Shown: positions 1 to 64,000 of the stretch, piece by piece
How positions within the stretch are numbered: position 1 is the stretch's first letter
How the letters are laid out: the number at the start of each line of letters is the position of its first letter
Translations under genes and position numbers: made by a program
The notes under the pieces: model-generated
What the model saw: the letters and a program-made list of their open reading frames with translations, nothing else
Databases searched by the model: none
Told to the model about the DNA's origin: nothing
DNA from: Eledone cirrhosa
Lineage: Eukaryota
DNA length: 64,000 nt
Assembly (NCBI GenBank): GCA_964016885.1
Contig: OZ024742.1
Coordinates: 100,936,001-101,000,000 of the forward strand
Direction: 5' to 3'

Positions 1-24
1 AAGGTCAACGAAAGAAAAAATAAA
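1..24 (+). CDS. ADGRL: Latrophilin-like adhesion GPCR, 3' end of the exon encoding intracellular loop 3 (window-truncated)
   Basis: Reads RSTKEKI + AA, then donor GTAAGT at 25. The phase-2 end joins exon 14643 to give ..KEKIK-GWIRGAW.., matching the latrophilin NIK-SWVxGA junction before TM6. Confidence 0.75.
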
Positions 25-167
25 GTAAGTTCACTCCCTTTCATTGATTTATTGACTTTTTTTTATTAATTATTGATGTATATATTGTTTTGTGTAACTT
101 CTATACTTTTGTTCTTTTTGTTTCAATTTTATTTTATGAAGATATATATCTAAAAATAATAACAACA

Positions 168-382
168 ATAATAATCATTTCTAATTTACGCGCAAGGCCA
201 GCAATTGGGAGAGGGAGAAAGTTGATTAAATCAACCTCAGTACTTGATTGGTACATTATCAACATAGGGATGAAAGGCAAAGTTGACCTCAGTGGGACTT
301 GAATTCAGGATGTAAAGAGCCAGAACAAATACTGCAAGGCATTTTATCTAAAACTCTACCAATTCTGCCAATCCATCAGCCT
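168..382 (-). mobile_element. tRNA-derived SINE family A (core GAGGTCAACTTTGCCTTTCATCC..GGTCGATAAAATAAAGTACCAG)
   Basis: Reverse complement of the core and tail seen in many other copies in the window. Confidence 0.75.
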
Positions 383-2411
383 TCTGTGAAATATTGATCT
401 CTAATTTAGACACAAGGCCAATATGACAGCCTCTCTGATGCTGGTGCATGTTAAAATGTATCCAGTGCATTCTGTAAACTGATGAATAATTGAGCAGGAA
501 GAGTATGGAGGACCCTTTTATCTTGCTAAATACATCACAACCTTTCTGGTGCTTGTGTCATGATAAAATACTTCTAATATATTCTATAAAGTGGTTTGTG
601 TTAAGAAGGGCATTTAACTATAGAAACCATGCCATAAATGAAACTTTCAAGTGAGATGCAGTCCTTCACTCTGTCTAGAAGGGACAATAGCTTTGAATAA
701 GAACTGACTCAGATTGTAACATCTCATCTTACTCATGCCAGCATTCATAGTCGATAAATAAAGTACTAGTCAAGGGCAGTATATTGGTAAACTTATTAGA
801 GTATCAAGGAAGATGCCTTGTAGTTTTTGTTCCAGCATTTTACATCTTGAGTTCAAATCCCACTATGGCCGACTTGAATAGTAGACTAGTTTAACACCTC
901 TTGAGTGCTATTTGTAGAGTCCACTCTGTTGCAAGTATTTGGGCCAGGTCTTTGGTTTGAGGATACCTTCATCAGCTTCCTCACACCAGTCACAAAAGCT
1001 CTGAAAAGGATCATGGACACTGTCCTTCCCTCCTCGACTAAACAATAACATAATAAATAACACTAGTTTAATATATTTATCCCTTTTGATACCAAACTGT
1101 CTGAAACCGCCTCAAGTTCTACAATAGAAATTGTATATTTTAAAGTGTTTATATTTACCTATAAAACTTCCATAATAATTTCATATAAGAACGTTTAAGT
1201 TATATTTCAAACACCAATTTAATAATGAGAAAGTTAGTTATGTTACTAAAATTTACCAAATTCTTCATTGCATTCAAAATTATTTGAAAATCATAGACAC
1301 TGTTTTTATTAGAAAATGTTAATGAAAGAGTTAATAAGAAAATAGTTACTACTATTTTAATACCTTCTCACTAGCAACATATAAAAACTGTTAGAAACTG
1401 TAATATGTAGGAAAATATTAAACATTTTAATACTTTTGTTGCTTGAAAATATTGCTAAAATTGACACTTATCAAAATTTATGACAAACTTTTGTGGTGTT
1501 AAAATAATTTACTGAATATACTCATATATGTCACAGTGGAAGATAAGTCACACCCCATGCTTTTATTATATTTCGGCTTTATTATTTAATATTTCAAGCC
1601 TAGATCAAGGGTCAGTAAATAAGTCACACCGCATTTGCCTTTATAATGTTTTGGCTTCATTTTTTTTATAATTCCAAGCTCAGAGCAACGTTTGGTATAG
1701 AGGTCACACTTATAGATGCCACCCCATATTTGTATTTATAATATTTTGGCTTCATTATTTAACCCTTTTGATACTAAACTGTCTTGGTAGTGGTGGTGGG
1801 GGGTATGTGTTTCATTTTTATTTATTTTGTTGTTTTTGCTTTTGTTTTTCTTTCTTGAAGAATGAAGAAATTGTTTTTATTATTATCCTTATTTTGTTAA
1901 CCAAAAGATAATTCCTTCAATGTTTGTTTAAGAAACTAATAATAAATAATTTTAAAATAATAAAACCTTGTTAGAAGATAATCACAACTTAGAGCAGACA
2001 TTCTTGCCTATCCCTTATCCATTAAGGAAACGGAAAGGGTTTCATAATATATGTGATGGTGAGTGTATGTAAGAGAGATTTCGCTTGTGTATATGAGAGA
2101 GATGGTGAGAGTGTGTGTGTGTGTTACTGAAAGAAACTATAAGCTTGAGTATGATTCACTTATTATTAAGTTCCTGTTTAAAGATGTTAATAAATGTGTA
2201 TGTGAAATGTTTGACTTACTCCCACATAACTTAAGTTTATCTGAAATCATATCTTTTAATCCCAACATATCTCATACTTTAGATGTATATCTTTACGTCT
2301 AAGAAACCTAGAGTAATGTGGGCTTAAGTTAAATTGTTAATATATATATATTTCTAACTTATGTGTTGTTGTTTTCAGTTGTGCACATGCTTGTATTATA
2401 TAATATATATC

Positions 2412-2448
<37 letters not shown>

Positions 2449-2519
2449 ATACATACATACTAACACGACTAGTTAGAAAATTACAAGTACAATCCATTAA
2501 TGGTACAGTAAAAAATATG

Positions 2520-2800
2520 TAAAACATTCTACATCTAATAACTCCATGTACACAGACAAAGCATATACACATGCACACATATAACTCAAAACATACACCT
2601 CCACACATACAATAATATCCATACCTGCACACACACACACACACACACATGCATGCATGCATGCATGCATGCATGCAGACATATCTACCTAGTAGATGCT
2701 GTGTAAATTCCATTGAGAGAGTCTTGTATCTGTTAGAAACCGACTCTCTCTCTGTATTGGCAAACATTTGTGAAATTATAAAACCAGAAGAACATACATG
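2520..2800. repeat. Dispersed repeat, with an inverted second copy at about 43715-43965
   Basis: GTTAGAAACCGACTCTCTCTC..TGTGAAATTATAAAACCAGAAGAACATAC recurs reverse-complemented at 43.7 kb. Confidence 0.75.
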
Positions 2801-5062
2801 TATACATATATACATACATGCATACATACATGCATACATACATGCATACATACATAATATATATATATATATTCATGAAATAATCAATTGAATACTTTAG
2901 GTATATTTATTTTATTTTATATCGATGTTATTGTTGCTTATGGCCATCATTTCTTAGTTTATGTTTACAGTTTGTGTTTAGAGTTAATGTTTTAGTTGCA
3001 GAGGTATATATTTATTGTTACAGAAGTTTTTGTTTTTTTCTTGTAGTTTGTTTATAGTTAGTTTGTGTACACTTAGTTTATGTTTATAGAGATAAGTTTG
3101 TGTTTACAGTTAGTTTATGTTTAGAGTTATAATATTTTGTGTTTACACTTACAGGAAAACAACAAAATGCTATACTCTCCTTCCATGCATTTCATTATAT
3201 GTGTGTGCATGTGATTTAATAACTTTTCAAAGATCATATTTAACACATTGACATGTGTATTTATATCTACACACATATGTACAAAAATACACATGTATAT
3301 GTGTGTATATACTTGCTCACACACACACACATATATATATATTATCATCATCATTTAACATTTATTTTCCATGCTAGCATTGATTACACAGAGTTAGCTT
3401 TTATTTGGAGTTATTGTCTCTGAAATAGGTCATAGGGCAACATGCTAAACATGTTCCATGTTTAGATGCCTCTCCTTACACCAACTAATTAACAGAGTTT
3501 ATTAGCTACATTTTAGCATGGCACCAATACTAGAATGGTTGTCAAGTAGTTGACATGACAGTCCTACATTGCTGCCATTTGATTTTCAGCCAAGTGTACT
3601 GAATGCATTTTCAATGCTAAACGTCTCTCTACATCATGTAATATGTTCTTTCAAAACAAACATGACTGACAGTATGAATAGAAGGGGAATGATGACTTGA
3701 ATGGGTGACAAGAAAGAGTATGAATACAAATGTGATGTGGGAAACAGATTGATAGGATGGTAAGGGAGCATAACAAGAGAGAAAGAGTTATAGCTATGTA
3801 TTGGTCATTGGTGAGTGGTTTATAGCTACAGCATTGATAATTTGGAGAGATAGCAATAAGGTTGGGTTATGGTAAGGGGGAGTGAATGATGGATAGCAAC
3901 AAGAATGGGTGATGGGGGTGAGAGTAATGGCTGTCAACTAAAAGACATATGAGGGAGAGAGACTACTGATTAGTAGTAGGGGTGACATAGAGAGAATATT
4001 AGTTAGCGGATGAGAGTAACAGAGAGAAAATGATGGCTTGAAGTAGAGGATGGTAGTTTTAGAAGAGAATGACAGCTTGCAGTAAAAGGGGACAAAAAGA
4101 AAATTATGATTTGCAATAAGACCAGATCAGATGACCTCTTTCATTGCAGAAGTACTGTTGATGGAAGAAAGGTATATAGATGGAAGGGTGGTAATGGAAT
4201 AGAGGTAGAATGATAATGGAAGGATTGAAAATGGACAGATCAAATGCAATCCCTCATTACACAGTAGTTCAGTTAATAGTCTAGAGTGTGATTGATAAGG
4301 TAACAAATGAGACAGAATATTGCAAATGGGGACTTAACAGAAGAAAACTAGGGAAGAGACCTACCAGTATTATTTTCATTACTGTTTTTTGTTTTTTACA
4401 CTAGTAGGCAGGTCTTCTCCAGCAGCTTGTGTTGCCAATCTTAAAATACTTTTGTCATCTCTTTTAAAGGTTTTAGCTTCTTGAGGTCAGTTTTCAAAAC
4501 AGCTTCTGAACAGTTTCTGTCTGAACAAATTTCACTCATATGGCTTAGGTCAATTTTAGGCTGTGGTAAATGACACTTACCCAAAATGCCATGCAGTGGG
4601 GTTGAACCCAGGACATAATAATTGTGAAACAAACTTCTTAACCATTTGGCCATGCTGTATCCACATGCTTATACATTTATATGTATGATATTTGTTCCTA
4701 TATAACCACATATAGCCTGTAGCAGGGTTATCTCAGTAGTGATTAAACTGGTAACCCCATCAAGTCTGCTTAAGGAGGATGAGAATTTTTGTACATCCAG
4801 TAGGGTGAAAAACAAAACCTGTCAAAGTGTGGATGACCCCAAAAGAATCAACAGCCAGCCAATATGTGTGTATTTACAGGTGTATGTAAATACACAACAG
4901 AAACAGTCTAGCATGAAACAGACATTGATCACTTGTTGTCACTGGCTACCTGACTTTGTTTTGGTTTAATGTGAGTTTAACATCTTCAAACATTTAGATA
5001 GTGGCACTCAGGTTGCACTAACATGTGTCACTAAAGAATTTCATGTGTTGGTACTTTAGTAT

Positions 5063-5112
<50 letters not shown>

Positions 5113-5159
5113 CATGTCAATTATATGTATGTGTGTGTGTGTGTGTGCATGTCAATTAT

Positions 5160-6240
5160 ATGAAGCAACATGGATATACCCAAATCATTTATTCATGGCT
5201 TTATGATTTCAATTCTGGTCTAAGTGCAGATGCATTCAGTCATCTCATTAACACTGCATTTGGGTCACACATCATGTCTGAATGCAGTGCCAAGAACTGG
5301 TTTTCATGCTTCCATTCCAGTGATTACAACCTTGAATATCGACCCCATGCAATATATCCATCAGGCTTCAATGACGAGCAACTGCGCAAGCAGGTGGAAT
5401 CAGACTCACACCAGACATCACATCAACTAACTGAAGTACTTGGGGCATCGAAAACAACCATCCCCAATCACTTATATATAATAGGGATGGTGCCCAAGCT
5501 GGACCAATGGATGCCCCACAATCTGACTGACTGTAATTGTGAATGTTGGGCAGCAGCTGTGACTTCTCTGCTCTCCTACCATCACACATACAACTGGCTA
5601 CATTCCATTGTCACTGGTGATAAAAAATGATGTCTCTACATTGTCAAGCACAAGCGATCCTAGATTGATAAAGAGAGTGCACCACAACAGTAGGCAATGG
5701 CTGAGCTCCACCCTCACAAGGCCCTACTGAGCATCTGGTGGAACTGGAAAGATGTCATCCACTATGAATTACTCTCACTGAACACTAGCATAACCTGACA
5801 TCTATTGCCAACAACCTGACAGATTAGCAGCAAAGATCACACAGGAGCACTCACACCATGGTCTTGTTTGATTCCTTCATGATAATGCTTGACTTCATAC
5901 ATCAAAGATGTCCCATGAGAAGCTGCTGGAGCTAGGTTGGGAGGTTCTTCCCCAACTGCCATATTCACCCAAACTCGCATTTTCAGACTATCACCTTTTC
6001 CTCTCAATAAGCAATGCAATGCTGCCAAAGACCTTCACCAATCAAGACCAGTTAAATTAGTGGCTGATGGAATTCTTTGCATTAAAGCCAAACGAATTCT
6101 ACTACGATGGAATCATGTGCCTTCCTAAACAATGGCAGATGATAATAGCAAATGATGGTGATTATTCTTACTTGTAAAACTTTCCTAATATGAATAGATG
6201 CCAAATTTGAAAAATGGTAAGGACTTTGTTCAGCCTAATA
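5160..6240 (+). mobile_element. Degenerate mariner (Tc1/mariner) transposon
   Basis: HTH-region remnants, WMPHNLT (WVPHEL-like), IVTGDKK (first catalytic D) and PYSPKLAFSDYHLF (YSPDLAP motif, 5959-6000). Stops and frameshifts present; TIR-like end ..CAGCCTAATA at 6240. Confidence 0.9.
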
Positions 6241-6324
6241 TATATTTATCTATACGTATGTGTGTGTGTATGTGTGTTTGTATGTACATACAGACACACA
6301 TGTATGAACTATACATGTATAAGG

Positions 6325-6810
6325 AGTTCCACTGAAACAGATGGAGAAGTCTAAGTATCTCTGGGCTATGTTCACGAGTGATGGAAGGCAGGAGGCTGAA
6401 TTTAGTGAAGGAATTGCTAGCATTCAGTAATCACAAAGAGTGAAGTAGGTGTAAAAGCCAAACTCGCTATCTTCCATTTGGTATTCATGACAGCCCTTAC
6501 ATATGGTTATGAATCTTGGATAATGACCGAAAGAATACAATCGCGAATGCAAGCAGCTGAAATGGGATTCCTCCAAAGGGTCTTTGGAGTAACATTACTC
6601 AATAAAGTGCATAGCTCAGAGATCAGTGAGTCGCTCCAGACAGAGCCACTACTTCTCCAAATTGAGAGATCACAGCTCTGATACTCTGGGCATAGGGTTA
6701 GAATATCTCAGTTAAGAATTGCTGGACAGATTTTAGGAGTAAAACCAACCAGCAGGAGACACAGGGATAGACTCCAAGCAAGATGGCTGGATAACATCAA
6801 TGAACATTGG
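6325..6810 (+). mobile_element. RTE-clade LINE 3' fragment, degenerate
   Basis: LTYGYESWIMT..RMQAAEMGFLQRVFGVTLLNKV..IERSQL..RWLDNI, the typical post-RT region. Confidence 0.85.
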
Positions 6811-7166
6811 TGATATTTTCTTCCTTAACTGGTCTGCGTGTCAGAAATATGCATGCATGGAGTAATATTAACTAATCTGCTTCATGCATTTGCAAACAGA
6901 TTGTCTATCATAATGATTCCTTGTATGTATATTTAAGACACATAGAGCAGTTAAGGAAGAACACATGAATCGTTTACTTTTGTTTTGAACCATTCCAGTT
7001 TCACATATCATCATGATATATATGTACACACATATATATTTGTATATATATATGTATGTTTGTGGATGTGTATGTATTATATATATATATATATATATAG
7101 TGGTGGAACACTGGAAGATAATATCCGTAGTGGTAGAGCACTCAGTCCAAGGGACGAGTTAGGTAG

Positions 7167-7353
7167 AAGTGGTTACACAACAGTTAGTTCACCATACCGA
7201 GAACAAATGTTTCCCCTTAGTGGATCTTCAGCTCTGGATGTGCATGGTTATAGGAACAGCCTGTTCCTATAACCATGCACATCCCAAGCTGAAGATCCAC
7301 TAAGGTGAAACATTTGTTCTCGGTATGGTGAACTAACTGTTGTGTAACCACTT
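7167..7353. repeat. Near-perfect fold-back (93-bp arms, centre 7260), Penelope-like pLTR type, lying between (TA)n tracts
   Basis: Arms are reverse complements with few mismatches; each carries CTGAAGA..GAAAC. Confidence 0.9.
7284..7323 (+). ncRNA. Minimal type I hammerhead ribozyme motif (mirror copy 7197-7236 on - strand)
   Basis: CCAAG-CTGAAGA-TCCACTAAGGT-GAAAC-ATTT-GTT-CTCGG: core, short stem II, minimal stem III, GUU triplet, imperfect stem I. Confidence 0.55.
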
Positions 7354-7385
<32 letters not shown>

Positions 7386-7428
7386 ATATTAAATAAATGG
7401 AAACTATATTTATAAAACCATATTTATT

Positions 7429-7484
7429 TTATTATATATATTTCAAGGGTACCAAGACAACATTGATATGCTTTCATCAGATAA
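7429..7484 (-). ncRNA. Type I hammerhead ribozyme motif followed by AATAAA
   Basis: Minus strand: TTAT-CTGATGA-AAG..CTT-GAAAT-ATAT-ATA-ATAA. Stems I and II close correctly; AUA triplet. Confidence 0.55.
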
Positions 7485-8200
7485 GATACATAAACATTTA
7501 AACATTTATTTGTCGGACTTCCAACAAATTAAATACCCCTTCTACTTATATATATATATATATATAATAAATGATTGATAGACAGGATATATATACATAT
7601 ACAAAAGGAGCGGTGCACTGGACAAAGAAAAAAACAGAGATGGACAGTCCCATCTCCTCAGTCAACCTCTGGAAATCACTACAGTTTTGGTGCATTAAGG
7701 TTGATACCATTTATTCCAGTGCACATTGGGTCAAAAAGAAATATTCCTTACACTAACACTGTTGTCATGTACCTAAATGACAAGTCAGTGTAATAAATAT
7801 CTATATACTACAACTCATCCCACAGATTCAGCACTTTACCAAATTATGCTACTCTATACATGTGTGCGTGTGTGTATGTTTGTGTGCAGGTGTTATTGTT
7901 ACAAGGATATCTTTGGTGCATCGCTCATATACACTCACATAAACTATCAAACACACACACACAATTATCTTTGTGCCTTAGTTTCATCTTAGAATGATAT
8001 GATGTAAACCTTTAGGTTGTTTTTTTTTTTTTGTTTTTTTTTTATATTTTATTTTCGTTTGACTTTATTTTTCCACACATTATCATATTTATGGGTTGTT
8101 GTTTTTTTTTTGTTTCATTGTTGATGTGTATTGTCTCCCCTTGTTTGGCCTGTGTGACATTCTAATGGCAACTTCCTTCTTTCCCTCCCTACTGCTGCAG

Positions 8201-8275
8201 TGGACACCTGAGCACAAGCAGTGACCTCGCTCTGTGCGGCTCTCAATCCAAACTCTCCTATCTGGCAGATATTCC
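8201..8275 (+). CDS. ADGRL: Candidate 75-nt alternative cassette exon in ICL3 of the latrophilin-like gene
   Basis: Polypyrimidine tract plus CTGCAG acceptor (8171-8200), donor GTAAGA at 8276, length divisible by 3, open in the required phase 2-2: (N)GHLSTSSDLALCGSQSKLSYLADI(P). It is a GC-rich island in an AT-rich intron. Confidence 0.65.
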
Positions 8276-8290
8276 GTAAGACATTCAAGT

Positions 8291-8296
8291 TGCATG
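8291..8296 (+). promoter_or_regulatory. TGCATG (Rbfox-type UGCAUG) element 15 nt downstream of the cassette-exon donor
   Basis: Exact hexamer in the position where Rbfox proteins typically enhance inclusion. The hexamer is also common by chance in this genome. Confidence 0.4.
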
Positions 8297-8504
8297 TTCT
8301 AAATGTAACCTGTCTCCCTGTGCAAAGCAACAAAAAAAAAATGAATAAATAAATAAATGGAATAGTGTGTGTGCATATGTGAATGTGTAAATATATACAT
8401 GTGTCTCTGTATGTTTGCGTGTTGTTGTTTGCTTGAAACATTGCAGAATATGACAAAAAAACATAGACAGGGTTTTTTATAGTAATGCTAATTGAACATT
8501 AAAT

Positions 8505-8755
8505 ATCAAAATAATAACAAATATATTAAAACATTACCTTCGAAATATTTAATTGGTCCTGATATATTTTGGGTAAAATGCCCTTTTTCAAAGGTGTTAA
8601 GAGAACATAAGAATGATGTAATTATTGTACACTCATTATATTGGCTTGTCATATTATGCCTTGTATTCTCTTTACACCTTTGAAAAAGGGCATTGTAGCC
8701 GAAATATGCCAGAACCAATCATATATTTTTAAGTTAATATTTTTGTTATTTTAAC
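8505..8755. repeat. Degenerate fold-back element with decayed U3-A8 variant hammerhead motifs
   Basis: Best-matching arms are 8577-8605 and 8666-8694. The two-arm consensus is CCT-TTGAAAA-AGGG..CCC-GAAAT-AT-ATC-AGG. Confidence 0.7.
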
Positions 8756-8832
8756 TTCTTTGAATATCTCGTATTTGATCTGCATTGCTGTAATCTTCCA
8801 TAATGACTGTGTAAGTATTCATAAATGAGTGA

Positions 8833-8877
<45 letters not shown>

Positions 8878-9129
8878 CCAGTCAATGTGTATATGTATGC
8901 CACATTAGACATGTATGCAAACAATTACATATATATTTTTTTGTTTTGTATGTGTGCATGTGTGGGTGTATATGTGTGTATATGCGTGTAACTTGCACTA
9001 AAACTTGATGTTGTTCATTTATATATAAGTTGTTGTCATTTTCTATTTTCATTATTTTTTTACATACAAATATATATAAATATACATGTATATATATATA
9101 TATGTGTGTGTGTATATATATATATATAT

Positions 9130-9165
<36 letters not shown>

Positions 9166-9335
9166 AATACATAACGTATGTTTATTTGAATATATATAAA
9201 TGTGAGTGTGTGTATATATTATATATATATACATACACATGTATGCATGTGTATACACATATGTGTGTGTATACATGAGTATGTATATTTATATATATAT
9301 ATATATTTATGTATATATGTATATATATATATATT

Positions 9336-9390
<55 letters not shown>

Positions 9391-9603
9391 AATCTGTCTG
9401 TTAATTCTACATATGTCTAGTCATTAGTCATTTCAATTTTCATTCAGTTTTTACATGTAGCTTCTAGTTTTTCAGCTATGCATGCATATTTCTTTATTAC
9501 TTACTAAATGCACATGCATTACTTTTGTCCATCTACTTCACTGTTAACTGTTTCTTTATTCATATAATTCTTTACATGTTTCAAACAAATGGCTGTAACT
9601 TAG

Positions 9604-9639
9604 CAGCAATGATGCCAAGTGATGCACATTGCTACTGAG
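9604..9639 (+). other. Candidate 36-nt (or 33-nt, tandem TAGCAG acceptor) micro-exon with an in-frame TGA
   Basis: Strong donor GAG|GTATGT at 9640, downstream GCATG/TGCATG (9653-9665). Phase-2 reading is SNDAK*CTLLL(R). The polypyrimidine tract is weak and distant. Confidence 0.3.
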
Positions 9640-9877
9640 GTATGTTTGTTTAGCATGCCTGCATGTTGATATTACCTCTAATTATGTTCAACACCTAAGT
9701 ATGTTATTGTTTTATTATTAGTATTATTATTATAAACATTATCATGATCATCACTATCATACACACTACCCTAGTAATTTTATATGTCTTTCATGTGAGT
9801 TGCCTTTCATTAATGTGCACACTGTTATAATTTTTTTTACTAAGGCTATTCTTTTTACTATTTTAATATTATTAATA

Positions 9878-10099
9878 GGCGGCAGATTGGCAATATCAGT
9901 AGAGGGTCGGACGCCACGCTTTGCAGCATAGAGTTACGACCCTTTGTGGTCTGACTCCAAATCCTGCCGAGGTTAACTTTGCCTTTCATCCTTAAGGCGT
10001 CGATAAAATAAAGTACCAGTCATGCACTGGGGTTGATTTAATCAACTCTCCCCCCCCCCCAATTTCTGGGCTTGTGCCCATATAAGAAACCATTATTAC
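9878..10099 (+). mobile_element. SINE family A, full length (further + copies about 10110-10320, 11323-11480, 12110-12328)
   Basis: Split A/B-box-like head, conserved core, tail GGCTTGTGCC..AGAAACCATTATTA. Confidence 0.85.
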
Positions 10100-11486
10100 T
10101 ATTGTTAAGGACTGTGAATCAGACAAAGACAAAATGGCTTCTGGCATTTAGTTATATACATTTATGTTCTCAGTTAAAATCCCACTGAGGTCAAATTTGC
10201 CTTTCAACCATCTGGGGTTGATGAATTAAAGTAAAAATCACATACCTGTGTGGATTTAATCAATTTTCTCTCCTTACAAATTGTTGGCCATGTTTCTGAA
10301 CTACAAATCATTATTCTTATTTCTGTTGTTGTTCAGTTTCCAGTCATGTTTCACAGAGTTTTGTTTTGTTTTGTTGTTTTGTTATTTTTGGGGAGGGTAG
10401 TGCCAACAAAAGGCTTCATAACATTTGAACATCTACTCCTTTACCTGAGGATAGAAAAAGAAGTTCATCGTTAGACAGCAATAAAATATGGTCGCCTCTG
10501 GGGTAGTGGGTGTAGTTGGTAGCTACAAAGTGGCAAATATGCCACATGAAAACAAATTTCTAAAAAAGAATAAATAAATGTATAGAAAATAATGACGATG
10601 AAAGAAAGAGATTTATAGACACAGAAAACCAGAATTTGATGAGGGAAGGGATGTAAACTTATTCAATATTTACAAAACCTCTACCTAAAAACAACTCATC
10701 ATTTGCTAGTATTTCAAGTCAAAAGAAAACAGACATCTGTTAACTCCTGACAAAAAGAAGAATTGTGTCATAAAAGAATAGCTATGGCTACCACTGTCTC
10801 TAGAGCAGCAACAATTAAGGATACAAAAATGGCCTGAACAGAAGCAAATGAAATCACTTCATCGTAAGTGTCACTAGCACCACATGCTGCTGCCAATGAC
10901 CAAAGACCAAGGAATTCTCTCGTCCAATAGAGGATTGGTCAGAGACTGTGGCAAATAGTACCACTACTTTGTTTTGTAGTGATATTGAATCTGGAGAAAG
11001 TTATGATGTTGTTGGGTCAGTAAGAAAAGAAACAGGGCAAAAATAGTGTGAGCATGGGGCTGAAGTCACTCCTGGCGAGATGCATTTGATTTGCATCAAC
11101 CTTGTTTATACAATTAAAATCCCACCTGTTTCTGGGAAACCAGTGACATTTATGTCAGGTGTGACAACCAACGGATAGTACACCCTGCTTCCCAGCAGGC
11201 TGGCTCTTCGTGGGAAGTAATTGGCTTAATATATCAATCAAGAACATTCTCAAATATCAATTGACATTTCTTACACTGCTGTAAGCAGAAATATTGATTA
11301 GATGAAATCACTTACTCCAAATAGGCAGCAAATTGGCAGAATTGTTTAAACATCAGATAGAATGCTTTGCTGTATTTATTCTGGCTCTCTCAGTTCAAAT
11401 CCCACTGAGGTCAACTTTGCTTTTCATCCTTTCAATGTCCATAAAAAGTACCAGTCAAGTACTGGAGTTGATTCTTTTTCTATATA

Positions 11487-11657
<171 letters not shown>

Positions 11658-12664
11658 TGGAGAGGGATGAGTTCCATCAGAGTTAAAGTGTCCAAAACAT
11701 ACTATATATCACAATGCTGCTCCTCCGACTCCATCAGGACTTATAAGTCTATGTATATATAAATACTTATTTCAAGAAAGAAAACTCAACGTCCATTCGA
11801 ACAGAACTTTATCTCAATAATTAAAGATTGGAAGACAATTAGCTCAACTTTCTAGCATTTCTGTTATTTTACTACTTTCTTATTTAATAACAAGAAAAAC
11901 ATTTAGTTGTAATAGTCTTTAAACTATGATTCAACAACGAGCAGTAATTTCTTTTAATACAAATGTGTATATATAGGTGAAGGTATGATAGTTATGAGTG
12001 ACGACCCTTTGTTTAAATTATTTCCCTTGTCAAAAATTAGACTTTTAGAGTTATCTCCTCATCGTTCTTGCCTAAAACTGTATTTTTCAGTTAATATTTT
12101 AATTAAAATTATGACAGCAGAATTAGTAGAGCATTGGGCAAAATGATTTACGGCGTTTAGTTACGGATCTTTATGTTCTGAGTTCAAATCCCACCGTGGT
12201 CAACGTTGCATTTTATCTTTCTGGGGTCGATAAAATAAGGTACTAGGCAGGTTTTGGGGTTGATTTAATTAACTTTGCCCTTCCCTGGAATGTTCACATC
12301 CTGTGCTTTCATTAGAAATCAATATTATAATGTTGAGAGAGACACAGGCTGACAGGGAATTGTTGCTTGATATTCTTATTTTATTATCCCTGTGCGGTTC
12401 CATTAACTATAATTTCATTTTATTTCTTTGAAAATATTTTTGCCTTCCTCAAAAAGTTCAGTGGTGCAGTGTTTTTACTTTCCTTTCTCAAGGAATGTAA
12501 ATGCTTCAATATAGTTTTATTTCATGGTAGATTTATATAAACATGCAAAAAAAGAGAGCAGTATTGGAAAGAACTATAAAGGATAGGAAGAGCAAGGAAT
12601 ACTAGACAGGAAGAAAGAAAGGGGTAAGAGTGACAGTCTACACCATGGACTGAGTGGTGTTTCA

Positions 12665-13230
12665 GCTGCACCGTCGACAAAATGGCAAAGGCATTTCCAT
12701 GGACAATGACCAGTGACTCGCGCTGCAACAACCACCCTGCCTAGTGCAGCTCCTTCCTCAGACAGGCTGCTATCGATCTTATGGAAGAGGGTCAGCTGTA
12801 TGGGATCCAAGTACACCTGAGGTCTCAACGACGACCTGTACAATGAGAAAGCAGCCGGAGAAACTTGTATTTGCTTGTCTTCCTGTCCTCTGCATTGCGA
12901 GGTGCGGTACTGGGGTTTGTGGCCAAGGTGACTAAGTTGGAGGCTGAGAACATGTCACAGCATGTCATATCCCAGATGAGGGATTTACTTCCTTTGAAAG
13001 GGATGAGGGTAATTCTGTTGGGGCACTTGTCGTTACCATGATTGAGGCTAAGGTCTCCTGGCTCCAGTTGTGATGGGAAGCCGGTTCCATCGAGGCTCCT
13101 TCACATTATGCCATTGAGAGTGGCATGTTGGGGGAAATGGGCTGCAATCTGGCATTTGTGGCTCACATACACGGAGGCTTTAATATACATAAAACTTGCA
13201 GTCATTTGCCATAGAAATCTTACAGCTATA
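12665..13230 (-). mobile_element. CRE-like non-LTR retrotransposon 3' fragment (restriction-like endonuclease domain), degenerate
   Basis: Minus-strand translation gives ..ITLIPFKGSKSLIWDMTCCDMFSASNL..NAEDRKTSKY.. and LQRESLVIVHGNAFAIL, matching the RLE C-terminal pattern LQRxSxxxxRGNA. Confidence 0.75.
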
Positions 13231-13788
13231 CACTAGACATTGTCAGGAATTCTACAATTACACTTTACAGTGGATGATCTGTTATTTGTAGTTATTCTAA
13301 GTCTTGGGTTGTTATATTTGTTAGACATGATGTGGGGGTGGGCATCTCAATATTTAAGCCAAACCCCTATTTTATATCTGAGAAATGGAGAAAACTCCAA
13401 ACCCCATTTATAAGTCGAGGCTGCTAATCAACACATTGTTTAGGTGGCATATATAACCCCCCCCCCCCTCATCATTTTACAATCGATTTTTTTTTTTGTT
13501 TTTTTTTGTTTTTGTATATTCCTCTGATTGGTTATCACAGAGCTTTTGGTTATTTATGAAGGTACCCGGAAAAACCCTGTATCTCGGGAACCCGTGCTCC
13601 GGTTTACGCGAAACTTGTTTTATTCCACTTGTATTCCCATTTCAGGGGCACCTTCCTTTTAAAGTATTTTCCCATTATGTGCCATTTTGGCTGTATTACA
13701 TTACAGACAAGCACACAATCACAGTGTTTTAGTAATATATAGATTGTGCTATATCATAACAAATATTATGGTTCTCTCTCATGATATT

Positions 13789-13953
13789 GTGATACATCAT
13801 AATATTATTTGTTTCTACTTTAGGCACAAGGCCAGCAATTACCCAGTTCATTACTGGTACTTTATTTTATCGACCCCGTAAGGATGAAAGGCAAAGTCAA
13901 CCTCGTTACAGGGTCGATAAAATAAAGTACCAGTGATACATCATAATATTATT
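13789..13953 (-). mobile_element. 5'-truncated SINE family A with an internal inverted duplication and a 21-bp target-site duplication
   Basis: GTGATACATCATAATATTATT occurs at 13789-13809 and 13933-13953; the SINE core folds back on itself. Confidence 0.85.
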
Positions 13954-14365
13954 ATGCGGGTAATCTTATGTCTCTTACTATATTATGGTATATTATACAT
14001 AACATTACTACTGCGATTCTGTTTTGTCATATTGTGATTTTGTTTTCATTTCATACTTGGGTGTCATAATTATTATGACATCTTGAGTAGTAATTATGTG
14101 CTTACAATGTATATTTTATTACATCTCCCTTTTTCAGTTTTGTTGGGTGGTGGTGATTTGTGTGTGTTGAGTGTGAATGGAAACAAATATTACTAATCAA
14201 GTGAATTAAGTTCAGTATCAAACATTACTGGGGTCAATCCAACCAGCTATACTAATTCCCTACAAATTTGGGCTTCTCTAGCAATGGAAAAAATGACTAT
14301 TACTATTATTACAGTTATATAAGTTTAGTTAAGTAATAGTTTAGCTAACTATTATATTAACTTGA

Positions 14366-14514
14366 CTAGGTGAAGAGTTACAGTTGTACCAGTTTAGCTA
14401 GGTGAAGAGTTACAGTTGTACCAGTTTAGCTAGGTGAAGAGTTACAGTTGTACCAGTTTAGCTAGGTGAAGAGTTACAGTTGTACCAGTTTAGCTAGGTG
14501 AAGAGTTACAGTTG
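14366..14514. repeat. Perfect 32-bp minisatellite, about 4.6 copies
   Basis: CTAGGTGAAGAGTTACAGTTGTACCAGTTTAG at 14366, 14398, 14430, 14462 and partially at 14494. Confidence 0.97.
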
Positions 14515-14642
14515 AATCGATTCAGATAGGAAAATTAATAGGAATTCCCTATAATTGTTTCCTTCTTTCTTTACTGTGATGTCTTGTTTGATCCAGCTTT
14601 CTTTCTATAGCTCACCATTTTTTGTATTTCTCTTTATTTCAG

Positions 14643-14811
14643 AGGATGGATCAGAGGTGCCTGGATATTGATAATTTTGCTTGGTCTCACTTGGATCTTT
14701 GGTTTGTTTTATGTCAACCAAGAAACACTCTTCATGGCATATATTTTTAACATTCTGAATAGTTTACAAGGATTGTTTATTTTCATTTTCCACTGCCTTT
14801 TGAATGAAAAG
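14643..14811 (+). CDS. ADGRL: Latrophilin-like adhesion GPCR exon, TM6-TM7 (secretin/adhesion 7TM_2 family)
   Basis: TTTCAG acceptor, 169 nt, AAG|GTAAAT donor. GWIRGAWILIILLGLTWIFGLFYVNQETLFMAYIFNILNSLQGLFIFIFHCLLNEK contains the family motifs LLGLTW and NSLQGxFIFIFHC. Confidence 0.95.
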
Positions 14812-14867
14812 GTAAATCAACAAAAATGTTCATATTTGCTAAAACTTTTTTCACATATACTAGAAGT

Positions 14868-15370
14868 TCTGATGCCATGATGATAAAATGCATCCAGTAT
14901 ATTCTCTAAAGTGGTAGTGCTGGTGCAATGATAAAATGTATCTGTACGGTCTGTGAAGTAGAAGTGATGATGTCATGATAAAATGCCCCAAGTACATTCT
15001 GTAAAATGGCAGTGCTCGTGTAATAATAAAATCTACCCAGTTCATTTTTTATAAAGCAGTAGTGCTGGTGCCATAATAAAAAAAATCGCCCAGTCACTCT
15101 GTAATGTGTTAATACTGATGCCACGATAAAATTCATCCAGTACATTCTATCGAGTAGTAGTGTTGGTGCAATGCACCAAGTACACTCTGTAAAGTGTTAG
15201 TGCTGGTATCATGATAAAAGGCATCCAATACACTATGTAAATTGATTCGAATTTGGAAGGGCACCAGCTGTAGAAGCCATGCTGTCAAAATATGGAGAGC
15301 ATAAGCTAGATATCTCAGTGTTGTCACATCCAGCCCATGTCAGCACGGAAAATGGATGTAAGATGATGAC
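14868..15370 (+). mobile_element. Array of degenerate ~43-bp units ending in an RTE-type 3' tail (SINE-body derivative)
   Basis: About 8 units of GTGCTGGTGCCATGATAAAATGCACCCAGTACACTCTGTAAA, then GAAGGGCACCAGCTGTAGAA and ..CACGGAAAATGGATGTAAGATGATGA. Confidence 0.7.
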
Positions 15371-15529
15371 TGTATATACTTGTGTATGTTGCACTGAGAA
15401 GTCATGCACCCATTTTACAGACAACACTCTTGGGTCAGTTTTTGTAGGTCCAATAGATAAGTCACATGCTTGTTTTTTGTACCATTTGTTTTTCAGGACT
15501 AAGGGGTAACATATACCCAATTATATATA

Positions 15530-15740
15530 CCATATATACTCAAATATAAGCCGATACAAGTATAAGCCAACCCCACTATTTTATGTCTGAGAAATGGGCG
15601 AAAATCCAAACCTTATTTATGTAGAATTTGAAGTTGGTGAAAATCATCAAAATATTGATCCTGAATATAAGCCACCACCACTCCTTCTACCATAGATCTT
15701 TTCATCACATATTCCTCGGCTTATATTCAAGTATATATGG
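15530..15740. mobile_element. MITE with Tc1/mariner-superfamily (Tc2/pogo-like) TIRs and TA target duplication
   Basis: TA|CCATATATACTCAAATATAAGCCGA..TCGGCTTATATTCAAGTATATATGG|TA. Confidence 0.8.
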
Positions 15741-15959
15741 TAGTATTTTGTCTGTTTCATTTTATTAGTTTAATGCTGTGTGTAAAATAAGTACACCATT
15801 AGTGCCAGAAAAGGCATCCAGCCATAAAACATTGCTTCATAGAGGACTTCATGAGGAGTGTAAAGCATGTCAAGAAGTTCACAAAATTAACCCTTACTTT
15901 AACAGGAGAAATGGTTTTATCTTATTAATTTATATGTTGAAGATTTAGGGCTAAATTAA

Positions 15960-16153
15960 CACTTTAGTATTTAAACCGGCCATACTGTTCAAACCAGCCT
16001 TAACTGTCACTCATACTTATGTTAAGGTATTGTTCTCAAAATAAATAATATCAAAACCTCACAGATTCGATATTATGTGAGATAATTATGTAAGGTAAAG
16101 CCTTTATCGTAAAAATATAATAGTATATATAGAGTAATGTAAATGCTAAAGGG
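15960..16153. mobile_element. piggyBac-type MITE (TTAA target)
   Basis: TTAA|CACTTTAGTATTTA..TAAATGCTAAAGGG|TTAA. Relatives at about 40725-40880 and 63277-63495. Confidence 0.7.
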
Positions 16154-16385
16154 TTAAGGGAGATATAACTACTATTTTTTAATTAGAAACTTTAGCTTTG
16201 AAGTGTAAACACTTTCAACTATTTCTCCATACACTGATTCTTGTCTCCCCTTTAAGGCATAACTATGTATATGATTTCATGTTGGAGGATTATTGCCATA
16301 GTAATGCTTTATATGATATGTTGTGTTCTACCATAAATATTTATTATTTATTTAATTTATATATATATTTACTTATTTTTAACAG

Positions 16386-16511
16386 GTTTGTAAAGAGTAC
16401 AAAAAAGCTATTAAAAGCTCAACTTGGCTTCCAGAATGTATTAAACCATGTTGTGGAGCAGCCTCTACAGACAGATCCTCAACTCCAAATCCTTCAACAT
16501 CTTCAGGAAAT
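16386..16511 (+). CDS. ADGRL: Latrophilin-like adhesion GPCR exon, helix 8 and proximal C-tail
   Basis: AACAG acceptor, phase 0-0, GTAAGT donor. VCKEYKKAIKSSTWLPECIKPCCGAASTDRSSTPNPSTSSGN continues NEK-VxKEY as in latrophilin KKVRKEY, with a CC motif. Confidence 0.9.
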
Positions 16512-16989
16512 GTAAGTTTCCCTATTTTTTCTTCTTATCAATAATGAATTACTATACACATTTAAGTATTGTGTGAATGTTTATGATCAAATATTTACCT
16601 CCCAAAATAGGGGGATTACACTACACACAGGTTTGTAGAGGTTGATATACATGCATTTTTAATGACCATAACCTACCCAGAAACCTTAGGTATACATTCT
16701 TACAATGCTATTGGCTAACCTTTAGTGTCATTTTTCTTAATATTTTAAGGTGGTTATGTATAGAAATACATGGAAACTAGAGACTGTGTATAGTACAGCT
16801 GAAAGATTTTAGCCAGATAATCGAGTTAATTACTGATGATTATTTGATAAAAATGACATCTAAAAACTTTACTCAGTACTGAAATGTTCCTAAATGATAG
16901 ATCAACCAGTATTACTAAAACATTAGGGTCACATTATCTATGAGCAAAATAAAAATCTGAGTTTATATTATGTATGACATATATAAATA

Positions 16990-17520
16990 TCATTATCATC
17001 ATTTTACGTCCGCTTTTCCCTGCTTGCAAGGGTGGGACGGGTTTTATTTAGCACAGCATCTTGCCACTTGTCACAGTCCTTCGTCATCTCCTCCGTGAGC
17101 TTCAGCGATCTGAGGTCTGTTCTCACCACCTCCGCCCATGTTTTTTGTGGTCTTCCTCTACTGCGTCTTACTTCTACTGGGATTTCTTGGTAGTTCTTTA
17201 CCCAGCGGTCATTCTCCATGCGCATCACATGCCCATACCATCTCAATCTTCTCTCCTGCACACCACAATTTATCCCTCTTATACCCAGTTTCTCTCTCAA
17301 CTCATCTATGCTTGGTCGTTCACGCACATTGACATTGCACATCCAACAGAGCATGCTTGCTTCATTTCTCTCCAGCCATCGCATATCCTCTGTAGTTGCT
17401 ACCCATGTCTCACTACCATGCAGCATCGCGCATCTCACACAGGCATCATATAACCGGCCTTTTGTACGCAGGGAGAAACCTTTCTTTGTCAACAGAGGAA
17501 GCAGCTCCCTAAACTTCTTC
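16990..17520 (-). mobile_element. Relatively young 5'-truncated RTE-clade LINE
   Basis: Uninterrupted frame KGRLYDACVRCAMLHGSETW..QERRLRWYGHVMRM..RGRPQKTW..ASREKRT*, followed by an (ATG)n-like tail. Confidence 0.92.
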
Positions 17521-17568
17521 TAATATATATAATAATATGAAAGAGTTGGGACCCCGACAGCTGAGCTC

Positions 17569-17613
17569 TTGCCGTTTCAACAGCTAGTTCCAAACTAGCT
17601 GTTGAAATGGCAA
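17569..17613. repeat. Short near-perfect hairpin
   Basis: TTGCCGTTTCAACAGCTAGTT-CCA-AACTAGCTGTTGAAATGGCAA. Confidence 0.85.
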
Positions 17614-17719
17614 TTGTTTATAAATACTTATTTTACATTATCTTAGTTCTACTGGCTATTGTAAATAGGTCCCAGATCATCCTGGAATGTTATTATCAGG
17701 AGGCTTAAGCCAGTAGTAC

Positions 17720-17997
17720 TTTTACATATTTCACCAGTTCTCTCATTACTGTCACCAATCGACATCACACCTATATTCTATCTATTGTCAACTGTCTCAC
17801 CAATACTCTCTTTTTATAGTCACCTATTACACCAATACTATTTCTGCTTTCACATATTCACACTAATACTCTTTCTACTGTCTCATATCTTGCCTATACT
17901 CTCTCTATAGTCATCTATTGTACCAATACCCTCTCTACAATCACTTATCCCACCAATACTCTCTCTATAGTCACTCATCCCAACAACTCACCAATCT
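17720..17997. repeat. Degenerate ~31-bp minisatellite abutting the acceptor of exon 18021
   Basis: Recurrent CACCAATACTCTCTCTATAGTCAC-like units. Confidence 0.75.
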
Positions 17998-18020
17998 ACG
18001 TTTTTACTCTTATGTTGCAG

Positions 18021-18090
18021 TATTTCTCCAGACTGCTCAAGAAAAGGAAAAGTTCTACGACTAGCAATATCAGCAAGACCCCTGCTAGAA
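18021..18090 (+). CDS. ADGRL: Latrophilin-like adhesion GPCR, 70-nt C-tail exon
   Basis: TTGCAG acceptor, GTAAGT donor, YFSRLLKKRKSSTTSNISKTPAR+A. Its 0-to-1 phase change is exactly what puts the terminal exon in frame. Confidence 0.8.
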
Positions 18091-18289
18091 GTAAGTACTG
18101 GACAGGCTGGAGCACTCCTCAGACACATGCTAAAGGTTCTTCTTAGAACCTCCTCAAAGTAATATCCAAGCTGGAGCACTCCCCAGAGGCATAGGCTAAA
18201 AGATATCAGTACTTCCTCAAAGTAATATCCAAGCTGAAGCACTTTTCAGAGGCATGTGCTAAAGAATCTTCCTTGGCACCACCTCATTT

Positions 18290-18470
18290 TATATCAGCCT
18301 GTGGCATTCAAGAAGTTGGCAGGAGCTTGGTTGCTGACAATGAAGATGTTGTCTTTTTTAGCAGCTAGCTTTACCCATGTATCAGGTGATGCCTGCAAGG
18401 GTGCTTGGCTATTGCAGTACCTTAGTCTCGCTATCACCCATGAGAATGCTGTGAGGCTTATCTAAAACAT
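18290..18470 (+). mobile_element. CRE-like retrotransposon extreme 3' fragment
   Basis: PVAFKKLAGAW..GAWLLQYLSLAITHENA resembles the same RLE C-terminal motif. Confidence 0.55.
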
Positions 18471-18689
18471 GTTTAGAGGGAAATTCCAGCACCCTTTGTT
18501 GTGGCATGTGATAGTGTGTGCAGATCTCCCACTTCTTTCTTTTATTCCTTCCTCTGTTTTTTTTAGATTAAATATAAAATAAATTTGTGATATTTCTATG
18601 TGTAGCCATTTTCGTATCTATCTAAATTCACTTAAAATAGACATTTAAAAGACAATTAAAATTTTAAAAAACACCCACTTTCGGTAATT

Positions 18690-19168
18690 TGCTGGAACTG
18701 ATAAAGCATTGGGCAAAATTTGTTCCAGCTCTTTACATCCATCCACTGTCAATAAAATAAAGTGTGTGTGTGTGCTGGACCACTGTCAGTTCCATCAATG
18801 AATATTCCAGTTGTTTGGCTTACAGAAGAGCCGACTTGTAAAATTAGCATGCAAGTAGTTAAGCATTCTACAGACATGTGTACCCTTAAAGTAATTCTCA
18901 GAGAGATTCAGCATGTCACAGTTTGTAACAAGGCTGAATTACAGGTACAATTCATTTTTGCCAGCTCAGTGGACTGGAGCAGCATGAAATAAAGTGTCTT
19001 TTCTCAAAGATACAATGTGTTGCCAGAAATCAAACTGACAACCTTATGGCTGAGAGCTGAATACCCTAACCAGTAAGCCACATACTATCATACCAGTCAA
19101 GTACTAGGATTGATGTAATCAACTTTCCTCTGCTCTTAAATTGCTGGCCTTGTGCCTAAATTATAAAC
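18690..19168. mobile_element. Nested SINEs: family B (- strand, about 18763-19090) inserted in a family A copy (+)
   Basis: The family A core is split at AATAAAG|TACCAGT around a reverse-oriented family B element. Confidence 0.75.
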
Positions 19169-19170
19169 TA

Positions 19171-19380
19171 CCGAATATATTCGAATATAAGCTGATACAA
19201 ATATAAGCCAACTTTTATGTCTGAGAAAAGGGCAAAAATCCAAACCTTATGTATGTAGAATAAAAAAATTTGGTGAAAATCGTCAAAATATTGACCCTGG
19301 ATATAAACCACCACCACCCTCCTCTATTATTGATTTTTTTGGTCACATGTTCTTCAGCTTATATTCAAGTATATATATGG
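19171..19380. mobile_element. Second copy of the Tc2/pogo-like MITE
   Basis: Same TIRs, TA flanks and internal sequence as 15530-15740. Confidence 0.8.
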
Positions 19381-19539
19381 TATTTTGGTGGGGTTTTCTT
19401 TTCATTCAAATTAATTTATTCAACTAAATAAATCTTAATTTCTTAGTTATAAAATAAAAAAATATTAGTAAATAGTTTTTAACAAATCGCTCTCCTCTTT
19501 TTTCTTCTCTTTTTCTTTTAATTTATTTTCTCTCTCTAG

Positions 19540-20411
19540 TTCGTAGTCCTGTGAGCGCTGATACAACTGGTGAGTCAGACTACCACACATCCAAGCGAGG
19601 CTCTTCAGAATATGACTATCCAGCACACCATTTACCAAACAGGCTTTCCTACAATGACCAACATATGTACCATGATGTTAATGAGCTGTCATTAGCTGAC
19701 TGCTCAGTGATCAACAGTGACTATGTCAGCGAGTACTGTCAAACTAATCTCCAGGTCAGCCATGAGAATCAACTGAGTCCAGTGATATCTATCGACTCTT
19801 GCGCAGATTCTGAGACAGATTCCATTGTCAAGAGACGAGATTCCATTCTCTCAAGAGACTCGAATATTCAAGCGAGAGATTCATTCGAATCAGACGACAA
19901 AATATTAGGACTTGATGCCGATCTACTGAAATTAGCTGAAAAAGAGAAGCTCAATGAAGAATACGAACCGCTTATGTACCCAAACTCTACGACGCTGGAA
20001 AATCGCAACCGAATTAACGAGATGTTGAACAAAGCCGACATGAACGGTGCCGGCGATGTTGATAGCATCAATAATGGTGCCAACCCCCCATTAAGATCTG
20101 TGAATAACTATCATGTGACACCAATGTGTCATCCAGAGAAGCAGCAATTGGTGGAAGATAGTAGCCAGCAACCTTTATTGCAGACCGATATCATCGGTAA
20201 CCCTACTTGCATGAGTGAAAACGCTGCATACCGAGACACATCACATTCCAATCCTTATAACTCTGTTAATGTTGCTATGCCCAATGGCACCAACAGCAGT
20301 GACAAACCTCTAACAGACAGAGTGAAGCACAGAGTACTCGGAGAACCGCATTCCAATATAGTCAAACACAACAAAAGGACTGAAGAACTTCCGAGTTTTT
20401 CAGAATGTTAA
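19540..20411 (+). CDS. ADGRL: Latrophilin-like adhesion GPCR terminal coding exon (long, probably disordered C-tail ending ..ELPSFSEC)
   Basis: Long pyrimidine tract plus CTAG acceptor (AG at 19538-19539). Phase 1 gives IRSPVSADTTG.. in frame with the 286-aa ORF; non-repetitive coding-like composition; stop TAA at 20409-20411. Confidence 0.88.
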
Positions 20412-20615
20412 CTTTGAAGTTTGACTGAAAAAAATTAAACAAATCCCTCCTGTTTTTTCTCATGTCTTTTAACCCTATACAAACCAACCCCACAGCCCAT
20501 CTTCCCCTTCTAAAGAAGGAAAAACAAACAAACATGCTGCTGTATTATATAATTGTGAACTTTTGTGTTACAAGACAGAAAATAGCACAAACAATAATGC
20601 TTCCCCTTGCAAACA

Positions 20616-20621
20616 AATAAA
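20616..20621 (+). terminator. Candidate proximal polyadenylation signal AATAAA
   Basis: First AATAAA about 200 nt after the stop, with a T-rich tract downstream. Usage is unverified. Confidence 0.25.
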
Positions 20622-20875
20622 ACCTATGCTAGTCCCTCGACCCCAAACCCCATATTTTTTTTAATATTTTTTTTTCTTTGTGATGCTGAAGAAAAAGAAA
20701 AAAAAGGACATTTTAAAATATTTTAAAGGAAGTATACATGCTGCCAGTCTCTCTGTAGGAAAACACACACATTCATACATGCACACTCACACACACACAT
20801 ATATATATACACTGATACACATATACATTAATATGTACACTTACTAACAGATTATAATGTGCAGCTACAGGAAAA

Positions 20876-21562
20876 TTGTTATATATATATATTATATTGT
20901 ATATATATATAATATATATATTATATTGTATATATATAATATCATCATCATTTTACGTTGTTGGTGATGATGATATTATATATAATATATATATATTATA
21001 TTGTATATATAATATATATATATATTATATTGTATATATATATAATATATATATTATATTGTATATATATATATATATATATTATATTGTATATATATTA
21101 TATAATATATATATAATATATATATATTATATTGTATATATATATAATATATATATATTATATTGTATATATATATAATATATATATATTATATTGTATA
21201 TATATATAATATATATATATTATATTGTATATATATATTATATATATATATTATATTGTATATATATTATATAATATATATATATATTATATTATATATA
21301 TATATATTATATAATATATATATATATTATATAATATATATATATATTATATATATTATATTGTATATATATATATTATATTGTATATATATATATAATA
21401 TATATTATATTGTGTATATATATATATATATTATATATATATTATATAATATATATATTATATATATTATATTATATATATATATATATATTATATAGTA
21501 TATATATTATATATATATATATATATTATATAATATATATATTATATTATATATATATATAT
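20876..21562. repeat. Almost pure AT low-complexity tract
   Basis: Compound (TA)n/TATTATATTG repeats. Confidence 0.95.
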
Positions 21563-21737
21563 TTAAACTACTACAGTTGTCACTCGCATTCAACTCTGAC
21601 TCAGTAGTATGTACCATGCTTTCACTAGGGGTTTTAGGGGCTCATGCAGTCATGAGCAGACACACGCCCTCTCAACCCTGCCTCCTTTAACCCAGTGAAA
21701 CATCCAAGATGTCACAAAACTGGAAGGATAGAGGGCT

Positions 21738-21864
21738 TGAACGTTTTTTTTATCGACCCTGAAAAGATGAAAGAGAAAGTGGACCCTGGCGGGATTTGAA
21801 CTCAGAATACAGAGACCAGAAACAAGAATCCAATGCTCTAAAGACTCTGCCAAATCAACCGGCT
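21738..21864 (-). mobile_element. SINE family A, 5' half
   Basis: TTATCGACCCTGAAAAGATGAAAG..GGCGGGATTTGAACTCAG. Confidence 0.75.
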
Positions 21865-21865
21865 T

Positions 21866-21877
21866 TATATATATATA

Positions 21878-21966
<89 letters not shown>

Positions 21967-22204
21967 CTGTATTTATGTACATATATATGTATGTGTATAT
22001 ATATATGTGTGTGTGTGTCTGTATATATGTACATATATATGTATGTGTATATATATGTGTGTGTATGTGTATATATGTACATATATATGTATGTGTATAT
22101 ATATGTGTGTGTGTGTATGTGTATATATGTATGTGTATATATATATGTGTGTTTGTGTATATGAATGTATGTATACATATGTATAAGTATGTGCATATAT
22201 ATTC

Positions 22205-22242
<38 letters not shown>

Positions 22243-22412
22243 TCATATATATATAAATATATATATATATATATTCATATATATATAAATATATATATAT
22301 ATATTCATATATATATATATATTTATATATATCAATTTATATATATATATTCATATATATATATTTATTCATGTATATATATATATATATTCATATATAT
22401 ATATATTATATA
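21866..22412. repeat. Compound (TA)n/(TG)n microsatellite
   Basis: Direct inspection. Confidence 0.95.
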
Positions 22413-23104
22413 TGTTAATGAAGCATGTAAAACAAAGGTGGGAATGGAGGGGTGGGAAGGGTTAATGGTTCCTATTTAATAATTGAAACAAAATATACAG
22501 ATAATGAACAGGGGTCATTAGAACCCTCAGTTTTACCTGTCTTCACCAACTGAAGTTATTTTGCACACACGTCTCAAACTGGAACACACTGCATTACATC
22601 AATGCATACAAGAGGAAAACAGAAATCTTTATATGTGTGTGTGTGTGTGTGTTTGTGTATTTTCATATAAATATATATATATATACACACACACCCACAT
22701 ATGCACAAAATACATATTTTTCTATGATCCTGCACACATACATACATAGATACCTAGGTAAACTTATATAAGTTTGTATATACTCCATCCTACTCTAAGG
22801 CACTATGTACCTTCAGCTAAAAAGATATATAGCACTTTTATGTATGTGCATGAATATATAGCAAGTAAGGAGTATAGGATCTGTGTGAGCACTCTGTGGT
22901 GTGGGGTGTTAGCAGACTTCAGTGAGCTTTGGAATTCTACAAAAAAAAATGTAATAGGCTTATTTGTTTACAATAATTTTCAATAAGGAAGAGTTTTTAA
23001 AATATTATTAATGCTACTGCTCCTCTTTTTGACATTTTCTTTTCCTCTTCCCTATCTACTTCTTAATGTTGGTTCAAACATACATGCTTTTGCACACACA
23101 CATC

Positions 23105-23170
<66 letters not shown>

Positions 23171-25319
23171 AGTATGTATGTATAGGATTTTCTTTCTGTC
23201 AACATAAAGAAGATCTAGGTATAATATAAAACTACTTGCATTATTTTAACATTACTTTAAAACAATTATTAAATTATAAAAAAAGGAAAAGAAAAGGAGC
23301 CGATTGTCAGGTCGGTCCAAGGAAACTGTTTCCACTGATCTTTCCTTTGCTGATACTATCCGTTTAAAGTATCCCCCCTCCCCGAACCAGGCTTCTATTT
23401 ATGAAAATATAATGGGTAGGTAGGGAAGGATGTTTTCAAACTAGGTTCATTAGTTTTAACACTTTTACCCTATGATCATGTTGTTTTTTATTTTCTTCCA
23501 AAGTTCTCAAAATGCAAAAACATCATCAGTGGAGAGAGGCTTGCTGAATATATAGGTTTCTAAAATATTTCCCAAACAAAACAATGTCAATATTAATTAT
23601 TCAGAGCTTATGAAATGTTTCAACTGCTTCGAATTAAAAGTTATCTTTTTTTATTTAATTTTTTATTTCAATTTTACTTTTTCAAAATTCAGCTCTATGG
23701 AACTGAGTTTTATTGAACTTTTAACCATATATGTTTTTGATATATTCCAATATCTTGACATGTGTATGTACACATGCACAGACATAAAAACACATTCATA
23801 TGCATACACAATGATTGCTGTTGATGTTAAGTTGCTGATAACTTAATGTTGTAGTTACAACCATTTTACATCACGTTCATGGTTATTACTTCTACTTGGA
23901 AGGGCATGAAAGCCCCATTATCTCATTTCCTCATCATCAATACACCAAATACACACCAAAACACCATAAAAAAAAGGAATTTACAGTTCACTTCTATGCA
24001 GTTTTAGCTGGCCTTCTATGAGGTTGCATGTCATAGTAGGTTTCTTGGATGTTTGAATCATAGGGTCCCCAGCTCCAAGATGAAAAACATGAAATGAAGC
24101 ATCTTGCTCAAGAACACATGCCACCCCCTCCAGGAATTGAACCCACAACCTTATGATTGCAAGTCCAACATCCTAACCACTAAGCTACATGCCTTCACCT
24201 CCTAACACACTGTGTAAGGTTGCTAGTTAGTAAACATATGTATATCATCTTCTGTAGAAGGCACTGTGCCACCACCACACCACACTACATCACATCACAT
24301 GTAATCACTATTGTCAGCTTTAAAAATACAAAACTTATGTTGCATGCTACAACTGGAATTTTAAATTGTTCTAACTTTATCAAACGGAACGTTATAAGCA
24401 AGACATGGGTCTCTGACCTATCTTAATCTTGGACCATGAGGACCCATCCAATCTATACCAGCAATGAAGGCAGACATAGAATAATAATGATGATGATGAT
24501 GATGATAATGATCTCTGGCAGCTGGAGATAGATGGGGCTGGGGCACATCAGGTTGGGGGGTTCTCTCATGCACAAAAAAATTAGAATACACAGCAAACCC
24601 CCAATTTTTCATATCAAAGTCAGTTTGGTGCAAGTAATTGGAATTAAATAGTTATGCATACAGGTATTCATTTTTTATAAAATTGAACCATCCTCATTTT
24701 ACATCTACTTTTGACACTGCATTAGAATATTGTTCTGGAACAATCTGATTTCTCTAAAGTTGAGAACATTTGATGAATTTTGCCACTCTAAGGACATTAA
24801 ATACTTTAAAGTATAGTTCTCATTGTCAAAGGGATAAAACTAAAAAGCCCATCAGAGGGTACAAATAAATTGCTACGGCTGTCGCTGGTAGGACCCCCAC
24901 CCCACCCCACAATGGCAGTTGCCTCCCATTAAATCTGGCCCTGCTTATCAAGAATGCCCCATGTTAATAGGTACCCATGGCTTCCAATTCCACATGGCTT
25001 TCATTCAGTTTTTTTTTTCTCTTTGTGCCTCCATGTTTATGTATATTACATTTTCATCTCACATACACATACTCAAAAACACACTAACATTCATACTCAC
25101 ACACACGCACACATATACACACAGATACTTATTCAAACATACAAATGCACAGATGTTCATTCAAACGCACACACAAAAAGACACACTCATTCACATATGT
25201 ATGAATGTGAATATATATGTATTCTTTTGCTGGTTTCAGTCATTTGAGTGCAGCCATGTTGGGGCAGTACCTGTGTGTGTGCATGCATGCATGTATGTAT
25301 ATATATATGTGTGCATGTA

Positions 25320-25370
<51 letters not shown>

Positions 25371-25418
25371 GATGATTAGCCAAGAAAAAGTTAAGACCAT
25401 ATATTCTAACAGTTTAAC

Positions 25419-27575
<2,157 letters not shown>

Positions 27576-27937
27576 TACACACATACATTTATATAATTAA
27601 ACTGTTGTGTATCAAATATTTTGCAAAATAGGGGAAAATGTTTTCATTAGCAGGCAGTGGTGAGAAAAGGAAGTTGAACCAAATCTCAAAGAATGGCTTC
27701 TAAATACAATGTCTCCATTTACGGGTTGTAAAAGATGTTTTTTTTTTTGTGGTTTTTTCTTTCGTGTTTTATTTAGTTCCTCAACTTGTGTGTCAGTGTG
27801 TCATGGTATTAACTCTAACAAGAATCAACAAAAACTGCTCTGTAATATTGGTTTTATTACAGGCTATATATATAGTTTTTTAATAAGTTATATATATGTA
27901 TATATACCTTGTTTTCTTACAAACTGTGTATATATAC

Positions 27938-27970
<33 letters not shown>

Positions 27971-28297
27971 GCTTATAAGAAAACAAGCAATATATGTATA
28001 TATACACACATACCAAAAATTGGAAAGCTAACTCTTCTGTTTAAGTGTGTAATTGTTTGTCTCTTGTATAAAAAAAATACAAAAACAAAGAAAAAACAGA
28101 AAACAACAAGACAATAGAATGCTATATTATGTTTTCCATAAAAATTATACATTTGCTACAGAATATTTGAACATCTTTTGAAGAAGGGACTTTTTGTCTT
28201 AAGGAGAAACTGAAATCAAGAGAAGAACTTCCTCTATATATATATATATATATATATATTCTTCAGTTTATCTAATTTAAAGATAGATAAATGATGA

Positions 28298-28303
28298 AAT
28301 AAA
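28298..28303 (+). terminator. Candidate distal polyadenylation signal AATAAA
   Basis: Lies at the end of a unique, A/T-tract-rich, UTR-like stretch, before repeat-dense sequence resumes. Unverified. Confidence 0.2.
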
Positions 28304-28429
28304 TATACAACTATCGGTATTTGAGAATCAATGGCTTTCTTTGAAACATTTCTTCTGGTCAGAAACATTGTTCAGGATAAGACAACTTGATTGAATTGAA
28401 TTCTGAAAAGTATAGGTGAGTTAAGCTCT

Positions 28430-28932
28430 CAATAGACTGTCTGCTGTTGAGTGGAGGTGAGTTGCTTGGCAGACCATGGCTGCAGTGAGTGAAGCAGAGC
28501 TGTTCAACAGACCATCAGTGCAATGAAGGGAATAGAAATAAGGTACTCAGCAGACCAGAACTGCTGTGAATGGAGGTGAGCAGACAGTTTATGGTGAGTG
28601 GAGTAGAGCTGTTTGGCAGGCCAATACAGTGGAGCTGAGCTACTCAGCAGGCCAACACTTCAGTAATTAGAGTAGAAATAAGGTGCTCAGCTGACTGGGA
28701 CTGCTGTGAATGAAGTACAACTGCTTGGCTAACTGACACTACAGTGAGTGGAGTAATGCTGCTTGGCAGGCCAAGACTGCAATACAATGAATATGAGCTA
28801 CTCCGGAAGACCAAGCCTGTACTGAGTGGAGCTGAGCTGCTCATCAAACTGAGACTGCAGTGAATGGAGGTGAGCTGCTCAACAGACCAAGACTTCAGTA
28901 AGTGAAATGGAAGTAAGCTGCTCAGCAGACTA
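28430..28932. repeat. Degenerate ~40-bp GC-richer tandem repeat
   Basis: Recurrent GAGCTGCTCAGCAGACCAAGACTGCAGTGAATGGAG-like units. Confidence 0.8.
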
Positions 28933-29292
28933 ATACAGAAGTCCAGTTCTAAATTCCTGTTATTGCTATCTAAGACACTAAAATCCTCAATGAAAGTCCA
29001 TCAATGTCACACAGTCACATTTTCACCTATAAATCTTGAAGGTATTTATGCCTATATAAGAAATCTGTCTAGTTGTTTAGTAACACAAAATAGCTTATGT
29101 TCCCATGATTATGACACCTCAAAACTTCTAGACAAAAATATCCCACAATTCCATATTATATCTCTGTTTTAAATGTGAGGCTTTATTGTGCCTGCCATGA
29201 AATGACTCATTATCATTCATTTGCTTTGTCTTCATGCACATGGAAGTTAAATGTTTTGTTTTGGCTACACCCACACACATAAATGTATGTAT

Positions 29293-29622
29293 GGAGGCAC
29301 ATGGCTTAGTGGTTAGAGCATTGGCCTTGCAATCGAAAGGTTGTGAGTTCAATTCTCAGACCGGGTGATGTGTTGTTTCCTTGAGCAAGACACTTTATTT
29401 TACATTGCTCCAGTTTACTCAGCTGTAGAAATGAGATGATAGGGACTGGAGTCCCTATCATTCCACTGCAAAGTAGCCGTGGATGTGTCATGGCAAAAAC
29501 CACCCAGCACTCACTGTAAATGAGGTTGGTGTTAGGAAGGGCATCCAGCTGTAGAAATCAAGCCAGAATCAGTTCACGTCCCACCCTTGCAAGCAGGGAA
29601 AAGTGGACGTAAAATGATGATG
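29293..29622 (+). mobile_element. Young tRNA-derived SINE family B (CORE-like centre, RTE-derived tail)
   Basis: A box TGGCTTAGTGG, B box GAGTTCAATTC, centre CCTTGAGCAAGACACTT..CTGTAGAAATGAG, tail matching the RTE 3' end at 17003-17042, then (ATG)n. Confidence 0.92.
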
Positions 29623-29955
29623 TATATATGTGTGTGTGTGTATATATATTTATATATATGTATATAACATTTTACATACATATATGTTTATATATATATA
29701 TAATGCTAGCGTGGAAGATGGACGTTAAACGATGATGATGATGATGATTATTTCATTTAGAAGTGACTTTTTCGGGACTAGTGCTGATTCATTTGATGAT
29801 GAAATTGTCAGAAAGTCACTTCTCAATGACAAATAAAATAGCCTCTCTACCTGATGTATTGAGTACCTTACTTTAATAGTGGTTCCCTTCTGTTTTTAAC
29901 AGAACACTGTTCTACTACATAGCATCATCATCATACATCTGGTTTTGTCTGCTAG

Positions 29956-30027
<72 letters not shown>

Positions 30028-30029
<2 letters not shown>

Positions 30030-30282
30030 GAAGGCATGAGGAATAGTAGTTAGGAAGTTGGACTTACAATTGTAAGGTCATGGGTTCAATTCTCATATCA
30101 GGAGAGACATTGTGTCCTTGAGCAAGATATTTCATTTCAAATTACTCAAGTCCACTCAACTAAAAAAAGAGAACCAGCAAACAGCTAGGGGTTAATTCTG
30201 TGAAGGAAGTCTTATATTCTCAGTCACTTAAACCAAAAGGAACCAGAATCAGTTCTGGGCTTGCAACAGACTTTAACTTTTT
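30028..30282 (+). mobile_element. SINE family B with alternative tail 2 (another copy about 42242-42505)
   Basis: Same head and centre; tail CTCAGTCACTTAA..ACAGACTTTAACTT. Confidence 0.7.
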
Positions 30283-31092
30283 AATGTTATATGTGTGTGT
30301 GTCTATGTATGTATATATATATATATAATTTTCCTTCTTTGACTAACCAAATTACGAAACACTACTTCACACCAGGCATGTATATTTGGAATGTCTGCAA
30401 ACTGCAATTTCATGATTGGTGCTATTAATGCTTTTTTTATTTTTTTTATTTTAATAGTAATTTATTTATTTGTTTACCTTTATTTATCCCCTTTATTTGC
30501 CTTCCTCTACATTAATCTGCTAAGACTGTCAATTCTTGTAATTTTTTTAAAATCACTTTTAGGTTCAGGCATGTTTCTAAAGTATATATTATATCTTTTT
30601 TTCCTTTGTTCCTTTTACTCCATATGGAACATTTGGCAATGACAGATCTTCATTCCACACATGCCTACTTCCAGGCCAGTCCCAGGTCTTCACTGGAGAT
30701 AAAGTGGGATTGTGACTGGGTGACTATATATGTGTTGAACGTTTGTGACTAGTATACATGGGCAGCCACTAGTGGGATTGTGACAGGATGACTATGTGTT
30801 AGATGTTTGTGACTAGTATACATGGGTAGCCACTGTCCATGATACTGTGGACGCATTGGTCAAACCTGCTCAACCCATCCCAGATGAATGCTGACACAAA
30901 TACAAAATAGGAAGGTCATAAGTTTGTATGTAAAATTATGATGAAAGGTTTATACATTTATATATAAACAATTTAACCTTTTTGTTATGTTTTTAATGAA
31001 AGGCACTATGATTTTCAAATAATTTTGAAATTTATCAAGTATATGGAGGGATTTATTAATATAAGTAACTTTCTCATTACTTAGTGTTTAGG

Positions 31093-31292
31093 ATGGTGGA
31101 TTGGAAGAATCAGGAGAGCGTCGGACACCCGGCTTTGCGCCTCAGAGTTACGGCCCTTTACATTCTGAGTTCAAACCCCACAAAGGTTAGCTTTGCCTTT
31201 CATCCTTACGGAATTGATGAAATAAAGTTCTAGTCATGCACTGGCGTTGGTTTAATCGACTTTCCCCTCGACCCAAAATTGCTAGCCTTGTG
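31093..31292 (+). mobile_element. SINE family A
   Basis: Full head, core and tail. Confidence 0.85.
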
Positions 31293-32494
31293 TCTATATC
31301 AGAAACCATTTTAAAGTTAGTGTTTAGGGTGGGGTTTGGCAGAGATGTTAGTGTCAGACAAATGCTTAGCAGTATTTCTTTTGGTTTTCAGTTCAAATCC
31401 TGCAGAGGTCAACTTCGCCTTCTATCCATTCAGGATTGATAAAACAGAATACCAGCCTAAGGTGGTGGAATGTCTAAATTATTAAAGCATTAGACAAGAA
31501 GCCTTGACATGTTTGTTCTGGCTCTTGCATTCTGAGTTCATATCCGTCTGTGGCCTATTTTGGTAGCCGACTATATCTATTGCTTGATTTAGCACTACCA
31601 CCTGGCTCTTGGGCATCTTTAGTGTTGTAAGTATTTGGACCAGGCCTCAATTTTGAGGATACCTTTCTCAGAGGCCATGGAAAGTATTAGCTAGCTGTAT
31701 ATGTTCTTTGTTGCATCAACATAGAATATTCTTAACATACATCACTGCTGATAGACTAATATATCAGTCTTGGGTCTCTATGAACGAAGTGCTTTAACTA
31801 TTTTACCTGCTAAATCAGAGGTTAGTCTTATGGGTTTCCATGATAGACGTCATACTACTCAGGCATGATTTACAGCCAGATGTCTTTACTGACATCAACC
31901 TTTTTAGTCACTTCATACAACATATAGGAATATGGTGTATCTATTCTAAATAAAATATACAAACAGTCTAGTGTCTATGTGTAGCAAATATAATTATTGG
32001 GAACAAGCAAAGAGATAAAGTTGTCTTCATCTTTACTACCAAATATTTTTTCCTGTTAATCATCATCATCATCATCATCATTCCACACTAGCATGGGTTA
32101 GACGGGTTTGTCCCATTTGAGGCAAGTTGGGTCAGGTGATTGTGTCTCGCTCATTTAAGACTTTCTGGCTGGTTTTTTATGGCTGGATGCCCTTCCTAAC
32201 GCCAATCACATTTACAGTGTGGGCTGGATGTTATGTGCTACTAACATAACTTTACTGAGTAAGGATGGTGTGGGTGGAAGTGGGAGGGAGATATGGGGTG
32301 TATATTGGATTAAGAGGTGGCTACTGTTAAGTAATCACCTTTATATAAATTATGATATAATTTTGCTTTCTTTCACATATAGTTTTTTTCATTAGTTTTT
32401 AAATCTTGTTTTCATTAGTTTTTAAAACTTGTCTATCTTGATTTTTATTCTCTATTACGATGCATATGTGTGCGTGTATGTATATACAGATGTA

Positions 32495-32888
32495 TGGGTG
32501 TGTTAATGGTTAAGAAGTTCACTTTGAAATAATAAGGACCTAGGTTCGATCCCACTGCATGACATTTTGAGCAGATACCATTTACTACAGCCTCGCGTTG
32601 AATCAACCCTTGTGAAGGAAATTTGATAGATGGAAACTATATGGAAGCCTGTTAGATGGACTGACCTTTAAGTCAAAAAGAAAGCCTTGTCAAACTGAAT
32701 CTCCCAGAGAATTACATTAAGATTACACACGTCTGTGGTATACTGGGCCACTTGTGCTATAAGAGGATTCTCCCTAGGAATTTGTTAAGGATACATGCGT
32801 CCGTGGAATACTCAGCCACATTAATATTAACTTCACAAGCAGGCTGTCTTATTGATCAAACAACTGGAACACCCATCGTTGAAACAGA

Positions 32889-32890
<2 letters not shown>
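32495..32890 (+). mobile_element. tRNA-derived SINE with tail 3 (related copy about 42825-43260)
   Basis: GGTTCGATCCC B box; tail GAATCTCCC..CTGTGGAATACTCAGCCAC..GATCAAACAACTGGAACAC, internally duplicated. Confidence 0.7.
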
Positions 32891-32928
<38 letters not shown>

Positions 32929-32933
<5 letters not shown>

Positions 32934-33395
32934 TAAGTATGTATACGTACATACATATATGTATACACACGTACAGTAGTATGCATATATATACATACAT
33001 GCACACATATATATATATGTACGTATGGATTCACCGAATATTTATTATAATGCTCGGTGTGTTTGTAAACAAACATCCCGACTTAAGCCGTAGTGTCTAG
33101 CAACCATCGTTGCTCATTTGTTCAACACTGACAAAGGAACGATGTACTAGTTTCAAGCTTACGATGGTTGCTAAACATTGTACGGCTTAATTCGGGATGT
33201 TTGTTTACAAACAAACCGAGCATTATAATAAATGTTCGGTGAAACCATACGTATATATATATATGTGTGCATGTATGTACATATATACATACTACTGTAC
33301 GTCTGTATACATTTATGTATGTACGTATACATACTTATATTTAAGTAACAGCCGTACTAAGAGTGAGAAATGAAATTTTGTTTCATTTTTTCCAT
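32929..33395. repeat. Fold-back copy of a dispersed ~437-bp element (arms about 32929-33110 and 33161-33341)
   Basis: Arms are reverse complements; the same sequence occurs as a direct tandem at 60141-60766. Confidence 0.9.
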
Positions 33396-33636
33396 TTATA
33401 TATATATATAAATAAAAAACGAGGAAGTTTCGTTTACCTACACTATATATATATATATATTTGAGCAAGAAAGGTAGGGGCCTTTCCTGTGGTATTTTAA
33501 AAGATATCATAGAATTAGACATCTTAACGTGGAAGTCCTTTTTATTTAAGAAAAAGGTTGAAAGGAAGGGGAATAACCCTTTATTTACTAAAGTAAAATA
33601 ATTGCTTGCTTTTGAAATAATCTTTTATTGATTAAA

Positions 33637-33818
33637 TAATTGTTTCTACTTTTTGGCACAAGGCCAGCAATTATCTCAGTACATTACTGGTACTTTATTT
33701 TATCGACCCCGTAAGGATGAAAGGCAAAGTTAACCTCGGCGGGATTTGAACTCAGATCGTAAAGGGACGTAACTATGCTGGAAAGCATAATCCGACCCCC
33801 TACCGATACTGCCAATTC
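33637..33818 (-). mobile_element. SINE family A, young short-tail subfamily
   Basis: Near-identical to copies at 49973-50120 and 53300-53440; flanked by repeated TGATTAAATAATTG (likely TSD). Confidence 0.88.
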
Positions 33819-33847
33819 TGATTAAATAATTGAAGGCGGATCGTATG

Positions 33848-33879
<32 letters not shown>

Positions 33880-33886
33880 TTTTCAG

Positions 33887-33962
33887 GGTCCGTTTAGCTC
33901 AATGGTTAGAGCAGTTGGCCAATATCTGAAAGATATGGAGTTCGATTTTTCATAGCAACTGC
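33887..33962 (+). pseudogene. tRNA-derived relic or SINE head (tRNA-Ile-like)
   Basis: TAGCTCAATGGTTAGAGC (A box/D arm) and GAGTTCGATT (B box); acceptor and anticodon stems do not pair well. Confidence 0.45.
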
Positions 33963-35626
33963 TGGCCATTTTTTTACATCTATAATTGGTCTTTACTTGA
34001 TTTTCTATGCTAGTTATTACGGTTATTTTTCTGCGTCTGAGTTTTCCTACATTACACACACACACACAGATATGCGAGGTCTGTCAAAAAAATATCTGAC
34101 CTTAGACTGAGAAAAGAAATTATGTACTTGAGGTTCAATTGCTAACCCCCTTCATAGTAGTCCTTTGTGCCTCCATATACTTAGCCCATCAATCCTTATA
34201 CTGCTTGAAGCACATCTGAAATGGTAGTTCTTGAGTGATGTCCTCTTAGCTCTCAAAGAAGTCAGAAGGATCAATGTCTGGAAAGTAGAGAGCCAGGTAA
34301 ACAAGCAAAATGACTATCTTTGCTAAGAAACCTTGGATCAGCAGTGACAAATGCAGCTGCCAGTTTTGAAAGGACCACACATCAAGTCTCTTACCACCAC
34401 AATGATGTCAGAAGATAGTACTCTTTTGTAACTTTTTGTTATTCTGTGTACATATTTATCATACACGATGCTTTGGTAGTCAAATAAAACAGTCAACATA
34501 GGTTACATCTTATCTCCAGTTATGTCAGTATTCAGGACACTTGAGATCTCTGTTGGCAGTATCAGATGGAATGAAAATGCAAGGAGTATGTAGTGCAGCA
34601 TCTCATATACTGGCTGCTTGGCAGTGACTGAAACATCTGGTGAGATCACCAAAATCACACATCCAGTATGTGTTTATTTTCAAGTTCTAGATTCTTCCAT
34701 CTCTACATCAACTGCTACAGTACTTCCCTTATCCAGTTCTATACACTCAGCCTCTAAGTTAAGCAATGAACTCCTTAATTTAACCCTACTCTATCTACCA
34801 CCAACACATCCACTACTATCAAATCTCTAATGTCCCACTGACTGTAAATTCTCAATTTGTGCAGCTATCTCTGATACCTTAACAGGTCACTAAACTTGTG
34901 CAATCATTCAAATGAACAAGTAAATTAAAAAAATAATAATAAAAGAACAGAAAAAAGGTTTCTAACCTTTTTTATGCCAACCTGGTCAAAACCAACTCTG
35001 GTTCTATAAAACAAAATGATCCATTTAAAGGTTTCCTATTGAAATATCTCTGCCAAGATATTTTTATATAAGAACCACTTGTCAAGTTATAATTTAAACA
35101 ATGAAATAATAATCTTAGTAAATCCATCGAAATAGAGTGTATTTCATTAGAAATGTGGTCACGAAAGGGTTATATAAAAGAGCTGTTTCGTTATGTCAAA
35201 GTTGTACTTGTCTAGCAAGTGACTTTGATCTGAGACTGTGTTGCAACCAAAGCAGTTACAGCATGGAAGAATTATTTTAGCCATTGAAGAACAGACAAAA
35301 GCTGTTAACTTTTCTTTATATTTATTTCTTAATGTCAAAATTTTCACCTCACTGTTTGTAGGCCTGGTCACTTCTACTGCAACAGTGCAGCAAAACATTT
35401 TGCCAACAAGAAATTAATAAATGTAAAAAGTTAACAGCTTTTGTGTTTACTTAAATGACTACCATGACTCTTCTGCGATGTATTTTGTAATGACGGTATC
35501 TAATGTTTTTCCTCCATTGCTAACACACACAAAACAATGGATAATATTATATAGATATACCACTTAGTAACTTTTAGTATGATAGGGATTTTATATATAT
35601 ATATATATATATATATTAGGCTATAT

Positions 35627-35958
35627 GGAGGCACATGGCTTAGTGGTTAGAGCATTGGCCTTGCAATCGAAAGGTTGTGAGTTCAATTCTCAGACCGGGT
35701 GATGTGTTGTTTCCTTGAGCAAGACACTTTATTTCACATTGCTCCAGTTTACTCAGCTGTAGAAATGAGATGATAGGGACTGGAGTCCCTATCATTCCAC
35801 TGCAAAGTAGCCGTGGATGTGTCATGGCAAAAACCACCCAGCACTCACTGTAAATGAGGTTGGTGTTAGGAAGGGCATCCAGCTGTAGAAATCAAGCCAG
35901 AATCAGTTCCCGTCCCACCCGTGCAAGCAGGGAAAAGCGGACGTAAAATGATGATGAT
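35627..35958 (+). mobile_element. Young SINE family B with RTE tail
   Basis: Differs from 29293-29622 at only a few positions. Confidence 0.92.
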
Positions 35959-36175
35959 TCTCTACTGCTGGTCTGTGATTACACACACTCTATAGACATA
36001 TATATATATATAATAAAAGAACGATTTGTTATGTCTTCATTATGTTTATTGAGTAGTGACATTTCACTATTGATCAGCTCAAGGTTCGAACTGTATCGAT
36101 CTATCCCAACTCTGGAATCAAAAGCTTGTCGGACTTCTGCTGTGGTAATGACATTACATTACATGTTACATTCCC

Positions 36176-36210
<35 letters not shown>

Positions 36211-37367
36211 GTCTTTGTTTTGGTCGAAAGGGTCTGACCCCAAGTTTAAATAAATCATTCACTCTTTTCTCCTACACACACCTATATATATATATATACG
36301 TATGGATAAGATCTCAACATAATTACATGCTGCCTAACTTCAACCAGCATAGGACATAGACATTCTATATCTGCTAGTTTAGTTATCTTCAGGCAAACAC
36401 CAAGATCATCTCAACATTTGTGTTGAGATCTTATTCATATAATATATTTTGGCCCTGTACATTACATAGTGATTTTTCCCTTGATCTATATGTATATATA
36501 AAATAGAAAATTAGCCCAAGGGACAAACTAAAAGATACTGGGAAATTGGAACTAAATGAGCAAAAACATCCCACTGATAATCAGCTGTCTCCTGGAGGTG
36601 GGGAAAAATGAACACGATTTCAAGTGCATATAGACAATACCAGTAATTAGCTACTTTGGATTCAAGAACAACAGAAGAAGATGACGAAATCTGATTTATA
36701 TTAGTTTTTTTACTAAAATAACTAGGAAACAAAACCAAAAAAGCACAAACGGAAAACTGGACAACAGAATGTTCCTGAAATAAGGAAGTAGAATGTTTTC
36801 TATCCCTTGTGCTAATTTTTTACTACATATATGTATATATATATATAAAATATTAGAAGTTATTAAGGTTGAGTCAGTGGCTTGACACCTCAAAGTTTAT
36901 CCTGTATGTCACAGGGTCTCTAGACAGTTCTTACAAAACACTTTACACTCTCTTAACACACAGAAGGATCTTCAAGGTAACAGGCCTCTTACTGACCTAA
37001 TATACTATTTATATCTTCGATGGTATTGAATGCTCATTCTCATCAAAACTAATAAATGTGTGTGTATGTGTGCACACACACACACATACACACACATATA
37101 TATATATATTATATATATATATATATATATACACACATGATAATCACATAGTAGATCATAGTGTATCAGTGTATCTGTATAATTTCATACATTAAATATA
37201 CTATGCAGATGGATATGGTATATCTATAATTTTATATATTAGGTTTATACTATGCTGGCTTATGGTAATATATGATTTTCAAATTTAGATATAAATCAAT
37301 GCTGGCTTGTAGTATACATGCATATGTGTGAGTGTGTATATATATATATATACACACTCACACATAT

Positions 37368-37416
37368 GTTTCAGAAGATCCCGTTGAGGGTGAAAGCAGA
37401 GATTCTTTGCTTAAAC
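37368..37416 (+). ncRNA. Type I hammerhead-like motif with full stem III and one core substitution
   Basis: GTTT-CAGAAGA-TCCCGTTGAGGGT-GAAAGCAGAG-ATT-CTTTGCTT-AAAC, then AATAAA. Related partial copy at about 61385-61450. Confidence 0.5.
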
Positions 37417-37605
37417 TTTAATCTGTTATTTTAATAAATATATACATATATATATATATCTACAAGTATTTACACTCTGCATGTTACAGCTGCCTTTGTA
37501 CTTGAGTACACTGAAATATAAACTTACATGAGACAGAACCATATAACAGTATTGAGTGCTTTAAATGACGAATCACCTATAACTATAGTTACATACATTT
37601 CTACC

Positions 37606-37647
<42 letters not shown>

Positions 37648-37650
<3 letters not shown>

Positions 37651-37977
37651 ATGGGGAAAATATGAAGTTGTAGATGTTAAAGAATCTTTTATTAATTGAG
37701 CCGTTATACATATTTCAATGATGATTGGTATCGTGATTTCATGGTCTACGCAGAGCTGTCGGGAGGTTCTGAAAGTTAGAAGAGAGCGGGCAACCTAAGC
37801 AAAAGCATAATTTTTACTAGTCCGCTCCCTTCCACCTATAATTGCCTCAGAAATGTTACCTTTTACTCAATTTTGCTGTCGGATGAAATCACGATATCAA
37901 TTGTCATTGAAATATGAATCATAGCTCAATTAATAAAAGATTCTTTAGCATCTACAACTTCACATTTTCCTCATTCT
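37648..37977. repeat. Fold-back element (arms about 37648-37742 and 37883-37977)
   Basis: GAAGTTGTAGATGTTAAAGAATCTTTTATTAATTGAGC versus GCTCAATTAATAAAAGATTCTTTAGCATCTACAACTTC. Confidence 0.88.
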
Positions 37978-38067
37978 AAATATACTCCGTCATCCTTATT
38001 TTGAAGAAGTAATATGACATTGAGTGCTTGAAATGAATTGCATCCTTGTCTACCAAATATGTATATG

Positions 38068-38200
<133 letters not shown>

Positions 38201-38405
38201 ATATATATATAAGCATGGTATAACTAACATGCATAATCAATATATATATATATATATAATTTCAGCTATATATATATATATAATGTGGGTAATAATAAAT
38301 CTTACCCAATTACAAGTATGAAACTAGCTCAATGTAAAATAACAAGTATAATACAGAGCCGAAATATAATGTAAATGACAATCAAAGGGTATTTAAATCA
38401 TTTAA

Positions 38406-38454
38406 TCACTTACAATCGTTTCATCCTAGCTCAAGGCTGGTATCATCAGAGTAG
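38406..38454 (-). ncRNA. Type I hammerhead ribozyme motif
   Basis: Minus strand: CTACT-CTGATGA-TACCAGCCTTGAGCTAGGAT-GAAAC-GATT-GTA-AGTGA. Intact core, GUA triplet. Confidence 0.68.
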
Positions 38455-39213
38455 ATAATAAAGGTCAAACACAAATATAATATCAAAACTTTGTCACAAG
38501 AACATTAGGAGGATACATAATATGGGAAGTTGGATAAGCATAAGTATCAATGTATCAACATTTATAAAAGATAACAGAGGCAGAAGAAGCATATAAAGAA
38601 TAGGAGCATATAAATGCAATAAAAATTAGGAGTAGATAAAAGTATTAAAAATAAAAAATTAAAAAATAAAAAACATGCTGTTACAGAAAAATTATAAATC
38701 ATGCTGCTACAGAAAAGTTAAGTACAGTGAAAAACATATATCCTAAATAGTTTTAAAAATGTATAAAATTAATAAGAGAAGGCATGCAATTCAAATGTAA
38801 ATTTAAAAATACATCTCCCAAAAATATTCTTAATAATGCATTTATTAAAGTTTGACTACGTAATTCAGTCTTTATAATAATTATTATTCAAACCATCCAA
38901 AGGAGTAAATAGAATCATGAAAGTAAAAAATCAAATATAGATTGAAGTGTTATCAAGACACATCATCCAAAAGTACCACATAGTTGAACATATCCTTAAG
39001 TGTACAGAGCATCCATCTTAACATGGAATTTTTAAAAATTTATCTGCTCCTAATTTTTATTGAATTTATATGCTCTTATTTGTATGCTACTTCTGCCTCT
39101 GTTATCTTATATAAATGTTGATACTTATACTTATCTAGCCTCCCATATTATGAATCCTCCTAATGTTCTTGTGACAAAGTTTTGATATTATATTTGTGTT
39201 TGACTTTTATTAT

Positions 39214-39262
39214 TTACTCTGATGAAAACAGCCTTGTGCTAGGATGAAACCATTGTAAGTGA
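39214..39262 (+). ncRNA. Type I hammerhead ribozyme motif
   Basis: TTACT-CTGATGA-AAACAGCCTTGTGCTAGGAT-GAAAC-CATT-GTA-AGTGA. 5-bp stem I, intact core. Confidence 0.68.
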
Positions 39263-39299
39263 TTAAATGTTTTAAATGCTCTTTGATTATCATTTTAAT

Positions 39300-39957
39300 G
39301 AGGGCTCATATATTCTAAACCATTCATGCGATTTCTTTGAAATTTTTTACAGAGCTTCTCCTTGCACAAAACCTTGTCATGATCTACAAAGGCTTTCAAA
39401 AATCGATATTGGGGCCTTTGGAGACATTAAAAAAGGTCGGTTATTTGTGTGAATTTTCGTGATTAAGTAAGACAAGAGTTATCTTTAAGTAAGACAAGAG
39501 TTATCTTTCGTAATTCGGCTCATTCGGATTTTAATTTACTCTTTGTACTTGAAACAAAAGGTACACTTCCTTGGGACTAACAATATCATTTTGTGTATTT
39601 CACAACCAGCAATTTCTAACAGATTACTAAGTTAAGTTATAGATTTGACATTCTATAATTTCTATCGTTTCAAGGTTAATGTTCATACATTAAGTGATGT
39701 CATAACTTTTACAATATTATGCTTTGTACATAATAGTGTCTATTATTCACTTCACTTCTTTATTTCATGATGCGCTTTTACTGTTGTCAAAAAAGACACC
39801 GAGCTCACATATTAATTATTTCGCTGGAATAGTGCCTAATGTTTTCATGTTTACATAAAGTACGTTTTTCTTCTATGTATTCAAATTTACTTTGTTTAGT
39901 TTAATGAGCTACATCGAAAGCTACTTGAACCGTCTAAAGGACGGGTAGTTTAGCTAG
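39300..39957 (+). mobile_element. Non-autonomous Helitron-like remnant (3' terminus supported, 5' boundary uncertain)
   Basis: GC hairpin CCGTC-TAAAG-GACGG (39930-39944) about 10 nt before terminal CTAG|T. Confidence 0.55.
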
Positions 39958-39988
<31 letters not shown>

Positions 39989-40399
39989 ATATATATATAT
40001 ATGTGTGTGTGTGTTCAATATACCATGCTTGTGATATACCTATACAGTTTACCATGCTCCCATATTTATCTGGGTTATATTTGTTCCTTGTTTCCTCCCT
40101 CCCTCCTATCCAAATACTTTTTCACCTCCACCTCCACCCCCTTCTCTTCTTCTGCCCTGCCTCCCCACCCCTCTAATCTGTGTTGTGGATTTTTACCTGA
40201 TTTAATTTTTACTTTTGTTTTATAATAAAAGCAAAACAATAAAAGGTGATGATTTTAAGAAAACAAAAAAAATTAATATATTTACCATTTTTCTTGCCTT
40301 TTTTTAAAATAATTCCATAATTATTAACATTTGGCTGTTTGTCAATAACAGTTAATTAATTAGGTTAGCATCCTTAAAACTAGTAACACTTTTTATTAT

Positions 40400-40706
40400 A
40401 ATAATTGTTTCTACTTTTGGCACAAGGCCAGTACATTACTGGTACTTTATTTTATTGACCCCGTAAGGATGATAGGCAAAGTCAACCTCGACGGGATTTG
40501 AACTCAGACCGTTAGAAAGCATGGGTTAGCAGAATTGGTAGAGTGTCGGACACCATGCTTCACAGCATAGAATTACGGCCCTTTACGTTCTGAGTTCAAA
40601 TCCCGCCAAGGTTAGCTTTGCCTTTCATCCTTAGAGGGTCGATAAAATAAAGTACCAGTGTTGCACTGGGTATTTGCTGGCCTTGTGCCAAAAGTAGAAA
40701 CAATTA
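40400..40706. mobile_element. Two family A SINEs in head-to-head inverted orientation
   Basis: Minus copy about 40400-40510 and plus copy about 40523-40706, with complementary cores and tails. Confidence 0.85.
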
Positions 40707-41039
40707 TTTCATGATGATAGGCCCTTAACCCAGCATTTAAACCAGCTGTATCCAGCCAGAATTCTCTTACCTCTTTCTGTTCAAACCGGCTGTAACTGGC
40801 CACACATACTGATGTTAAGGTATTGTTCCCAAAATAAATAACATCTTGGAGGGTTGCAAATGGGTCTCCATAACATTTCAAATTTCAAGGACTCAAAACT
40901 ACGTTGTAGATACACGTGTCTGTGGAATACTTAGCCACTCTCAGATTAATGTCTTGAGCAGGCTGTTCAGATGTTTGAACAACTGAAGCAGTGATCATCA
41001 GAATCCACACAGGTCCAACATGTATATTTGTGGGGAGGG

Positions 41040-41362
41040 GGTGATATGTCTATAGATATGTATGTGTGTGAGCCTTTGTATGTGTGTGATAGTATGTCTA
41101 TAAATATGTATATGTATGTGTGTGGTAGTATGTTTATAAATATGTATATGTATGTGTGTGGTAGTATGTCTATAAATATGTATATGTATGTGTGTGGTAG
41201 TATGTCTATAAATATGTATATGTATGTGTGTGGTAGTATGTCTATAAATATGTATATGTATGTGTGTGGTAGTATGTCTATAAATATGTATATGTATGTG
41301 TGTGGTAGTATGTCTATAAATATGTATATGTGTGTATCTTTGTGTATGTGTGGTAGTATGTA
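41040..41362. repeat. 36-bp minisatellite
   Basis: TGTGTGGTAGTATGTCTATAAATATGTATATGTATG repeated about 7-8 times. Confidence 0.93.
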
Positions 41363-41825
41363 AATAAATTTGTATGAGTGTGGGTCGGTGTATATATATA
41401 TATATGTGTGCGTGTGGTGGTATGTCTATTTATATATATGTAAATGTATGTGTGTGGGTGTGTGCTTATATATATATATATGTGTGTGTGTGTTCTTATA
41501 TATATGTGTGTGTGTGTGTGTGCTTATATATATGTGTGTGTGTGCTTATATATATGTGTGTGTTCTTATATATATGTGTGTGTGTATTCTTATATATATA
41601 TATATGTGTGTGTGTGTGTGCTTATATATATGTGTGTGTGGTAGTATGTCTATATATATATATATATATGTAAATGTATGTGTGTGGGTGGGTGCTTATA
41701 TATATAGTGTGTGTGTGGTAGTATGTCTATATATATATATATATATATGTAAATGTATGTGTGTGGGTATGTGATTATATATATGTGTGTGTGTGTTCTT
41801 ATATATGTGTGCGTGTGTGTGTTCT

Positions 41826-41856
<31 letters not shown>

Positions 41857-43559
41857 TCTTATATATATATGTGTGTGTGTGGTACTATTTCTATATATAT
41901 GTATGTGTTACATAGTCGTAGACTAGCTCGTTAGTATAGTGTGTGTGCCACATCAGTAAGAGAAGACTTACCACACAGCCAATGCAGGACAATGCAGTGA
42001 AAGCCACAGATATCAGTGATGAGGCGGGTTACACCCCCACTATATCAGGGATCTCAATAGGGACCGGTCTTGGGGACTGTATAAGGTAAACTACTCAGAA
42101 ATGAGTATCTTAACCCACTCTCAATGTTACTGCGGCTGTTGTTTTATGAAACGTTTAGGGGTGGGCAATTTATGGGGTTACAATGTGTGTAGATATTTGT
42201 GTAAATATTGGATTCAGTATGTGTAAATAAGGGGTGTATGTGGAGGCATGTGGCCTGGTGGTTTAGGTGGTGGGATTATGATTGTAAAGTTGTGGTTTCA
42301 ATTCCAAGACTGGGTGATATGTGTCCTTGAGCATGACACTTCATTTCACATTGCTCCTGTTCACTCAGCTGAAAAACAAATGAATGCTAGCAGTTGGGGA
42401 TTATTCCTGTATTGACCTGGCATCTTGTCTCAGTCACTTAACACCAATAAAACCAGGACAAACTCTGACCTGACAAACCTCCGGGCTTGGGACAGACTTT
42501 AACTTAATATAGGCTTGGGTATGTATATTTTGGTGTGTATGTGATTATCATTGTATTTCAAGTGGAACAAAAGTATTTTTATATGTGTACATTTGTGTAC
42601 ATTTGTGTACATTTGTGTTTATGTAAGTATGTATGAGCATGCACATGATTATGTATGTGTAGCTGTGCATAAGTATGGAACTTAGATTGTCAATTGCCTT
42701 AACTTAAATGTAAAACTAGAATTAAATCAAAGCCAACAAGCCCAAGCCAGTGTAAACCAAAACACCTTCCATCGACCCCAATGTATAAAGTGGTATTTGT
42801 ATGTGTAGATATGTGGATGTAGCATGGCCAACTAGTTAAGAATTTCACTTCACAATCATTAGGTCCTGTGTTCAATCCCACTGCATAGAATCTTGGGCAA
42901 GGATCATTTACCATAGCTTCAGGTTGACCCATGCCTGAATTTGGGTAGATGAAAGCTATTTAGAAGCCTGTCAGATGAAATCTACCTCTAATTCAAAGGA
43001 CCACAAGAGCCATTCTTGTCACAAACAGTATTCTGCTGAATCTCCCTGAGAATTACGTTAAGGGTTCATGTGTCTGTGGAATACTGAACCATTTATACTC
43101 TAAGATGACTTGTATCATGCTGACTCTATGTAAGAATTATGTTAAGGGTACATGTTTCCGTAGAATGCTCAGCCACTGACAAGTTCACTTGATGAGTAGA
43201 CTGTTCCATTGATCAAACAACTGGAACACTCAGAATAAAAACTAATGGACGTCTACTCCATGTATAGATAAGTGTGTGTGTGTGTGTTTGTGTGTGTGTA
43301 TGTGTGTGTGCATAAGTATGTATGTAGCAGTGTATGTATGTGTAAATATAGATGTTGTGTATGTGTAAATAGATATAGGTGTCTATATTGTGATGTGAGA
43401 TGGTATATGAATGGGTATATATATATATATTCATGTGTACATGTGAGTGAATGCCTACTCTCATTCACACACACATGTGTGTGTGAATGCCTACTCTCAT
43501 ACATACACACATGTGTGTGTGAGAGTAGATTTATATGTAACAGTGTATGTATGTTATAG

Positions 43560-43690
43560 TTCAAGTGTCACACCTGTGAATGTGCCGGCAAAACAAAAAT
43601 GGGTCTGAAAAGTCACCTGCGTGCACATGATCATGCAATGTTCAATGAAGGGATGGCACTCTTCTGACAGGAAGTAGCAATCAGCACGTT
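43560..43690 (+). mobile_element. LINE 3' end with a C2H2-like motif (RTE/BovB-like); similar relic about 50430-50670
   Basis: FKCHTCECAGKTKMGLKSHLRAH and CGKACASVGGLKCHLKVH, each followed shortly by a (TATG)n tail. Confidence 0.5.
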
Positions 43691-44489
43691 ACTATATATG
43701 TATGTATGTATGTATGTATGTTCTTCTGGTTTTATAATTTCACAAAGTTTTACCAATAGAGAGAGAGTCGGTTTCTAACATAGACACAAGACTCTCTCAT
43801 TGGAATTGACACAACATCAACTAGGTAGATATGTATGTATGTCTGCATGTGTAGATATGGATGTTATTGTATGTGTGGATGTGGATGTTTTGAGTTGTAT
43901 GTGTGCATGTGTATATGCTTTGTATCTGTACATGTGTATATACAGTTATTAGATGCAGAATTTGTATGTATGTACGTATGTATGCGTGTATGTATGTACG
44001 TATGTATGTATGTATGTATGTACGTATGTATGTATGCATGTATGCATGAATGTGACTTGTATGTAATAGTGTATGTAAGTGTGTAGATTAGTGTCTATAA
44101 ATAGCAGTATGTGTATGTATGTGGCTATATAATAGTATGAGTCTGTACGTAACTACATATATATGTATGTATGTATGTAAGTATGTATGTTACACAACTA
44201 AACTACCTCTATCCACCAACATGTACATATCATGGTTTGAAATGATATTGATCTGATTAATAGATTCTGTGTGAGTGTGTTTGTGTACGTATGTGTATAT
44301 GTGCATGTAAATATGTAATTGTATGCATGTGTACATATATATACATATGATGGACATTCCCATCATATTTCCAGGTATGAGGGTTTAACACTCTTCTCAC
44401 ATCAAACCACATTTAATGCAGATGACAGGATTTCACATGGAACAGGATGGAAGGTGTGATCGAATCTTGGTATTAGATCTTAAATCACG

Positions 44490-45520
44490 AAGATGGACCA
44501 GACAAGATTTTCAAAGTTCTTTATACCTTCATGGCAGATAGTTTTTCATTTTCCATGGTCAGCTGCTAGGGCTTCAAAAGAAGTAAGAGGTATGTTCTCA
44601 GATTTAAGATTCTACTTCAGTTTGTCTTTATATCTGAGTAACGGTTCACCTATATTATGTGTACAATTATGAAGTTAACCGTATAACAGTGTGTGCAGTC
44701 ACCAGTCATTCATAGATGACCAGCCCATCTGAGTTAAGACTGCATCAGAAATGACTCAATCCACTGATGTTACACTTCATGAACAGATTGGCATTGGGGA
44801 CTCGGTCAGAAAGTGCATAACCACAGATAGAGTGAAGACAATGTGGAAGACATCAAACTTATAAATGTGAGTGTGATAAAGTGTCCATGACTCCAAACTG
44901 CAGCTTTTGTTTTCAGGGATATACCTCTGACACCCCATAGATGATGATGTAGTTTGCCAAAAACATCAGTTGCTTTGGAAATACGATTGACAATTTCATC
45001 ATCCAGGAATGTAGAGTGGTTCACCTTGCTGCCAAGGTAATTAAGGAATTCATATATTTCAGATTCATACCGTCAACAGTGATATGAACATGGGAATGCC
45101 CCCATGCCCTGACCGTCCCTGCTTAACAACTTCTTCTTGTCAGTCTTCTTAATGCTAATCGTTAAACCAAATACCTTAAGGCAAGTGAGAAGCAGTTCAT
45201 CAATTCTTGTGCTTCTTTGAGGGATGTTACAACAAGTGTAGCATCATCAGCAAGCAGTAAATCACAAATAACTCTTGTTTGCCTAAGTGTTTTAGACTTA
45301 AAGCACTGATGGTTGCATAGCTTTGGTCAAGTTGACAAAAGCCATAAACGACTCCTGGTCCTTTTCAGGAACCTTCTTTGCAACCTGGCAAAAGGAGATC
45401 ATGTCAATCATACTCCGATCTGTGTGGAAACCACATTGGTTTTCATGGTAGATATCATCAACAAGTCTGGATGTAATTCTGCTGAGAATGACACAGGCAA
45501 TCAGAAAAGGGCTGCCACAA
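44490..45520 (-). mobile_element. Degenerate RTE (BovB-like) LINE, RT and post-RT region
   Basis: Minus strand: [22 protein letters not shown] (YADD-like), LDDEIVNRISKA..FGKL..LWGVRGISLKTK. Confidence 0.85.
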
Positions 45521-45545
45521 GGGTATGTTGGTATGTATATATATA

Positions 45546-45672
<127 letters not shown>

Positions 45673-45689
45673 GTATATATATATATATG

Positions 45690-45753
<64 letters not shown>

Positions 45754-45778
45754 TATGTATATATATATTCGTTTGTTG

Positions 45779-45820
<42 letters not shown>

Positions 45821-46200
45821 TCATCATCATCATCATCGTTTAACGTCCATGTTCCACGCTTGCATGGGTATATATATAGTTCAAGGAGACACCTTGTCTT
45901 GTTTTCACTCATCATTTTCGATTTTTTAAAATCTTTACTCAGACCTTTTTTACGTTTATCCTCTGTGATCCTGTCTCTATTTTCTATTCCTGAAGAAGGC
46001 CTTAAGCCGGACAGGTCGAACTTTCTTATCTCTTTCAAAATATGAAGCAGGAAACTAAGACTTTTTGTACCTCTGTTTGTTGTCTCCTTGGACTATATTT
46101 TCCACGTTTACACAGCAATCTTTGTATTTTGAACCTTGTGACTGCTCTATTTACCATCCTGGTCCAGCCAGCGGATTACCCACCGACTTCGAATATTTGG

Positions 46201-46307
<107 letters not shown>

Positions 46308-46852
46308 CACACACGTATATACATATGTATGTATATATATATATATGTATATGAATGTATATGTATGTATAATTATATATATATATATATATAAATAAAC
46401 AATATGCACATACAATTTGGTATCCATTCCTCTCTAAGTATAAACATTTCTTTCCTTTCATTGTCTTTCTCAACATATAACAATGTAGGAGGAGGTCTAA
46501 TAAAAAAAATTCATTTAAATAAAATGGGTCCTTGATAATGAAAAGTTTGGAAACCACTGATGTAGAATGACAAAACCTAGCTTTGCATTACTCCACCATT
46601 GGAATTACTCCATTGGAATACAACATTCTCTGGAAATACTGCAGCAGGATGGTATCATCATAATAAATCTTCAATTCTTTTGATACGAAACCACCTAAAA
46701 CTACCCTGGTTCAATGATACTAAGCTGTTTACATTAAAGTGTTTATGTTTATCTAAAGGCTTCCCAGTTTTATGTAAAAACCATTGTTAAGTTATGTTCC
46801 AGTCACTAACTTGATACAGAGAAAGATAGTTCTATGGTTAAATCCTTCCAAA

Positions 46853-47073
46853 AGGCAGTGGATTAGAAGTATTAGTAGAGCATGAGACACCATGCTTCAC
46901 AGCACAGTTATGTCCCTTTATGTTCTGAGTTTAAATCCCACCGAGGTTAGCTTTGCCTTTCATCTTTACAGAGTCGATCAAATAAAGTACAAGTAACACA
47001 CTTGATTGATTTAATCGACTTTTCCCTCCCCAAAAGATTGTTGGCCTTGTGTCTAAAATTAGAAACCATTATT
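46853..47073 (+). mobile_element. SINE family A
   Basis: Full head, core and tail. Confidence 0.85.
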
Positions 47074-47361
47074 AAATCCTTCCAAATTCTTGGTTGTTTT
47101 GAAGTTCTGACTGATGATTTCACCCTCCTTAAACAATGTCACTCTAGAGTGTAAACTGATATAACCTTGCTTTAAACTACACAGCCAACCAATTTGTCAA
47201 CAATTTTAACATCTTCAGCTTAAAAAGTGTCCCAAGAGTTTAAACCTTTTTTCCATTTGAAGTCAACACTCTCTGGAAAGACTGCAACCATGATATTATC
47301 AATAAACTGACAGACAGAGGCAGTACTGTGGTGGTTTGAAGAGACTTCTACAGACAACAAG

Positions 47362-47418
<57 letters not shown>

Positions 47419-47664
47419 AGAAGCAAAAAATTGCTTATTGTGATCCAGTTCTTGGTTAAGAAAGCCAGTTTCATGGATGGTTTCAATGTACGGTTAGGGG
47501 TAACTCCACAAGTTTGTAAGAATTCCGTTCAATCTTGGAGTATAAAGTAAATACCTGGATAAAATCCTTCTCTTAATGCTTACCTGTGTTTTCTCTTTTA
47601 TATATATATATATATGTAAATATATATATATATATTATACATATATACATATATATACATATGT

Positions 47665-47701
<37 letters not shown>

Positions 47702-47831
47702 TTCAAGAGTAACCAATCTTAAAGAGAGAGATAGGAGAGGAGAGATTGGTGAATTAGTTAGAAGCCAAAGCGTAAAGGCATGTGCTCAATGTTATATATT
47801 ATACATATATACATATATATACATATGCATC

Positions 47832-47936
<105 letters not shown>

Positions 47937-47998
47937 GTGTGTGTGTATGTTTGTGTGTGGGGGATAGGTATAGGTGTGGTCGTGTGTGTGTGTAGAAA

Positions 47999-48036
<38 letters not shown>

Positions 48037-48049
48037 AATTTGTAAAAAT

Positions 48050-48368
48050 GTATGGCTTAGTGGTTAGGGTTTGGAGCTCATAACCTTAAGGTCATGAGTT
48101 CAATTCCCAGACCAGATGGTAAATTATATCCCTGAGGAAGACCCTTTATTTCACATTGCTCCAATTCACTCAGCTGGCAAAAGTGTGCTGTACTTGTAAT
48201 TCAAAGGTTCATCCTTGTCACACACTATGTTATGCTATACCTCATTGAAGTCTGCATTATATGTACACATGTCTGTGGAAAGCTTAGCCATTTGCACATT
48301 AATTTCACAAGCTGGCTGTTCTATTGTTCAAACAACTGCAATATTTATCATCGGAACCAACAGAGGTT
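48050..48368 (+). mobile_element. SINE family B with tail 3
   Basis: TGGCTTAGTGGTTAGG..GAGTTCAATTCC head, same centre, tail ..CTGTGGAAAGCTTAGCCA..CAAACAACTG. Confidence 0.78.
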
Positions 48369-48669
48369 TAATACACACATATATAATTGCTTGTTTTATA
48401 GGTTTATGTATAAAATACACTAAACATACACTGAATAAAGAACTCAAATACTGTTTGTAGAGTTAAAATAATATTTATTGTTTTAAAAAGCCAGTAGTAT
48501 TGGCAAATTATCAAAGTAAACAGTCACTATTAATAATGATAATATATACATATATACATATATATATATATGCAAGCAAGGAAGAGCGGACGTAAAATGA
48601 TGATGATGATGATGATGATGATATATATATATATATATAGTTATACTTTGTGAGGGTTATGATGCCAAT

Positions 48670-49023
48670 AAAAACACATGCACCTGTTAGTTTTCACTTC
48701 AATTTATTAAAAAAATTCCAGTTGGTTGGTTTAATGACTGAATGGTTGTTCATTTATTACTAAAGCTCTTTTGTCACACATTTTGTGACCTCCTCAATGA
48801 CTAATTTGTTATTTTGTGTCTCTCCTTTGTTCTGTCCTACAGCACCTAACACACAAAAGACAAGATGGTGTAGGACAGAACAAAGGAGAGACACAAAATA
48901 ACAAATTAGTCACTGAGGTGGTCACAGAATGTGTGACGAAAGAACTTTGACAATAAATAAATAAACAACCAAGTGGAAATTTGTAATTTATTGAAGTGAA
49001 AACCAAAAGGTGCATGTGTTTTT
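48670..49023. repeat. Fold-back element with hammerhead motifs (+ copy 48909-48951, followed by AATAAA)
   Basis: GTCA-CTGAGGT-GGTCACA-GAATG-TGTGAC-GAAAG-AA-CTT-TGAC. The opposite arm has TTGAGGA, so the consensus core is CTGAGGA. Confidence 0.85.
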
Positions 49024-49111
49024 TGTGGCTGCATGACCCTACCAAAGTATAACAATATCTGTTTCAACACACATTTTCAGATAAGAAATCTTGCAAAACA
49101 GATACAAAACC

Positions 49112-49236
<125 letters not shown>

Positions 49237-49254
49237 TATGCATATATGATGTGA

Positions 49255-49745
49255 CCCAATATCCTTGATGCTTACAGCATCTCAGAAACTATCCACAAAG
49301 GGCCAGCTGCCTTGCCTGTCTTTGATTGCTTTATTTACTATACTATTACTAACTTGCAAAGTCGGTACCTCTGTTGAGTCAACTCGAGGAAAACTATCTT
49401 CATCCCATTCATTCTACTGATATAGTAGTCTTTCATAATGGCACTTCCATGCTACCTTCTTTTCAGCATCAGTGAGGGCAAGTACTTCGTTATTGTCGCG
49501 GATGCACTTCTCCCCAACAACGTCACAATTTTCCCTGACACATTGCCTCGAAATTCTGAGCATCTTTGGTCCTCGCTTGCAGAACATGCTTAAATTTTTT
49601 ATCTTCTGCTTCCCTTTTTTGCAAAATACACTTATCACCTAGCTTCTCTCCTAGCCTCCTGGTTGTGTTTTCTACTTCCCCCATTTCGCTTTTCGTTCCA
49701 TGCCTGTCTTTTGGCCTTAATTGTCTTCCCCGCCACCACCAATTA
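49255..49745 (-). mobile_element. RTE LINE internal fragment
   Basis: QCVRENCDVVGEKCIRDNNEVLALTDAEKKVAWKCHYERLL, the pre-RT linker of RTE elements. Confidence 0.75.
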
Positions 49746-49972
49746 GTTACATAAATATTATAATGTTTGCAATATTTTTTAACAATCAAATAATATACTA
49801 AAGTGAAAGAGGAAGGGTATTGCAGACTTTACACCCCTATCTAGTTACATATTTCCAAGTGAAATACAAATCATAGCATAAGCAAGCGAGGACAAGGGAA
49901 GTAACTCTATAGTTAATAGAATGATTATCTCCCTTACACTAGTTTGATAACAACTGGAAATACTTTCATAAT

Positions 49973-50120
49973 GATGCTTTCCAGCATAGTTACGTCCCTT
50001 TACGACCTGAGTTCAAATCCCGCCGAGGTTGACTTTGCCTTTCATCCTTACGGGGTCGATAAAATAAAGTACCAGTAATGCACTGGGTATTTGCTGGCCT
50101 TGTGCCTAAAGTAGAAACAT
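49973..50120 (+). mobile_element. SINE family A, young subfamily, 5'-truncated
   Basis: GAGTTCAAATCCCGCCGAGGTTGACTTTGCCTTTCATCCTTACGGGGTCGATAAAATAAAGTACCAG. Confidence 0.88.
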
Positions 50121-50978
50121 TCGGCCCTTGTGGCCAATAAATGAAATCATTATGACTACACATTGTTATGGTAGAAATCATTATGACTACACATTGTCAC
50201 TAGCTTTGAATAAATGATTAAATTCCATTTATACCCTGTGTGTATATATATGCATGCATGTATATCTGTCTCAAGTGGTGTGCTTGTAAGGGCCTTGAGT
50301 TTGGTTTGCTTGACTATCTTGGCATGCAGATTGATTTAACCTTAAAGAATGTGGTCGGTTATGTTTAAGTAGGGCGAAGATTATGTCATTGTGGAACCCA
50401 TGTACACAGGGACACTGCGCATTTGTATGGCATTTATGTTGGCAGGGAGTGTGGAAAAGCGTGTGCCTCAGTTGGTGGACTGAAATGTCATTTGAAAGTA
50501 CACCAAAACAGCACCTACTGCAAGTGGCCTCCATCATTGCAATGTCTGTGCAAGAGTGTGAAAGTCCTCAGCAGGACTAAAAAGCTACATCCATGCTGCT
50601 CATGCTTAAGTATTAAGCAATAGCATTACCCGAAATCAAGTTGCAGCCATTATGTATGTATGTATGTATGTTTGTGTCATCACATGGTACCATGGGCCCA
50701 GCACTATGTGTCAGTAATTGTCACAAGTGTAGTGTTTGTACCAGAGTTTTCAAGTCGCTGGCTGGACTAAAAAGTCACACTCGTTCAGCGCATCGGTAGG
50801 GGTTCTCCTACATGGATATAAGGTAGTGGCCGTACTCGAAAACGAGTTGGCAGCCACCATGTTTGTATGTATGTATGTATGGATGGATGGATGGATGGAT
50901 TTTTATGTGCAGATCTTAAACCACTAAGTTCACAAAGATGATGAAGGAACATACATACGTGCGTGGTGTGTCTGCACA

Positions 50979-51061
<83 letters not shown>

Positions 51062-51908
51062 TCATTTTACATCTGCTTTCCATGCTAGCATGGGTTGTAC
51101 AGGTTGTAAGGGTCCAAGACATGACAGGTTAAAGAGCTCTCTTCTTTCTTGTATTTTACATATATAGTTTGGATTCTATAGTCAGTATTGTTTAATGTTG
51201 TTGATTGCCAGATGGATTTGTTCATTTGTAGTGGTAGTGATGAAATGCAAAGTTGTTCGGGTAACAGCAAGTGAATACTTGAAGTGTGTCTCAGTGAGTC
51301 GCGAGAAGTTTTGCCATGTTTGAGAAAACAAGTAGTTGCACTTGCTTATTGTGGTGTGAAGTGATATTACCGTGGGGAAGTTGATTTTCCCATATCACAT
51401 TTATAAGTATTAATAAATGAACAAGACACTGCTAATTTTAATGTTTTGTATTTGTAACATTATGTGCAACAATGAACAACAGAAAAAGATGCCTGCATAA
51501 ATGTAGTGTGTTTTGTGTGCAAATGTAGAATTACAAAATAGTAAATTCACTAACATGTGTGGGTAGCAAGTTCAACTAGTGCCAATCACAGCAGGGCTAG
51601 CTAGCACATGTGTCTCTGAGTGTGGCTACATTGCGAGGATGACCAAGCTGACCAAACAGACTGTCTTGTGAGGGTTAGGGGTGAAATCTTTTGTATATAT
51701 ATATATATATGGATTATGTTGCCCTGAAATATTAAACAGATGGCCTTTAGAACTGTCCTTGTTTTGGAATAATCTGGTGCCGTGAGCCTCCTACAAGAGA
51801 ACCTTATCTAAGTTTGTGGCTTTGAGGACAAAGGTTAGTCTTTTGGTAAGTGTGTGTGGCAGACTAAGAAAACCATCGCAGGGAAAAATGTTGAGCTTTT
51901 GCTACAGG

Positions 51909-52128
51909 TGGTAGTGTTGGTGCTACATCAAAATGCATCCAGTGCACTTTGTAAAATAATAGTGATGGAGTCATAATAAAACACAACTAGTACTCTATGA
52001 GGTGGTTGGTATTTAACCTTCTAAATACCAACCACCTCATAGAGTACTAGTTGTGTTTTATTATGACTCCATCACTATTATTTTACAACGTGCACTGGGT
52101 GCATTTTGATGTAGCACCAACACTACCA
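51909..52128. repeat. Near-perfect palindrome (107-bp arms, 6-nt loop) built from ~43-bp SINE-body units
   Basis: Arms differ at about 2 positions; further reverse units continue to about 52260. Confidence 0.93.
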
Positions 52129-53066
52129 TTTTATAGAGTGTAGTGGGTGCACTGTAATGTAACATCAACACTACTATTTTATAGAGTGTAATGAGTGCAT
52201 TTTATTGTGACATCAACACTAACATTTTACAGAGTGAAGTGAGTGCATTTCATTGTGAAACAAGCCCAGAATAGGGTCTATGAAAATGAAATATGGAATT
52301 GTTCACAAATATAATTGGTGACTACTGTTGTTATTGTTTATAATCAAATTCTAACAATACTTCATTTGAAAATTGATTATAACCAATCCCATTCAAAATA
52401 ATTACTATAATTACTAGGAGCCACCATCTTCATTCTTATATGGCCTAATTACTCAACAGGATTGGCACATTAATTATTAAAGTCATAAGGGCATTGGGTG
52501 GGGTTTATATTCCAGCTCTCTTCGCTCTGAGTTAAAATCTCACTGAGGATAATTTTGTCTTTCATCCTTTTAAAGTCCATAAATATATAACCAATCCACT
52601 AGTACTGGTGTCCATTCTACCTCTCTCTCTCGAATTTGGCTGAAGTTAAATCTGGAGAGGGATGAGGGATGTGTGCTGCCTGTTTAAAAATATATAAATA
52701 CACACACACACACACTTATTGATACACATATACATATCATCTTTATCATCATCATCACCGTTTAACCTTCATTTTTCCACGCTAGCATGGGTTAGACGAT
52801 TTGTGCAGATGTGAGCAAGCCAGAGCAGATGACTGTGTCTTGCTCACACTGGACCAAATCCTGAGTTAAATAGGGGTAACCTCAGTTTTACATTAATTGA
52901 ATACATTAGTAGAATGTAAACATTATTTAATGTAAAAATGGCTTTTTACGAGACTGGAACTAAAAAGGAAAGGCTGACAGTGGAAAATTTCCAGAGCACA
53001 TCTGAATATTAATTTGCCCCAAAACTTTCTTTCAAAAATTTGAAGTCTTGTCATCCCTCAAGACTA

Positions 53067-53452
53067 TAGTAATAATTGTTTCTACTTTTGGCACAAGGCC
53101 AGCAATTACCCAGTGCATTACTGGTACTTTATTTTATCGATGCCGTAAGGATGAAAAACAAAGTTAACCTTGGCAGGATTTGAACTATAGTAACAATTGT
53201 TTCTACTTTAGGCATAAGGCCAGCAATTACACAGTACATTACTGGTACTTTATTTTATCGACCCCGTCAGGATGAAAGGCAAAGTTAACCTCGGCAGGAT
53301 AGTAATAATTGTTTCTACTTTAGGCATAAGGCCAGCAATTACCCAGTGCATTACTGGTACTTTATTTTATCGACCCCGTAAGGATGAAAGGCAAAGTCAA
53401 CCTCGGCGGGATTTGAACTCAGATCGTAAAGGGTCGGCAGGATAGTAATAAT
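53067..53452 (-). mobile_element. Tandem trimer of family A SINE 3' halves
   Basis: Units begin TAGTAA(T/C)AATTGTTTCTAC at about 53067, 53188 and 53300. Confidence 0.88.
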
Positions 53453-53698
53453 AATAGTCAATCACTATAAAACAAAATAGTTGAAAGAATCAGGTAAAGT
53501 TATCCCTGGAGATGGACAGAGGTTCCTGCAAGGAATAAAACCCTGCATCTTTTGGATGCCAGGTGACTATGTTAGCTATTATACTAAGATGTCCCTGGTT
53601 ATTGATTACCATAAAATATTTTAAGCTTTTAGCTTTGACTTAAGAAACACTTGGAAAATTAGAGATTTGATATGTAGTCATTCCAATGCAAATGACTA

Positions 53699-53921
53699 TA
53701 ATAATTGTTTCTGATTTAGGCACAAGGCCAACAATGGTGGGGGAAGGGAAAGTCATTTAAATCAACCCCAGTGTGTTACTGGTGCTTTATTTTATCAAAC
53801 CCATAAGGATGAAAAGCAAAGCTAACCTCAGCAGAATTTAAACTCAGAACGTAAAGGGACATAACTCTATGCCCCAACGCATGTTGTCCAACACTCTAAT
53901 GATACTGCTAATCCACTGCCC
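53699..53921 (-). mobile_element. SINE family A, long-tail subfamily
   Basis: Full reverse-complement copy. Confidence 0.82.
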
Positions 53922-54179
53922 TTATAATAACAGTCAATCACTACAAATAACAGTTGAAGGAATCAGGTAAAATACCAGTAGTGAGCAGTCGTACAACACA
54001 TTTCTCAAATGCTGGGCAAGTAGGCAAGTAGCCATTATGTTGAGGGATCACTGGTGACTGATTTGCCATATTTTGATTCCCAGGTATATGAGACAAATGT
54101 GAGAATATTATGACATTAATTAGACTATGTACTAAATTAGTTCCAAAAGACAGACATAAAAATACTGGCAGAATGGGAA

Positions 54180-55495
54180 AGGAGGTCAGAGAACAAGGCA
54201 GAAAAGTCATGTATCAGGTACAGCATACAAGGAGAGAAGCAGAAAGTATGAAGTTTGTACATCAGAAGGAAGGTTTACCCAAGGTAGAACCAATGATTGG
54301 CTATTCAAGTTAGCAGCAATATAACAGGTAAGGCAATCAAGGATATGAAGATAGGCAAAGCAGCTGGAGCATCAGAGATAGTTGCTGAAATTCTAAAAGC
54401 ATCTGAGATGATTGGCTACACATTAACCACACATATAGTAAATTGGATAATACAGGAGCGTATCATACCCAATGACTGGTGTAGCAACATCATTGTAAAC
54501 TGTTACAAGGGCAAGGGAGATGCACTAGACAAAGGATAGAGGCATTAAATCGATGGAGCAGGTCATGAAAGTTACTAATTATAGATATGTATTTCAACTT
54601 TGTGCCAGGTAGAAGTACCACTGGTGCCCTCCTCCTTGTAAGACAACTGCAGGAAAAGTTCTCAGCTAAGAGTAAGCCCCTTTACCTAGCATTCATTAAC
54701 CTGGAGAAAGCTTTTGACAGAGTAATTCACTCTGTAATTTTAGGAATGTAGAAGTGTATGAGTAGCTTATGAAAGCTGTATGACCCATGAATAAGGGTGC
54801 TGTCAGCAAGCTTGGAGCTAACAACGAATAGAGCAATGAATTTAGTGTGCAATGAATTTAGTGTGTCAAGCTCAGTCCTCAGTCCTTTTCCATTTATTAT
54901 AGTCCTTCATGCCATAACAGAGGGGATTAAGACTGGCTGTCCATGAGAACACCTATATGACCTAGTTATCATAGCTGAATCTGCAGACAAACTAGAGAAG
55001 AAATTCCTGGCTTTGAAGCAAAATCCAGAATCAAAAGGTCTCAAAGACAACATAACAAAGATTAAAGTCCTAGCAAACAGGAAATATGACATTATCCTTG
55101 CTCAACTGGCCTTGCTCAATATACAAAAATGAAGCTAGTGGAAATTCGATACAGTGAACAAAAAGTAAACTATGAGTTCACAAGAGATGTAGTGGGATGT
55201 TGGGCAGGCTAACAAAAAGTATAGACTTTATATGAGTCTGATGCACAGGAGCAGTAAGCTACAAGAGATTACAGGAGATAGGCTCTATGAAATGCTCAGA
55301 TGACACCCTAGAAGTAGTTGACATATTTAACAGTGGGGATGGATGTTCTGAAAGTACAGTAGCTAAAGTGAGAACCAGGTGGCTAAAGTGAGAACCAAAG
55401 GGTTTCTCTCTCAGAATGAAAGGCAAATTATATGATGCTTGTGGGCAAACAATAATGCTGCATGGAAGTGAAACTTGGGCTTAGAGAGCAGGAGA
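54180..55495 (+). mobile_element. Degenerate RTE-clade LINE, reverse transcriptase region
   Basis: KAIKDMKIGKAAG..IPNDWCSNIIVNCYKGKGDALD..FVPGRSTT..VRQLQEK..LYLAFINLEKAFDRV..MLHGSETW, with many stops. Confidence 0.9.
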
Positions 55496-56447
55496 GAAAA
55501 AAGTTAATGTTACCTCTTAGTTGTTATTAATATGTAGTTGTGTGTCAACTATTTGTGGAGGAAAAAAGGGTTAATGTTGTCCTTTAATGGTTGTGATATG
55601 TAATAATGGGTTAACGATCTAAGAAATATTGCTAAGGACAAATAAAGGCTTGTGTTGTCCCTTAATGGTTGAATTATATAAAAATGTGTCAATGATTTAG
55701 GAATTATTGCAAAAAAGGTAACAATAGAAAACAGTTTTTGTTATCACTTAATTGTAATCATATGTAATGATGAGTCAACTATTTGACTGTTAGCATGAAA
55801 TGAAATTACACTACAGCCATTGACTGTTGGTATGAAATGAAATTTACACTACAGCCATCACCCACAATCGAGCATGACTTGGCAACATGTACCATGCTTT
55901 TACTAAAGGTTTTATATGCCATAGGTCAACATCCTGTATGATTAACTTGAAACAAGCAACAGTTGAAGTAAGATGGCCACAGCTGCAGTTCAGAGATGTC
56001 TTATTTAAAGACATGAAAATAGATAGATGTGGATAGTACCATATGGAAAAAGATTGCTGAAGATCATCTACAATAGTGTGAACTACTGTAATCTAGAAGA
56101 GAAGAAGCAAATAGTGTGAATTTACTAGACTGAATTGATGTTTAAATCCTTTACACTTTATCCTCTTTTGTTGATGTTTTAGAAAATGAAAAATATATCT
56201 ATATATCAAAAGTACCACTGACATACTAGAGGTGTATATGAAGGCATATATGATACGTTTATGTATACTAAACATACAACATATAGGGACCCATAGATAT
56301 TTCTAAGGTGACATTATCTCTGGTTCTTTCTTTTCCTTTTTCTTTTCCTTTTCTCCACTCAGCCTCACCTCTCCGTTTATTCATCTAAGTTTGTTGTCTG
56401 AATATTTACAGGCCAATCTGCATTGTAGCAGCGTCCTAAACACAACC

Positions 56448-56497
<50 letters not shown>

Positions 56498-56499
56498 CT

Positions 56500-57190
56500 T
56501 AAGGGAAATGGCCTTGCTCAGTATGCAGGAAAGGAATAGGTATAAATTCCATTCTATATTCCATTTGCAAGCTATGGGTACACAAGAGATGTAGCGGGAT
56601 CTCAGACAGGCTAGTAAAGAACATAGGCTTTGTGTGTGCTAGATGCACAGGAGAAATAAGCAGCAAGAACTCATGAAAGAAGGTCTATTAAATGCTCAAA
56701 TGGCTCCAGCTCGTGTTACCTGGGTGACCAAATTAACAGAGTGAAATTGGGATGGTAAAGGCTCAGGGAGCTTCTATTGCTGCTAGTTACAAACGGTTTT
56801 CTCACAAAATGAAAGGAGATTATATGTGTGTTAACAGCAATGCTGCATACAAGTGAGACCTGGGCACTGAGTGCAGAGGACCTATGAAGTTTGGAAAGAA
56901 ATGAAGCAGGCATGTTCCAATAGATGTGTAATAACAGAGTGCATAAACAATGAAGCATCAGTGAACTGAGAGAGAAACTGGGCATAAGAATAGTCAGATG
57001 CAGTGTGCAGGAGAGGAGGTTGTAGTTGTATATAAAGGCACTTGAAGCTGAAAGAAACTATGGAAGAAGACCTAGGAAAGTTTGCAATGGAGAATTAAAA
57101 GCTGACCTTGTACAATTAAATTTCTCAAAGGTGATGATGCAGGATCAAGTTCTCTGACAATATTCTGTACTACAGTAGACCCACTTTCCC
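56500..57190 (+). mobile_element. Degenerate RTE-clade LINE 3' fragment with Cys-rich insertion
   Basis: KWPCSVCRKGIG..CKLWVHKRCSG..FVCARCTG, then MLHTSETW..LERNEA..ELREKLGI; same family as 16990-17520. Confidence 0.85.
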
Positions 57191-58104
57191 ACTTTCTCAG
57201 GATGAAACAGACATGGAGAGGACACTAATCTACACCAATCTTCCTTACACACCTTCCCCATTCCCTCTCCCTCCCTCACTAACTGAGTACACTTTAGACC
57301 CTCTTTCACTCACTTCCCCAATCCTGCATACATGCTCCCCTCATCTCATTATCTAAATACTTCCATTCACTTCCCTCATACCCATCCTGCATATCCCCAC
57401 CTCATTATCTAAGTACCCAAATTAAGTCCTCCCCACTTACTTCCTACAAAGACTTTCCCCCTCATCCTGTTTGTCCTATTCCTTCTAATATGGAAATGCA
57501 GTCCCTACCATCCAATCCATACCAACATGGAAAAACAAAAGCAAAGTGTATGAACTGGACGTGGTCTCCTGTCTGTCCTAATTTCAGAGCATGACAGCCA
57601 GACTTCCCAGGGTGTGTGGGAAATAGATGTTTAACAATGATGAAGATGTACTCCACCACCCACAAACATGCCTTCCACACCTCTGATACACTTCTCCTGT
57701 CCAACCCATGCATACAAGCATGGAAACTTGACATGCTCTACACCTTTGCCCCAGTGCTGCTGCCAAAAAGCAGCCAGTCCACCCTGTATGGTGATAATGC
57801 TTGATCCACAACAACAAAAACACCTCATGCACCCTGTTAGGTGGTCATGCAGTGCCATGATAAAAAAAGCACCCAGTCCATGTTGTAATGTGGTTGGCAT
57901 TCAGTCTTAGAAACCAAGCCAAAAAACAGATCCATATGAACAAGATATGGTCATCTGACCTACCTGGTTAATCTTATAACAGGACAACCTGTCTAACCCA
58001 TGCAAGCATGGAAAATAGAAGTTAAATGTTGATAGTTATGATGATATATATATGTGCATATATATATATATTTATGCACACACACACACACACACGCATG
58101 CACG

Positions 58105-58203
<99 letters not shown>

Positions 58204-58236
58204 TTAAAAAAATAGAGGTGTAACACACGAGTTGTG

Positions 58237-58323
58237 ATATATTAGTAAAAGGAAAAGAAAATGCTGACAAATTTTTCACTGGGAAAAATTTGTCAGCATT
58301 TTCTTTTCCTTTTACTAATATAT
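58237..58323. repeat. Perfect hairpin, 41-bp arms
   Basis: ATATATTAGTAAAAGGAAAAGAAAATGCTGACAAATTTTTC-ACTGG-reverse complement. Confidence 0.93.
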
Positions 58324-58325
58324 AT

Positions 58326-58390
<65 letters not shown>

Positions 58391-58397
<7 letters not shown>

Positions 58398-58628
58398 AAA
58401 AAAGATGAAATCGAAAATGCAACTGGAGTCTTTTTTCTTTAAATATATTTATTTGGTTCCTTTACCGGTTTCGCAGTTCTTGTAGTTTTCAAAAGTGTGA
58501 GAAAACCCTCCATCTCAATTCTACTTTTGAAAAGTACAAGAACTGCGAAACCGGTAAAGGAACCAAATAAATATATTTAAAAAAAAAAGACTCCAGTTAC
58601 ATTTTCAATTTCATCTTTTTTCCTTATA
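58391..58628. repeat. Fold-back element with minimal U3-A8 hammerhead motifs in both arms
   Basis: About 105-bp arms; motifs at 58524-58559 (+) and 58460-58495 (-), each followed by AATAAA. Confidence 0.9.
58524..58559 (+). ncRNA. Minimal hammerhead motif, U3-A8 core variant, palindromic stem III
   Basis: CTT-TTGAAAA-GTACAAGAACTGC-GAAAC-CG-GTA-AAG. Confidence 0.55.
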
Positions 58629-59329
58629 CTTTCACTCATGTAGGACTCCTCGTTTTTTTCATTTTGTAAAAAAACATCACTTTCTAAAATATATATATAT
58701 ATACATTTTTTTTGTTGCAGGGGGTTATACCCCAATTTATCAACATCGATTTTATAATGGTAATTAATAAGTCGTGATCCAAAAGCCCACTGTGAAATAT
58801 CAATCACACATGAATTTATATATACAGTTTTACACATGTATAAGCATTCAATATTCCATATCAAACTTCTCATTCAAAGGTTGTGATTTTCTATACACCA
58901 GTATTTTATCAGTGTATTGATTATACTAATAGGAAATCAATTTTAATGTATATTTTATATATTTACTAGTAGTACTAGTAACTAACCCATTGATTTACAG
59001 ATTGAATAAGTAATATTCAGTTTGATCAACAAACTTTAAAAAGCTATATTTGTGAATTATATATATATAAAATAATTTTAAACAATATATAGATATATCA
59101 ATCTAAGACCTCTTATGAATAAATGTCAATAGTAGATCATTTGATCATTTTAACAGCTATATATAAAACAATACTAAGGATTCAAACTATAAATAAGAAT
59201 TCACAATGTTCATCACAAGTATGAAAATACACCCTTCACAGGTGCAATGTGTCTGAACACGGAAGAGCCGAACTCCCACTGTCATCGCCTCCATCTCTCT
59301 CGCCCTTCCCATCTCTCTATATAGTGAGC

Positions 59330-59470
59330 AAATGGGATCCCACGTGCTGGCCTCCCCACAGCCCTGGCGGATGGTAAGGGAGATGCACTGGAAGAGCCAT
59401 TCCATCTCGCGAGGCTCACACCTGCGGCTGGCCAGCTCAGCACCTATGGTGGTTAAACAAACCAGGCTTT
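59330..59470 (-). mobile_element. CRE-like retrotransposon extreme 3' fragment
   Basis: IGAELASRRCEPREMEWLFQCISLTIRQG matches the RLE C-terminal motif. Confidence 0.6.
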
Positions 59471-59598
59471 CATACATATATACATATAGAAACAAATACA
59501 AATGATTGGATGGTCATATTTGGAAATATGGCCATTTAAATATAACTTAATCATTATGTGAGTAATATTTTTTATTTAACATCTTAAATTATATTTGT

Positions 59599-59938
59599 AG
59601 GCACATGGCTTAGTGGTTAGAGCATAGGCCTTGCAATCGAAAGGTTGTGAGTTCAATTCTCAGACCGGGTGATGTGTTGTTTCCTTGAGCAAGACACTTT
59701 ATTTCACATTGTTCCAGTTTACTCAGCTGTAGAAATGAGATGATAGGGACTGGGGTCCCTATCATTCCACTGAAAAGTGGTCGTGGAGGTGCCACGGCAA
59801 AAAAGCACCCAGCACTCACTGTAAATGAGGTTGGTGTTAGGAAGGGCATCCAGCTGTAGAAATCAAGCCAGAATCAGTTCCCATCCCACCCTTGCAAGCA
59901 GGGAAAAGTGGACGTAAAATGATGATGATGATGATGAT
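59599..59938 (+). mobile_element. Young SINE family B with RTE tail
   Basis: Near-identical to the 29293 and 35627 copies. Confidence 0.92.
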
Positions 59939-60102
59939 AATCTATATGTATATATGTATTAAGCCTGATTAGTTTCTCAATTGATATATCTCTATATATC
60001 GTTTAAAATTATTTTATATTATTGAAGCGCTAAACAGAAGTTATACTGAGCTTTTACTGAGAAACATTATCTATACATATTGTATATGTATTGATTAAAC
60101 CT

Positions 60103-60140
<38 letters not shown>

Positions 60141-60142
<2 letters not shown>

Positions 60143-60766
60143 GGAAAAAAAAATGAAACCAAATTTCATTTCTCACTCTTAGTACGGCTGTTACTTAAAT
60201 ATAAGTATGTATACGTACATACATATATGTATACAGACGTACAGTAGTATGTATATATATATACATACATGCACACATATATATATATATGTACGTATGG
60301 ATTTACCGAACATTTATTATAATGCTCGGTGTGTTTGTAAACAAACATCCCGAATTAAGCCGAACAGTGTTTAGCAACCATCGTTGCTCTTTTGTTCAAC
60401 ACTGACAAAGGAACGATGTACTATTTTCAAGCTTATTAGCTATTGTCAGCACTGTATACCTTCCTGCCAGATGATTGAACGTCTGAAAGTATATACTTTC
60501 CTTGTGCATATTAACAGCTGAGCAGCCTAATTTGCATATCGAGTGAGTTAATCGGCCGGGTGCACCGAAAACGATAAACGGAAAAAAATGAAACGAAATT
60601 TCATTTCTCACTCTTAGTACGGCTGTTACTTAAATATAAGTATGTATACGTACATACATATATGTATACAGACGTACAGTAGTATGTATATATATATATA
60701 CATACATGCACACATATATGTATGTACGTATGGATTTACCGAACATTTATTATAATGCTCGGTGTG
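60141..60766. repeat. About 1.4 direct tandem copies of a 437-bp element
   Basis: The unit restarts at 60578 and matches to 60766; contains octamer ATTTGCAT at 60530-60537. Confidence 0.9.
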
Positions 60767-60842
60767 AGAAAAAGAAAGTTTTTTGTCAATAATATACAAG
60801 GTATCTCAATGAATAAGATAGCTAAAAATATCTAGATCAAAG

Positions 60843-61224
60843 AAGCATATAAATATAGATTAACTTATGCCAAAGTCTCTGTGAGAGGAAATACAGGCCA
60901 AACTAATACTAGAGAATTTCCCTCAAATCATGTCCCCAACTGCAGATTCTGGAATTAAAAAACAATATTGATTATCTTAGTAAATTTTTGACCAGCATTA
61001 GGAAAAAATTCTCTCATCAGAAGGATTCTTTGGAAGTAATAAATAATATTCATTTTGTCCTTGAAAAACAAATATTCATCTTTGTGGTTGAAATATGGAA
61101 TATTTCTTAATTCCAGAAACAGCAGTTAGTTGTATGATGTGAGGAAAACTCTCTTGTGTTTATTAGTTTGGCTTGTGCTCCCCCGCCCCTTAACAGAGAC
61201 TTTGGCATAAGTTGAAATATGCTT
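60843..61224. repeat. Old degenerate fold-back element
   Basis: AACTTATGCCAAAGTCTCTGT versus ACAGAGACTTTGGCATAAGTT, and TTCTGGAATTAA versus TTAATTCCAGAA. Confidence 0.75.
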
Positions 61225-63276
61225 ATATATATATGTATACATCACCCTTTTCTGTCCCATTGACTGGTCCTTCCATTTTAGGGACTCCTTCAGATGCACC
61301 TCTACCAGCCTTGTCTATGGGCTCCGTTGTACTCTGTGCAGAAATATATACATATATATACATTTAAGCAATCAATTTCTTCTTTCACCCTTTTATAGGT
61401 GAAAGCAGAAATTATTTGCATAAACTTTTAATCTGGGCTGATAATAAATATTTGCTCTACAGTTTTATATATATTGCTGCCTTTTTCTTTTTTGTTTTAT
61501 TGCTGGGAAGACCAAGCAGTTTTTATCTGGTGGCCAAGGATAAAGAGGTTGGGTGGTGAACAAGATTGAAAGACTGAAGACAGGATAAGCTTTCATCAAC
61601 TTTTTCAAAGTTGACAAAAAGGAGATTGAAGGTGGAGAGTGCTGCCTGCCAGCAAATTTGTTGAAAGATGGATGAGAGTGGTGAACATGGTCTGAGTGAA
61701 CAGGCCTGTTCTGAATATACATTTGTAGATTGGAGGAGGAAATCTGGGAAAAGGCAATAGCTTTCATGATCAGAGTATCTGTGGCTGTTTGTAGATTTTA
61801 TCCATTTGTGGCTCACCAATGCCTTCCCACTTCGGAGGAATTTTCTTTGTTTTAAATTTATTGTAATCAGTTTTGTTTTTGTTCTCGTCATTTCTCATTT
61901 TGACATATTTCCATAAAACCACACTATACTATATTTAATGTGCTTTTTTGTAAATCCTTTGTAGTTAATAAAGAAATCATGATTTTTGTTGTTGTTGTTG
62001 TGGTGGTGGTAGTGGTGGTCGTCGTCGCCGTCGTTGTCATCATCATTAGTATTAATTCTTTGGTTGACAGACTGACCAATAAAATAGTACACAGTTCTCT
62101 CCCTTAACATACTGACTAATGGCTGTTAAAGTTGTCTAATCTTTTTTAAAGAACATTTTAAAGAAGTTCCGTAACTGTTATTTTAATGCAGGTACAACAC
62201 CAATTTTCCGGCAAATGATGTTCCGCCACCTCTTTTTATCTGGATATATTTATGGGATACATTTCAATTTACCACGGACAGGCATATCAAATTCAAGTTA
62301 GAAAGCATTAGCTATATTAAACATTTACGCCATCATATAGTCGCAATGGAGAGAGAATGTTTCCGAGTTGAAACATATACTGGAAAGTCATGTTCTAATC
62401 CTCATCATCATCGTCGCCGTTTTATGTCTATTTTCCATGCTAGCATGGGTTAGACATGTTGTCGCATTCTCAGTCTAAATAGGTCAAATGATTGTGTCTT
62501 CCTCATACGTACCATTCTTGCATAGTTTCAATGACTGAATACCCTTTCTAATGCCAACCACTTTACTGCATGTACCGAGTTCGTTTTCTCGTGGCATCAG
62601 TAATAAAGAAGAAATAAAAACAAAAAGAGTATATTTTTTTCAGTATTAATCTGCAATTGAATAACGAATACAATGTTTATGTTTTTCTCTATTCTATTTA
62701 ATATCTGTTTCCGTATCTCCACTGTGACTAAAACATAAGCAACCAAGTCTTTTTCAGTTTTTTATTCTTTCCTGGTGGTTTCTATAACGTTGAAGCAGAA
62801 GAAGAAGAAAATTCAATTCTGCTGAACTGGATTCTTTATTTATCAACCTGATTTAAACTCAGAGTGTAGAGAGCCAAAACAACCACACCAATAAACTCTA
62901 TCTAATGCCCTAGTAACACTGTAATTCCACCATCTTAAGATGAGGCAGTTGTCTAATAATAAATTAATATCTAACCAATTATGCCCTTGGTTCCTGCATT
63001 GTTGATTTCCTCCGCTGAGTCGTAAAGATGGTGGCCCACTTGAGAAGGGAACCCCATGAGGTGAGGTAGGTTGTTGCAGTGGGTGTCTCTGGTCATTTTG
63101 TCTATGGGGCACTGCTAAGGCACTCCTCAGGCTGGGATGTAGTGACTGTCCCTTCCATTCTCACTTTCTTTCGTTGCTTGATCCTTCTTTCTTTTTCTCC
63201 TTTTCATTTTCTTTTTTTCTTCCACCAGTACAATCAGACTATAATTCTTGAAGCAATATTTGTTGTTGTTTTTTTT

Positions 63277-63495
63277 CCTTTTAGCATTTAAACTGGCTGT
63301 ATCCAGCCAGAATTCTCTCATCTCTTTCTGTTCAAACCAACCATAATCAGCTGCTCATACATATGTTAAGGTTTTTTTTCTCAAAATAGATATCAAAATC
63401 TCGTAGATTTGATATTACGTGAGATATTTATGTGAAATAAAGTGTTTACTGCGAAAATACAATACTAAATATAGAGTAAAGTAAATGCTAAAGGG
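63277..63495. mobile_element. piggyBac-type MITE
   Basis: CCTTTTAGCATTTA..TAAATGCTAAAGGG|TTAA; internal match to 15960-16153. Confidence 0.72.
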
Positions 63496-63704
63496 TTAAT
63501 CTAAGAGGAAATAAATATAGACACTATATTCATTATATTTTTTTATTTTATAATTTAAAGAATCATTTTGCTTTAATTTGTCTTACATTATTATGTACCC
63601 TCACTAAACTCAAGTTCCAAACAATAAATATTTTTAGATTTTTTTCAGGAATTTTTATCCAACCAGTTGATGCATTTACTGAAAAATAATAGTCATTAAA
63701 ATAT

Positions 63705-63940
63705 AACCAGACTACTTTTCAACCAAGTTGACAAAGCTAGTCTTAGCACAGTTCAGAAAGTAGGTGGTGGTGGTGGAGTGACCAATTTTTGACCAAGTTG
63801 ACCAAGCTAGACTTAGGACAGTTCAGTAAGTAAGGTGGGGGTGTGACCACTTTTCAACCAAGTTGACCAAGTAGGTAGTGGAGAGTGGGGTGACCATTTT
63901 TCAACCAATTTCACCAAGCTAAACTTAGCAGTTCAGCAAT
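63705..63940. repeat. Degenerate tandem repeat, about 60-70 bp
   Basis: Recurrent ACCAAGTTGACCAAGCTAGACTTAG..CAGTTCAG. Confidence 0.75.
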
Positions 63941-64000
63941 TGTAGGCAAATTCATCAAAAGTACAGGTGCTCTATTATCTTTGGTATTCCAATTACTACT

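Follow-up and report, generated by a model that had tools for sequence, protein, structure and literature searches.

An optional, phase-matched exon in a coleoid latrophilin's third intracellular loop, with candidate neural splicing signals, lies in an intron slot common to several animal phyla

Few natural switches have been shown to alter the G-protein choice of latrophilins, and splicing in the third intracellular loop (ICL3) is among them. Does an octopod latrophilin carry such a switch, and is it ancestral or re-invented? The question arises from a short intronic segment of the Eledone cirrhosa genome. The window analysed here is a stretch of 64,000 nucleotides (contig OZ024742.1, positions 100,936,001 to 101,000,000, forward strand), in which a first-pass annotation made from the sequence alone had proposed a hidden 75-nt cassette exon lengthening ICL3 of a latrophilin-like receptor by 25 residues. 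Optional, phase-matched inserts in this loop occur, among the matches listed, in molluscs, ribbon worms, arthropods, echinoderms, acorn worms and vertebrates, and their presence across these six phyla makes the choice between an ancestral and a re-invented switch testable.

The host gene has the domain set of an invertebrate latrophilin-type adhesion GPCR. Its orthologue P0004 contains RBL/Gal-lectin, GAIN, GPS and secretin-type 7TM domains (PF02140, PF16489, PF01825 and PF00002, respectively), and its best PDB match is ADGRL3 (E 5e-139). The architecture of vertebrate ADGRL1-3 includes an olfactomedin domain (PF02191), which is listed for Anableps ADGRL3 proteins, whereas Pfam did not place it among the domains of P0004 or of the Argonauta protein P0002. 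Immunoglobulin-type domains (PF07679 and PF13927) were found by Pfam in P0002 and in the decapodiform P0012, and not in P0004. The same gene also has a second splice choice: in O. sinensis and O. bimaculoides alike, isoforms X1 and X2 are set apart by an extracellular segment of 8 residues (P0081 residues 376-383), located about 36.5 kb upstream of the window, near contig position 100899400.

A spliced fit of the O. sinensis protein to the window plus 150 kb of upstream sequence yielded 22 exons separated by 21 GT-AG introns. It covered P0004 from residue 85 to the end, spanned the window and 124 kb upstream, and chose exactly the cassette boundaries, phase and open frame that had been proposed. 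All exons and splice elements described below lie on the plus strand. The cassette exon occupies 8201..8275 (75 nt, phase 2-2), with AG at 8199-8200 before it and GT at 8276 after it, the latter opening the donor GTAAGA (8276..8281); it thus has the AG/GT ends, the frame-keeping length and the open frame of a cassette exon. Its region has a single match in the 3.0-Gb genome. The constitutive TM5/ICL3 exon upstream is 95 nt long, of which 71 nt lie upstream of the window and the 3' end at 1..24, with a phase-2 donor at 25. The constitutive TM6-TM7 exon downstream (14643..14811, 169 nt) also joins in phase 2, and the flanking introns measure 8.2 kb upstream and 6.4 kb downstream of the cassette. 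The fit continues through an exon encoding helix 8 together with the proximal C-tail (16386..16511), a C-tail exon (18021..18090) and the coding part of the last exon up to the stop codon (19540..20411). The inserted 25 residues fall in ICL3 just ahead of TM6 and end in Asp-Ile-Pro.

Orthologues of the gene have both included and skipped isoforms, as expected of a cassette exon in ICL3. RefSeq predicts ADGRL2-like isoforms in O. sinensis (XP_029639839-42) and O. bimaculoides (XP_052826051-57), and in these predicted (X) models X1 and X2 carry the insert and X3 lacks it. The tally is two long forms and one short form in each octopus, and one long and four short in a decapodiform cluster. The difference is exactly 25 residues between X1 and X3 of O. 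sinensis and between the decapodiform P0101 and both P0012 and P0098; X1 and X3 of O. bimaculoides show the same long and short ICL3 loop. P0101, which carries 24/25 insert residues and differs from its two short counterparts by a single gap, is a full-length frame of 1334 aa on a 4952-nt Logan contig and clusters with a cuttlefish protein; given that complete frame, it most likely derives from spliced mRNA. Short forms alone were seen in one Argonauta model and in all members (7/7) of a second decapodiform cluster, and the coleoid proteins examined have ICL3 inserts of 0 or 25 residues and no other length.

The cassette peptide is also unusually constrained. It is identical at 24/24 residues to those of O. 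sinensis and O. bimaculoides, with mapped exons outside the cassette at 88% identity to O. sinensis. Against P0101 it scores 23/24, the highest of the 20 internal exons, the other 19 totalling 558/910. This conservation lifts the exon above chance. Contigs from two related organisms (A and B) cover 8108-8315 and differ there at four substituted positions and by one missing base. Two of these changes (8228 and 8240) are exonic; both are synonymous by hand-read codons, and the branch point, TGC motif and splice sites are unchanged where covered. The TGCATG downstream of the donor is intact in three of four sequencing runs of the relatives, the contig of the fourth stopping at 8279. Since these contigs run unspliced through the cassette and its flanks, with no joints, and may represent DNA or pre-mRNA, they were taken as conservation data only. 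A conserved hairpin was considered as a reason for the flank conservation and rejected (RNA fold of 8108-8320, z +1.21; 183/200 shuffles fold as well).

Splice-site strength tells a different story from the one first proposed. Scored with a matrix derived from the remaining 20 donors and 20 acceptors of the gene, which is small, T-rich and hence rough, the cassette donor scores 1.7 (5.3-11.6 for the others) and the acceptor 4.7 (6.6-18.9), each the lowest of 21, and the earlier description of a good acceptor and donor did not hold. The same intron contains 52 open, frame-keeping AG..GT candidates, 15 of which (cassette included) score at least as high as the cassette, and we therefore rejected splice-site strength as proof of the exon. 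None of the other candidates matches an insert in the coleoid proteins examined. These scores are what speaks for a pseudo-exon or prediction artefact that stays unspliced in Eledone cirrhosa. That reading is extremely improbable in view of the identical peptide in two other octopuses, the near-identical one in a transcript-derived decapodiform protein and the synonymous nature of both exonic changes in the relatives. We regard it as practically certain that 8201-8275 is a real alternative exon. The term hidden holds for the annotation of the window, from which the exon is absent; the exon itself is already known as a RefSeq annotation in two octopus species, where an identical 25-residue insert sits at an identical junction (in other species and as database annotation only), and taken alone it is only modestly surprising. 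No paper discussing the octopus insert isoforms was found in the literature searched.

The surrounding intron was compared with known classes of regulated exons. eMIC-dependent neural exons combine weak splice sites with long AG-free zones, acceptor-proximal UGC motifs, UC-rich tracts and CUAAY branch points, and the eMIC is confined to neurons in non-vertebrate bilaterians (PMC8797185; sources with PMC numbers are cited here from the portions available). The cassette shares these traits with eMIC/Srrm234 (SRRM3/4) exons. Its acceptor is preceded by an AG-free zone of 183 nt (8016..8198), the second longest among the 21 acceptors and a length reached by 28 of about 10,955 AG gaps in 214 kb. 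Within this zone lies a consensus CUAAY branch point, CTAAT, at -39 (8162..8166), and no other of the 21 acceptors has CTAAT between -50 and -15. A UC-rich polypyrimidine tract follows (8172..8190; pyrimidine 0.95), with a C fraction of 0.50 against 0.05-0.35 at the other acceptors. A TGC at -8 (8193..8195) matches the eMIC/SRRM4-type motif described in PMC8797185, and one of the other 20 acceptors has such a motif, at -6. All four features coincide at 1/21 acceptors, that of the cassette, in a comparison for which the motifs were picked after the fact and the reference set was the 20 other sites. The likeness ends at size: fly eMIC targets have a median of 31 nt and short introns (PMC8797185), whereas the octopod cassette has 75 nt and long introns, outside the very-short-exon, short-intron pattern of the class. 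In the available supplements of PMC8797185, Cirl appears in GO lists in all of the 22 listed occurrences out of 26. A PF15230 profile search of the genome was blank, with a control likewise silent.

A second candidate element lies on the donor side. UGCAUG in the proximal downstream intron promotes exon inclusion via RBFOX, and motif search places a TGCATG, conserved in the relatives' contigs as described above, at +16 (8291..8296), where the first-pass annotation had pointed it out as a regulatory hint. No other of the 21 donors has this motif within 100 nt. The 14.6-kb intron holds 14 copies, however, giving a chance of about 4% that one falls within 50 nt of a donor, so the element weighs little by itself. 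On sequence grounds, the eMIC-type acceptor, which had been overlooked, is the stronger regulatory hint of the two.

We propose that the weak splice sites would leave the exon skipped by default. Its inclusion is likely promoted by Srrm234 in the neuronal eMIC form, acting on the AG-free zone, branch point, UC tract and UGC, and RBFOX bound at the downstream UGCAUG may assist. Inclusion in octopus is likely neuron-biased. A real, conserved exon free of neuron bias, with inclusion that is broad or falls in some other tissue or stage, and with any consequence for signalling, is the rather unlikely counterpart to this. It gains from the chance rate of the TGCATG and from annotated isoforms, since long forms are the majority in many groups (among the matches listed, 12/15 in Mytilus and 7/7 in Crassostrea), which fits broad inclusion; it has to contend with the fact that the cassette alone combines all four eMIC-type acceptor features with a downstream TGCATG, and with the neuronal bias seen for the vertebrate exons that occupy this slot.

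ICL3 splicing of latrophilins is already established in mammals. In mouse Adgrl1-3, the exon before the ICL3 site ends with a split Lys codon in all three genes; Adgrl1 exon 21 and Adgrl3 exon 23, each 92 nt long (PMC13108381), have this split-Lys ending in common with the octopod TM5/ICL3 exon. Over this stretch the mouse Adgrl3 exons measure 67, 92, 27 (exon 24, optional) and 169 nt (PMC13108381; the 169 nt of exon 25 counted by hand), and those of the octopod gene 67, 95, 75 (optional) and 169 nt. The flanking-exon lengths and split Lys codon indicate that the intron position and phase are common to mouse and octopod. Mouse Adgrl2 has two optional ICL3 exons in tandem, exon 23 (45 nt) and exon 24 (27 nt) (PMC13108381), and tandem ICL3 splicing in Lphn2/3 was confirmed by a review (PMC6629964). 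Thus, the vertebrate mini-exons mentioned in the first-pass annotation do lie at the same site: Adgrl3 exon 24 and Adgrl2 exons 23 and 24 are, like the cassette, frame-keeping and optional in the same phase-2 intron (PMC10830413, PMC13108381, PMC12236479), though at 27-45 nt, and in tandem in Adgrl2, they differ from the single 75-nt octopod exon. A 9-residue insert at the same ICL3 place distinguishes PDB entries 7wy5 and 7sf7.

The vertebrate exons are neuron-enriched and alter coupling in mouse and human, in line with the earlier statement that ICL3 shapes G-protein coupling; neuronal bias and coupling effect alike have been measured in mammalian latrophilins only. Adgrl2 exon 23 is included at approximately 74% in glutamatergic, 49% in GABAergic and 7% in endothelial cells (PMC13108381), and the 45-nt Adgrl2 exon is classed as eMIC-sensitive and the 27-nt Adgrl3 exon as neural (PMC8797185; matched to the ICL3 exons by length). 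Exclusion of Lphn3 E24 moves coupling from Gs to G12/13 (PMC10830413). The human LPHN2 ICL3 insert (v13) lowers G12/13 activation, and the ICL3-insert variant of LPHN2 is the sole variant without tethered-agonist-dependent arrestin-3 binding (PMC12236479).

How the octopod insert might act was approached through two AlphaFold models, which have low confidence in ICL3 (block pLDDT 39-73), differ in species and construct, and contain no G protein. In the O. sinensis 7TM part with the insert, a loop is predicted at 210-225 (pLDDT <50 at 210-228), a short helix forms in the second half of the insert, and the TM6 helix starts from the residue after the Pro. In a decapodiform fragment without the insert, TM6 begins 11 residues before the junction Gly. 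The models are compatible with a cytoplasmic TM6 that is shortened and stripped of its basic residues. When the exon is skipped, TM6 is predicted to begin on its cytoplasmic side with the basic stretch that precedes the junction; when it is included, the terminal Pro is predicted to delay the start of TM6 by about 10 residues and to leave a loop that is flexible and rich in Ser. If mouse Lphn3 E24 and human LPHN2 v13 are a guide, the insert would lower G12/13 coupling and favour Gs, and we think it probable on this analogy that the insert alters G-protein coupling.

The insert could instead be a phosphorylation or docking segment for GRK, arrestin or a scaffold, leaving G-protein choice as it is. 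A Ser/Thr content of 7/24 residues, the predicted short helix, and a near-invariance across coleoids that exceeds the need of a plain spacer and suggests a binding partner all point that way. This alternative is nonetheless quite unlikely, considering that the human LPHN2 insert variant both lacks agonist-dependent arrestin-3 binding and activates G12/13 less (PMC12236479) and that insert sequences vary between phyla. Taken jointly, the observations lean, if gently, towards an optional 75-nt exon with likely mainly neuronal inclusion and a likely shift in G-protein choice. With its unusual constraint and clear candidate cis-elements, the coleoid exon offers a ready probe for cephalopod neural splicing.

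To place the exon in animal evolution, we compiled 35 homologue groups from two protein searches and three cluster listings. The second search was made with an insert-bearing query and therefore favours long forms; its best 120 of 4993 matches were used, with 15 members listed for each of three larger clusters. Among the matches listed, both short and long loops occur in 25/35 groups, on both sides of the protostome-deuterostome split. They comprise cephalopods, bivalves, gastropods, a chiton, nemerteans, an insect, a crustacean, chelicerates, echinoderms and a hemichordate, and one such group, Haliotis, depends on a doubtful model. Three groups (Crassostrea and two fishes) showed long forms only and seven short forms only (Argonauta, one decapodiform cluster, Lingula, annelids, Strigamia, Branchiostoma and Ciona), again among the matches listed. 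In a quick tree made without ICL3, proteins grouped much as species do, with Branchiostoma and Ciona outside the main clade, so the insert-less proteins of these two may not be orthologues. As judged from the proteins, 42/43 long forms are compatible with an insert placed in phase 2 at the last residue ahead of the TM6 exon, and 22 of these fit phase 2 alone. The Haliotis rubra long form, compatible with none of the phases and altered in the stretch upstream, was set aside as a faulty model.

Resemblance among insert sequences is confined to shelled molluscs, arthropod subgroups and ambulacrarians, with nothing consistent between phyla. Shuffle tests covering 19 inserts found those of cephalopods, bivalves and gastropods to resemble each other (most pairs p <0.1, partly through a shared terminal motif), and complete bivalve and gastropod inserts end in Asp/Glu/Gln-Ile/Leu/Val/Met-Pro. 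The insect insert likewise resembled the crustacean one, the two chelicerate inserts were similar to each other, and so were those of ambulacrarians (p 0.002-0.004). Across phyla the same tests gave no consistent similarity. The octopus insert showed none to that of Lates ADGRL2, the one vertebrate insert compared (shuffle p 0.285 and 0.299), and p for the fish ADGRL2 insert was at least 0.14 in each of its 18 comparisons. The tests do not support homology with the vertebrate insert, scattered cross-phylum values of p <0.05 being expected among 342 comparisons.

On this sequence comparison, the cross-phylum pattern is that of a common slot; a common exon is not demonstrated. The earlier choice between ancient and convergent is thereby narrowed: the slot in the intron is old and shelled molluscs likely share a single homologous exon, but the octopus insert bears no similarity to the fish one (p about 0.29). 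We infer that one exon was inherited across cephalopods, bivalves and gastropods and that the old phase-2 intron also came to host optional exons of unrelated sequence in other phyla. Whether those exons arose independently in molluscs, nemerteans, arthropods, ambulacrarians and vertebrates, with the intron acting as a splicing hotspot, is a matter on which the balance tips slightly to yes. Besides the absent cross-phylum similarity, which is weak evidence since short disordered inserts diverge quickly, insert lengths range from 10 to 84 residues, tandem exons occur in several lineages, and short forms alone were found, among the matches listed, in Lingula (8/8), three annelid proteins and Strigamia (1). 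Pulling the other way are the breadth of groups with both forms on either side of the protostome-deuterostome split, the doubtful orthology of the insert-less amphioxus and Ciona proteins, and an Asp-Leu-Pro near the end of the first mini-exon of the fish ADGRL2 insert, which resembles the molluscan ends, one codon off. A single bilaterian origin of the optional ICL3 exon falls just short of an even call. The fuller scenario of an ancestral bilaterian neuron-regulated G-protein switch, in which one exon has persisted under eMIC/RBFOX control since the protostome-deuterostome split, with turnover of its sequence and a coleoid version frozen almost unchanged, is doubtful, if worth stating.

A comparable case is Fgfr IgIII, a bilaterian hotspot of recurrent alternative splicing where, likewise, one old position has, in several bilaterian lineages, alternative exons whose sequences are unrelated (PMC5703972); the latrophilin slot differs in lying in an intracellular loop that contacts the G protein. 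The available part of the same study reports no Esrp-dependent exon common to different phyla, and conserved tissue-regulated exons between phyla as rare (PMC5703972). In the literature searched, which lacked most subscription papers including that on eMIC origin (PMID 30833759), no paper on invertebrate ICL3 inserts or on a cross-phylum slot was found. The available portions of PMC6667449 and PMC8379844 contain nothing on either subject, that of a Drosophila Cirl preprint mentions ICL3 as a tag site only, and the ExOrthist main text does not mention latrophilin.

Several further observations were made along the way. Combinatorial tandem ICL3 inserts occur in Lineus, Apostichopus and Patiria (P0130, P0230-P0239, P0162, P0281-P0291, P0164 and P0316-P0323), reaching 84 residues and up to 8 loop forms and resembling the tandem arrangement in vertebrate ADGRL2. 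An ICL3 mini-insert of 10 residues is alike in echinoderms and the hemichordate Ptychodera (P0148, P0146, P0282 and P0221), a candidate conserved 30-nt exon. In the window itself, the receptor C-terminus (19540-20411) ends in Phe-Ser-Glu-Cys, which looks unlike what we take to be the class I PDZ-binding end of vertebrate latrophilins. Minisatellites flank the TM6-TM7 exon on either side, with a 32-bp unit at 14366-14514 (4.7 copies, 100% match) and a 48-bp unit at 14880-15032. The window is rich in other simple repeats, and the long stop-free frames at 25429-27574 are due to a degenerate TA microsatellite of 2.1 kb.
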